A DNA stretch of 64,000 bases from NCBI GenBank assembly GCA_964106915.2, contig OZ066920.1, one strand, 5' to 3'. The notes under the pieces are model-generated. The model ran no database searches. It had not been told where the DNA came from and saw only the letters and a program-made list of their open reading frames with translations. Of the stretch, positions 1-64,000 are shown piece after piece. Origin of the DNA: Podarcis gaigeae. Its lineage: Eukaryota. Numbering within the stretch: position 1 is the first letter of the stretch; each line of letters starts with the position of its first letter. A program made the translations under genes and the position numbers.

Positions 1-307
1 TTGTGCGCCCATCTCACTCAAGAGGCCAGGGGCCAGCGCTGTCCGAAGACACTTCCGGGTCACGTGGCCAGCGTGACATCGCTGCTCTGGCGAGCCAGAG
101 CTGCACACGGAAACGCCGTTTACCTTCCCGCTAGAAAGCGGTCCCTATTTATCTACTTGCACCCGAGGGTGCTTTCGAACTGCTAGGTTGGCAGGCGCTG
201 GGACTGAGCAACGGGAGCGCACCCCGCCGCGGGGATTCGAACCGCCGACCTTTCGATCGGCAAGCCCTAGGCGCTGAGGCATTTACCCACAGCGCCACCC
301 GCATCCC
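1..307 (-). mobile_element. Sauria SINE (Squam1/POM-type), cut off at the window edge
   Basis: Reverse complement starts GGGATGCGGGTGGCGCTGTGGG, has a Pol III B box (GGTTCGAATCCC) and the body CCAACCTAGCAGTTCGAAAGC...GCAAGTAGATAAATAGG...GGCCACGTGACCCGGAAG. Highly similar to the copy at 55147-55510. Confidence 0.92.
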
Positions 308-309
308 TT

Positions 310-348
310 CTTCACTAGGCAGACATAAACTTCACTAGGCAGACATAA
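310..348. repeat. Tandem duplication (CTTCACTAGGCAGACATAA) x2, period 20
   Basis: Exact 19-mer at 310-328 and 330-348, abutting the SINE 5' end. Confidence 0.9.
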
Positions 349-617
349 GTTCCTGCCTTCATCCATCCTCCCAACCCGTTCCAATTGCATGGTGCCATCA
401 GAAGCATGTCTCTACACCCTGCTATGTGGCAAGGGTAGCCTTGGCAATATGAACACCTGACCTGCGTCTTCTAATATGGCATGCACCGTTTGGATTTGCT
501 ACCCTGGCAACTGCCCAGTCTCTGCCTTTGTGCTTTTCTTATCTTCAGTACGAATTATATCATGATGTACACTAATACTGCACAAAGAAGAAGGACAGAC
601 TTCCCTATTCCCTGACA

Positions 618-619
<2 letters not shown>

Positions 620-666
<47 letters not shown>

Positions 667-667
667 T

Positions 668-702
<35 letters not shown>
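620..702. repeat. Compound microsatellite (CT)n-(GT)n
   Basis: Directly visible. It generates the ERERE and CVCVCV ORFs in the track. Confidence 0.97.
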
Positions 703-707
<5 letters not shown>

Positions 708-1652
708 ATTAGACAAAGAGGGATCCAGAATCAACATACATTACTTCACTCTAACAGAGATGCTTGTTTCTCCTTTGGAAAGCAGAACCAGAAAACGAAA
801 ACGAATGGCATAGCTATGGACTTGCAAAGTCAACTTATTGATTTTTATATGAGTCTCTAGAGACATTAGACTGGCAGAAAGATGTCATATCAAACACAAT
901 GCTCATAAGTCTCTTAGAGTGGCGTGTTTCCACACTTCTTTATGTAAATGGCATGGCTGTGCTGTGGTTTTGCTCTGACCTAAAACGTAAGGCAGCGTTT
1001 TCTGAATAGAGGCATTTTTGTATTGTGCTTGGTGTGGATTCAAGGAGTTAAGGAATAACACATGGACTAGGTATAAATTGGGTCAGTTCCAGTATCTGCA
1101 GTGTTATTCCCGAATAACACTCTTTGTAAGACAGTTAAAATTGTTATTATTGTTTATTATTTCTAGGGTCTGCCCATACTGAGCTTTTTAAAATTAATTA
1201 AATGGGAAAACCTTCTATAGATAAAGGTTCGGCACACCAAATCAGCTGGACTTGTGCCGCCACAAGGCAACTTGTGATAGATGACATGTTTACAGTTAGG
1301 CGGATTTCTCCCACTGGAGAGCCTGATTGCTCAGAAAATGTAGCCAGCAGGGCTTAAATGCTATGTTATGCAGGTCTTTTAATGACCCATCAGGTGGGTC
1401 TATTCAGAAAAGAGCCCAAGGAAGTGAAACAGTCTTAAGAATTTCAAATCCAAGACTACAACATCTGCTTTCAATCCTAGATCCCCCCCTTTCTCTCTGA
1501 AGAAAGGCCTTATGCAACTCTAGCTATTGCTCATGAAAAAGTAGCTGCAACAGAAGTGGAGAAAGAATATTCTTGCCATTACATAAGTTGCATGGTCTCT
1601 ACTGGATTGCATTAGTAGTCATAGTTATATGTCTTCTTATGTCCTCTTAAGG

Positions 1653-1791
1653 CAGGTGTGGGAAGCCTTTGGGCCTCCAGATGCTGATGAACTACAACTC
1701 CTATCGATCCCAGCAAGCATGGCCAATGGCCAGAGATGATGGGAGTTGTAGCTGTAGCAGCTTCAGAAGGGCCAAAGATTCCCCACACCCG
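1653..1791. mobile_element. hAT-type MITE, ~140 bp, degenerate (ACTACAACTCCCATC family)
   Basis: Imperfect TIRs CAGGTGTGGGAAG...TTCCCCACACCCG and internal inverted arms GAACTACAACTCC / GGGAGTTGTAG. Same family as 25717-25852. Confidence 0.75.
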
Positions 1792-1896
1792 TCCTAGGCA
1801 TTAAAACCAATGAAGCAAAATGGGTTTGCACCACAGAAGCTCTTGGAAATACGTAACACAGCAGTTATGCCCCATTATGCAGCACTGCCTCAAAAC

Positions 1897-2220
1897 TTAA
1901 GAATGTAAGGAAAGCCCTGCTGGATCAGACCAAAGACCTACGTAGTCCAGCTTCCTGCTTCCCGCAATGGCCCACCAGGTGCATCTGTGAAGCCCAAAGC
2001 ATGGCGCAAAGGCAACATTCCTGTCCTCCCCACTTGCGATTCGCAGCAGCTGCTACACAGAGGCATAGTGCTTCTGACAGGGTAGGTACAAGATAGCTAT
2101 TGTGGCTAGTAGCCGCTGATAGCTTCATCTTCCCTAAACTTCTATAACCCCTCTTTTGGTGTGCTCCACGTTGGAGGCCATCCCTGCATCTTGTGGGAGC
2201 AAATTTCTTAGTTTAACCAC
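1897..2220 (-). mobile_element. CR1 LINE 3' fragment
   Basis: TAAGAATGTAAG...CCTGCTGGATCAGACCAAAG..TAGTCCAGC and GGCCATCCCTGCATCTTGTGGGAGCAAATT resemble the reverse complement of a squamate CR1 3' UTR/ORF2 end. Confidence 0.7.
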
Positions 2221-2452
2221 ATTATGGTCACCAACTTGGATCGCTTTAAAAGAGGATTTGACAAATTCACGGAGGGTAAGGCTCCCAATGGCTACTAGTC
2301 ATGATGGAGGCTAAGCCTCTGAAGACTGGTTGCTGGAGACAGAGGCAGGTTTAGGGCAGCGTAACTGGTTCCACCACATTGGGATTCCTGCATTGCAGGG
2401 AGTTGGGACTAGATGACCCTGGGGGTGCCTTCTAACTCTACAATTCTATGAT
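2221..2452 (+). mobile_element. CR1 3' fragments, ending in the CR1 tail ACTAGATGACC...ATTCTATGAT
   Basis: CACCAACTTGGATCGCTTTAAAAGAGGATTTGACAAATTCACGGAGG matches the CR1 ORF2 end (FKRGFDKF). The terminal ATTCTATGA octamer is present. Confidence 0.65.
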
Positions 2453-2835
2453 AATGTTTGGATTATTGTTCAGGATTAGCACGGCTTAACCGGAGGCAGA
2501 ACAACTGGTAAATCCGCTTGATGAGTAAGAGGGATTTCAGCACCCCCATCTCTCACCCCTGTTAGAAAGAGGTTACTGCAATTCAATCTATAAAACGTGT
2601 ATGCTCTGCAGGAATTATTATCATTATTCATTATTATCAACACCACCACGCCTCTGCTCCCATAAAGGTCTCAAGCACACAGTGAAAATGTATGACTTCA
2701 AGTTTAAGAGTTCATTTCTGAAGATACTGTGTCCCAAACATACCCTCTAAATTGAAACGAAGGAAGCAATTTATGTTTGGGTTATGTTCTGGGGGTTCGC
2801 ACATAGAGGAAATTACATGGAGGTAAATATGTTTA

Positions 2836-3042
2836 TTTATTATTGTTCCATTTCTATCCCACCTTTAATTCAAGGTGCTCAAGGTGACAGGTATATATGG
2901 TGCTTCCTCTCCCTCTGAGACGGGTTAGGCTGAGAGACTCTGACTGGCCCAAAGTCACCCAGCGAGCTTCATGGTTGAGTGGGATCAAAACCCCATTCTT
3001 CCAGGTCTTAGTCCAAGATTCTAACCACTACACCACACAGGC
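2836..3042 (-). mobile_element. tRNA-derived CORE/MIR-like squamate SINE (Squam3-like)
   Basis: GGTTAGGCTGAGAGA..TGACTGGCCCAAAGTCACCCAGCGAGCTTCATGG...TCTAACCACTACACCACAC is the typical antisense reading of this SINE. Confidence 0.7.
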
Positions 3043-5743
3043 AATGTGCATGTTCCTCTCCCACACTCTCACCAGAACCATGTTTAAATAAACTGCCTTG
3101 TCAAGTTTGGCCTTGTGCTGCTGCTATCTGCACAGGAAGCCAATGCAAGGGTTCTGAGCCCAGGGTTCTTCCTGTTCAGAGAGAGCTCATTCTTGCAGGC
3201 CTTCCTACAGGCTCACGGCAGGGAAGGTGGATGCGTGCTTTAAGACAAGGCACTGCTTGTGATCAGTGCTGTACATAAGCTGTGCTAAAAAGTGTCTACA
3301 AAATTTTATTTTTGCCTGTCTGTCCTAGGCATAAAGTACTCAGCTCAAAGCTTCAAGGCCCTAGATGGTTCTGTTTCCAGGTTTGCACCCAGCAGACAGA
3401 GACGGGTAGGTTCCTAAGTAGATTCCTTTTTATTATGAATAACACCTATAGAAACACAACTGTTCCCCAGCCATTGCCTAGCAGCAGCTATTCCATTAGG
3501 CTGCAGAGCAGAAGGAAGGAATGGATGCAGACCTATTCTATTGCCTCTGTTGAGATTACCAGCTGCCTTTGGCCCTCCATCAACTGTTTCATAACAGCTG
3601 ATCTGGCTACCTGATCTGTTTCCATCCCACTTCACAATCTGGTGCCTGAGCTTGCCTTTGTTTTCACCTTGTCCTCCCTCCCGGTCCCCTTTTCCTCATT
3701 TGCCATGTCTTCTGGATTGCAAACATGAGGGAAGGGACTTCCTACAGATTTGTAACGCCCCTCAGGAGCCTTTTCTAGTCCTTCCCACTAAACCCTTGTC
3801 ATATGTTGTCACTCCAATCCCTGCCAAAATATTATGAATGTTGCATGCACACACAAAATTAGTCTGGAATTAATTGAGAACATATGCTAATTTGCGCAAT
3901 ATATTATTCATCGTGTATCATTTGCCATTATAATATAGCATTTTTGTGCACATAGCCAAATTTGATCCATAAAACCTAGCTGAGAATATATGGAATCTTT
4001 CTATCTTGGGTTTTGAGTCAAACCCTTAATATCCTTTTAATACAGTTTTAGGTGAATTATTTATTACGCTGATACTTTCATTGATGATCCCAGGCAACTT
4101 CCTCCAAAGTCAGTGGGGCTTTTGAGTGCAAATCAATAGCAGCATTTAAAGGTAATACTGTCATCCTTTGATGCATTGCATGTAAATCAATTCAAAACTA
4201 ATTTAGATATAATTTAGATACTACAGCCTTTAAACTTTGTGTAAAACAGTTTTGTGTTTTTTTTAAAAAGAAAAGGAAATTGCAGTAGGTTGCTGAGGTT
4301 TGAGCATAATGGTGTTCAAGAATATACCTAGGGAAATGCTATTTTTGTCAATGTAGAAATTAGATTTCTGTACAATTTTCTGTAGAGAATACAATCTTGG
4401 CATTTTTTTGGTCATTTTTGTTTTCTTCCTTATGGGGATACAGTTATGAGCCATACTTTAGAGCAAATGTATGGAACAGCATTCAAGGAATTGTACAGTA
4501 ACCAACAGCATTACATGGACCAAATCCTATGCCTAGCTATTAAGGCTCTTTGAAAGTCAGTTAATTTATTAAGAAACTGAATTATTTTCACCAAGAAAAA
4601 ATACACCTAAAAACAACGGGTAGTCATGAATTGGCAGAACCTCTGCATTCGAACTGATGAGGTTAAACAAATGCTAACATCTGTCAGGTATAAATTTATG
4701 TGGCATTTTAAGGGCCAAGGTTCTGCAAGTTTCTTCTCCTCCCCCTGCACCATACATTTCCCCCTCTTTCAGCTAAACCTTGGGTCTAGTGACTGGGAAG
4801 TGGGTTTAGAAAGAAAGATGTTACTATGCTTGGCCTAAATCCAGCACACAGCTAAGTGTTTCAGGCTTAAAGCCATGAAATCAATGGCTTTAAGTATGCC
4901 CAGCCCTCTGTTAGATTAGGACATAGTTTTCTATGAGATCTTCATTAATGCTAAAATTCAGTGCATTTGTGCTGGGGGAAAATAGTTGTGGCTTTTGTAA
5001 GATGGCATTGAAAACCAAACATACTATTTCTCTCTATATAACTCTCACAGTTATCATGTAACCGTTGTAGGATTGCTGCTTTTCCCAAAAAGGACAGGGG
5101 TATCGTGTGATATCAATTGCTCTTTTATGCATGTTAATTCAGAGATGTGGAAACTTGCACTATTACTACAAGTCCCCTCACACTATTTATACTGTATATT
5201 GTACCTCCTAGATCCTCTTGATCCAAATACAGTTCCAGCCTTTTAAACGTCAATATAAAAGGAAGCGCATCTGCCTTTTTCACGATGAAAAAAGACTTAA
5301 CATTGAGTAATGTACAATCCTGAAATAATAGTACACACTTTGCTGAGATGGGAGATTTTAGGATAAATTTGTGGATTCGATTACAGTATTTCCGATTTTA
5401 TCTAGCAGATTTTATTTTCACTTCCTTGTGAGGTGAGCTTTCCTGTCCTTTAATGAACCAGGACATATAACAAAGAAGCCACCAAATTTTATGGGCACTG
5501 TCATATAAGACTGAAATCTGTCATACTAATTGCTAACATATGTCCTTTTAAATGTGTTTGTGGGAGGATGTTATTGGTTTGGTTTGTTTTGGTTTGGTTC
5601 TTGTTCTTATTCCTATTATGCATTTTGTGTTCTCATTTTGTGTTTTTATGTTGTTAACCACCCTGTGATCTTCGGATGAAGGGCGGTATACAAATTTAAT
5701 AAACAACAACAGATTCTGATTACTTCTGTCCTCTAACATTACT

Positions 5744-5828
5744 GTTGCAATCCTATACTCACTTACCAGGAATAAGTCCCATTGAACTTGGTAGGGCTCA
5801 GCTTCCAAGTAAACATATAGGATTGCAG
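5744..5828. mobile_element. Short palindromic MITE (GCAATCCTA...TAGGATTGC family, PIF/Harbinger-like)
   Basis: Terminal inverted TGCAATCCTAT / ATAGGATTGCA with inner AAGTCCCATTGA. Related copies at ~12006-12092, 12691-12780, 24768-24850, 26400-26480, 29498-29580, 32751-32831 and 56862-56944. Confidence 0.65.
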
Positions 5829-8800
5829 ATCAGTAGAAATCCATGATAGTAAAGGAAACTGTTTTCCATGGTCAATCCATCTGCTCTAGCCTATGTGGCT
5901 AAAGTAGCTGAGGCTGATGACAGCACCAGGTTAACAAAGGCTGAGATAAAGTATAGTACCTTCTAAGTTAAAACAAAAAACTTGAAGCATCCAAACCCTG
6001 TAAAATGTTAACAGTCCTAGAAATATTATTTTAATATTTGCCACCTTTATGCCTTTGAAATCTAGCCAGTGTCCAAGCAATGTCTTGTTGTTTGCAATCA
6101 CTCTCATTAAACTAATAAAACAATGTTTTCTCAATAGCTAGTCTGAGTGATCAAAAATAAAAGAGCGAAGCAATAAGGTTAACAAGTCAACGAGCCACTT
6201 CATGTTTGCAATCTGTAGCTCCCTACATACTGTGTGCAAGAAGATTTAAGAATGTATTTCTTTTCCCCTCCCGCCCACCTTACAGTGCCCTAGGCACAAA
6301 TGGTTCGTTTACAAGAATCATATCAATTTTAATAAGCCATTGTCTTATTTTATTGTGAGTCAGGGAGAAGGTCAACACAGCAAAAATGTGGATGGGTGGG
6401 TTGGAATCTCCCGGTATAAAATCTTAAGGACATTAACTTACAGCAGAGGAGTTTATCTTATTTATTATTCAAGGTCATTGACCAAGATTTACCTCCAAAT
6501 AGAAACTGCTTCTAGCAGGGTTGGCCTATCCATGAGGTGGACTGAGGCAGCTACCGAGGGCATCCTGCCTGTCCCCACTGGAGAAGCGAGAAGTGGCAGC
6601 TTCTGGGTTCCGGTGAGCCCTTGCAAGATTTTGATGGAAGCCACTGCTGCTTCTCCTTACTACTCTGGTCGCACCATGGGCGCTGCCATGCCACCACTGG
6701 AAAAGAAAAGTGGCTGCAGCAGCGGCTTCTAGCGAGATTTTGCAGGGCTCTCGCAAGAGTTGATGCAGAATCCTTGCATATATTGTCTCACATCTTATCT
6801 GCAGCATCATAGGACAATTGCAGTAAGTAAACTGTAACAGGACACTGACTTTCTGAAAACCGAATCTGTGTTTGGTACAAAAAGGGTTTCAAACACCTAA
6901 TCTGCACACCTCAACTACTGTTCCTGCTAACCTGCTCTGTTTCAAAATACAACACTGATGAACAGAAATTCAGCCCTAGTCACCCCCAAGTTAGGATGTA
7001 GACACATAAAAATAATTTTACAGTTGAAAGAGAATTTAGGAGTTGGGTGGAAACCAAATTACATCAGTACAGAGGCCCCAATAAAACAAACTGCATAAGC
7101 CTCTGGGTACAAAAACACAGAAGAGGCTTACGATCAGATAAGAGTCAATCCCACTGTTATCATTTCTCCATCCCTTTTCAGTGTAGAAAAGCCCTTCATA
7201 ATTCTTCTTTCTTTTCACAGAAATCCAGTAAAATAGGTTGAGATACAGTGATGCCAATGCCCCAAACTATCCATTAAGATTCATAGCTGAATCTTGCCCT
7301 GGCAAGTGGCAGAAGAAATATACCCGCATCTCTTTTTTTCCTCACCAGGTGCAGATTCCTCCCTGGGGGTGGTTGAAGAGACCTTTATTATATCAATTTG
7401 GCTAGCCTCAAGATGACTTTACTCATGATTTATTTAATGAAGCGAATACCTTTATCTCAACTCAAGAGAAGCCTCAATATTAATAAATGAGAGGCTAACT
7501 GAGCACACTGTAGCCAATGTCCATCAGTGCAGTTCGCTACCAGATGGATCCCAGCTTAGCTTTCAGTTAGGTAAAATGAGGACACAACAGAATTGAATTA
7601 GGAATCATGCACGCAGCCCTAATCACAACCAGGGCAGTGGCAGCTTATGAGATCAGCCCTGGCTGGCCAGATGCCCAAAGTGTCATGACCCTCCTATGGT
7701 CCCTGTGAAAGAAGAGCATCTTCTGGGCCTGTCTGGCATCATGGGGGAGGAGAGGGGAGGCCACAAAGACTGACAGCTTTCCTTTTGAACTATAATTGTT
7801 TCATTATAACTGTTAAACATCTTCCCTATGACAAATTAAATTGCTGCATGAAACGGTGCCAATCAGCATAAGTAAATTACATTTTCAATTATTATGCTCC
7901 AAGAGTTGTGCTACACAGAAGCTGCTTATCGGGAGATTATGCTTCCCCTTTGCTCCTTGTTGTGGCAGAGGGGCCGTTTCATCAATATCCACTGGGAGAC
8001 CACTGGTGTCAATGGAAACAAGGAGCATGGTATTCACGCCAACCATGCTCAAGTTTGTGGTGACTTCCAGCGCCTTTTTCTAGAAAAATAGCACTGGTTA
8101 CTAGGGGTTCAGATGCCTGATGGAAGTTGAAATGGCATAATGGTGTGTTTTGAACTGGAAGAAAGATTCATTGGAGGAAAAGGACAAAGAAAGGAGCTAA
8201 AGGCACTCTGACAACTTTTGTTAAATATCTGGTGCCCCATCTTTGTCTCAACCTTACTGAAATAAGGTTGTATTCCTGAGATGAAAAATGTACTACAGTG
8301 CAAAAAAGGGTACTGTGTTATAATACACTGGAAATATAACCCCCAGGTCAAGTTTACAGTGGGTGGCATTGTAGTATTCAAATGCATTCATTGAAGGTAT
8401 GTTTGCTAGTTCAGGGCTCCCAAGGCTAATATTGGCTTACCAGCTAGAGCACAGCAAGTAAAAGGTACTGGTCTAAAGCCAAATCAGAATGCAAATCTTC
8501 CAGTATCTATTCCAGGCTTGACTAATCCAAAGGTGTCATACAACTTCCCAATTACTGGAGCTAGTATTGCCCATCCCTACACAGGCAAGATCTCACCCTA
8601 ATATTAATTTGCATGGAAGAAAGTCTCATTCAGCAAAAGTCCCACTTACCCTGGCTACCAGTCCTTTAATTAGTTGCTTCCTTCTCTTACTTAAATCAGA
8701 CTTGTAATTAGTCAATTCCTGTTTCTTGCTGGGGTCTGTGTACAGCTTTAATTACTTATTTCCTCTTTACAGCCAAAGCAACTATTTGGTTTTTTTAAAT

Positions 8801-9321
8801 AATGATTGCACTTGTGGAACTACAATAATAACAAATAAAATTTAGAAACTAACAAGGAATTGGCCTGGCTGCAATAATGATTAAAGGGCTGATTCATGAA
8901 TGCCATGGTCACAAGTGAAAGGAAACAGCTACTTAAAAAGTCAGTAGCTTCTGCTATTTTTATTGTTGTTTTGGTTGCATTGTATTTCTTATATTTAACT
9001 TATTGTGAGCCACCTTAAGTTAGGATATGCCTGTAAAGTTGAGATATAAATTTCATAATAAACATTGAAAACACTGGAATGCTAAGTTTGGGCATCAACA
9101 ATGTTCATATTGTTGGTAAAAATTATTCCATGTGTATGATGGATACAGTATCTGATTTGTGCAATCCATTGTCCCTATGGTTCCTTACTGTTTCTGTTTC
9201 TCCAGTCTCTTTTTCTTTGTGTAATACTGTTTGTTTTGTCATAAAATCAATAAGAAACAAACCCTCAATGTGCCACCAGGGCACTGTTCTGGCAGTGACT
9301 TTTTAGCTCAGCATAAGCCCA

Positions 9322-9430
9322 CATGGTGCCCTCCATGTTGTTGGATTTCAGCTCCCATCAGCCCCAGCTAGCATGCCCAAGTCATGAATGATGGGAGTTG
9401 TAGTTAACAACATCTGAAAGGTTATCCCAA
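9322..9430. mobile_element. Degenerate hAT-type MITE (ACTACAACTCCCATC family)
   Basis: GGTGCCCTCCATGTTGTTGG..CAGCTCCCATCA...TGATGGGAGTTGTAGT..CAACATCTG. Confidence 0.6.
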
Positions 9431-12400
9431 TCTCAGCTGTGCTGCACCACCACCATTGCTCTTATGGTCAGTGATGGTTCTATGCTTTGTCTGTCCAGAT
9501 GACCAGAGGCTGGGCTACTATATATACCCATCTCACCTGCTCCAGAATCTGTTTGCAGAACCTGACCGCACCACTTGCCTCTGGGCCTTGACAACAAGCC
9601 ATTCATCATTGAGGAACATTTCACCTCCCATGACCCCCAAACAATTCTTGGCAGTGCTACTGTCTATAGTCACCATTAGGATCACTTCCATGTGTTTGCT
9701 TTACAACAGAATATGAAATGATATGCCATGTGTGACATACAAAGCTTACAATGTTAATTTATAAGATCCATAATGAAAACCTGGCTTTTGAAGTAGCTAC
9801 AGCTCTCCCTTTCCTCAAGATTCCCAAATATAAAAGCAAAAAAAAGTTATTTCTCAGCAAGTTTTGAACATGTGTGCTTGTGAGGTGCTATTAATCGTGA
9901 TTCATTTTAAAATAGCCATGGGCTAGTCATCTTCACCCCCAAGGTAACTTCTCACATCCTCTACGATGATAAAGCATTTCATCAGTTTGGTGGGGAAAGC
10001 AAAACACTACCCACAGACTTGCAACCTCATATCATCCTTGCCTTGTGGAACAGTGAAAATCCCACAACATCCTTATCCACAATGTGTTACGCAAAGCAAC
10101 ATTAAAAGTCATTGAAGTGTCAGTTGGTGATTTCATCATGTGTCAAGCCTCCTACTTGTGAATGATTCATCTTACTTGTCGCAAAAAGGGGAAGGGAGGA
10201 GGAAAAGTAAGAAACTTCAGATTTGGTTAGCATTGTTCCGATAGCTTAACGTTCTAAACAAATGAGCATACAGAACCAGTGATGGTTTGTGAAGTGAAGT
10301 TTTAATACATAGTAACATTTAAAAGCAAAAAGCATTTTAAAGCAGTTTTTTTAATAAATGCAAGCGACAATACAATGCTAAGGTTGGTTTGCACTATAGC
10401 AAAAGCACAGAGGCCAAATGTTATCAGTCTGAATGTTGTAATTCAGGCGTTCCCGTCTCCCGCACTTAAGCGGGGGTTACGTTCCCAGACTCTGTACATA
10501 TATGTGAAATTGCATAAAGTGGGGAGGGTGCTGTTGAGAGAGGCTGGGAAGTGGCTCTCTTGGCAGATCCCATCCAACCCACCCACCTTCCCGGGGGGGG
10601 GGGGGATGCACCCTTGCGTGTGCACACATACCCTGCCTGCCTCCAGTAGCCATTAAGTTGAGCTGGGGATCAATGGGTTGGTGGCTCCTAGTGCCCAGAG
10701 CTGCTGTGGACCTCTTGGCACTCTCCTTGTTGGTCCTGGAAATCAATGGTGGTGGTTTCTTTTTATCTAGTTTCTCCCCCACTACCCCCAAATAATGTTG
10801 TTGCCTGCTTGTAAAGCAGCAAGGGAGAGGGCAATGGCAATCAGAGGGACTCTCAGAACCTTCCCCAGGAGCAAAACTGACATTCGAGCGAACGAGGGAC
10901 GGGCAGGAGGGCAGAGGCATGGAGCACTCCCTACACAACAGCTCTGAAAACATTGTGGACCAAAGAAAAAACTTTAGGGCTTTTTAGAGTAATCGGTTGT
11001 GCTTGCTGAAATTAAACATATGATGCGGTTTATGGCTATCCTTACATTTAGGAATCCTATACTCACAAATGTGAACTGAGAAAGATTGTCATGCTGAGCA
11101 CTGAAATCTATGGGTCAAATAATGCACTCAGGATAATGATGTTAGTTCCATTTACCAGTCAGCAGATTCTGCTTAAGATACTTCAGAGCCCCACTCATGT
11201 AGTTCACATAATGCACAGCACTGCAGAAATGTACTGTATCTTGGTCGAGATGACATCTATGTATCCCAAGGCTGTAGTGTTGCTCGTTTACATTTCTTGG
11301 CCATGCATCTTTAAAAAACATCTGGTGGATAGGTTTTAGTGGAATTGTGCAATTGGGTCAATAGCACAAGAGAAAAGATTTTATCAATCTTGAAACTGAA
11401 ACTGAATCTCTTGAGCTTGTGATCTTTCACCTTTAAACCTAAGTGAGAGTAAAGATTAGCAGGTGAGACAAAAATAAAACATAATTATTTGTCAACAGAT
11501 AAGCATGTTAATAGCTTACAGTTGGTGCACATTCCATTTCTTTACATGACTTTAGAGTTTATAACAACCCAGTCAGCTGTAAAATTCAACCTTTGAGGTC
11601 TACGAAGCTGTGACAAAAGGAAGACAAATAACAGGACAATGAAATCTTGCTCTTTGTCCCTTTTTCCAGAGAAAGAGATGAGGTTAAGAAAATAATTCTT
11701 TTCTAAATTTGGTCTTGTCAGCTGGAGCGATGGCCTTGGAACTGCAACAGCTAGAAGAAAAAGATACTTGCCATACACCTTTGGCCTATCTTTTGGTTAA
11801 ACAAGAACACCAAAGGTGTTGGCAACAGCCAATGAAAATACAGTGGCACACTGACTGAGCAGATACTATTTATTCAGAGAGTAGCTGCACTGAAGGTCAC
11901 AATCCTAGAAACCTGTTCATAATGTTGACGCTGCACTGACATGGTCAAAGCACCATATCAGGTACCTGTTTGCTCTAGTTGTTTAAATAGAGCTTACTCT
12001 AACGTAAATCCTATGTAAAACATTTAGGCCTGGGAGTAAGTCTCACTGTGTTCAGTGGGATTTACCTCTGAGTAAAACAGGGTCAGCATTGGATATTTTA
12101 CTGCAGAAGGTGGAACAGCAGATGCTGACCTCCCAACAGCTCCCAAGAGGGAGCAGGGAAGGCAGAGGGAGGGTTATCACAGTGCGAACTTACTAGCAAG
12201 AATGCCAGATTGACTCCACTAGTGTATTTGTACCTGGTGTATTTGTACCACACTGACCTCACCACCTTGCCTCTCCCCACCCTGTGAGCAGCAGTGACTA
12301 AAGTGTTTGGAGGTTAGGTAAGCACTGCTTATCATGCAATCGGTTACTGGCTACATACTACCAAAGACCACTCACGCTCTCCTGTTACCTGAGGCAGGAA

Positions 12401-12690
12401 ATCCCAGCAATGCTTCCTGCCTCTTGAGAAGTAAAAATACAATATTAATAAATTAATGAACAGTTTGCTGTCATATCGTTTTAGGCTGGTAGTAGGATCT
12501 ATTTCCAAAACACCTCACACTTAAGGTTGTTTCTCCCTTGCAATCCAGTCTTTGTTCTGGAAGTGACGTAGCTGCACCTGCAAGTTGCAGAATATTAGCT
12601 ACAACTGAAGATTTATACTTGGGGATGCATGCATGACTTTGTGAGACAAGGAAAGAAATGATTGGAAATAAAATACATTGGAAGCTTAGC

Positions 12691-12780
12691 AGAGCAATCC
12701 CAACCATGTCTACTCAGAAGTAAGTCCTGTTGAAGTGAATGGGACTTACTCTCAGGCAAGTGGATTTAGGGTTGCAACCT
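12691..12780. mobile_element. Short palindromic MITE (GCAATCC...GGTTGC family)
   Basis: Inner inverted repeat AGTAAGTCC / GGACTTACT, with termini GCAATCC / GGGTTGC. Confidence 0.65.
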
Positions 12781-15219
12781 TAAAAGAACTTATATCACAA
12801 CCCCCCCCCCTGTGTTAAATCAGTAATGATAAAGCCTGGTATAATTTAAATATGTTTCTTTTAATCTACACATTTGTCGCATTAATCACTTATGCTTGCC
12901 CTGCTTCACAATTTAATTTGTTATGAGAAACAGAACAATCTGTGCACATTTTTGTTGACACCTAGAAAGTGCTAGATTCAGTAGGCACAGTAAATATATC
13001 AAGTTGCCTTACACTGAGTCATACCTGTGATCCTGTCTTCACCAATGAGGGGGAACATTTTTTTCTGCTATGGTGCTGCAGTCCCTTGACAGTAATCTGT
13101 CAGGGGGTGCATGTGGGCAGGGGCATGGAGGGGTGAAATACAACAGTGGTCTGGTCTTACCTCTTTTCCCCAACTTCTCCCTTTCTCTCCTCACCCAGTG
13201 GACTGCTGGGAGAAGGTAAAGATCCTTCTTGCCAGAGGTCTGACAACTTTCAGAAGGTCTCATTACTCCTCCTCCCATCATTCCTCCATCTGCTTTGGTT
13301 CCTCAGGGCACTCTCCATGGGACTCCTTAAACTGCAAGGCATGAGGCATGTGAACCCAGAATTCTCACATGTTGCTTCCAACCATTTCATGTGTCATGTG
13401 CAAATTGAAAATAGTGGCCTTACTGGTGAGATAGGCTCTTTGTCATTTTATGGTGTAGGCAAAACCTGCACACCAGCCCTGGCAGGTTATGGGTACCAAC
13501 CCCTATGAACGGAAAACTCTATGGACAGCCTTCTCCCTGCAATACACATGCCCTTTATTCTGCACACCCTCTAGTGCAAAATTAAAATAAGTTAAGAATA
13601 AATGTGGAAGAGGTAGCAGAAATAGTATGAAGGTGGGGAGGATAATTTACACAAAATCACCTAGTAAAGGCATTCCTAAACTAGGCAGCAGATGCAGTAT
13701 AGCATTTATGAATATTTTGATGGAAGCTTCTTGCACATAAATAACAAAAATAATGAAGGAAAAGCTAGAAGGTTTTTTTACTTGATGTGTTAGTTTTCCA
13801 CATGCAAGGAAGTTGTTGCTGTTGATTTTTAATTGGAGTTAACGAAAAAACACACAGACCATACTTCCCCACCTGTCACTGTATAAACTAGGAAGGACTC
13901 TACCACATGAATTTACTAACTATGTTATCTGGCTAAAAGATGGGAAGAATACACAAGAAAACAGGTATTTTCAGGGGCACTGTTTAAAGCTTGCCGCAGC
14001 AGACACAACATACCAGGAAGTCAATTGACTCAGCACCTTTCAAATGGGATGCCAGCCAACTTGCGCAATGCCTTTTGCTGTCCAATAGAGGAACAAATAA
14101 GTTATCTTTCAGACAAGACCATTTGCATCCTTTCAAGACCACATGAATGGATCGCCTTCCCAGCAGCAAGTACATGTTCTATTCCTCCTCTATACTTTGT
14201 TCATTAGAATAAACTTGCTAACTCACTTTTGAGGCCTACCACAATTAGTCTCTCTAATTGGCTTATGGAGAGTGCTGCATGAATGTATCAGGCTTTTTAC
14301 TTAAATTGTTTGTTTTATTAAAGTCTTCATATGGATGACTGATCACAAGAGAAACGTGTTTTTCCAAGTCTGCTTATTAGGAAGAGAGGAGTGTAGAATA
14401 CTGATCAGATCATTCCCGAAACAGAGCGCTAGTGCCTGCCTCTTCCAAAGTATAAAGCTGGGATCAAGAGGGTATACATACACCAATTTTTTTCCATGCA
14501 TCATGGACAAAGCTAACCTTCTTACATGTTAAAAGCACTTTACTATTCCACTGACCTAGCTCAAATAGATTTCAATTAAATCACAGCTTTTTATTAAAGA
14601 CAACAGTAAGATGCATTTGACAATGTCGCCAGCTTAATCCAAAAGCAATCAAATGTTAAAATGGTAGCATAAAAATCTCGTAAAATTAGAAGGCCTGGGG
14701 GAAATAAAGTTAAGAAGCCTTTTAAGAAGACAAATGAAGGTGCCAGGCCTACATTCTTCAGGGGAAACTGGGGTGTCCCAAACAAGAAGGCCCAGTCGCT
14801 GTCTGATGATGGGATACTTGGTATTTGGTATCTGAAGGTATTTAATTTGGAAGTAGGTATCCCTTTCCAAGGTTGCGGACAACTTTTAAAGCAAGCCTCA
14901 GTGCGCGGAATTGTGTCTGAAATTGGCCTGCGAGTTAGTGTAGCTCTTTAAGCATCACTGAAATGTCTTCTCAATGACTAGACCCTGAAGCTAATTGCAG
15001 TTTGAGAGCAGTCTTCAAAGGTAGTCCCTCATATAACTTACAGCTTAGAAAACTCCTTAACAGTTTTCTGTAGCAATTAATACCTTAATCATTTCTAGAC
15101 CGGAGTATTGGAATGCTCTCTCTCTTTGGGGCTGCTTCTGAATAGCCTGGAAACTGCAACAGGTAAAAAATGTGGCTGCTGGGGGATTGACTGCTGCAGG
15201 GCAAATAAAGCATATAACA

Positions 15220-15320
15220 AGGGTTGCCATATGTCCAGAATTCCCCGAACGTAGCTGGGATTCGGTTGTCAGAAACGGGGATTCAGTTGCCAGAAAAATC
15301 TGGACGTATAGATTTTGCAG
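15220..15320 (+). mobile_element. Left end of a hAT (Tip100/Blackjack-like) non-autonomous element
   Basis: Starts AGGGTTGCCATATGTCC, a typical terminus. No matching right TIR is present. Confidence 0.5.
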
Positions 15321-15441
15321 ATTTTAAAAAGGACACATTCTACTCATGTAAAAACACGTTGATTCCTGGACCGTCTGCGGGCTGGATTTAGAAGGCGATT
15401 GGGCCAGATCCGGCCCCCGGGCCTTAGTTTGCCTACCCATG
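15321..15441 (+). mobile_element. Right half of the hAT MITE family seen full-length at 62958-63280
   Basis: CACATTCTACTCATGTAAAAACAC...GAAGGCGATTGGGCC.GATCCGGCCCC.GGGCCTTAG.TTGCCTACCC aligns with 63165-63280. Confidence 0.85.
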
Positions 15442-16679
15442 CTTTAAGTCCTAAATGGTCTAGAGACGCAGGATATCTGAAAGAACACCTACCACCCTAT
15501 GATACTAATCACATGGTGAAATCTTAATTGGATACCTGGCTTAGTGTGTACCCACTGTTTAAAGTGTGGCTGGTGGTAATGTGAGACAGGGCCTTCTTTG
15601 TGGTGATGCTGAAGCTGTGATATTCCTTCCCTATGGAAGTTCTGAGTAGATGTGCATAGGATTGATTTGTTTGGAACAAGCCCTATAAATGGACCCACAA
15701 GATGAATTAGACCATGATAAAGAAAGCAAGAGGCCAAGTAAGTGCCAAACTTACAGTTTATAGCAGGAAGAGACTAAAACGATCCTTTACTGTCCTGTGC
15801 CATATTTATTAAAGGTGTTTTTGCTATCCATACCAATTTTATTTAATTTTTTTATCTGAGATTGCTACTGGTAGCAAAAAGCCCTGGAAACTTATACATA
15901 AATACATTCATTAAAATATGCCCTTTGCACTGGGCTGCCTGATGCTATATACAAGCTAAACACACACACACAATATGATACAGCAGGGTTTCCTACAGCA
16001 TTAGAGAAAGGCGGAGGGGTATGACCTTAGAATACCTTGGAGACATGTTGAGCAAGTTTTCTATAAACCAGGCTTATTGTCCTGAGGTAACACTGGCTGG
16101 AAACCCAAGCTGTAGTCTCCCAACGACTACTTAGCAACCAGCAAGAGGTATTTTCTGTCCAGCTTGTAATTTAGATAAATGCTCTTTTTATTGCTGCTTT
16201 TTAAAAGGCAATGTAATCCTTATTTTCCCAAGAAAAAGCCTGCCTCTAGAATGTGGCCCTTTTGAGTATTCCCCTTCTAGGAAAAGCGCATCCTTCTCAG
16301 ACGATTTTCTCTCTCCTCCTCCAGTCAAATAAGACCCATTCTCTGCATGGGCCACGGTGTGATCCTATGCATGCTTCGTTGCAACTGGAGAGATGAGGGA
16401 TGGGGGCTCAGGCTGCATGGCAACCCCATGGCAACTCCTTACCAACGTCCCCCACCCCACCCCACCCCATTATGAACTTTTCCACTTTTTCCTCAGTTCC
16501 TCCATATGCTATCGATGATTCTTAGGTTGCATTTCCTGCCCTTGACCTCCTCATCCGCGCCGGCCTGGCCTCCTCTTTTTTCCATAGCCGTCCAATCGAA
16601 CAGCCCACAACTCCCTCACCCTCTTCTGTCTCCAGCATCCCCTTTACTTAAACCGCATGGACGCAGTACTAAATATAAA

Positions 16680-16808
16680 NNNNNNNNNNNNNNNNNNNNN
16701 NNNNNNNNNNNNNNNNNNNNNNNNNNNNNNNNNNNNNNNNNNNNNNNNNNNNNNNNNNNNNNNNNNNNNNNNNNNNNNNNNNNNNNNNNNNNNNNNNNNN
16801 NNNNNNNN
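16680..16808. other. Assembly gap (129 N)
   Basis: Run of N at the upstream edge of the CpG island. Confidence 1.
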
Positions 16809-16819
16809 TGTATATTAAC

Positions 16820-17750
16820 CAGGCAGCCCCGTCTCCCCCTTGGCTGACGCCTCCTCGCCGAAGCCACGACCTCGCTGCCAGCGCAGCCGGACTCGTCACG
16901 GCGCCGCACGCGCGCAAGAGCCGCCTCCGCTTGCGCCCAGGCTTGGCACCGAAAGGGGGCGGGGCGGGAGGTGAAAGAAAGGTGCCTCGAGGACAATCCC
17001 TCTCCCGGCGCCCAATCAGGCCATCCCTGCCGCAGCTGCGCGCGCCGCCCAGCCTGGGACTTGTAGTTTCTCCCTGCAATTATTGTAGCCATTTTGTGGT
17101 GAGGGGACTACAACTTTTCCGGAGACCAAGGGCGATTCGAACGCACCCGTGCGCCGAGCTGCTGCTGTTGCTGCTGCTTCTCCTGCTTCTCCCCCTCCTC
17201 TTTCTCCTTCTCCCTCTCCTCCTCCTCCTCCTCCTCCTTGCTTCCTCCCCTCCCGGGCACGCGAGGCAGAGCCCCCCCCCCCCAGGACCGCGACCCGGGC
17301 CCTTTGCGCACGGAGAGCGGGAGATGTAGCCGGGCGAGGAGGTCGCGTTTGCTCGCCAGGCGAAGGGGGAGGGAGGGCAAGGGAGGACAATTAAAGAGCT
17401 TTGCAGACACAGAAAGGAGAAGAGCTGGCGGCGGAGCGTGTCGCGGGCGCAGGGATTGTCCTCAAATTCTGCACCGGGATTCCTCGCCCCGGCGGCGTCA
17501 GCTGCGCTCGGCGCCTTCGGCTGGAGAGCGGCCCCCGGGCGGGTGAGGGCGGAAGGACGACCGGGGCACGGCTGTCCAGCGGCACGGCACGGCTGGGCTT
17601 GCAGCTGCGGGGATGCAGCCGGAGTGATCTCTTTGCGGCTGGGACCACGTTAAGAATTGAGGCGAAGCCCTAACCCTTCTCTCTCCTCTCTCTCTCTGCC
17701 GCCCCCTCTCCCTCATCCCCTCCCGCCCCCCCCTCACTCCGGTCTGCCTG
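16820..17750. promoter_or_regulatory. JARID2: CpG island / JARID2 upstream promoter
   Basis: High GC and CpG density against a CpG-depleted background. Contains GC boxes (16955-16970), CCAAT (17012-17016), a ZNF143/THAP11-type motif CTGGGACTTGTAGTTT (17054-17069), YY1-type GCCATTTTG (17088-17096) and a second GACTACAAC motif (~17106-17114). Confidence 0.85.
17158..17255. repeat. (CTG)n then (CCT)n / polypyrimidine low-complexity tract
   Basis: Directly visible. Source of the poly-L, poly-E and poly-P spurious ORFs. Confidence 0.9.
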
Positions 17751-18340
17751 CCTGCCTGCCTGTCTATCTATATACATATTATAATATTTTTAAAAAATCG
17801 GGCCATTTAAAGTTGCTGCTGGAGAGCTAGCTGCTCTCATTGGTGGGGCGGAGGGGGAAACTGAAGAAGCAGACTCCTACGGGGTGTGTGTGCGTGCGTG
17901 TGTGTGAGTGCAGCCTTCAGTGCTGCTGGAGTTGTCTGTGCTGCAGCAGTAGAAACGTGACTTCCAACATTAAAAAAAATACCTTCCCCTTTCAAATCTT
18001 TTCTCTGCTCTTCAAGATGTAAACTACGCCTCGGACACTACGGGCCTACGGATCGCTTTGGTGGCCTGGGAAAAAGAAAAAGAGGACATCAAGGGCGGTT
18101 TTGTGTGTCTGTAGGGTGTAAAATTTACATTATGAATCTCTAAAGTGATTTTTCTTTTTTGGTGGTTTGCTCTACATTTGTATTTTTTCTTCTTTTTTGA
18201 CCCCGCCACCCAACATATTGGATTTATTGCAAGGAGGATTGTATTGTGTGCGAAGAAAATCGGATTACAAGAAACCACTACAAACAAGAAACAAAAAAAA
18301 GGGATTTTTTTTCCTGCAAATTGGTTGCGGCTTTTAATTC

Positions 18341-18388
18341 ATGAAGCAATTTCCCCCATTTGCAATCAGAATCTGGATATCAGAATGA
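18341..18388 (+). other. uORF MKQFPPFAIRIWISE* whose TGA overlaps the JARID2 ATG (ATGA)
   Basis: ATG at 18341, 15 sense codons, TGA at 18386-18388. The main ATG is 18385-18387. Translation is not demonstrated. Confidence 0.6.
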
Positions 18389-18429
18389 GCAAAGAAAGAC
18401 CCAAGAGGAATATAATTCAAAAGAAATAC
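18385..18429 (+). CDS. JARID2: JARID2 (Jumonji) coding exon 1, MSKERPKRNIIQKKY (partial CDS; phase-0 intron follows)
   Basis: The peptide matches the vertebrate JARID2 N-terminus as I recall it. The 45-nt coding part ends at a consensus donor TAC|GTAAGT (18430-18435) and lies just downstream of a CpG island. Confidence 0.96.
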
Positions 18430-20019
18430 GTAAGTGGTTATACCGGATCATTTATCTCTTTGATTTTTTTGGAAATGTTCATGAATGTCAAGTTTACAGC
18501 TAGCGGTGGCTTTAAAGAATATCTAGAAATGTTGGCTTTTCGTCCGCTGGGAATGGGGGGGGGGCGGGAATTCTCAAAAGCCTCTTTTAACTGTAAAGCG
18601 GGTTTAAAAACGAGATTCGTGTAGCGATACCTCAAGTGAATAAATGTATTGACCTCAAATGACACAATCATAATCTAGTTTTAGAAGATGAAAGACACGG
18701 TGCTTGGGGGGCTGCTGCGATAATGCAACTAAACTGCTTTCTCAAGCGGATTTACTAATATTTCACTTTGCATGCAAATGATCACATTATTATAACATAT
18801 ATTTAGGGGTTTGAGAAGGCATTGTGGTTGTTCGGCGAGACTGTTAACTTGAAATCTAATACCTGGTTATGGCGTGCTTGCTTCTTCTACTCCCCCATCA
18901 AATCTCGTGTATGTGATCGTTGGCTTATCTAGCTTGCAATAGAACCAAGCCAGTTGGGGATCCTGTTACAAGGAATGTATTTGCAAGGCCTGACTTTAAT
19001 ATTCGGGGAAATGGTTTGGAGTTTTGTTAATTTGGTGTGGGCTCACGGAGAAATTGGTTTACCGTTCAGAAAGATGCTTTGAAATTTGAAGAGCCAACGA
19101 TCTAGCTAATGGTGTGTGCCTTCGTATCGTGTAGTCAGTCACGGGATAACCTTTTCCAATTGTAGAAATGTGTAGAAATTGCTGAGGCCGTGCCTTTTTT
19201 TCTTGGCTCTAGCCATGGTTTGATTGGGATGGGGGAGTTATTTTCAGTTTGCAGCAACAGAGTGGATTAGTCAGATGTGCAGGCAGTCCTAATGGTGGTT
19301 TAAAAACAAAAACAAATGCAGCTTTTGCTATGGTTAGAATACCTTTCTTGAATATAAGTGGCTCAAGATGACAAAAAGTTGCTTACAGTATAGTGTGTTT
19401 GTCGTTTGTAAGCAGAACATTTGTTATGGGGCGCCTGTGTCCTGATGGTGGGGGTATTCTTCTGACTTCCCCATTGATTTTAATAAATACTTCATAAAGT
19501 CACAGTAGACTTCGACAGAGTTTTTCCTCCTATTTTTGACGTCTGGAAATGTATTTTTTTGAGAAACGTGACTCCAGATAACAATGGGTAACTTTTAAGA
19601 AAATTCGCCAACGAACTTGCGAATTAGAAATACATCCGCATTGCAGAGGAACTGAGAATCTGAAGCAAAAGTATTTTTGTCCAAAAGGGATTGTTTCTGT
19701 AGGAAGCCCCCTGATGAACACGCGACTTGTGACTTATGCCTTGCGCACGTTTCCAGTGCAGCGAAACAAAGCAGGAAAAGGGGTGGGGAATTCGCGGCGT
19801 GTTTTCCTTTTTCCAAGCCAAAATCTGTTTTTAGATACTCTTACGTCTGCACGACTGAACAATGCAACTCTATCGCGTTCATGAGGCTTGCTGTGGAAAA
19901 AGAAGAGAAGTGATGCCACTCCTCTCTCTCCAGGACCTGTTTGGAAAGACACGCTATACTGGAAAAGCCAGACAGCGTTTCGTGTGTTCACACAAGTTTC
20001 AGGATTGTCATGTTACGAG

Positions 20020-20560
20020 AGGGGGGGCGGCGGAGGGAGAGAGAGAGAGAAGAGGGCAGGCTGGTGGGGAAAGCGAGACCCGGGAGGCTCTTTTGGCCAT
20101 GGCAGTGAATCGCGGCCGCAGACAGCAGGCATGGCTGCTGTTGCTCCGGCCCTCGGCGGCGCGTGCTGCTCCTGGTTGCATCCGTCCTCTCTCCGGCGGC
20201 AGCAACAGGTTAAGCGGGATGTCAGCGCGAGCCCCCGGGTTTCCGGCCACTCAGCTCAGCCCAGCCGGGGCCAGGTTCTTGTTGTGCTCGTGACGTCACA
20301 AAAGGAAGGGCCTGGGCTCGCCGAAAAAAATCTCCCGTCTCCTCAGCGTCCCGAATGCCCCGCCCACCGGTCTGACGTCATGCGCGAGACCCGGTGCGGG
20401 CGGACGGATGAGGGAAAGCGGGCTGCTGAGGGGACGGGCCGCTTTGCCGGGGGCGGCGGGGGCGGCAGCAGCAGCGAAGGGCGGCTGCGGAGCCCATGGT
20501 GCCACCGCTGGCTTAGGCCTCCCTGGCGAGGTGAGCAGGTGTAGCAAGTATTCACATACC
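20020..20560. promoter_or_regulatory. Intronic CpG island, candidate alternative promoter with two CRE palindromes
   Basis: GC/CpG-rich. TGACGTCA at 20291-20298 and 20373-20380, GC box CCCCGCCC (20358-20365), donor-like GAG|GTGAGC at 20530/20531. Confidence 0.75.
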
Positions 20561-21980
20561 TCTGACGTGTCCCTCCGCCTCACCTGCCTACCAGGCTGTC
20601 TGAACTGGGCAGTTATTCTGCTTCCTCCTTGCAGACTTTCTGGTGAAGGGAGGATGGCTGGCCCCATTTCCGTTTGCACAGATGCTGTGAAGAAAGCCCA
20701 CTCTCCTTTCTCAAAAGTAAGGTGTTTGCACCTTCTGCTATCACATAAATAGCATGTAGTGGCAGAAGCTGATTCTTCCTTCTGAGTTATGGGCCTGCTG
20801 GAATTTTTTGGGTGCGCAATCCTACCATTTTTATTAGGTGCCCCCCGGGGCTGATTGAAGTGCCAGTTCACCTGGCTGGCTTTCAACCTCCCATCTCAGT
20901 CAGCCTTTTCCTGTGGCCTTCTTGTCCCAAACACTTAACATTGAGTCCTTCCGTTGCTAGGCCACTGAAAGGGAGAAATTCATGGAGGACTGTATGCCAA
21001 ACAGAATGCTTGAAAAGCATTATGAAAGACTGCTAAAATGTTTTGCCCACATCCACTCCACAGTTCAAGAATTCTAAAAACACATGTAACTCATTTGCAT
21101 CACTGTCTCGAACATCATAATATTCCTGTGTAACCAGTGTGTGGATTGTGTCTAGTCATTTAGTTGATCTTTCAGTGGGAGAAATCACTGATGAGGAATT
21201 CCAGTATAGAATTAATGTATTTCAGCTTGAACAATGGTCCACCTAGTGTCTATATTGCCTCTGTTACTGGCTGGCTCATGACATTTTACACAGTAAGTAT
21301 AGATTTGAAGTGGAAGTTTAATGTATCAGTGACTCAAATTCTGTAAGGCTAGATAGTGCTGGAACTCACCAGAGCTATTTTGTCAAATGAAAATGTTTCC
21401 TGCTGATGCAGAAATTAGAAAGTACCGTATAGCTGTGTACTGTATAGAGATTGTCACCATTCATCAAGAGCCTTTTGAAAAATGCTGTATAGTGATCCCC
21501 CCACCCTTAGCATGTATTTTAAATGTGAATACAGGCATCAACAAAGATGCTTCTCACATGATTTGCTGGTTTTACAATGGCAATAAGCAGTATGTTTCAA
21601 TTTGTAGTGCATTAATAGATTTGTAATTACCCATAAACACAATACATGGGTGTATTTCACTTTTGTTATTTTTTCTGTCAAATTTCTCTTGAATTAATTA
21701 GCTATATTAATTAGTTCATTATGGTGGTCTGCTGTGCTCTATTTCCTAAGTATTTTCCCACATGAAGTAGTCTAATTTTGGCTTAAACTTGAGGGAACCA
21801 ATATCCTCGCTTGCATACAGAGAACTTTGTAGTTCTTCAACAATATTGAAGTTCTAAACCTGACTTTCATAGATGCCAATTCCTGTATTGTTCTTGAAGG
21901 TGATTAACCAACTGTTTTAAATTCACCATAGTACCTACAGCTGAAGAAAGCATCTTCTCTCACCTGCTCTGGGAAGTCAG

Positions 21981-22182
21981 CACATTGTAGTGAAGAAGGC
22001 ACTGGACTCTTCCCTGGGAGGCCTCTGTTCAAATGACAGTTCAGCCATGAAGCTCACTATGCAACTTTAGGTTGCAATATATCAGTCAAACCTACTTCAC
22101 GAAGTTGTGGATTTGGAGGAGAGCTGTGAGCTCCTTGGATGAAAGACAAGCTTACTGATGTTTTAAAAATAATTAATAAATT
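21981..22182 (+). mobile_element. Old MIR/Squam3-like SINE
   Basis: GTTCAAAT...CAGCCATGAAGCTCACT...AACCTACTTCAC..AGTTGTG...GAGCTCCTTGGATGAAAG followed by an A-rich tail. Confidence 0.55.
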
Positions 22183-23484
22183 AAAATGCACACAGTTGGC
22201 TGATCCTATGAGCCATTGTGCCAGCAAATATGTAATATTAGTGCTGTAACTCAATGGATGTAGCCATTAGAGTTGTTGCAGGGCTATGTATGTTACAAAT
22301 GGGATGCAGGTACAGAGGACTCATTTTAAAATTATGTCTGCGGCAGAATTTGAAGCCATGGTCCGCTAAACGGAACATGTTCTTGTATTGTATGATAGTT
22401 TCTTGCCTCTGCAGAGGTGGTTGTGGAGGATCCATCTGTGTACAGTGATGGTCAAATCCTGAGTATCTGGGGTTTATGACACTGTTCAGGTTCAGTAGAG
22501 TTCTTAAAATATTTTATAAATCTTGTTAATTTAATGTGGTGTTATTTAATGGCATGGGAGCAGAAGACGTTTCCCATGAGAGTAGCATGTCTTGTAGAAT
22601 GTTAAAGCACTAAAGAAATGTACTGGAATGTGCTTTGAATTTAGCCTAGAAGAGTGGAATTCATCTCTTGTTGGCACTTGAGCTACTCCTGCTAAGTGAG
22701 ATCAAGGTTATTTTCCTTATTGTGGTGGCATCCATTGAGGAAGGAGAATTGTTCAGTCTTTGGCTACTGAATGTTATTTATGTCCGTTTATGAGGACTAA
22801 GCTGTCTTTTTTATTGTTTGGAAACTAAGCCTAGTGTTTCACCATTTGAAGGGGCTGGACTTCTGAGAATATACCCATGCTCCAGGGCTTGTACTGTATT
22901 CTAGTAGCATTCCTGGTACAAATTGATGTGCTTAGCAAATCCCTAAATAGCTTGAGCCATACATAACTTGTAACTACTTATTATATCCTATTGCAATTCC
23001 TAAGATTGCCAGGAGTATTTTCTTTAGTATACCATCATTGCCTTGGGCTTGAACATCAAAGACAGCCTTCTCCAACTTGGTGTAGTGGCTGGAGTGGTGG
23101 ATTTAGCCTGAGTTCAAATCCTCATTCAGCTGTGGCATTTGATAATCACTCTTTCTCAGCATCATTCTCCTCCTCTGTGTAATGGAAATAACAAAAGCCT
23201 AAAAGAGATCTGCACATCCAACATAGATCTTCCCATTTATTTATGTAGAGTAGTCCTTCCAAAGATGCTCGCTGCTTCACTTTTGACTTTTACAAAATCA
23301 TTTCTGGTGCAAATGTGGGACAGGGTGCCGTATCCATATCTAAGTAGTAGAGAATTCTCCAGATTGGGAAGTGACCATACTAAGTTCTAGTTCAGTGGTT
23401 TTCAGCTATGTTTCAGAGGCTTATTGGGGGTTCAGGGTTCCTCAATAAGCAAATATGAATTGGTAAACTCGGGGGGGGGGGCAA

Positions 23485-23664
23485 ACTCACCCTGAACAGC
23501 TAAAAGAGGCTCTTGGGAGGCCGGAGGGACATTGCTGTTGCCTGAGTGCTGGAAGAAAGATCTGATCGCTGCTGCAAGGCCCATTTTCACTTGGCCTAGG
23601 GGCAGGGCCCAGACTCACCGTCTACAGCTAAAAGAGGCTTCTGGGAGGCCACTGGGACATTGCT
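23485..23664. repeat. Two imperfect ~52-bp direct repeats, period 128
   Basis: ACTCACC...ACAGCTAAAAGAGGCT..TGGGAGGCC...GGGACATTGCT at 23485-23536 and 23613-23664. Confidence 0.85.
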
Positions 23665-25716
23665 AGAACAGCTCTTGGTTTGCTGTGGTCAGTGGGCACT
23701 GGCTAAAATGTTTTAAAACATTTTACATGGTTCTCATTTTGGTCCCTCTGTTTAGTTTTTGTTGAGTTGCTGTTGGTTAAATGTTTAGTTGGAGTTGGTG
23801 GTTACTGTATTTTAATTTGAGTATAACTGTAAACTGTTTATTGTTGTTGTTGATTTCTATTTATTTATTGGTCTGTTTGTTGCTTGTATAGGATATCCCC
23901 CCCCCAAAAAAAAGTTTGGTTGTATTTTTATATATGTTGCAAGCCACTCGGAGTGGCTGGAGAAACCCAGCCAGATGTGTGGGTTATAGATTAAAATTAT
24001 TGTTAGACAAACCTCTGAGAGCTTGCCTGCTACTGCTCATCTTCCCTTTGCTTGTGCACTAGGCCCAGGAGAGTGTTGGATGCATTCTAGGTTGCACTGT
24101 TGATTCTCGTAGGACAGTGGTGAGGCCCAGCAGGCTTTGAAAGCATCCTGTCACAGGCAACTCCCCCCTCCCCCAAACACTTTCCAGAAACTTCTATAAC
24201 ATACAGGAATTCCTTAACAGACATGTTTGTATGGAAAAGGGTTCCTTGAAGCGAGAATGTTTTGAATGCCACAGCTGCAAAAAACTGACGGATCATTCCT
24301 TTTGTTAGAAATTACCCCCCTCACACACTCCGCAACTGGAAATGTTGCCATTTAGGAATCAAGCTATTCCTTTAGCTGGCCATTTCAAAATCTCAGTCAG
24401 TGGCAGCAAGTCAAAAGTACTATAAATGGGTCATATTTTTTTTTAGTGTTTTTGTGGCCTCCTTGCTGCTTCCATTGGTCACAGTCCAACACAAAGGCAC
24501 ACTTTATGCATGCCTAACTCAGCATTGAATTGTAGCCCATAAGTTTTGCTGGTCTACTGATTTCTTCAAATGTAAACAGGCTTTTCCCTAGCAGATAAGA
24601 ATCTGCAGTACATTTTGAACTGCAAAAACCAGACAATTCTTTCCTTTGTTATACAGACTTAATATATATATTACAGTGCTACCTGTATGGCATAGAATTT
24701 CCATTAGCTTTACAGGCCGTCCTACACCGTGCAAAAGTTTGTTTTTCTGCCTTTCAAGATGTGCAGTACATTCCTATACATGTTTACATAGAAGTAAATT
24801 GCACTGAGTTCAGTAAGCTTTACTCCCAGGAAAGTGTGCTTAGTATTACAGTTTAAGGCAAAAGATTTTGCTGTCAGGTATCTGTCTTTAAATCAGGCAA
24901 ACTGTTCTTTTAAATTCAACAAGAGTTCTGACATTAACAATATTTGTCATATGCACCTGGTGGTACAAAAACTGCCTGAGAAGGGAAGGAGTTTTGTAGC
25001 CAACTCCACCTCTATTATCTTGAGCAGGCATCAAATCGGGTGCTATTTAATTCTGGGAACTGCTCCTAATTTTAATTGACCCATCTGCTGGCATCTTCTT
25101 AAAACTGTAATGAAATTTCCCAGGCTGTATTTTTGAGGAGGAGCTGAACTTTGCTTTAAACAATCTAACCTGCATCTATTTTGAAGGTACTTTTGATGGT
25201 CAGAATTTGGACTTCTATATATATTGGTGTTGAGCTACATCATGTATTGAATTTGGCATTGGAAGTTGAGGCTCTCAGATGTGCAAAGCAGCAAACATAA
25301 CTTTTCAGTCCAATGTATGTGCCAAGACAATTAACTTTGTTGAACTGCAGCTGAGGAAAATTTTTTAGGACTGCTCATATTTCTGTGTCAGAAATACAGG
25401 CTTCCAAGCCAAGTTTCAGTTCAAAAAATTCCTACTCAAATTAGGACAATCCTCTCTGTAGTTTTGAGGTTGTTCAACAGTTAGGCCCAGAACGTTCAAG
25501 TGCTTTTTGGAGTGGCATTGAATAATTATGAAAATGTATATTACTTTTTACCTCAGAAGGAAGATAATACTTGTATTTGTGAAGCTGAAGCTGTAGTTGT
25601 CTGGGGATCAATGGTATTCATTCTACATAAGCTGCGATGGTGAAAGTTTCATTGTTTCTGAGAGGCATTGAGACAGTAATTTGTTGCCCAAAATGTGATT
25701 TAGGTGTGATTTAGAG

Positions 25717-25852
25717 CAGGGTTTCCCAAACTTGGGTCTCCAGTTGTTTTTGGACTACAATTCCCATCATCCCTGACCATTGGTCCTGCTAGCTATGGAT
25801 GATGGGAGTTGTGGTCCCAAAAAAGCTGGAGACCCAAGTTTGGGAAACCCTG
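25717..25852. mobile_element. Young hAT (Charlie-like) MITE, 136 bp, perfect 8-bp TSD ATTTAGAG
   Basis: Perfect inverted termini CAGGGTTTCCCAAACTTGGGTCTCCAG / CTGGAGACCCAAGTTTGGGAAACCCTG. TSD at 25709-25716 and 25853-25860. Confidence 0.93.
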
Positions 25853-26559
25853 ATTTAGAGCAATCTTATCTAATATTTGGTGGTTAGCTTGTTTTTAATC
25901 TATATCTTGCAAGTATATCTTGCTGAATTGCAGCTTGCTTCTTTGTGGCCTGTGTTACACAATCAAATGAAGTGAGGAAAGATCTAGAATGACTACTTAA
26001 TGATTGGCTTAAAAATAAATGCGAGTTAGATATAGATAAGAGAGACAGGGCCAGAAAGTGACCTTGCTGCTCCATCCTGCCCCATAACCCCTTGAGCTCC
26101 CTCTCCAAATGTTTCTTCTTGAGGGTAGGGAGACTCTGCTGAAGGCACTGAGGGGGAATTGCTGAAAAACTAGGCCAGAGGCACCTTATGCACCTCAACA
26201 CTTAAGCTATAACGATGTTGCTTTAATATACGTTTTTTGCTATTTAAGTTACACTTGTATATAGCGCCCTTTAGCACTTGGGAAATGCAGCTCATATTTT
26301 ATGAATAGATAGTATCTCATTAGGACTTTGCGATCCATCTGTATAAAATGCACCTAGCTAGTAAGTTTGATGTTGCTCTGTGTTGCTTACTGTCTCACAG
26401 TTCAGTCCTACACATATCTACTGAGAAGCAAGTCCTGTTGAGTTCAGTGGGGCTTGCTCCCACATGTGTGAGGTGCAATATTGTGGTCTACATTGACAAT
26501 GTTTACAAAGGAAAGTTACATCAGAAAGGCAGGGATGCAATGTGACTTAATCAGTTTCT

Positions 26560-26706
26560 GTGACACCTTAAAATAATCACTACCATTTTTATTGTGGCAT
26601 AAGCTTTCTTGGACTAGAACTCACCAACCTGTAACTGCACCAAAATTGTTACTTTATAGTGTCAGGACTCATGTCGAGCTTCCTGCAGTGAGTTAACATG
26701 GCTACC
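26560..26706. mobile_element. Old Penelope-like terminal-repeat fragments
   Basis: GACACCTTAAA...TTTATTGTGGCATAAGCTTTC.TGGACTAG and AACATGGCTACC resemble the element at 46204-46347. Confidence 0.5.
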
Positions 26707-26878
26707 TGCCTATGACTTGGTGTTTGTCAGCCAGTATACCAGGGCTAGCCACTGTAGTATCCTCCACATGCTGTTGGACTCCAACTCCAACTACATCAGC
26801 TGGGGCTGATGGGAATTATAGTCCAACAGCATCTGGAGGGCACTGCCTGGATTACAAATTCAGCTATATAGATCATAT

Positions 26879-27014
26879 CAGGCATGGCCAAACTTAGCCC
26901 TCTAGCTGTTTTGGGACTACAATTCCCATCATCCCTCATTACTGGCCCTGTTAGTTGGGGATGATGGGAGTTGTAGTCCCCAAACACCTGGAGGGCCAAG
27001 TTTGGTCATGCCTG
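26879..27014. mobile_element. hAT MITE, 136 bp, same family as 25717 but different TIR variant
   Basis: CAGGCATGGCCAAACTT / AAGTTTGGTCATGCCTG termini, with internal GACTACAATTCCCATCATCCC / GGGATGATGGGAGTTGTAGTC arms. The TSD is degraded. Confidence 0.85.
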
Positions 27015-28437
27015 GGTTACATGGTCTCTTTTAAATCATTGCGTTGGAGCCAGAGATCCTATGATTGACTTACTCATGAAGCGTCCTGTGAATGAAAGTG
27101 GGTGGGGGTGATTTTAACTGATTCCCCCCTTGATCCATTGGAATTTCCAGAAATCTGCTCTGAACAGTTGGAGAGCCCTCTGGGAAGAGTATGGAAGCTA
27201 GCATAGGAGAAGGGGAAATTGGCAAAACTTGCCTCTCCTCCATGAATGGATGAAGCCACTGTTATTTTTGCTACATTTCCCAGACATGCTAATTCACATA
27301 TTTTATAGTAATTGAATATAAAATTATTTTTCCAGGAATGTCTGGTGATTACTGTTGAAGGCTTCATATTAAGTTTAATTATCTGAGTTTTCTCAGTTTA
27401 ATTTTTATAAACTTGTTATAGCAAAAATTCTTCACTTGTTGATTTTATATGGGAAGGAAGGACTGGAAATCAGAGTTTGATATTGCATGTTGGTGGAACT
27501 CTGATTTATAGTTCTGAATTTCCCCCCTACAAACCATAGTTTGCCAGTTCAGAAGTAACTGTTGCAAATCAAGAGTTGCACAAAAAACAAGAAACAAGGA
27601 CATTGTTAATCCATACAGGCAGGGAGTGGCAGGGTGAGTGCATAAACACAGGACTCATGGTGCTTCTGAACTGACTTGAATGAGGTCATAGCGACTATAG
27701 CATCAAGTGACAACTTGAATGTGTGCAAAATGCTGTTGCAGATCAAGCACAGCTGACAATATGGTGGAGAGCCTACCCCCCCACCCCTTTGTCTTTTTTA
27801 CAGGCCAGTTGCCTATTCTCATCCTGTGCTTTCCGTAGAATGCAAGACAACAGTTTTTTTTTCTATGATAGGCAGAAAGGGAACCAGTGGACCACAAAGC
27901 AGAAGGTGTGGTTACTGCATCATTTTGTGCTACCTCAGAACTCCTAAAGAATAAGGCTGGATCTCTGGTCTATTGGCAAACTCGAAAACACAGCTTTTTG
28001 CTGGTTGCTGTTAACACACTCAGCACACAATCCATCAAGAGATGTTCATGCATGTGCAAATCGGTTCACAGTCTGAGTAATGGATTGCTTTTGAGTAACG
28101 GAGTGCTTTTTTCCCTAAAAAGATATTTAGGGGTACTGTCATTTTGACTCAAGAAAATCACTGGGAAAGGAAATGAAGCCACCATTGGATTCACAAAAGG
28201 TTTAGGGGTATGCGTCCCCCTGCATCCCCCCAGAAAAAAGCACTGCCTATATAATTGCCTATATTTCCATTTATTTATTTTTAATCCTGTAGTTTCCCTC
28301 CCCCTGCTTGGGTCAGTTTCATTTATAGTGCTGTAAATGTAGCAGTCTGTTGTTTGCATGGCTTGTGTTCCAATGCAATTTCAGCTCTAAATCCTTCACT
28401 GGTCTCCTGTGGGTTTTGGAACCTAGTGGTCAGGGAT

Positions 28438-28675
28438 TCTTAAATTGCGGTGACCAGAAATGGACACAGTACTCCAGGTATGGTCTGACCAAGGCAGAGA
28501 GGTATTACTACTTCCATCGATTTGGACAATATACTTCTGTTGGTTCAGCCTAGACTAGCATTAATTTTTTTTATTTTTTTTTTGCTGCTGCTGCTGCATC
28601 ACAGTGTTGACTCATGTTATGCTAGGGGTCTACTGAGACCCCTAGATTCTCTTCACATTTACTACTGGCAAGCCT
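28438..28675 (-). mobile_element. CR1 LINE ORF2 fragment
   Basis: The minus strand translates to ...LGVSVD...MSQHCDAAA...ALVRPYLEYCVHFWSPQFK, matching the CR1 motif LVRPHLEYCVQFWSP. Confidence 0.85.
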
Positions 28676-31600
28676 AAGAACACCTAAAGCCAGCCTGCTG
28701 CTTTGCAATGATGGGGCATAAATGGAACAAAACAATCATTTTACCAGAAATGGCAACACTGATTTTTTTAACCCACGTTCTTCAGAGGCAAAAAAAAAGA
28801 AAAAAAAGTCTCTCCTGGCATGCTTGTTGTAGAGGCAAAAGCATTCAGTAATTGAATGTTTTGAGACGTTTTGTATTCTTATATCGGGAATTAACTGTAT
28901 TTCCTCTCTTCATAAGATATATTTCTCTTTGAATTTCCCTTTAAAGAGTATGTCCAGACAAGGAATATCCTGACCACAATCCCTGGTTTACCCGGTGTCT
29001 TTTAAAGTTATAGCTAAATTACAAAGATATCTCAGATGTGGGTTTGAACTTCCTTCCATCTGCTACAAGCCTCCCTATTTTGTGGCTCTTTGCCTTGTTT
29101 TTCCCCTCGCCACCCCCAGCCAAGAAAGAAAAAAAGGTAAAGAAAAGTTGTATCTGAAAAAAGCTCTGGAAGATTAGCAGATCTAATAGCTTAAATATTA
29201 AAATCTTTATTCATAATACCACTGCATTTATGTTTCATGTGTGCCTCAGATCCTGTTAATAAAGGAAGGTCCCCTGAGTCCATAGTTCCTAGGAGATTCA
29301 GCAGAATTCAAACTCTGCATGTAGTACATCTGGATGTTATAGAAAACAGGTTGATGGATAACCCAGCAGGGTTGCTCTTGCCTTATTGCCTGCTAGATAT
29401 CCTAATGATGCTAAAGCTTTCCCTTCTCTCTTCCACTCTCCGAAACATGCACATAAGACTAACATAATGCCAATAATGTATTAGTTAAATGGCAGTTTAG
29501 TCTTAAATACACTTACCAGGGAGTAGGCCTCTTTGAGCATAGTGACCCTTGCTTCTAAGTAAATATGCCTAGGATTGTGCTGTCATAGTATTTTTCTGGG
29601 TTGCAGGAAGTTCATGCAGAGTCTGAGGCTCCACATACAAACAATTGAAGTTTACTTCTTAGCAACATAAAAATTGCAGCAGTTGCTAGATAACCTGAAG
29701 GCGTGAAATGGCTAGAATTGGTCACCATGCTGTGAATTGACATGGAGATTGCCTCTTTTTGCAGTTTCAGGCAGAAACCCCAAATTGTGAGCCAAGCTGA
29801 GGTGCTTTTAAGACATTTCCTTACCAAGAGGAGACTAGTGCTAGCCATTTAAATTTTTTAATTGACTCCTCAAGCAAGTTACAGTCCACAGAGTGTACAT
29901 TACGTTAGGGATATAATATAGGTGAAAGGTGGTTGTTGTTTTTTAGTTCTTTGCCTTCTGGTTACCGACAGTTGATGTCTGATCCCGGTTCCAGTCTCTT
30001 CCACAGGGAGGAGGAAACTGCAGGTGGACTCATTGACTGGCTGATGTCAAAAGATGCCAACCCACAGAAAAAAGCCTTGAGATCTCCAGTGCAATTGCCT
30101 GAACTTGCTCTAAGCCTGCCTTTATAAGCACAGAGGGTTCCATTAAGCCATTGCCGCGTGATTTCTCAGGACCAAGTGCATTTAGATTTAATGTACCTGG
30201 CTCAGGACACTTCTCTGTTTAATCAAGCGGCTGCTTATTTTGGCTGATTTTTAAGGTGCTATTTGTTAATTGTGACATTTACTCAGCCCCACGTGGGTTA
30301 GCCAGCTCCTGATTATCATTCCATGTTAAAACTGTTGAAGTAGCCGCTGCGACTCCTAGCAGAGACTCCAGAGGCGGAAACCTTAGTGTGAACAGGCTGC
30401 AGCAGGCTAAGGGCCCAGCTATGCATTACATGCACATGTGTGTTAACCAAAACCTGACAGCTGCTTCCTTGGAAAGCGCTTATGGGGCTGGATGTGTTTT
30501 GAGTTGAGAGAGTAATCTTTTGGGGCCAGAGGAAGGCTGAGCTGCTTAACCCATATGCATCTGGAAGGAAAGTGTTTCTTAAACGCATTGGCGCAAGCCA
30601 TGCAGTTCTCCCTTCAATTGCTTGTTGCAGCCCCTCTCCGCAAGAAGCAAAACGTTTTGTTTATTCATTCATGGCAACCTACATCCATCCCTCCATCTCT
30701 GCACAAGGGAGAGTTTTGGCAAGTAGTGATATTTCAGGTATAATGGAGAATAAGATGGAAGATTTGGCTGCAGAAGCCTTAAACATGCTGGGAATCCCTT
30801 GTCAACCCTTTCCATGTATGCCAAGAATGGAAATTTCTTACTTATATACCACACTAAATGATAATCTTTCTTGCTGAATGCTGCTGCTTGGCTTTTGGGG
30901 GTGACAGTGGTGATGGGGGGTAGGAACATCTTGGAAATCTGTTTCATATAGAAGTGACCTTTATTAAGAGTCTTTCCGGCCTGCTTTTTCATTTTTCTTG
31001 TGTTCAGTAAACTGGGATCTGTCTATCTATACCTCTCTTTTCAGTTGATCACTCTGCTGAGATGGCCAGCTTTGTCTTTCATATCCTTGCAACGTGAAAC
31101 TTGTAATCAGCCCAGGCTGTGCTATCAAATTTGTTTTTAAATATATTAAAAATGCTTACAAGAGCTAATTTTGTAGGGTGTAGTTCTCACACTGAATGTC
31201 ATGTGGAATATTTTGCAATAATGCCTAGGTTAACAATGATAGTCTTGCTGTATTGTGGAGAAAAAAGAAGGCTTCTGTTCAAACCCAGCTGGATTTCAGG
31301 CTTAATTCATTGCTCTATGGTGGGATCACCACAGCTGCTATGGGGGCCTTTACAAATGCAAAAAAGCTGTCAATGTTCGTTTTATCCAATGCATAAGCGA
31401 TGAGGCCAAGTTGAGGAATCCATTCCAACATGCAGTGTACATGCTGTAGGCGTTGTTTTTACAGCATTGCTGTTTTATTTTGAACTTTAAAATAACTTGA
31501 CACACAAGGGGCTTGAGGGTGGGTGGGGGGAAACAGTCTTGGGATGGGGAAAAATACAATTTAAACAACTTCTGTCGTGTTCTCTCTCTTTTTTTTTTTA

Positions 31601-31772
31601 GGATAACCACCAAGCACAATTGATTTTCTGTTAATGGTTGTAAGCGGCCATAAAATTATTTGGGAAGATTCCGAAATTAGTATCATGCTTGAAATCAGTG
31701 AAGGGCTGTTTTTCTGTTTTTAGTCATATATTGGTTTCCCTCATTTTATTAGTCTTCCTAATGTGGGTGTGG

Positions 31773-31773
<1 letters not shown>

Positions 31774-31813
<40 letters not shown>
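31774..31813. repeat. (GA)n microsatellite
   Basis: Directly visible. Confidence 0.97.
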
Positions 31814-31817
<4 letters not shown>

Positions 31818-34800
31818 CCTAAAGTGATGAAGCTGTCATAGCTTGCTCCTCCTCCAGGAATCCTGGGACTTCTGTGAGCAGGTTAATTTACCTCTAGCAG
31901 AATTATTAGTGCCTTCAAAAACGTTATAATCCCTTGAGAAAATTGAAGATGGTGAAAGATTTTTAGGGCACGTATGCCTTGAGCTGTAGTAGTTCTTTCT
32001 ATAGTAGTGACTAAGGCCACACAGACAGAAGCAACAGATGTGTATTGGCACTTTTATTTTTTGGTTGTACAGTTAAAAAATCTCTCTGTAAAATAAAACT
32101 GAATGCAGTTTTTTTAGTTTCAAGTGGATACAATACTTCATCCCAGTGACATTGGTGTCGACGTTGTTTTTTCTTTTAGAAATCCATCTGACCACTTCAT
32201 TCTCTACTTTCCCTTCTGTTTGCCAAATACTAAGTAGAACTCCTTCCAGCCAATTAAAGAATAACATTGATTCATTTCACACATTGCTGCTTATCAATGC
32301 AAGTCATGGCATTTCACTTGGGGCTGAGAATTTTTTTTTGCCTCCGTGTGACATCCAGTTCTTTTTAGCTCCAAAAATACTGGGACTCTTGCCTGGAGTT
32401 CTCTGCACCATGTGCCAGGCTAATGTGTCATATATTTACAATATCATTCTTTGCCCATTTCCTAGGTTTCCCCCCATCAGTCTTTCTCCAGCTATTAATA
32501 TATATCAGTTTTTATTTTTAATTTGCACCTACAGTGGTAACTGCAGGCCATGGTCCAGGTGTGGACAATCACGTGGTATTTCCCCCATCCATAGCTTATC
32601 ACAGTTTTGGATTTCATTGCCTATAATCCTGTCTTTAAAACTGGATCATAGTTTTGACATAGTTTGTAGGTTGTAAAATGGAAAATAAGCCTCCAGATGT
32701 TGAAAATTACAGCCCGAGAGTGCAGTCCAGGGAAAGTAAGATACATCTAAGTGTGCAATCCTGCATCCTATTACATGGCTTAAATCCCATTGAAATTTTA
32801 AGCAACCTACCTCTGTGTGTAGGATTGCAGCTTCCAAATCCACTGAAGTCTGAGTGGGTCAAGTATTGAAATGTATACGCCTGTTTTCTCTGGGTTGTAC
32901 CACCAGCCTCAGCTATTCATGTTTCTTCAAATCCCAATAAAATCAATACATGTCGGGATAATTTTATCTTTACTTTGGGGTGGAAACTGTGTGGTGTGGG
33001 TTTATGGTTTAGGAAAAATGTTTGCAGCTTCTGCCCAAGGGAAAGTTACCTCCATATGAATTTCCTCAAGGGTAACTGGAATGGTGTGGGCAAATCGCTG
33101 TGAACTTGGACTAGTAAGGAATGGTGTTCCTTGCAAAATGATCACTGGCACAATCTGAGTAACATCATATGTGACAGAGTCTCATAATGACTCTGGGAGA
33201 CTTTAAAAACAACAACATAGGATCTGACATAAGTTTCGTTTTAATGTTTATGCTCAATGAAGGCAATGTAGTTCAAGGATTCTGTTGATTTCTAAGAATT
33301 TCTAACTAGTCTTCTCCACCTCCACCCTTGAAAATGGCTGAAAGGTGTGGGAACACATTGTTCAGTAGTGACTGACTTGTACTACGTGGTGCTTAATTTC
33401 TTTTTGTGTTGACATTTTAAAAACAACAACAGTGTTTTAAAAATGCATTTGTGGATACAGTACAGACAATTGACGAAGTGCTTACTTGACACCTACTCCT
33501 GCTGGCTAGAATGGGAATTTTGCTTGATTTCCAGGAATATACTTCTGCCGCAGCCACTTCTGTCCTCTTACCTTGTGGCTTTTCGTGGTGCCATCTGTGA
33601 TATTAATGGTTTGAAGGGGGTGTGAAGTGCTTGTTCAATCAGGAGTCAGTGGGAGTTATTTACAGGGAAGCTGGAATCTACAAAAATGGCTGGTTTCCTT
33701 ACGAGATGTTTGCCTTTATGGGACCCCCCCCCCAATCCCCACTCAGGGAGCTGACCAGTTCATTTAGGCGTACCTGTGACTGATGGTTTCAAAGTCAAAT
33801 ATTACAAGGATGTGAACTGAACACGCTCATTGTTTTTGTTTCACTTCTGAGTTTTATCACTAAGTTGAAGAGATCAGGATTTCCCCGTTTGGGTTATTGT
33901 GGGCAGATGGAGCCCGTTTCAAAATTTCCATATAAATTTGTGGCATTTAGGGCAGCCCCTTGAACTGGGGAATAATCAAAACATAGGTTTTGTATGTCTG
34001 GAAAGACAGGCTGGACATCTGGTAACATTAGTGTATTACAGTTGTTAGACTTAGAAGTATATTTGTTCTAGAGCAGCTGGTGACTGCAATAAAGACTCTC
34101 ACCAGTTTTAAAGGGTTTGCAATGTTGAGGCTCTGCTGGTGCAACAGGGTTCCTCTCCTGACCCCTCTGGGTGCCCTCAAAAAGGGGGAGGAGAGGAAAC
34201 GGAAGTCCTGTTGTGCCAACAAAACTAAGTGCATGGAACCTTGGATGCAACTCTAGATGTATGTCCTGCCCTTCCTCCCTAGGGAGTCCATGATGGCGGA
34301 CAGCACAAACAACAACAACAACAACCCTTTTAAACTAAAAACGTTTTTATGCTTCTGCTTTTCTAAAATCCCTAATGACAGAAATATTGATATGTTTCTG
34401 GAACTATGTCTTCAGTAGGACACAGTTTCTTTACCTTGTCCCATCTTGGCATCTGTTGGAAGTATCCCTACTTCTTGTGCAGGTTGAGAAAGTTGCCTTC
34501 CACCAGCAAGAGGAGGAAGACAAGCCTCTTTAAATTAACACATGGGTAAGAAAGGGCATGACACACCCTGCTTTGTCCTTGCATGCATCAGGGTGTGTCA
34601 GCAGATACTAGAGGTGTGCTGTCTTGTGGGCAGGTGAAGTGCAAGGAGTGAAAGGTAAGCAAGAGGTGGAAGGCAAGGCTTGGCAACACCTACTTTATTC
34701 ACGCCCCAGAAACTAAGCTATATAGCAGTGGAGTTAAAAGAGCAGAACATGGTGAATTTGGATAATTATGGTTTTTATATCCTGCGGTGGTTTCTGTAAC

Positions 34801-35578
34801 TCCTAGTTTATTGCAAATGTGCAGGGACTTCCAAGAGGTATGTGGACTGTGCTCTTGATTGTAACAAAAACACATTTTCATTCCTTTTCATGCCTTCTTC
34901 AAATAAGCCACAAACAAGTAAAATTAATTTAATTAACCACTTAATTCTGACAGTCATATGTTTCAGCTGAATCTCCCTCTGATTGCAGGTCTGCCTTTTA
35001 TGCTTTCAAAGCACTGGATGAAAAACTGATTTTTGTTTCATGTGGCATTAAAAATTCCTAACAAAGTTAGATCTAAATTTGGATGAAAAATGGATATACT
35101 TCCTGTTGGGGGGGGGGGAGGCACAAAAAAGGACTTATCTTTTCATCTTTAAAGAGATAGTCATAGCAATAGATTTCTACTGTTTCTGAACTACTTTTAA
35201 TGGCATGTCTTTTATGTTTACTCCCGATTTATTTTTGTTCATGTGTGCTAACTCAGAAGGTCGGTTACACCTCAAAAAAACACACACTATTTTGAGATAA
35301 CAGTGATATTTTCTTAACCAACTCTTTCAAAAATATTAAAGTTCACAATTGACTAACTGTATTTGTAATTGCTCTGCATGCGTTTAGATTGTTAGGAGGA
35401 ATGGCAGCCAAGGTTAGTTTCCATTAGTACAAGGAGGGAGAAGCCAGTGGCAATGAGGGACTGGAATGAACACAGGCCTTACTGAAGGGACAAGTTTAAC
35501 ATTAGTCTCAGCCACTCAGCTGCAAGCTCCTTTTGGTGAACCTTGTTCATTGGTCCCAATAGAGCATTGGGCACTGGC

Positions 35579-35775
35579 AGGAAGCTGCCTTGTATCAAAT
35601 CAGACCATGGGTCAATCTAACTCAAAGTCAGTCTATTCCATGCTTTCTGGCTGCAGTTCTCCAGGGTTTCAGATGGGAGTCTTTCCCAGCTAAACCTGGA
35701 GATGCCAGAAATTGAAGTTGGGACCCTTTTGCATACAAGGGTTTGCATACAGTGTTCTGTCACTGAGCTATGACT
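35579..35775 (-). mobile_element. tRNA-derived squamate SINE (Squam2-like)
   Basis: Minus strand: TAGCTCAGTGACAGAAC (A box)...GGGTCCCAACTTCAATTTCTGGCATCTCCAGG...GCTGGGAAAGACTCC..CTGAAACCCTGGAGA...GGTCTGATTTGATACAAGGCAGCTTCCT. A more decayed + strand copy lies at ~48805-48925. Confidence 0.7.
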
Positions 35776-37388
35776 CTTCTCCAAGATGCTTGCCTTTTTG
35801 CTGCCCATCTCTGACTCTTCTGTACAGGGGGACCAAAATTGGGCCCAGCCTAGCTTCTTTCTCTAGTCTAGAGGAAGGATTGTGTGACTATATTGTGTGA
35901 GTGAGTTGAAGAGGAGAGTAGACTGTGCCTCTTCTTACTTTTTAAAAGCATTAATAGAACCACAAAACAGAAATGGAAAGGTAGAGACTTTCAGAACTTG
36001 GAGCCAAGTATAATTAAAAGCTAAGGAAGTTCTGGTTAAGGGTGCTTCATCTTTTTTGTATGTTTTTTTTGGGGGGGAGGACATCCTCTTCAAACATGAA
36101 ATTTAGCTGTTTAGACTCTCAGATGAAAAATGCAAGCAGTTGTGTACATGCATCAAATAAGTCTTTAATTTTGGCGTGTCCACCTGTATTAGTCCACAGG
36201 CTGCCTTAATGAGCTCAGTCTGGAGGTGTGTGCTGATGTCTTCAGTTGACAGTTCTGCTACAAGGGAGAGAACATTAACTTCGGTTGTGTGATCCCCGCC
36301 TCCAAATGTCATGTTATGACAAATGAAGTAATGCTCATAACTAAGCACCCAAAAGTTCAAAGGAACACAAAGGGTCTGAATTAAGCCATGAGTACCGGAC
36401 GGACAGCATCTACAACAAAACTAAATAAAGGCAAGAATCCATTCACTTTTGTCGCTGGAGTCAGTCAGCGCCCCCCCCCCCCCCCCGCCAGGTGGGGAAA
36501 GGACTGCAAGGCAGATACCAGGTCCCTCAGGGCTTACAGCAATCCTGCTGCAGATCTACTCTTATGTTTCAATCACATGAAATCTCTTTCCATTTTACTG
36601 CATGCTAAAAGCAGCATCGGTTTTTAAAATTATTTTTGTTTTATTAGGAGCTGTTGCTTTTTGTGTAAGCATTAGATGATAGTCAGTGGGTTTGTTTTCC
36701 TCAGCATATGTGTCCTCCCCCTTTTCTTTTTGGAAAGTCTTTACCCGTCATGCTGGCTTCTGTTCTCTCTCCTTTTTTTGTTTGCTCGTGTTCTTTTTGT
36801 TAATGGAATGTGTTTTCTGCCCCCACCCTTGAATACCGTATGTGGGGTGTCATTTTGAATTCGTTTTACAAAGTGATTATACAGAAACTTTTCAAATAAG
36901 AAAAGCACATGTTTTTAGAAAGCAGCAGCAGCACCTGTCCTGTTTCATTGCTCAAGCAATCTAGCCAGCAAGATGCCATTTGATGCCTGTGATATCCAAG
37001 CTCTATTGATGTGACTTAATTACATGGGCGTTTGAGTTCCAATTTTCAGGTCTCCCATGTCCTCCTTAGCACCCTGGCTTAAGGCTGCCCAAGCCACACT
37101 GTCCCATCAGAGCAAGTAACCTAATGACAGCCAAAGGCGTTATGCACCCCTGTCTGACTGTGATATCAGAGGAAATCATCCAGTGGTAGGGCAGGCAGAC
37201 AAGACAAGGCTGAGGCTGAAGGGGCTGTTGCAGGAGTGGATACATCAGAGGAAGGGGTCTTTGGGGAGAATGGAAAATGCAGTACTTATGGGTCCTTGGC
37301 TAGTATCTAAATAAACTGTCCTGCTCTTTTTACTTTTAAACTGCATTTATTGAATTGAATTATAAATGCTGTCTTTTGACAGAATATC

Positions 37389-37494
37389 TAGAGCAGCTCA
37401 TGAGACTCTTTTAATCTGAGGGTTGGGGTTTGAGTCCTACGTTGGGGGGTTGAACTAGATGAGCCCTGTGACCCCTTTCAACGCTATGATTCTA
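37389..37494 (+). mobile_element. tRNA-Lys-derived SINE with a CR1-type 3' tail
   Basis: CATGAGACTCTTTTAATCTGAGGGTTGGGGTTTGAGTCCTACGTTGGG resembles tRNA-Lys(CTT). It is fused to GGGTTGAACTAGATGA...CCCTTTCAAC.CTATGATTCTA. Confidence 0.7.
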
Positions 37495-38239
37495 AAACTA
37501 AGAGTGCTTAAGTAGGACTACGACACCATTTTAATAAGATGTAAGGCGTGCCTGTTTCAGAAGCCAACTATACTGCCAAAATTGTTCATCAACATGTAAT
37601 TTCACTGTGTTTCTCTCCTTCCTAAACAAACAAACAAAAAATCTAAACTGTCACATCACCTGCATTTTACTCTTCTGTATGATACATACTAAATGTACTT
37701 TCTTAAGTAATAACCTTTTCCGTTTTATCTTTGACTGTTGGCTTTTATGAGCTGATGTGAACATGGTGTTTTGCATGGTCAGTTTCATTATGCAGAACTA
37801 TGTGGGACTGGCATTTTCTAAAAGGCTGTCATTTCCAGAGGACGATGGCTCTGTTCATGCATTAAGCCAGATGATAATAATAAAAATCAGTTAGCATGCC
37901 AAATCATGGCTTGCTGAACTCATAATTTAGAACCCAGACAGTGGTTTGAGTTTATTAACAAACAGGCAAACCATGGTTTGTCTCATGTTTTAATGGTTTC
38001 TTATTCTATTTGTCTAATTTCATTTTCTGTTGAGTTAGCACCCTAGTTTTTAGCTATGATGTCCCCCAAAGGTGGTACAGCAGCTACAACTGGCTAAATG
38101 ACTATATGTACCTTTTGTTTTGGGAGTGTTTTTTTAAAAAAAGATCATTAAATCTGAACTATTCCGGCTATTAAACCATGATTTCGTACACGGAGAATGA
38201 ATGTTGTATTTTTTTCTTGGGTACCTTAATGAAAGACAG

Positions 38240-38432
38240 CTAGTGTTTTGTTAAACCAAGGTCAGAATTCAACACTCAAACCCTGATCAATGAAGCTCCT
38301 TTGCACCAGTCACTGTCTTTCAGCCTAACCTACCTCTCAAAGTTGTTGTGAGGATAAATGGTGAGCAGAGGAACCATGAATACCATCTTGAACTTTGGCC
38401 TTGAGGAAAGTTGGGATAGAAATGTAATAATA
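38240..38432 (+). mobile_element. Old MIR/Squam3-like SINE
   Basis: CCAGTCACTGTCTTTCAGCCTAACCTACCTCTCAAAGTTGTTGTGAGGATAAA is the CORE-like segment, followed by an AAT tail. Confidence 0.65.
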
Positions 38433-40835
38433 AGCAAAATTGGGGAAAGGACGGAATGGGAGACTGTGGTTGAATGAACCATGACTGATGTGCTGAAGCA
38501 AGATTTGTAGTCGGAAGTGGAAATATAAAGCAGCATAGAAATTCAACCCTCTTCTGTTTGTGACCCGCAGCAGTTGCTATTTGGAGGCAGTGGTTCTGAT
38601 TTATTAGACTCCTTATACAGTATCTGAATCAGGCTAGTGAACATTCTGTTGTCATCCAGAGCTGATACACTGCTGCTGTAGAATTCCAGTTTTCCATTTG
38701 TATCACTGCCTTTGGATCGTGTGACTGGTACCAGAGAGAGAGAGAGTTTGACTTTCTGCTCTGTAGTGTGAGGTTCTAGAAGTCAAATAACATAATGCAG
38801 TCAATTTCTCTTATTACTTCTCTCAGCTTCAGAGAAAGAAAAGTCTATTGTGCTTCATGTATTTAACATTGCATCACATCTGTCAGCAATTTAGACTTAG
38901 ACAGTGGCAGCACCATCTTCCTGACATCAGCTTACTTAATACTGCTTAGAAAAGAAAAATACAGAACTAGGTTATTTCTGGTGAAATGCAAAACACACCT
39001 TTAAAGCATGCTATGTGCACATTAGGCTGTGTGCAAATAAGGTGGGATGTCGACAGCTACACCGAGGAGAATAAATAACTGACTAAAAGGAAGCCTTTGG
39101 GATTTTCATTTTTGTTTTTCTGTCCATAGTGACATGGAACGGTTTGCAAGTAACAGTGCTGTGGCGTTGGCTGTTGCTACAACTTACCTGCTCCCAGATA
39201 GGCCTATTCTCATTGTGCAGGTTGGGCTTCTGAGGGGTAAATCTGGCAATGCAGGTTGGTTCAGCGATTTTTTGCATGGAAGTCAGTGCAGCTTAAGTCA
39301 GTGTAGAGTTGTTGAGCTGTCGACTTTATTATCCACTTAATCCCAACCTTCACTTTCCGACAGTGTTCAAAATTTGTCAGGCGCCAGGCCCATTTTGCAC
39401 TTGGCTATAGACCATTTGTGACCAAGTGAAGGTGCCCAGTCGCCAGGATGGCACCTGACATCCCTACCATCTGGAGGGGCATGCCTGAGGATCCTTGGAT
39501 CTTGCCTGTTTTCACATACAAACAGCACATCTTGTAGAATTCTCTCTGTGATATTTTATCTGTACAATGTAAACGAATTTCAGGAATGAAAAGGTCGTAT
39601 TCAAAAATATCACTTTTGAACCGTCTGGCTCTAAAATGGTGACCAGACATTCCGTTTGGGTGACTGTAACCCTGGTTTAAGGAGCCATTTGGCACCTAGT
39701 TTATATATCTGAGTTTCTAATACTGCTTTCCAACATCAGTGCTAGGTAGAAGTGTGGCTGCATGACAGTGCATCTTTGTGTTAAGAGCAGCACACCAGAA
39801 GTTTTCAGTGTATGGGTTTATTGGGATTTATCTAATGATTCATGCAGTGCTGAATCATGGGTTCACCTTTTGGATTCTGGCCGAGTCCTGTGGGTATGTG
39901 TGTTTATGTATGCACAAGTAAGCTTGTTGCTGCACAATCATTTAAAAAGTTTTCTATGCATCCTGAGGGTGTAGCGGGGTAATAAACCGACAGCGCTGTT
40001 TTATCAAAACAAGAGCGATTACGTTTGGCAGCAGATGTTTTTTGAAGCCAACTTTTGTATTTTTATGGTGTGTCACCTCCCTTTGTAAAAACATATTTTC
40101 CTATCCTGACGATTGTGTAAGGGTTCTTTGTTCTACCACCAGGCATAAAGGCCAGCCCAAGGATTTTGGATAGGATTTAGTGAGATGATGATTGATTTAT
40201 ACCCACTGTTAAGCATGACTAGTTTTCACTTCATTTCTTAATTTACCCTACCCTGCTTAGCACCTTTTGGGCTTTGTGCATTTCCATTATCAAGAACATA
40301 CCATAACAGACACTGACAGCTTGCTTCAGTGGTGTAGACCTCACTGAAAACGTGCCAAAGGGCAACAGCTAATGTGCATCTTATCAGTGCATGTACTCAA
40401 GGGCCAGAGGGGCACAGCTAACTTCAATATTATGAACAGAACTGCTTCTTGCTTCCATTAACTTGCACAAGGGCATACTATGGTTGCTGAATACATTAGC
40501 TACTGTAAATGTTCTCAGTTCAATGTACTATCCTTGAAATATTCAAACCTTGACTCAAGCTGGAAATATTTGTTGTTGTCGTTAATAAATAAATAGCAAC
40601 AGCCACCAAGAAGAACCCCTTGTCTCCTGGGTATTTTCTGAAAGGTGCCAATGGCAGCCTGAGATAACATTTCATTTGCCCAGCAGCCAAGCTAGCTTGT
40701 CCGGTCATGGACAAGAGCAGGGTGGGGAAGCCATGTGATTAGGTCTGGGTATATCACACTAGAGATTCTACTGTGTGTTCTGAAGTGTAACACACTGGAT
40801 CAATATGATTAGCCCCTAGATCAAAGTGCTTAGAT

Positions 40836-40969
40836 CAGCCTTGCCCAACCCGATTCCCTCAACATGTTTTTTTAACAATAGCTCCCATCTTTTCTGACTG
40901 TTAGATATGCTGGCTGGGACTGATGGGAGTGTTATAGTCCCAATGTGGGAACCAGTTGGGTGAAGGCTG
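40836..40969. mobile_element. Degenerate hAT MITE, followed by a SINE 3' fragment to ~41120
   Basis: Termini CAGCCTTGCCCAAC / GTTGGGTGAAGGCTG with inner CTCCCATC / GATGGGAG. Confidence 0.65.
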
Positions 40970-43900
40970 CCTTATCGCATGGTTGTTGTGAAGATAAAAT
41001 GCAGGAGCAGGGTAGAATCATGTACAGCCAACTCTCCAGAACGTGTAAGTTGAAAGTCAACTGTATACCAGCTTGAGCTCCTTGGAGAGAAGGCAGTCCA
41101 CAAATGTGACAAACATAAACAAGTGGGACTGCCGGGGGCAAGAGAGGCAGTCTTGCTGTAATCTCTTAAATATGCAGCCGCTGCCTGGCCCTCGTGTTTT
41201 AATCCAGCCTTTTCATTTTGTATTATGGAATAATAGAATAATGTGCTGTTGCTCCTGCTAGCACTTTAGCTGTAATAAAAAGAGAGTAAAAAATCAATGA
41301 CTAGGGTATGAACTGCCAGAATTAATATTAGCATCATATCAAAAGTGATAATGTAGCTGTTCCCTAGATTTGTTTGCATTTAAGCTAAAGCTGGGCCAAG
41401 CCGAGAGATTGATTTCTCATCACTGCTAACTCCAGTTCCAAAAACGCTGTTTCCCTTTTCCTCTCATGCTATTGTAATAGCACATTGAGTTCAAAGAGTC
41501 TGGGGAGAGCCGTGTCTGGTGAGAAAGGCCTGTGACTCAGTGAGGTGCCCTTGGGGGGGATGTTAGTGAGGTTTAGCATCCTTTTTGGTGGCATGATCTG
41601 GTGGTGGTGACAAAGCCTGGAATGCTTTGACCTGAGATTGTGCTGCAGTTTTGAGTGGCGATGCAGGGGAAAGGCAAGAACCTTTGGAGCAACTCTTTGG
41701 TGGGAAGAATCTGGCCTGCCATCTGTAGCTGGTTAACTCTGCTGCCTGACATCTGGATTTGTTTCAGGATTTGTAGACATGATTTTGGAATGTACTGGAT
41801 TTGTGTCTAGGACGCTGCTGCATTAAAATGATAAATTCAGAAATATTTAATGGCTTGTGTCATATGGGAACCAGGCAGGGGGATGCGGTATATAAATTTG
41901 TAAGCGCACACGTAGATAAAAGGATATATTTGGAAGCGGTTTGGTGTTGCTTCTCCAAATAATAATATTTGGAGAGGCCACGCTAGTCAGTACTTTAAAG
42001 GGAACCTTTACTGTGTGTAATAAAGAAGCCTGCAGCAGTCGTGATCTCCATTACAGTTGTGATCAATATGCATGCTTTTTCTTCCCAATGCACTGTATCC
42101 TGTTTTGGCTCATCTAGTCCCTAGCCTCTCTCTGAAGTGTCCTGGGTGGGAGACTAGATAATAGTCTCTGAACCCTGTCTTGTGAAGCAGAAATAACCTG
42201 TTGTAATTTGTAAAAATGTGCACTATTTCTCCAGACGCATAAAATGTGTTTGAGCTGTAAGGCTCTATAAACATCAAGTCAGTCAGCCTTTCCCCCTTGT
42301 GGTTTGTGTGCCATCATCAAGAATTGCTCAATCTCTTCAGAGCCTACAAATGTTTGCATAGCCTTGTTGCTCAGGTATGTATTTTTTTTTATCTATCTCA
42401 TGGAAGCCTTAAGCGAGAAGAATGCTTTCTAGAAATCCTCGATTACAGTAGACTGCTGCCCAATATCTTGTATTAGGGTCTGATTAGGTGGCCTTCTGTT
42501 CCTCTGTTTCCAATATTTCCTAACTGAGCAAATATCCAAGGTGCAGGGAAGATGTGGTGACAGACTGCGTGCTTATATATGTTATGAATTCAGTCACCAA
42601 TGAGTGCCCTCCCCTATCTAGCAAGAACCCAAGTACAGTGCTTGCTTTGGGAACAGAAGACACCCCCCACACATCTTTTTCTCTGTTTTCCTGCGGGATT
42701 TTTGCATTAGGCAACAGCAGCAAGATGTTTCGTGCATGCTCTGCTGAGGCCTGGTGCCAAGGGTAAATGTATCTCCCTTTTCCAAGTTCTCTGCACGTGC
42801 TGCGGACAATGGGTCTGTGTCTACTGCAGATAATGGATTATATAGCAGAGTTCATGCTAGTGCACTTGGCTTCATTTAAAATGCAAAACAGCTTTGGGAA
42901 GTGCTAGAGAGGAGATGTGGCCCAGGATGAATCCATTCAGGATGCACATGAACACTCTCTGCACCTACATGCAGCCCATCTGCTGCTGCTTTGTTCTTTG
43001 CTTCATGTGAGTGGTCAAACAAGCCACAGTTAACCATAGTTTTCTGTTATGTGTGAACTGGGAACTGTGGTTAATGGCTTCCAAACAAGCCAGGATTTGA
43101 ACGCCAACTTTTAAAATCAGGATTCAATTCTGCAAACATAGTTAGCTTGTGTGGCTTGTTTTGTTTGTTTATGGCTTTCTCCCTTCCAGCCAGCTCTCCC
43201 CCTCCCCGCCCCCTCCGCAAATAAAATCACCTTTCTTTTTTGCACCTTGGAGTTCCAGTTGCATGAACATGAGAGTGAAGCATCACCACCTATGCCCTGA
43301 AAACTTCAGCCTTCCGAGACTGCTTTGCATTAAAAAAAAAAAAATACCCCAAAGGAACTTGAATAATGACAAATTCACTGTTTCCTGGTAAATTACAATG
43401 TTGGGTTTTGTTGATGCTGGGAAATTGTTGTTTGGGGGCTGTGTACATTTAATAAGCCAGGCCTTTATAGAATAGGTAATTAGCAAGATAGTTTGGGCTA
43501 GTTTTAGTCCTTCCTACAATATATTCAGTATACCTTTGTTGATGTGTATATGTAAATGCCTGGAAGTTGTATGTGAGCATGTGAGTCAGCTCTCTCCAAA
43601 GCTGATACCTGGGACATCATGTGAAAGTTCTCTAGCCAGGATGGTTATGTAAATTAAATATTATATATGTGCCTCATAGTCCTTTGGCAATTAAATATAA
43701 ACAGATGGGGCTGTATAACTATGAAGGAATACATTATTGCCTCTGCTAGATTTTGCCCTTAAGTCTGGTTGACAAAAAAGGCTACCTTTAAATAAACAAT
43801 GGATTTGAAATCTTACGAACCTTTCTGGCATAAGGTAATGTACCTTGCTACACAATGGACCAGTTTTCTTCCCTCCCCTTCATAGACGTTCTTCTCTCTG

Positions 43901-46203
43901 CCAAGAAGCAAAACTTTTGCATCTCTTTCAGACTAGGCAGTTAAATGAAGGTGGTACGCTTGGGAGGAAGTGGCTACAGGAAGATTGTGTGTGGTGGTGT
44001 GTGAGAATCTGCCAAAGGTGACCCAGCTGTACTGCTATTTTTGGCTAATTCGATGCACTTAGTTGGAGCCTGCGTTTTAATTAAAGGGGAAAGGTATATT
44101 TAATGATCATTAAAGCTCCCGTTAAAAAGTCTGCTCCTTGCTTTAAGTAATGGGAATGGTGGTGGAAAAAGGAAGACAAGAGGTGGCCAACTAATCCTGA
44201 CTTTTGTCTTTTTACCCAGAATGCACGGGGGTACCCTTGGCTTTGTTCTTTTGAGGATTTAATGCGCACTTTGAGTAAGTTGGGTGTGTTATTACAGTCC
44301 ACCTACCCCATTAGTTTTGGCTTTTGTGCTCTGTGATAGAAGATGGTGCTAGCAGAAGTATTCAGTTGAAGCAGGGGTGAGCAAGAATCTGTAGATGTAC
44401 ACAGAGAGGCCGTGTATATGATAACCAGGTGCAGTTAGCTGGCATTTATATGGGCACATTCTACGGTATACAGCTACCTTCCACAACCCTGTTTCCTTCA
44501 AGATTTTTTTCTGGACTATGTAATGCTGCTCTGTAGTATTGTAATTAGAGCTGAGTCACAATGACTTCTGGCATCAGTTCACAGACTGTAAATTTGGAGA
44601 GAAAGCATCTTGGTGTTTTTTGGGGGGGGCACAAATTGCTGGGGAGGAGGGGAGATTTGACCAGAAGTGAAGTTTCCCCTTCAGTGTCAGTGGTGATCGC
44701 ACCTGCTGCTTCAAGCTGCCATTTTCCCCATTTCCTTGCCTATTGGATGCCAGTGTGAGGGCAGAAAATATTTTTCCTTGGTCAGCTTTTACCAAAACAG
44801 TCAAAATCTGTTTTCTTCATCGTGACGAAGCCAAATCCAAGGGCCGGGCAATGTTTCTGCTGTCAGGATAGTCTGAGAAAACTTTTCATCTGAGCCTTAA
44901 CTGTAATATGTTCACTTGCACCACAAAAGGACTGAGGATAGCATTTGCTGAAATTTAAAGTGGAGTGTAACATTTGATTAGAATGTCGTTGTTTTTCAGA
45001 GCTTCCTTCCATTCAAACTTGGCATGCATTGGGAACTGATTGGGTCCCTCAGTATGGGGATCAGTAATTGCTTTGAATGACAGTTTGGCAACTACTTGGT
45101 GGTCTTCCCCTTGTGTTGTGCAGCCACAGGAGTTGAGTGTGTGTTTTCAGCAAAGCCCAACAGACCTGGCCAGAGGATGAGTCAATGCGAAATGGGTTTC
45201 CTGGAGCTGGAAAGTTTAGAAAACTACTGGATTAGAACATGAGCTTTGGCTGCAAAACAAGCTGGGAAAATGTAGAGCTTGCTTTTTTTTTTTTTTAAGA
45301 AAAAAAGGGCTAGTAAATATTGCCTGCCTATCCTCCTTATTACTGTACTGTTCCGTCAGTTGCCCTCGGATTACAAACTCCCTTTTTTTGAATTAGGTGA
45401 TTTGGCAAACATTCTTATGCCCTCTGACATGAGGATAGACAACTCAAAGCACACAGAGTAACACTGTTAAAAGCTTATTTTTTATTTTATTTAAAAAAGG
45501 GGCCATTAACAGCTTAAGCAAATAAACAAACTAAACTGGTCTGTCTGTCTGGCAGACAAGGCTATTCATAGAATCCTAATCCCCCTTAATTAAGTAATAT
45601 ACTTTCGAAAACGGTCCTCATAAGGCCCCTTTTCTCTGTGGAATCGAATGCCTCTGGTCTCTGAGGGAATGAAACGAAAAGCAAGAATAATTCAATTTTG
45701 GAAAACGACTAACGAGAGTAAAACTTGATAGCCTTAGTTGAACATGAAACGCAAACTAGTGCAGAATGTTTACTTTTAAATATTACAGTTAAATGACTGG
45801 AATTGTATTCTGATAAATAACTTGCTCTAGGGCTGAATTGTATTTGAGCAGCTTCCTCATCAACAGAAGGATGAGGTTATTCGTTCAGTAGCCCACCGAA
45901 TGCTACAATTCCAAGAAAGCAATGCTTTCTGGGAGACTTTAAAAAGCCCACAGTGTGCTGTGGGAGGATTGTTTGCCTGAGCCATCTGCACATTATATTA
46001 TTGACCTCTACCCATATGGAACCTGAAACAAAGACTAATGGATTTCCTGGCATCCCCCCCTTTTCTATTTTTCCTCTTTTTTTATTAATAAAAAGAGAGG
46101 GGAGAGACTGCTTTCATGTGATAGCTGGGGTGCTAACCAGACGTTTACTTCCTGGCACAAGAGTGTCTTTTTTTAAAAGAAACAACAACAGCCCAAACTC
46201 TAG

Positions 46204-46347
46204 TTACAGATAGGTAACCGTGTTGGTCTGCCATAGTCAAAACAAAAAAAAATTCCTTCCAGTAGCACCTTAAAGACCAACTAAGTTAGTTCTTGGTATG
46301 AGCTTTCGTGTGCATGCACACTTCTTCAGATACACTGTATCTGAAGA
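46204..46347 (-). mobile_element. Short Penelope-like element insertion with a 14-bp TSD
   Basis: Flanked by exact AGCCCAAACTCTAG at 46190-46203 and 46348-46361. The body resembles a PLE terminal repeat (GGTAACCGTGTTGGTCTG...GCACCTTAAAGACCAAC...GAGCTTTCGTG) and ends in an inverted duplication. Confidence 0.85.
46296..46333 (-). ncRNA. Minimal type I hammerhead ribozyme motif (PLE-associated)
   Basis: Minus strand reads GTAT CTGAAGA A GTGTGC AT GCACAC GAAA GC TC ATAC: stem I GTAT/ATAC, core CUGANGA, stem II GTGTGC/GCACAC, GAAA, palindromic vestigial stem III and UH cleavage site. Confidence 0.8.
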
Positions 46348-46684
46348 AGCCCAAACTCTAGGTACTTTCAGCAGTTGGGGGACTCTTTCTGACGTTCACC
46401 AGGATTACATTTGCGACTGTTGCTTCTTCTGATGGATTCCTAGAAATTAGCTCAGAATTCATTACATTAGCTTTCTGCACAGTTCTTTGTTGGTGGTGGC
46501 ACTTCTCGGGGGCATGTTTTCTGCTTCAGTGGCCAAATTTGCGTGTGATGCTAAACCATGTGCATGATCCTCAGGCTCACATGCTCCTCCTCACAGCACT
46601 TTGAATTGGCCACAAGCTTTTGCTTCCATCTTCAACTAACTACAATTTCTCATTGGCTCCAAACCCAAACTGTGGTTAGGATTA

Positions 46685-47057
46685 AAAGGTAAAGGTAAAG
46701 GACCCCTGACAGTTTAGTCCAGCCGCAGACGACTCTGGGGTTGCAACAATCATCTTGCTTTACAGGCCGAGGGAGCCAGCATTTGTCTGCAGACAGTTTT
46801 TCCGGGTCATGTGGCCAGCATAACAAAGCCGCTTCTGGTGAAACCAGAACAGCACACGGAAACGCTGTTTATCTTCCTGCTGGAGTGGTACCTATTTATC
46901 TGCTTGCACTTTTGGGCATGCTTTCGAACTGTTAGGATGGCAGGAGCTGGAACTGAGCAACGGGAGCCAACCCCGTCACACGGATTAAAACTGCCGACCT
47001 TCTGATTGGCAAGCTCAGGAGGCTCAGTGGTTTAGACCACAGCGCCACCCGCGTCCT
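46685..47057 (-). mobile_element. Full-length Sauria SINE, more diverged copy
   Basis: (AAAGGT)n tail at 46685-46701. The body matches the other copies, and the head is the reverse complement of GGACGCGGGTGGCGCTGTGG. Confidence 0.92.
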
Positions 47058-48994
47058 ACATGTTTAGGGTTAGTTCCCAGTTTAGACATAACTAATAACC
47101 ACAGTTAGTTCAAAATGGGAGTAAGATCTTCTGATTTCTTCCAGAGGAGAAGAAGAGGGGCGTGCAGAAGCCTGAGATTTGTAACCGTAATACAGAAATG
47201 ATGCTTTATTACTATCTGTTAATGTAGACAAATGTACATTTCGGGCCTATGTTAGAAGCAAATAACAGTTTGCTGCCCTAAGCAAGGCAGCTTTTTTTTT
47301 TTTAAGCACTCTGACCAAAATGTCACCATGTAAATTAGAAATGTCATTAAAACGGCAGTTGGTTGTTAACAGCATTTATTTAAAAAGTTTTACTTCTGCT
47401 GGACTCCAGCCATCAGTTCTAGCTATTTATCTCCAAGATCAATATAGGAACTGTATGAACTTTTTCGGGTTGAAATTTAGCCCACGAACAAAATTAATGG
47501 TCAGCTGCATTTTGTCGCATGCTGAAAATTAACAGAGACAAGCTCTCAAAAATAAGTATCAGTAGTGAAGTCAGATTGGTTAACCCTTTTAACAACTTTG
47601 AATTTAGGAGAAGTCAAACACTGTTATGACTGATAACAATCTGGGTTCTTCCTCCACATTATGTGCATTATTATTGCTTAAAGATAGAAACAGTTGAGAT
47701 TGTGGAAATGGAACTGGGGCAAAATAGCTGTAATAGATTACACGCTGAAAAATCCCTGGTGATTTTTTAAAAAAATAAATAAACATAAAGTACGGAAGCA
47801 TAGCTTTCTCAGAGATACAGCACAGCACAGCACTGGGTACTTAATTGGCGGGTTAAGGTGTTAATTGGAGCTGTTTTTCCTTCAGGCCTCATCCCTAAAA
47901 TCTGTTTTCAGCATGGTGGCTAAAATCTAGAAGTAGGTGATCAATAAAGAAATACTTCTGAGCTTGTGCAGAGTGCTTTCTCCCTTCTCTATTGCAACAA
48001 ATCAGGATAACGGAGCACCTTGGGCATCTTCTCTTCAATAGTGTTGCTCCCAGACAGATTTGAGTCTCAGGCTGCCACCTCTTTTGAAATTATGTGGTTG
48101 ATGTGATGTTCTGGCCTCTTCCTAGTTGCTCAGAAGGGATTCATGTGTGGGAGTGAGTGTGGCAATTCTCAGTGAAGTCTTGCACATTTCCCCTCTTTGC
48201 TCTATCCTCCCTTTCATCTTCCACCTTCTCATTTGCACTGCAATTTCAAGTGGCTTCCACAACCACCCCTCCTCTCCTCATAGGTCTCTCTCAATTTTCT
48301 TGCCATCCTGTCCCCCCCCCCCCTGTCTTGCCTCTCCATTTCTGCTTCCTGACTTTTTCTTGCTTGCTTTGGATTGATTCCTTTTTTTTTAACTTCAAAG
48401 GAACATGCTCTTTCCCACCCCTCCTCTGACTGCCTTCTGATTCTTCCTCATCCTCAGAGCTCAACTCGCTCAGCAGGAAATGAGTTTGATGGATACTGAG
48501 GTTGCACTGCTTAGTGTTCCATTCTTGTTAAAAAAAGAAAATGCCCCTCTCTTTCAGCTCTGCTTGATGTGAGAGTTGTTGATTAGTTGGTTTTTAAAAG
48601 GGGGTGGGACTGGGGAAGGACGATTTTAAAAACCTGCCAGCTTTTAATGGTGGCTTAAAATATTTGCGCTCTGGAGTCTAGCAAGTGCAGGCTTATAAGC
48701 CAGGAAGTTTACTTCTTTTACATGCAGGAAATGCACAGAACATGCATCAACAGTCCTTTCCCTTCTAACTTTTGAACCTGGAATGCTGGCCTACCAGATG
48801 ATGGCTTCTCAGTGGTACAGCATCCACAGAAGATCCCTAGTTCATTCTGTGGCATTTCCAGGAACGGCTGGGAATGTTCCCTATCTGAAAACCTGAAGAC
48901 CCAACAATGGATGGGGCAGACTATATAAACCAGATACCTATGCTTGTGTGCAGATGAAAGATGCATGGTGGGCAATGGCTGTCTTAGAAGTGGT

Positions 48995-48997
<3 letters not shown>

Positions 48998-49036
<39 letters not shown>
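48998..49036. repeat. (CA)n microsatellite
   Basis: Directly visible. Confidence 0.97.
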
Positions 49037-49039
<3 letters not shown>

Positions 49040-51611
49040 TCTTAGGCTTTTGCTGCCAAGCACAGGGTGCTATCCCCCCCCCTTCAACTTGCAGAAAGGA
49101 AAGTGGGGTGGGCAGCTCCCAAGAACTTGTGTTCTTGTAATAGTGAGGCAGCCTGCTCTATCATACTTCCTGGTAAAGCCTGCCAAAGCGTAAATGTGCT
49201 GTGTTTAGATTTGGCCCTTGCATTCAGTCTGCGTTGGTATGGGCTGGGTTTTTTCTGCTGCAGGAGTGTTCTGTTTAAATTTAATGGGGATTGATATGCC
49301 CTTCAGCATAATAAGAACTGAGTAATTTGCATGGAGAGCAATCATGACTGTAATCTGAAACAGGTGTTTTCTCTGGCCTTGCAACTACAACTCAGAGCTT
49401 GTATTTTTGATTATCTGGAAGCTTCTCCAATATCTCCTATGTCTGTGGTGAGATAGCCAAAAGTGGTTGTGTACTTTGTTTCTGATTATTGGATCTTTAC
49501 ATGGTTTCTGCACTGTTTCAATTTAGTATTTAAATCAGTAGTGTTGGAACACAAAACTAGTCTCTCCCCCCCCCACTGCTTTATGCAAAAATAGAAATGA
49601 AATTAACTTCATGTTAATGTGCTTTTCCTCCTATCTCTCTGCATTTCCAGAACAAACTCCTCATTTCTGCTTACAACTGCTGGCATTTCCATTTATAAAT
49701 GTGGTAGCAAATGTGCTGTGTTGTTGTTGTTGTTTTAAAAAAACAACACACTTTTGTGTAAACTTTCAAAAACTTCTGAATGTTTTCCGCAATAGCTAAA
49801 AGCACATATGAAGACCTTTCAGTTTAATTACTACATTTTCCTTTGGTTTTTTTTGTCCCAAAAGAATTTGACAGAGTCCAGAAACCATTATAATTTGATA
49901 TTAATGCATAACAGCAAAGTAAATGCATGAGTATTAATGATTACATGATATTTTATGTTCCGGTTTTTGTGTGTAGCAAAGAGTGGTGTTTCAATTAATG
50001 TTTTGTGAATGTGTTTCCTTGTTTCCCCCCTCCCCCGCCCAGCTTTTTGGCTTCCACTCATTTGCTTTCTAATAATGAAAGTTTCCCTTTCAAGTCCCAC
50101 AGAATTGTCTAAATGAGCTGAACGAAAGCCATGCGCGGAATTCCTTTTGACAATAACGCTGTGCCTGTAAGATAGTTTTGATCCCTGCTCACTGAGCAAG
50201 AATTGGGGCAGGTGTTGGGGATGGGGATGCACTGAGGGAGGTGGAGGGGACTGTGTGGCTTGGCCAAGTGGCTTGCAAATCCTGGATTGCCTGCAAATTG
50301 TGTCACTTTTGATTAACTGACCCATTGGTCGCAGAACTCTGGATTCAGCAGTCGTCTCCGGAGAGGTTTTGGTTCTACTTGGGGCTTGTGGAGGTATAAA
50401 ATTAAATACACCAGTGATTCGAGCACTCAATACACCAGACTCTCTCCTCTTCTGAAACTGCTTGCCGAACAGGAGAGTAATGACAAATATTTTACAAAGG
50501 CAGATAGTTCATTTTAACCCCGTTCCATTTCAACTTATGAGTGAAATTTATGAGCCAATTATGAGATGGTGGAGTCTGTTTGAACGGCTAATCAGCCCCA
50601 TGTTCTCCTCATAGCAACATCCCCCTTTAAACTGGGGAAAAACAGGCCCCCTTCTAGCTCCCTTGTTCAAAGGTTACATAGGATCATATAACCACATGGG
50701 AGTCTAGCAGTGCCTCCTGTAATTAACAGCACAAGGTCCACATTCTCAGCCTGGAGACTGTTTTAAGCAAAGGTTAATGCTGCCCAGGCCTGCTAGGAAA
50801 TGTACTGCTTAATAAACTCTTCTGCAAATGACAGAAATGCATAGGCATAACAAACAGAACAGGGGTGATTTAAAAACAAACAAACCCTAGTATTCATTAT
50901 GCTGTATGCAGTTTCCAGATCTGCGGGACTACCATCAACTTGGTCTACACTATTCCTAGCAGTTGCTGGACTGTAACAAGAATTGAATTTTCATGATGGG
51001 GGCAGGGAAAGGAGGGTGTGAAATTGGATTAAAGCCTATAAATGTAGATTGCATTTTGAATGCTGCCTTTCTTACACCCCACCCAACTTCCCTTTCTGAA
51101 CTTTTGTGAACACATGGAGCTCTAATTGCAAGGAGGCAAGAACAGAAACGTTTTGTGCTGCTGGTATGGCAGATATGTTCTGTTGGTGCCCAAATAAGAT
51201 AATTTTAATTGTCTCGCTCCAGTCACGACTTCAAGGCTATCACTTTCATAATAAGCTTTCAGATGGAGAGGAAAGCATCACCTTCAACCTCTTAAACGAA
51301 TGCAACCTTAGATTGCTGATGTGCAGTTGTTCAGGAACAGAGAAGTTTGGTCTCGGTCTTACCTCACTGTGTGCCTCTTATTTAATGGCATTTTGGTGGC
51401 ATGCCAAGTTGCAGAGTATTTAATCTTTGTACTAGAAGTTTCATCCATACTGTGTACTATAGGCTTGTAAGGGCAGAGCTAAGTCTGCTATAGGAAATTT
51501 CGGTGTAATTATCCCAATGACTATGAGACTTGGCATTGATACCAAGGCTACGCATTTTTAGTTTAATGTAGCTACTTGGTCCTCTCCAAATATTACATTT
51601 TAAACAGTATA

Positions 51612-51690
51612 TGTGTTGGAAGCTGCCCAGAGTGACTGGGGCAACCCAGCCAGATGGATGCGGGTATAAATAATTAAATGATATTGTTAT
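51612..51690 (+). mobile_element. LINE (L2-like) 3' tail fragment
   Basis: GGAAGCTGCCCAGAGTGACTGGGGCAACCCAGCCAGATGG...GGGTATAAATAA. A related copy lies at ~23938-24004. Confidence 0.6.
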
Positions 51691-51769
51691 CATTAGTGGT
51701 GATGGGGAAATGGGGAAAACTTCCAGTTGAGATTGCATAGGGGTTAAATGGAGGCTAACTTTGATGTTT

Positions 51770-52053
51770 CTTATGTAAAAATAGCTATGGAATTTTGTTG
51801 CACCAGGCAAGATGTTGGCCACCAGTTTAGAAGGCTTTAAAAGGGAGTTACCCAAATTCATGGAGGATAAGCCTCTCTGTGGCTACTATGCCTGTGTTCC
51901 ACCTCTGGCTTTCGCTTGCTGAGGATCACAAGTGGAGAGTGCCATTATGCTCACACCTTGCTTAGTGGACGACTTATATGGAATCTAGTTGGCCACAAGA
52001 AACTGGGCTGGAAAGGCTTTTCCTCTGATCTAGCAGGGCTCGTTTATGTTCTA
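51770..52053 (+). mobile_element. CR1 LINE 3' fragment
   Basis: GGCCACCAGTTTAGAAGGCTTTAAAAGGGAGTTA..CAAATTCATGGAGGATAAG...CTGATCTAGCAGGGCT...TTATGTTCT. Confidence 0.7.
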
Positions 52054-52861
52054 GACTGTTTTAGATGCTTTCAACCGGAACTTGTTTCCTGTGGGCTGTA
52101 TTAACCTCTTGGCCTCATTACAGGCAGCTCATTGATATGGGGTGATGCACACAGAAGGGAAATAGAGTGGGAGAGAGAAAGTTATGCAGTATTGCAAACT
52201 CTGTCCGTTTTCAGCTCTGGACCCCCCTCCCCCACCAGTTACTTTGGCCCCTGATTTGACCATAGGTCACCCCAGGTGTCCATAGGGAAAAGCTTATTCA
52301 CCCTCACTTGAAATCCTTCATTGCCTTATATATGGAGGAAGCAACACGGCCATGCTGATGCCAAGTCCTGCTGCTGGTTCCTATAAGCGCGCCCTCTCTT
52401 TACTTTTTTTACATTTGTATTTGTCTCCCCGCTAGAAAAACAAAAACTAATACTGTAGCATCTTAAAAGATGGAAATTTTATTATGGAGTCTGCTCTGTC
52501 ACATGTGTTGAATGGTCACTGCTCATGGGTTTATATATGCAGGAAGTGGTGCTTATCAGCCGGGTTGCGCATGACTTGTGTCACGTTTCGTGTCTATGGG
52601 GATGCTCTGGGAAGAGGGTGTATGAGTGATGGAGCCAGCTCATAAAGAGTCTGAACTTGTAAGGGAAACAGGTGTGTGGGGTGGTGATTGCCAGATTGTA
52701 TCTGCATAGAGGAGACAAAGTAATTATGAAGTTTGTGTGGTTAGCATTAAAAAAGTGTAGATTAGCATCTTCACACTTCACAGTAGGAAACCACCTTAAG
52801 GCAAGAGACCAGAGAACACCATTTCCTTATGATGCAGTCATCTTGGGACTCTTGCTCCACA

Positions 52862-53075
52862 ATCCATCTTTGTCTAATCTTCTTTTAAAGTCATCCAAGT
52901 TGGTGGCTATCTCTGCCTCCTGTGGGAGTCAGTGCCATTATTTTAATAATGTGCTGTATGAAGAAGTCCTTTATTTTATCCATCCTGAATCTCCCAGTGT
53001 TCTACTTCATTGGATATCCACAATATTATGATGGGGGTAGAAAAACTTCCCTATCGACTTTCTCCATACCATGAA
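52862..53075 (-). mobile_element. CR1 LINE ORF2 3' fragment
   Basis: TTTGTCTAATCTTCTTTTAAAGTCATCCAAGTTGGTGGC is the reverse complement of the motif in the other CR1 copies. Confidence 0.7.
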
Positions 53076-53077
53076 TA

Positions 53078-53261
53078 CCATATTTACCCAAATCTAATGC
53101 TCACCTTTTTTGGCAAAATTATGTTGCAGAAATTAAGGTGCACATTAGATGTAATGGGACATTTATACGTTCACCAGTAAATACTTTTTTTGGTTTCAAG
53201 GTTCTGAAAATTGAGCTGCGTATTAGATTCGCGATGGAACATTAGACTCAAGTAAATACGG
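53078..53261. mobile_element. Tc1/mariner-superfamily (pogo/Tc2-like) MITE with TA TSD
   Basis: TA|CCATATTTACCCAAATCTAATG ... CATTAGACTCAAGTAAATACGG|TA; the TIRs match at 17 of 22 positions. Confidence 0.8.
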
Positions 53262-54168
53262 TAATTTTATAAATATAAATCTCACCTCTGACATCTCTTA
53301 CTAGTAAATTCCTGAGACAGGGCTTGCCCTTACAGAAACCATGCTGCTCTGCTTCAGCAAGGCCTGTTCTTCTATATGTTAGGTTGTTTTGTCTTTAACA
53401 ATACTTTCCACCAATTTTCTAGGGACTGATGTTAAGCTTCTAATCCCCTTATCTCTGCTGGCATAAGCATTTCATAAGAACTGGCAAGGTTATGTCTTTG
53501 AAATTTCCAGAAATGTGTTTCTGTTTTGCTCCGCTGCTGAGGATGCATTGCTTGTATGATGCATTGTTTTTGTTTTGTGTAATTTTAAAAAGATCTTGTT
53601 GTTATGTGATGTTAGCTGATCTGAGGAACCATTTTTGTTGGCACACACATTTAAAACAAAAATGATGATTATGTGATTAAGGAATACATGGTGATTCTCT
53701 CCCCCACCCCCCGTGAAAACTGTGGCTTCAGCTTATTAGTTTTCCCTCTTATATACATCTTATATACACAGTTATCCAGTGGAAAGCCTGAAGGAAATCC
53801 AGCTTCAACTTTGCATATGCTGTGGTGTAACAATCAAGGGGTTGAATACAGTTGAAAGAGAGGCATACAAGTTTTTAATTAGGAACTGTTTCTAAGTTTC
53901 TTGATTATGTTTAAGGCATGTTGTTCTCACAGTCGCACATGCTACACAGTGTTCGAAATTCTCAAGGCACATTTTGCTACTGGCGCAGGTCCAATTGCAA
54001 CTACTTGGAGATTTCTGGGCTCTACATTGGCGACCACAGTTTAAAAACCTCTGCCTTAGTCCATAGTTAATACCATTTCCATTTCTACTGTGTGTGCATC
54101 TCCTTCTTGCGTATTGGGACAAGTGATTTCTAGTTAGAGCAAGCTATAGCCAAGCAGTATAGTTGAGA

Positions 54169-54231
54169 TCATAGAATTGGAGAATTGTAGCATTGGAAGG
54201 GACACCGAGGGCCATCTAGTCCAACCCCCTG
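54169..54231 (-). mobile_element. CR1-type 3' tail
   Basis: CATAGAATT..AGAATTGTAG..TTGGAAGGGAC...GGCCATCTAGTCCAACCCCCTG. Confidence 0.65.
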
Positions 54232-55146
54232 GCGAAAAGGCATCCCATTGTGGCAGCCATAACCTAGATCTAAGGTGCCATCTGGTGCCTAGCTTATATA
54301 TGTAAGTTTCCAACCCTGATGCTGCGTTTCCCACGGAAAGTTATGGATGCATCATCTAGGGTTGCTTAGGCAGAATATGTTAACTAGCCTGTGGTCAGAA
54401 TAGGAGGTGGGTGGGGGACCTCAAGCCCAAATGGAGCTGGCTCTCAGATCTGTCCCCTCTCCAGGCCCCACACCTTGCGGTCCCTGCTTCATATCCTCAA
54501 TGTTTTTGCCTGGCTGGAATGTATCTTTGAACTCTGGATAATGTATCTTGGTTGTCTGAATGATGGATAGGGGAATGTGTGTTTGTGCATGTATATAAAA
54601 ACTACCCTGCCAATTTTTTTTTTTTTTGCCTCTGGCCCTATGTACACTCACTGGCATGTGCCCCTTGGAAGATTGTTCAGAAAAGAACACAGCCCTTGGG
54701 TTCTGTATCTTTGAATTATGGACTACTTCTGTTGGGTAAAGTACATATGATCTGTGTGGGTAATTGCAGAATTGACTGATGATAGCCATTCCAAATTATT
54801 GCTGTTTAGAACCTGATGCAGGACTGTATGAACAAGACCAAGGCGTTTGGGGTTATAACTTCAGTTTAATAACTCAAAAAACAACAACAACTTTGGTATC
54901 TTCTTTTATTTTTGAACAGACTCTTAAGATTCTTATGCTGCTGCTTGCATTTCTAGATTTATCTTCATTTGTTAAAACAAAAATGTCTGAGGCTGATTGG
55001 TTATACAACTTATTTCATAATTTTTATAGAGGATGAATGTTCTTAAAATGAGGATCAGGAAGGTGCTGTGAAATGAGCTTAAAGGTCACAAGGTTGGATA
55101 GTGGAAGAAGAAATCAGATTTTCTTTCTGAAAGAAAGTGGCGCTGT

Positions 55147-55510
55147 GGGACGCGGGTGGCGCTGTGGGTAAAACCTCAGCGCCTAGGACTTGCCAATCGC
55201 ATGGTCGGCGGTTCGAATCCCCGCGGCGGGGTGTGCTCCCGTCGTTCGGTCCCAGCGCCTGCCAACCTAGCAGTTCGAAAGCACCTCCAGGTGCAAGTAG
55301 ATAAATAGGGGCCGCTTACCAGCGGGAAGGACAAACGGCGTTCTGTGTGCTGCGCTGGCTCACCAGATGCAGCTTGTCACGCTGGCCACGTGACCCGGAA
55401 GTGTCTGCGAACAGCACTGGCTCCCGGCCTATAGAGTGAGATGAGCGCACAACCCTAGAGTCTGGCAAGACTGGCCTGTACGGGCAGGGGTACCTTTACC
55501 TTTACCTTTA
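55147..55510 (+). mobile_element. Full-length young Sauria SINE
   Basis: GGGACGCGGGTGGCGCTGTGGG head (A box), GGTTCGAATCCC B box, conserved body and (ACCTTT)3 tail. Many CpGs are retained. Confidence 0.95.
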
Positions 55511-57007
55511 GAACATCATTTGTGTGTGGGAAGTGGTGGTTTCTTGAGGAAGCTCACAATTTTAAGTTTGTTTTGCTGGAAACCTGGGGTACTCAAGGAC
55601 ACGGGATTGCCTTCTTTTTTTTTGTCTCTTGCAACAGCTCTGTGATGTTTGCTGGCATGAATTCTGCTTGAGACTGAGCAGCAACTGGGTACTGTTTTAA
55701 ATGTAGTGCTCTGTGTACTCCACCACACTGCTAAAAACTCCCTTTTTTCTCTGCACCCCCTTTCCCTCTCAACCCCTGCCCATGGACTCGTGGCACATTT
55801 TGTTATGTAAACTGCTTTTTGACTGAAGAGCAGGGTAAAAATGCTTAAAATAAAATAAAACTTAAGCTTGCAGTTCCACTGAAGTCAGTGGAACAGTAGG
55901 ATTCTGATTTAAGTGTGGTTGTAGCCTTATCCCATTTCCCATGTAGGGAATTGCCACTTATTCCAGATGTATTTTCTTGTGAATCATCATGAACAGAATT
56001 CATCCCAATATATCATTTGAAGAAATATCTAAAATAAGTATTCATACAATGCAGATTCTTTATATGCCTTCTGCGTTCTCTTGTTGTTTGCTCTGTATTT
56101 GTATGACACATTTCCTTGTATTGTTTATAACAATTATTATTTCCTTACAAGTACTACAATTCCTTGGAGATTTGCCTAGTCAACTATTGTGCTCTTTTAA
56201 CCCAGCTACTGAAAAATGCAAGTTGAGTTGACCATGAAATTAGCAGGTCATTTTGGGAATTTAAATGAAGGCTACTAGCAGCCTGCAAATGACTGTTCTA
56301 GCCAGTTTGGGATCTTCAGCTTTTCCTGCCACAGGCTGCATTTATTGCCCTTTCCTTCTTTTCTAAGGATTAACTCATAATAAAATTCAGGCTTTCCATG
56401 TGAATGAGTACCAGAGAATGAATATATATTCGCAAGCTTGTATATCTAGTTTGCTGAAATGTCATTCTTATTATTGCCCTTTCAACACACATTTTACGAT
56501 AGTGCTAATACCAAAGAAGATTGTGGTTACCTTTTATATATGCCATGATTAGTAGAAGTTTGTATATAAAATTGCATGGATGGCTTTTTTAAAAAGCAGA
56601 GTCTTATGCCACTTTAAAATCTAACAAGTTTATTGTTGCATAAGTTGTTACCAGCTAGTGTCAGCTTCTATCAAATGCATGAGGATACCAGAGAGTTTTC
56701 CTATGTTAAGGCAGCTTTATGGATCTGTGCCTCTTGGGCCTTTTCATCAAGACAATTCACAAACAGATTTTTGTGTCTGTCTTGAAACCTGCATCTGGGT
56801 GTTAACTCCTGATTTTGAAGTAAACTCTCCTGGCTCTTTGCGGTCTATTTAACAGAGAGAGGCTGCAGTTCTCTGCATCCTTACTTGGGAGTAAGCGTCA
56901 TTAAACTTAGTTGTACTTACAAGCAAGCATGCAAAGGATTGCCCTGTTAACCTTATGCTTTGGTGCCAAAAGGTGCAGGGGGACACAAATTTTACTTGAC
57001 AATAGAC

Positions 57008-57146
57008 CAGACTTTCACAACCTGGTGCCCTCCATATGTTTTGAACTACAGCCCTTATCATCCATGACTATATTGGCCATGCTGGCTGGGGCTGATGGGA
57101 GTTGGAGGCCAGTGACATCTGCAAGGAACCATTCTGGGAAAGTCTC
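57008..57146. mobile_element. Degenerate hAT MITE (ACTACA family)
   Basis: CAGACTTTCACAACCTGGTGCCCTCCA...GAACTACAG...GGGCTGATGGGAGTTG...TGGGAAAGTCT. An internally deleted relative lies at ~61201-61292. Confidence 0.6.
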
Positions 57147-60100
57147 ATGAAAAAAAATCTATCTCTGAATTTTGTCCATATTTTGTGACAGACCACAGAA
57201 AGGGATGTATGCAAACTTTGATGTTTTGTGTTTGCCTTGTTTCTTTTCTGCACTTTTGATGCCACTGATTTGGAAGCTGTTTTGGATTACCAGTGTTAGA
57301 AACTCAGGTATAGAAGCCAGGATCCAAAAGGCTCCTTAAACCAGGGTTACAGTCACTGAAAGTGAATGCCTAGTTCCCATTTTGGGGCCAGATGTCTCGA
57401 AAATCATATTTTTCAATATGACTTTTTGGTTCCTGAAGTTCATTCTGATTTTGCGGATAAAATATAATGGATAGAATTCTACAGGACGTGTTGCTAGTGT
57501 GTGAAAACAGTCGAGATCCAAGGATCCCCAGGTATGCATCTCCAGATTGTGTTGACGTCATGTGCCATTCTGGTGCCCAGGTATCTTCACTTGGTTGCAC
57601 GTGGCTGATAGCCAGGTGCAAAATGTGCTTGGCAAATTTTGAATGCTTGATTGATATAGTGGTTTTGCCCATTTATAAATATTATTCCTCTTCAAATCCT
57701 AGGGTACTTTTGGGAATGGGTAGGTGAGGATTACTCTACTTCCACAATTCAATAAAAAAATGTACAAACTAAGAAGCAGGAAACATCCCTCAATACACCA
57801 TGTGTAATTATGGACTGGCAATAGTTGGCTAGCATATAAAAAACTTTTTTTTTCACATTGTGGAAGGCAAATGAAAACAGACAATAAATGAAACAACACT
57901 ATTTTTTCCTAGCTGGCAAATCATGATTTTTACACCAATATAGTGTGTCATTTTTATTGGGTGTATGGCTGCACTTTGAATCAAAATGTATGCATGGTCT
58001 TTCTGGTTGCAGGGTGTTCTTTAACAAATTGAGTTTTGTGTTTCTATCCCTTGCAAATTTCTCTCCAAATAAGTTGAAAGATTGGAGAAAACACGAACAT
58101 TTTCTTCCTTTATTTTATGTTATTTTAAATGGTATACAGTCATTCCTTTCCTGGTTTGCTGGAACTGCTCTATATGTTTGTATTCTCATTTGTACATTTG
58201 GTTTTTTAAAAAAATCGGAATCTATCTTTTTTAAAAAAAAAGGGGGAGGAGGGGAGCTGGGAAACAATAAACTTTGGAGCAAAAGCAGTTGCTAGTCAGA
58301 GCTGCATCAGCATATACACTACATTTTGCCTCTCACTGCTGTGTTTAAACACATCTGAAAATATTCTGCAAACCTCATAGTTACTGATATAAACTTTTGG
58401 GTCTGGGGCAGATATTTCTTAAAATGCTTTTTCTTTTGGCGGTCAACGTTTATTGCTTTTTCTGTGGATGTTAATTATTATATATTGTGGGGTTTTTTTA
58501 AAAAAAAATCCTTGCTTGTAAGGTACTCGCAGACTATTTCTTGATATTTAGAAAATAAATAAAATAGAGCGAAAACCGGTATTCCTAAGTTGTGTAAAGT
58601 TGCTGTCTCCCCACTTAAAAAAAATGAATTCTAGGCTTCTTTTAAAGGAGAGCTCGTGCTTATTGAGCATCCCAGGGCCGAGGAAAAGCAATATTGCTCT
58701 TCCCCTGCTTTGCAAACATTAATAGCCATTTGATAAGGTCAGTGCAGAGTAAAGTGGCTATTTGTTCTGTTTGTTTTTTAAAGCTTCAAGAATGAGACAA
58801 GTGTCGAAAGGTCAAATGTAACAAACAAAAGTAGTCCCTGGTGGGATGAGCAAATTGTGTAACCACTCATTTTATGCCCTTTTGGAAACGTCTCCCTCAG
58901 ATATGTTAGCGTGGTTTTTTTCCTGGCAGTGTTGATTTCTCCAGACTATTCGTCTTTCAAAGATTTCTGGTGGTCTTCAGGATCTCTGGAATCAGGGTGG
59001 CATTGCTAAAAGTTTCCTGTCTTAACTACGTACAGAAGGGTTTGGGGTGGGCAGTTCGACGTTCCTGTTGACCATAAAGCTTTTTCTTAGTCAGGCCGTC
59101 CTTCAAATGATAGAAGACACAACACAGCTTGACGCATATCAGAATTGATATGGGTCATCCTCATGAGCCTCTCTGGTGAATATGAAACTGATAATGGTTG
59201 GGTCGGTTCTTACGTCAATTATGTAGCAAAATATGTTATCTGGGATCCAGAGTGCAGTGTTAGATAAATTCAAGGACTTGGGAATGCCAGAAGTGAGTTC
59301 TCTAGACTTCAATTGCATTGTAAAAATCGTGGCTGAACTTTGTCTTTTTCTTTTAATGCTTTCTTTTTGGATGTCCTCACTGCATGTTTATAAATCAGCT
59401 CTTTTTAAGCAAAGATGCTAATTAGGGTTCCATAAGTAATTGGTTCTCCTTGTAACTTCCTTCTGATGTTGGGAAACGAAAGGTTTACGCCTCTCCTACC
59501 TTTTCAGCCTTTGCTTTTAACTAATTTCATATACAGTTGATGTGGGATCAAGTGGCTAGAACTTACTACCAAATAAAAAATAAATTAGATATAAGGACTT
59601 GCCGTGAATTTTGTCAGTTCATGCAGTAGTCAAGTAGTTGAACCAGCTGGTGTTGCCTTGCTAGTGGGGAGTGAATTTGAGTGAGAGTTAGGGCCCCTTT
59701 TGAGCATTAAATCCTCCAAAGGAAAACAAGAAACATTGAGCATTTAGAGCATACCACTGGGCCTCAACTCTGGGCAAAACGACTCTTCCAAAAGCTGTTC
59801 TCATTGATCATTAGCCACCAGGTGGCTTAATTGACACTTAGAGAGAAATTGGAGATCACATTTCTTCTTGAAACTGTTTGCTTCCATTGGTTTAAGAATT
59901 CCAGCCTCCTTGTTCTTTCTTCTACAAGGAAACTCCCTATCTTCCCCATGTTTTCTCCCCACTGTCTGTCTGTCTAACTAGCCAAATTTTGATGTCATAA
60001 TATGCTTAGAACAGTTTGAGCCTACTAATACGAATATTGCTCATTTCTTGAGAAACTTCTGTTCCTTTTTCTGATAACTTGCAAGTCCTTGTTTCTAACT

Positions 60101-62015
60101 AAAATTGTTGATAGTAGGCTCTATGAGTTTGGCTCTACATTTATTATGTGGTGTATGGAACTGGTTGAAGCAAAAGCTGGAGAGGTTGGCCCAATAGCTT
60201 TCTTGAGAAGGAAAGTTTTTGTAATATGCAGAGAACGGAGAGCAAGTATAGGACTTGGTGAAGGCATCTAGAATAGGATATGTGAAATAACTCTGATGTA
60301 CTTTGTTGTTGCTGCTGAAACTACCCAGCTAAAGTGTACTTCTGTCAAAGGCATTCTTAGTAATAGGATTTATTTAACAAATTTCCTCCACTGTGTAAAC
60401 TTTTTAAATGTCGTTAAATATTTTACTCTAGGAGTCTAGGAATTTCTTCCTTCTTAAAAATGTATTGTGGCTGGACTCCGAGGAACAATAAATGGAGCTC
60501 TTTTCATTTCAGTCTGGTAGATAGTCTGAAGAAGCCTTCCTAATCCTCTTTCTCTTTATTATACACGGCTATGTCTAGAAATATAAATGCTTTTGAGATG
60601 GCCTGTCATCCAAAGGAACATTAAACATTTTGTGTCTTTGTTTCCCTCCTGAAATGTATTTACCTCACTTCTGGAATAATAAGGAACAAAGACTACTCAA
60701 GTGTGCTTTGGCATTTCACAGGGATGCTGTAGGAACATAAATAGTACGTAAGGGGTATGCAAGGAGGTCAGGGATAGGAGATGGCGGAAGAGCATAAAGC
60801 TGCAGGCCTAAACTCTCAGAAGGGCTTTGCCAGATTGATTTCATTGAGAGCAGAGGTATAAGATTGGTTCTGAATCCGCATCTAGCACAGTAATGTGGGG
60901 TTGGCAACTTCTTCAAACGGTTCTGCTCTTGTGCCTAAAACACACAAGTTGGTTTAGCAAAGCTGTTCCTGGAATGGAGGTAAAGCGATGGGAAATGCTT
61001 CACCACCCTAATTTTTTCATCTGCTTGCTTTCATAAGGCACACAAGAGCGTGTCCAATAGAAAAACTGGCCACCCAGCTATCAAGCAAATCTGTGCACAT
61101 TTACAACTTCATGTTACCAAGCGGCAACAGTGTTAACCGACAACTTAATGATTATATAAAACATTTTACTCTTTTAATTCTTATTTGTGACAGAATACTG
61201 CAGGTATAGGGAACCTTTGGCCCTCCAGATGTTGCTCAGCGACTCCCATCATGTGCTAGAAGCATCTGATGGGCAAGAGGTTCCCTACTCATGGGAATTG
61301 ACTTAAAAATAATATGCCACCCCCTCAGAGTTGTTGGAAAATAAAAAAGTTTATAACAGAAAATATTACGGTGTAGCCATTATCAGGACTAAGTAAAATT
61401 TTAAATGTCACAAAGAAAACAAGATTTCTTGTTTCCTACAAAAAAGTAAAAGAGACTTTCGATGATGAATATTAAATAACTATCTCAGTATTGGATGCCA
61501 CACTAATACTGCTAATAGTTATTTTAATCTTATTTGTCACATTAGCGACAGATTAATATAACTTAGAAATGTCTTTTTAAGGGTAGAATTCCTTTGCTTC
61601 CCCTCCACATGTGTTACATAACTTGAGCACTGTTTGCAGGTCACATGATGGCTTTTAATAAAATGCTTAGCAAGCAACAACCCAAACAAGAAGACTTAGT
61701 ACCACTGCAAATAAAGCTGCTATTCCTCACCCATTCCTGCTATATTTATGTAAAAGGGAGCGGGGCAGATTAAATGGTTCCTCATGCATGTATTTCATTG
61801 TGCAACACAATATACAAACCAGTGCTTGTTAAAGCTAGTGATTCGCCATAGTTTTCCAAAATGGATGCTCTCCAAGTGATACGGACTAGCAAAAAGGACA
61901 GGCCTGTTTGCTAATGTTACAAAAGCAATGGAAAATTTTACAATTGTACCATTCTGTAATACAGTTTACTACTGTTTCTTTATAAATTATTACATGCTTT
62001 GCAAAGTATAACATC

Positions 62016-62063
<48 letters not shown>
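62016..62063. repeat. (AAT)n microsatellite
   Basis: Directly visible. It produces the poly-Ile ORF. Confidence 0.97.
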
Positions 62064-62064
<1 letters not shown>

Positions 62065-62957
62065 TTAATAATAATGTATGTCAGAACCAAATGGGAGAAT
62101 ACCATTCAGACCTCAGCCCTACCACAAAACCATTTAAGCAGGAATGACCAGTATAAGTTTCCTCAGTGTGTGGTCTGCGGAGTTATAGTAGCTTTTGTTT
62201 AACTTATGCCGCACACACACTATTCAGAGCACCCTTTTAAAAATGCCCTGTTGAAAGAGGATTGGAAGCAAACGGACAGTCTGTTTATTACACAGTTTGT
62301 AATGTACCCAAACAACTTCATTTCTCTCTCTTTGCGGTTGTGACTTGTCATTTCTATTTGGCAAATCCTAATAATGACAAGACAGAAAGCAGCTATTATT
62401 GGCTTTTTTCTGAGCCTGATCAACGATAGCATAAATTAGGTGTCTGTTCTTTATGCTGGCACTGCATAAATCAATTTTTGCTTAATTAGGGACTGGCTGT
62501 ATTGGTTTATCTTCAGAAATGTTGGAACCTTCTGTACAGTCTTATCTTTACCCATTTTGATGTGAGGAGTAAGGTGCATTTTCAGTAGACTTTTTTTCCC
62601 TTTTATCGCCAGGGGAGTCACAGAAGCACAAGTATTTTTCTGTTCATGCACTTACAAAAACAACAATTGTTTTGTTGAAAATATTATTTTTTTTGCCTGT
62701 GTTTCAGTCAGAAAGACTCTCAAGGCAGCTGACGGCAAAATATAATAAAACAGCAATTAGAAACATGAAAACCCGCATCAAGTATAAAACTATAAAGAAT
62801 AAAGATCTGATAAAGAAGCAGATCCATTAGCAAGAAACCAAAATGCATGCTAAAATAATCACTTATTCTCTGCATGCTGACAGGAAAGTAGAGATGGTGT
62901 TGGATGAACTCCTTTGGGAGGGTTCTCCAGAGGTAAGTTATGGTAGATGAAAATGCC

Positions 62958-63280
62958 TTGGGGTCAGCAACCTTTTTCAGCCGTGGGCTGGTCCACCGTC
63001 CCCCAGACTATGTGGTGGGCCAGACTATATTTTTTTTTTGGGGGGGGAAATGAACTCCTATGCCCCACAAATAACCCAGAGATGCATTTTAAATACAAAC
63101 GCACATTCTACTCATATAAAAACACCAGGGAGGCCCCACAAATAACCCAAAGATGCATTTTAAATAAAAGCACACATTCTACTCATGTAGAAACATGCTG
63201 ATTCCCAGACCATCCACAGGCCAGATTGAGAAGGCGATTGGGCCACATCCGGCCCCTGGGCCTTAGGTTGCCTACCCCTG
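62958..63280 (+). mobile_element. hAT non-autonomous element (~320 bp) with an internal 71-bp-period duplication
   Basis: Termini (tt)GGGGTCAGCAACCT / AGGTTGCCTACCCCTG. The repeat GCCCCACAAATAACCCA.AGATGCATTTTAAATA...CACATTCTACTCAT.TA.AAACA occurs at 63062-63125 and 63133-63196. No TSD is recognisable. Confidence 0.8.
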
Positions 63281-64000
63281 CATGTACATGCATGCTGCAC
63301 CTGAGATGCTGGGGGGTACGCAGGTCAGGCCATCTGATAGGGTCATAGGGAAGGAGGTAGTCCCAGACCACTTAGAGCAGGATTGGGACCCTATATCTCC
63401 CCCGCTGTTTCCCTCGATGATACAGTTCCCATTATTCCTGACCATTGACTAAGCTGGCTGAAACTCATGGCTGAAACACCTTATTTTAAAGTGGTTGTTG
63501 CTGCCCACAGTGTTAATGAATACTTGTATTTTAACTTTTAATCAAGCTGCAGATTTATTAAAAATTGATTTATTTTAGAATAATTGCCCAATAGCACAAG
63601 CTTTTAAACCTGAAATGCTTCTTTCCATTGTAGCACCTCGGTGGGTTGATAAATATCCCAACTAGATTATATTCTGATCTGCCATATATGGTGTTATTTA
63701 AATTTAAAGGAATGTTTATTTCTGTCCCTCTGAACAGTATCCAATTTTTCTTATTCAGGCTCCTGGAATCGGCAGCTATTGTTAATTAAAAGACCTAGTT
63801 AGTTATTTAAAGGGTGGTGTTTGGGGGCACTTTATCCATGTACTGCTGAAAATGTTAAGAATATTATTGCCACAATACTATGACATCCACACGTTATCTT
63901 AGTTTTCATTTTTCAGGAAGGTGGGGCACAGAACCCAATGGAAAAGCTTCATATTTTAAAATTGCACCCTTCTTTTAGGTTTTGATTTTGACGTGCATTT

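What the first reader, a model, noticed from the sequence alone, without database searches (positions are those of the whole stretch)
46190..46361. Compact Penelope-derived insertion carrying an intact hammerhead ribozyme, antisense in JARID2 intron 1
Seen: a 144-bp insert between exact 14-bp direct repeats (AGCCCAAACTCTAG). Its minus strand has every catalytic-core nucleotide of a type I hammerhead (GUAU-CUGAAGA-A-GUGUGC-AU-GCACAC-GAAA-GC-UC^AUAC), with predicted cleavage after the C complementary to position 46300. Known: Penelope-like elements carry minimal type I hammerheads with a vestigial palindromic stem III that are thought to cleave as dimers. Inference: the perfect TSD and unmutated core point to a recent, possibly polymorphic insertion. 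It could be a 5'-truncated PLE or a member of a non-autonomous retrozyme-like family. Being antisense, it would not cut JARID2 pre-mRNA but could process antisense transcripts.
Basis: partly seen in the sequence, partly recalled or inferred. Interest (0 to 1): 0.72.

Follow-up and report, generated by a model that had tools for sequence, protein, structure and literature searches.

The report
Penelope leader copied to its cap
This 144-base insert in a JARID2 intron is one of more than 10,000 near-identical stubs of a Penelope-type jumping gene, and its hammerhead ribozyme is predicted to be folded shut; the stubs likely stop at the capped start of the element's RNA, not at the ribozyme cut, which gives a testable clue to how these elements copy themselves.

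Summary
The insert, the 14-bp duplication and the hammerhead core are real. Relatives have the empty site. The copy is not special: a 36-mer across the core occurs 10,740 times exactly. It is the 5' leader (hammerhead plus tail) of a Neptune-type Penelope-like element with an RT–GIY-YIG ORF. It lowers the predicted hammerhead-compatible fraction from 0.14 to ≤2e-9, and no partner hammerhead lies in the window, so cleavage here is unlikely. The insertion is shared with a second organism; no empty allele was seen in this one.

The family is more informative than the copy. 5' ends pile up at the first base of helix I (32 of 100 arms within 3 nt), 33 nt below a TATA-like box. They often carry an untemplated G (15 of 20 clean junctions). 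They do not pile up at the ribozyme cut (2 of 100). Likely mechanism: reverse transcriptase primes inside the leader and runs to the cap, then integrates or jumps. Repeated jumps build retrozyme-like tandems. I did not find this in print. No RNA data support it yet.

The parts
46348..46361 (.). Target-site duplication on the element's 5' side; its last 2 nt (46348-46349) also match the inverted stub (microhomology)
   Evidence: single copy in empty sites
46336..46347 (-). 12-nt inverted stub, the reverse complement of the start of the leader; with the 2 shared nt it forms a 14-bp hairpin over helix I and the CUGA core
   Evidence: (I7)
46333..46336 (-). 5' breakpoint zone of the forward arm; 46333 is '+1', the inferred main RNA start and the first base of helix I
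   Evidence: loose ends at 46333/46335/46337
46296..46333 (-). Minimal type I hammerhead motif; predicted cut between 46300 and 46299
   Evidence: architecture as in PMC4209133
46239..46295 (-). Leader between hammerhead and U-run; the tail-less 3' ends of other copies cluster at about 46238-46246
   Evidence: (table 7)
46204..46238 (-). 35-nt 'tail'; in longer copies it continues to the ORF start codon at +142
46190..46203 (.). Target-site duplication on the element's 3' side; 2 nt next to the tail match the element's continuation (microhomology)
18385..18429 (+). JARID2 first coding exon (host context; intron 1 starts at 18430)

Best explanation
The insert is a promoter-less stub of a high-copy Penelope-like retrotransposon, likely made when the element's reverse transcriptase primed in the tail of its RNA leader and ran off the RNA's capped 5' end, and its hammerhead is predicted to be folded shut. 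Shown: the stub equals the leader that precedes the ORF start; it sits in a true TSD; 5' ends of the family cluster at the first base of helix I and not at the cut site. Inferred steps: (1) Pol II starts at or within 3 nt of +1, 30-33 nt below a TATA-like box in the pLTR. (2) The endonuclease makes a staggered cut about 12-13 nt apart. (3) One DNA end primes at the tail end with 1-3 nt of microhomology, and cDNA runs about 130 nt through the uncleaved hammerhead to the cap, often adding a C that reads as an extra G. (4) The other DNA end primes a second, inverted cDNA, normally at the tail-less site about 35 nt upstream; here it primed only 12-14 nt from the 5' end. (5) The two cDNA ends are joined. 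Alternatively the run-off cDNA jumps back onto the RNA and continues, giving tandem or longer copies. The copy is probably neutral for JARID2.
For: Parent: 813-aa open frame with RVT_1 and GIY-YIG hits, a CX4CXXC linker, and about 99% identity between 6 long copies. Leader, then tail, then ATG at +142. Nested exact counts towards the start: 10,740, then 3,910 (-64% over 6 nt), then 2,710. Across the cut site: 14,742, 14,506, 14,153, only -2.4% over the 3 nt that cross it against -1.6% over the 3 nt before. First 100 arms on contig C1: 32 end at -1..+1, 47 in -9..+5, 2 at the cut. TATA-like box 33 nt above +1 in 23 of 35 distinct upstream segments. Base 5' of +1: G 1,659 against A or C 880, a G share of 0.65 against 0.31 from composition. 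Junctions where both sides are known: 43 of 82 ORF-start copies jump to -4..+3; of 20 at +1, 15 have untemplated letters and all 15 end in G. 28 of 29 inverted pairs have the tail on exactly one arm. TSD 12-13 bp in 67 of 97. An untemplated 5' G is read as a cap copy for L1 (PMC9341517). PAc primes internally at two sites and uses uncleaved RNA in vitro (PMC11167929).
Against: No RNA evidence for the start site or cap. This copy's own junction has no extra G; it belongs to a second class ending at -1/-2. That class is preceded by T in 12 of 14 jump junctions, which a single capped start does not explain. 24 of 100 arms end inside the hammerhead and 27 of 100 extend past -10. The extra G could be non-templated addition at an uncapped end. 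The start also looks like a 3' splice site. The sample is the first 5.5 Mb of one contig and exact matching favours the young subfamily. Folding figures are nearest-neighbour predictions without tertiary contacts or protein.
Confidence: 0.75

Rival explanations
1. Ordinary random 5' truncation of a read-through PLE transcript, with a hot spot caused by RT stalling at RNA structure or by microhomology with the inverted arm.
For: PLE copies are known to be heavily 5'-truncated with an inverted partner (PMC8557442). 24 of 100 arms end inside the hammerhead. Many -1 ends can be read as microhomology with the GT-rich helix II of the inverted arm.
Against: The peak lies at the far (5') side of helix I, after RT has already unwound it. 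The same end recurs in direct ORF-to-leader jumps with no inverted arm at the junction (43 of 82), with an untemplated G in 15 of 20 at +1. It sits at promoter-like spacing from a TATA-like box.
Confidence: 0.12
2. The 5' boundary is a 3' splice site (pyrimidine tract plus CAG just upstream), and short copies come from spliced or lariat-derived RNA, as the D. virilis Penelope intron ends at helix I.
For: The motif is in the sequence. PMC4209133 maps the D. virilis intron end to the 5' end of helix I.
Against: No shared upstream exon among short copies. The predicted acceptor position (0) holds 5 of 100 ends against 13 at +1 and 14 at -1. It does not explain the extra G at +1.
Confidence: 0.06
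3. One reading: a self-propagating non-autonomous retrozyme-like family with fixed ends and a working hammerhead that cuts antisense JARID2 RNA.
For: 5' and 3' ends are clustered; the core is intact; some loci hold head-to-tail hammerhead units.
Against: Short copies lack the TATA-like box. The A/G subfamily variant occurs in both short (25:22) and long (9:18) arms, Fisher p=0.15. Inverted arms and junctions differ from insertion to insertion. This copy is a monomer whose core is predicted paired. Single minimal hammerheads showed no cleavage (PMC4209133) and the PAc hammerhead needed protein.
Confidence: 0.07

Closest known systems
EN+ Penelope-like elements, Neptune type (PMC8557442; PMC3846280)
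   Same: Single ORF with RT, Zn-finger-like linker and C-terminal GIY-YIG; pLTR with hammerhead; inverted 5' partner; 30-40-nt tail on one arm; TSD; TATA and Inr-like motifs in the pLTR were noted for Adineta Pen2a.
   Different: Here about half of the sampled arms (47 of 100) are only the ~100-135-nt leader and stop at one spot with an extra G. PMC3846280 explained junction palindromes by self-priming on an antisense template; these data favour two cDNAs from the sense leader.
PAc, Poseidon element of Anolis carolinensis (PMC11167929)
   Same: Internal RT priming at two adjacent sites that bound the tail; both DNA strands extended; uncleaved RNA is the substrate; no RNA ends seen at the hammerhead cut.
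   Different: In PAc the ORF starts inside the hammerhead and the tail lies in the ORF; here both are 5' UTR. PAc priming was reported as non-homologous to the target; here 46 of 97 tail junctions show >=2 nt microhomology (about 18% expected). In the parts I read, the paper does not describe run-off at a cap.
Minimal type I hammerheads of metazoan PLEs (PMC4209133)
   Same: Short helix I, long helix II, extra base before helix II, palindromic 15.2-16.2 with no loop 3.
   Different: This copy carries an inverted stub that pairs with the core.
Non-LTR retrozymes (bioRxiv 10.64898/2026.07.22.740005)
   Same: pLTR-derived sequence with a type I hammerhead.
   Different: Retrozymes are tandem arrays with a hammerhead in each unit; this copy is a monomer with an inverted stub. 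Some sister loci do form 2-3-unit tandems.
Minus-strand strong-stop DNA of LTR retroelements (recalled, no call) and cap-derived 5' G of full-length L1 (PMC9341517)
   Same: cDNA primed near the 5' end runs to the cap and must transfer to go on; an untemplated G marks the cap.
   Different: Priming is by cut target DNA, not tRNA, so the run-off product can itself integrate.

Membership tests
EN+ Penelope-like element | Parent ORF with RT and C-terminal GIY-YIG endonuclease | tested here: met
   RVT_1 E 4.8e-12 and GIY-YIG E 2.4e-05 in L128; DKG motif visible
EN+ Penelope-like element | Same leader found both after the ORF and before its start (pLTR) | tested here: met
   After the stop in 6 of 6 long loci; before the ATG in L176/L293 and others
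EN+ Penelope-like element | Inverted partner with a 30-40-nt tail on one arm; TSD | tested here: met
   28 of 29 pairs; TSD in 97 of 116 tail junctions; empty sites
Neptune clade | CX2-5CxxC linker between RT and endonuclease | tested here: met
   CX4CXXC in L060 and L128; feature per PMC8557442, shared with Nematis
Neptune clade | Placement in an RT phylogeny | not tested
   No tree was built
Minimal type I hammerhead | Conserved core, helices I and II, palindromic 15.2-16.2 | tested here: met
   against PMC4209133; no Rfam hammerhead match
Minimal type I hammerhead | Able to adopt the hammerhead fold in this copy's context | tested here: not met
   Predicted compatible fraction 1e-11 and 2e-9 with the stub, 0.14 without; prediction only
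Minimal type I hammerhead | Self-cleavage | not testable with these tools
   Needs in vitro transcription
Non-LTR retrozyme | At least two tandem units, each with a hammerhead | tested here: not met
   One motif in the window; definition
Non-autonomous SINE-like family | Own lineage and own promoter, separate from the autonomous copies | tested here: inconclusive
   Variant shared by short and long arms; TATA-like box absent from short copies; an internal promoter was not tested and no tree was built

The most novel reading that the evidence does not exclude
Penelope-like elements replicate through a strong-stop-like step. RT primes in the leader of the capped, uncleaved RNA, copies to the cap, and then integrates or jumps. 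Thousands of genomic stubs record the RNA start base by base and show that the 5' hammerhead is not cut before copying. Repeated cap-to-downstream jumps on one RNA create head-to-tail hammerhead units in a single insertion (L161, L255), a direct route to the birth of non-LTR retrozymes.
Probability: 0.55. Interest if true: 0.72.

Novelty: new member of a known kind. Interest (0 to 1): 0.5.

Why it matters
The locus itself matters little: it is one of more than 10,000 copies and is predicted to be catalytically blocked. The family bears on three open questions stated in the papers read: how PLEs transpose, what the hammerhead does, and how retrozymes arise from PLEs. If the cap run-off reading holds, the RNA start and the non-use of the hammerhead cut can be read from genome sequence alone in any species with young PLEs. 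It also gives sharp predictions for the existing in vitro PAc assay. As a marker, the insertion separates organisms A and B (filled) from D, E and F (empty).

Tried and rejected
Rfam scan: no hammerhead family among 12 matches at E<=10, so membership rests on the published minimal descriptor. Organism C (run X5): contigs stop at 46174 and resume at 46398, so its state is unresolved. 'Fixed palindromic family', suggested by the 30 best BLAST loci: rejected as a selection effect, because the query held the stub; the samples taken by core pattern vary. 5' ends at the hammerhead cut: rejected. Shared upstream exon: not seen. Complete intact element: not found among 7 long loci examined; L128 lacks the start and the L293 frame stops after 610 aa. 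Earlier findings by place and by sequence: nothing. No structure or complex prediction was run; neither was needed.

Full report
OBSERVATION. The window holds exact 14-bp direct repeats at 46190-46203 and 46348-46361 with 144 bp between them. The minus strand carries a full minimal type I hammerhead core at 46333-46296, with the predicted cut after the complement of 46300. It occurs once in the window, none expected by chance. Rfam returned no hammerhead among 12 matches at E<=10. Below, +1 is the G at window 46333 on the minus strand, the base before it is numbered 0, and the cut lies between +34 and +35.

HOST AND AGE. The exon at 18385-18429 matches JARID2 residues 1-15 and the next exon begins near window-relative 110,622, so the insert is antisense in intron 1. 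Eight public runs were laid as contigs, 8 of the 23 listed. Organisms D (X6, X8) and F (X10) skip 158 bp with one copy of the 14-mer, and E (X9) skips 161 bp, so the repeats are a true TSD. Contigs run from the flank into the insert in X1 and X3 (organism A, two samples; X1 may be the source of the assembly) and in X4 (organism B, both junctions), with no empty-site joint listed. X5 (organism C) is unresolved. The insertion is therefore young but shared by two organisms; polymorphism is not supported, though contigs drop rare alleles. The host looks like a lacertid lizard; that is a recalled resemblance and comes from no call.

FAMILY. A 36-mer across the core has 10,740 exact matches in the 1.51-Gb genome, reversed control 0. 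The window copy differs from 28 of 29 close copies at one position outside the core. Longer copies continue upstream into an ORF. L128 has an 813-aa open frame with RVT_1 and GIY-YIG hits and a CX4CXXC linker, and the 6 long loci are about 99% identical. This is a Neptune-type element by the linker (PMC8557442); no tree was built. Copies that run past the tail enter the ORF, with the ATG at +142. The insert is thus the 5' leader: hammerhead, spacer, U-run and 35-nt tail.

WHERE COPIES END. Towards the start, nested exact counts fall from 10,740 to 3,910 over 6 nt and to 2,710 over 7 more. Across the cut site a second nested series goes 14,742, 14,506, 14,153, a loss of 1.6% and then 2.4% per 3 nt. 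These losses include ordinary mutation. In the first 100 matches of a downstream core on contig C1 (all 100 examined), 32 arms end at -1..+1, 47 within -9..+5, 24 at +6..+33, 2 at +35, and 27 extend to -10 or beyond. A TATA-like box begins 33 nt above +1 in 23 of 35 distinct upstream segments; 11 had none and 1 lay elsewhere. The base 5' of +1 is G in 1,659 and A or C in 880 matches, a G share of 0.65 against 0.31 from window composition. Many of these contexts are ambiguous because the TSD or inverted arm could supply the G. The cleaner test is the 82 matches to the ORF start, all examined. Of these, 43 switch from the ORF to an arm starting at -4..+3; the other 39 go elsewhere, stop at mismatches or run to the end of the fetched stretch. 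Of the 20 at +1, 15 carry untemplated letters, all ending in G (10 a single G); 4 have an ORF-supplied G and 1 has C. An untemplated 5' G is read as a copied cap for L1 (PMC9341517). Against a single simple start: 14 junctions end at -1, 12 of them preceded by T, and the window copy belongs to this -1/-2 class without an extra G.

INSERTION ANATOMY. Among the 100 arms are 29 inverted pairs; 28 have the tail on exactly one arm, matching the two priming sites of PAc (PMC11167929). Of 116 tail junctions, 97 had a TSD of 9 nt or more within 700 nt (19 dropped); 67 of the 97 are 12-13 bp, and 46 show 2 nt or more of microhomology against about 18% expected. TSDs were called automatically and a few may be wrong. 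Head-to-head junctions with 10 or fewer spacer bases give 1,339 strand matches, many counted on both strands. The window copy fits as a tail-primed arm running to -1/-2, plus a second arm primed only 12-14 nt from the RNA start by 2 nt of microhomology. Its 14-bp repeat is compatible with a 12-13-nt stagger plus microhomology (inference).

IS THE RIBOZYME LIKELY ACTIVE HERE? The stub pairs with helix I and the CUGA core; the 61-nt region folds at -20.8 kcal/mol against -7.8 for the hammerhead region alone. The constrained ensemble gives a hammerhead-compatible fraction of 0.14 without the stub and 1e-11 or 2e-9 with it. These are predictions. Published single minimal hammerheads did not cleave (PMC4209133), the PAc hammerhead needed protein, and no partner motif lies in the window. 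The copy has no TATA-like box of its own. An effect on JARID2 or antisense RNA is unlikely.

MECHANISM. Most likely (0.75): Pol II starts at or near +1; RT primes from cut target DNA in the leader, reads through the uncleaved hammerhead to the cap, and the product is joined to a second inverted cDNA or jumps back onto the RNA. Two loci suggest repeated jumps in one event. L161 has a 190-nt tandem of 2.4 copies with the same junction, extra G included, twice. L255 has two junctions that differ by 2 nt, both of the -1 class, which favours repeated jumps over later duplication. Such units resemble non-LTR retrozymes, whose origin from pLTRs is proposed but not explained in the preprint parts read. 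Whether long copies arise by a homologous jump to the 3' pLTR or from read-through RNA was not tested. The cap, the start site and the order of events are inferred from DNA only.

WHAT IS KNOWN AND WHAT I SAW. PMC11167929: parts 1, 2 and 4 of 4, no supplements; its Fig. S2 may bear on the 5' pile-up. PMC4209133: parts 1-2 of 4. bioRxiv 10.64898/2026.07.22.740005: parts 1-3 of 5; supplements not seen. Passages only: PMC8557442 (12 of 27 places), PMC2377424, PMC3846280, PMC9341517. Inverted pLTR, tail, TSD, minimal hammerhead, internal priming and TATA/Inr-like motifs are all described there. Run-off at a cap with an extra G in PLEs was not found in searches; the library lacks most subscription papers and Repbase. 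Earlier AI notes on other genomes reach a similar 'leader copied twice' view; they are leads, not support.

VERDICT. The locus is an ordinary, probably inert member of a known kind. The family-level pattern is a useful and apparently unreported handle on PLE replication. Interest 0.5.

Noticed in passing
L161:1359-1820 (G000 C1, about 104.234 Mb): Three head-to-tail ~190-nt leader units (the first 5'-truncated) with an identical junction including the extra G; a retrozyme-like tandem inside one insertion. L255 shows two similar jumps differing by 2 nt.
   Followed up: partly
family-wide, jump junctions at position -1: A second class of 5' ends preceded by T in 12 of 14 cases, 5 of them untemplated; unexplained (second start site, slippage on GT repeats, or non-templated A).
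   Followed up: partly
window 46686 onward: A different repeat starts about 325 bp right of the insert; it resembles a Sauria SINE (name recalled, no call).
   Followed up: no
window-relative 82.2 kb (L295) and 122.1 kb (L299), beyond the window: Two more inverted-pair insertions of the same family in JARID2, one in intron 1 and one after exon 2.
   Followed up: no
family-wide: Many copies are ~100-bp near-perfect hairpins with a hammerhead on each strand; in introns they would be double-stranded RNA substrates for editing or dicing.
   Followed up: no
window 46204-46293, minus strand: The leader downstream of the hammerhead folds into a long stem that brings the two priming regions together; a possible RT-binding structure.
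   Followed up: no
L031, L038, L041, L164, L165, L173: An older subfamily, about 85-90% identical, has a consensus TATA box, one register of which lies 31 nt above +1.
   Followed up: partly
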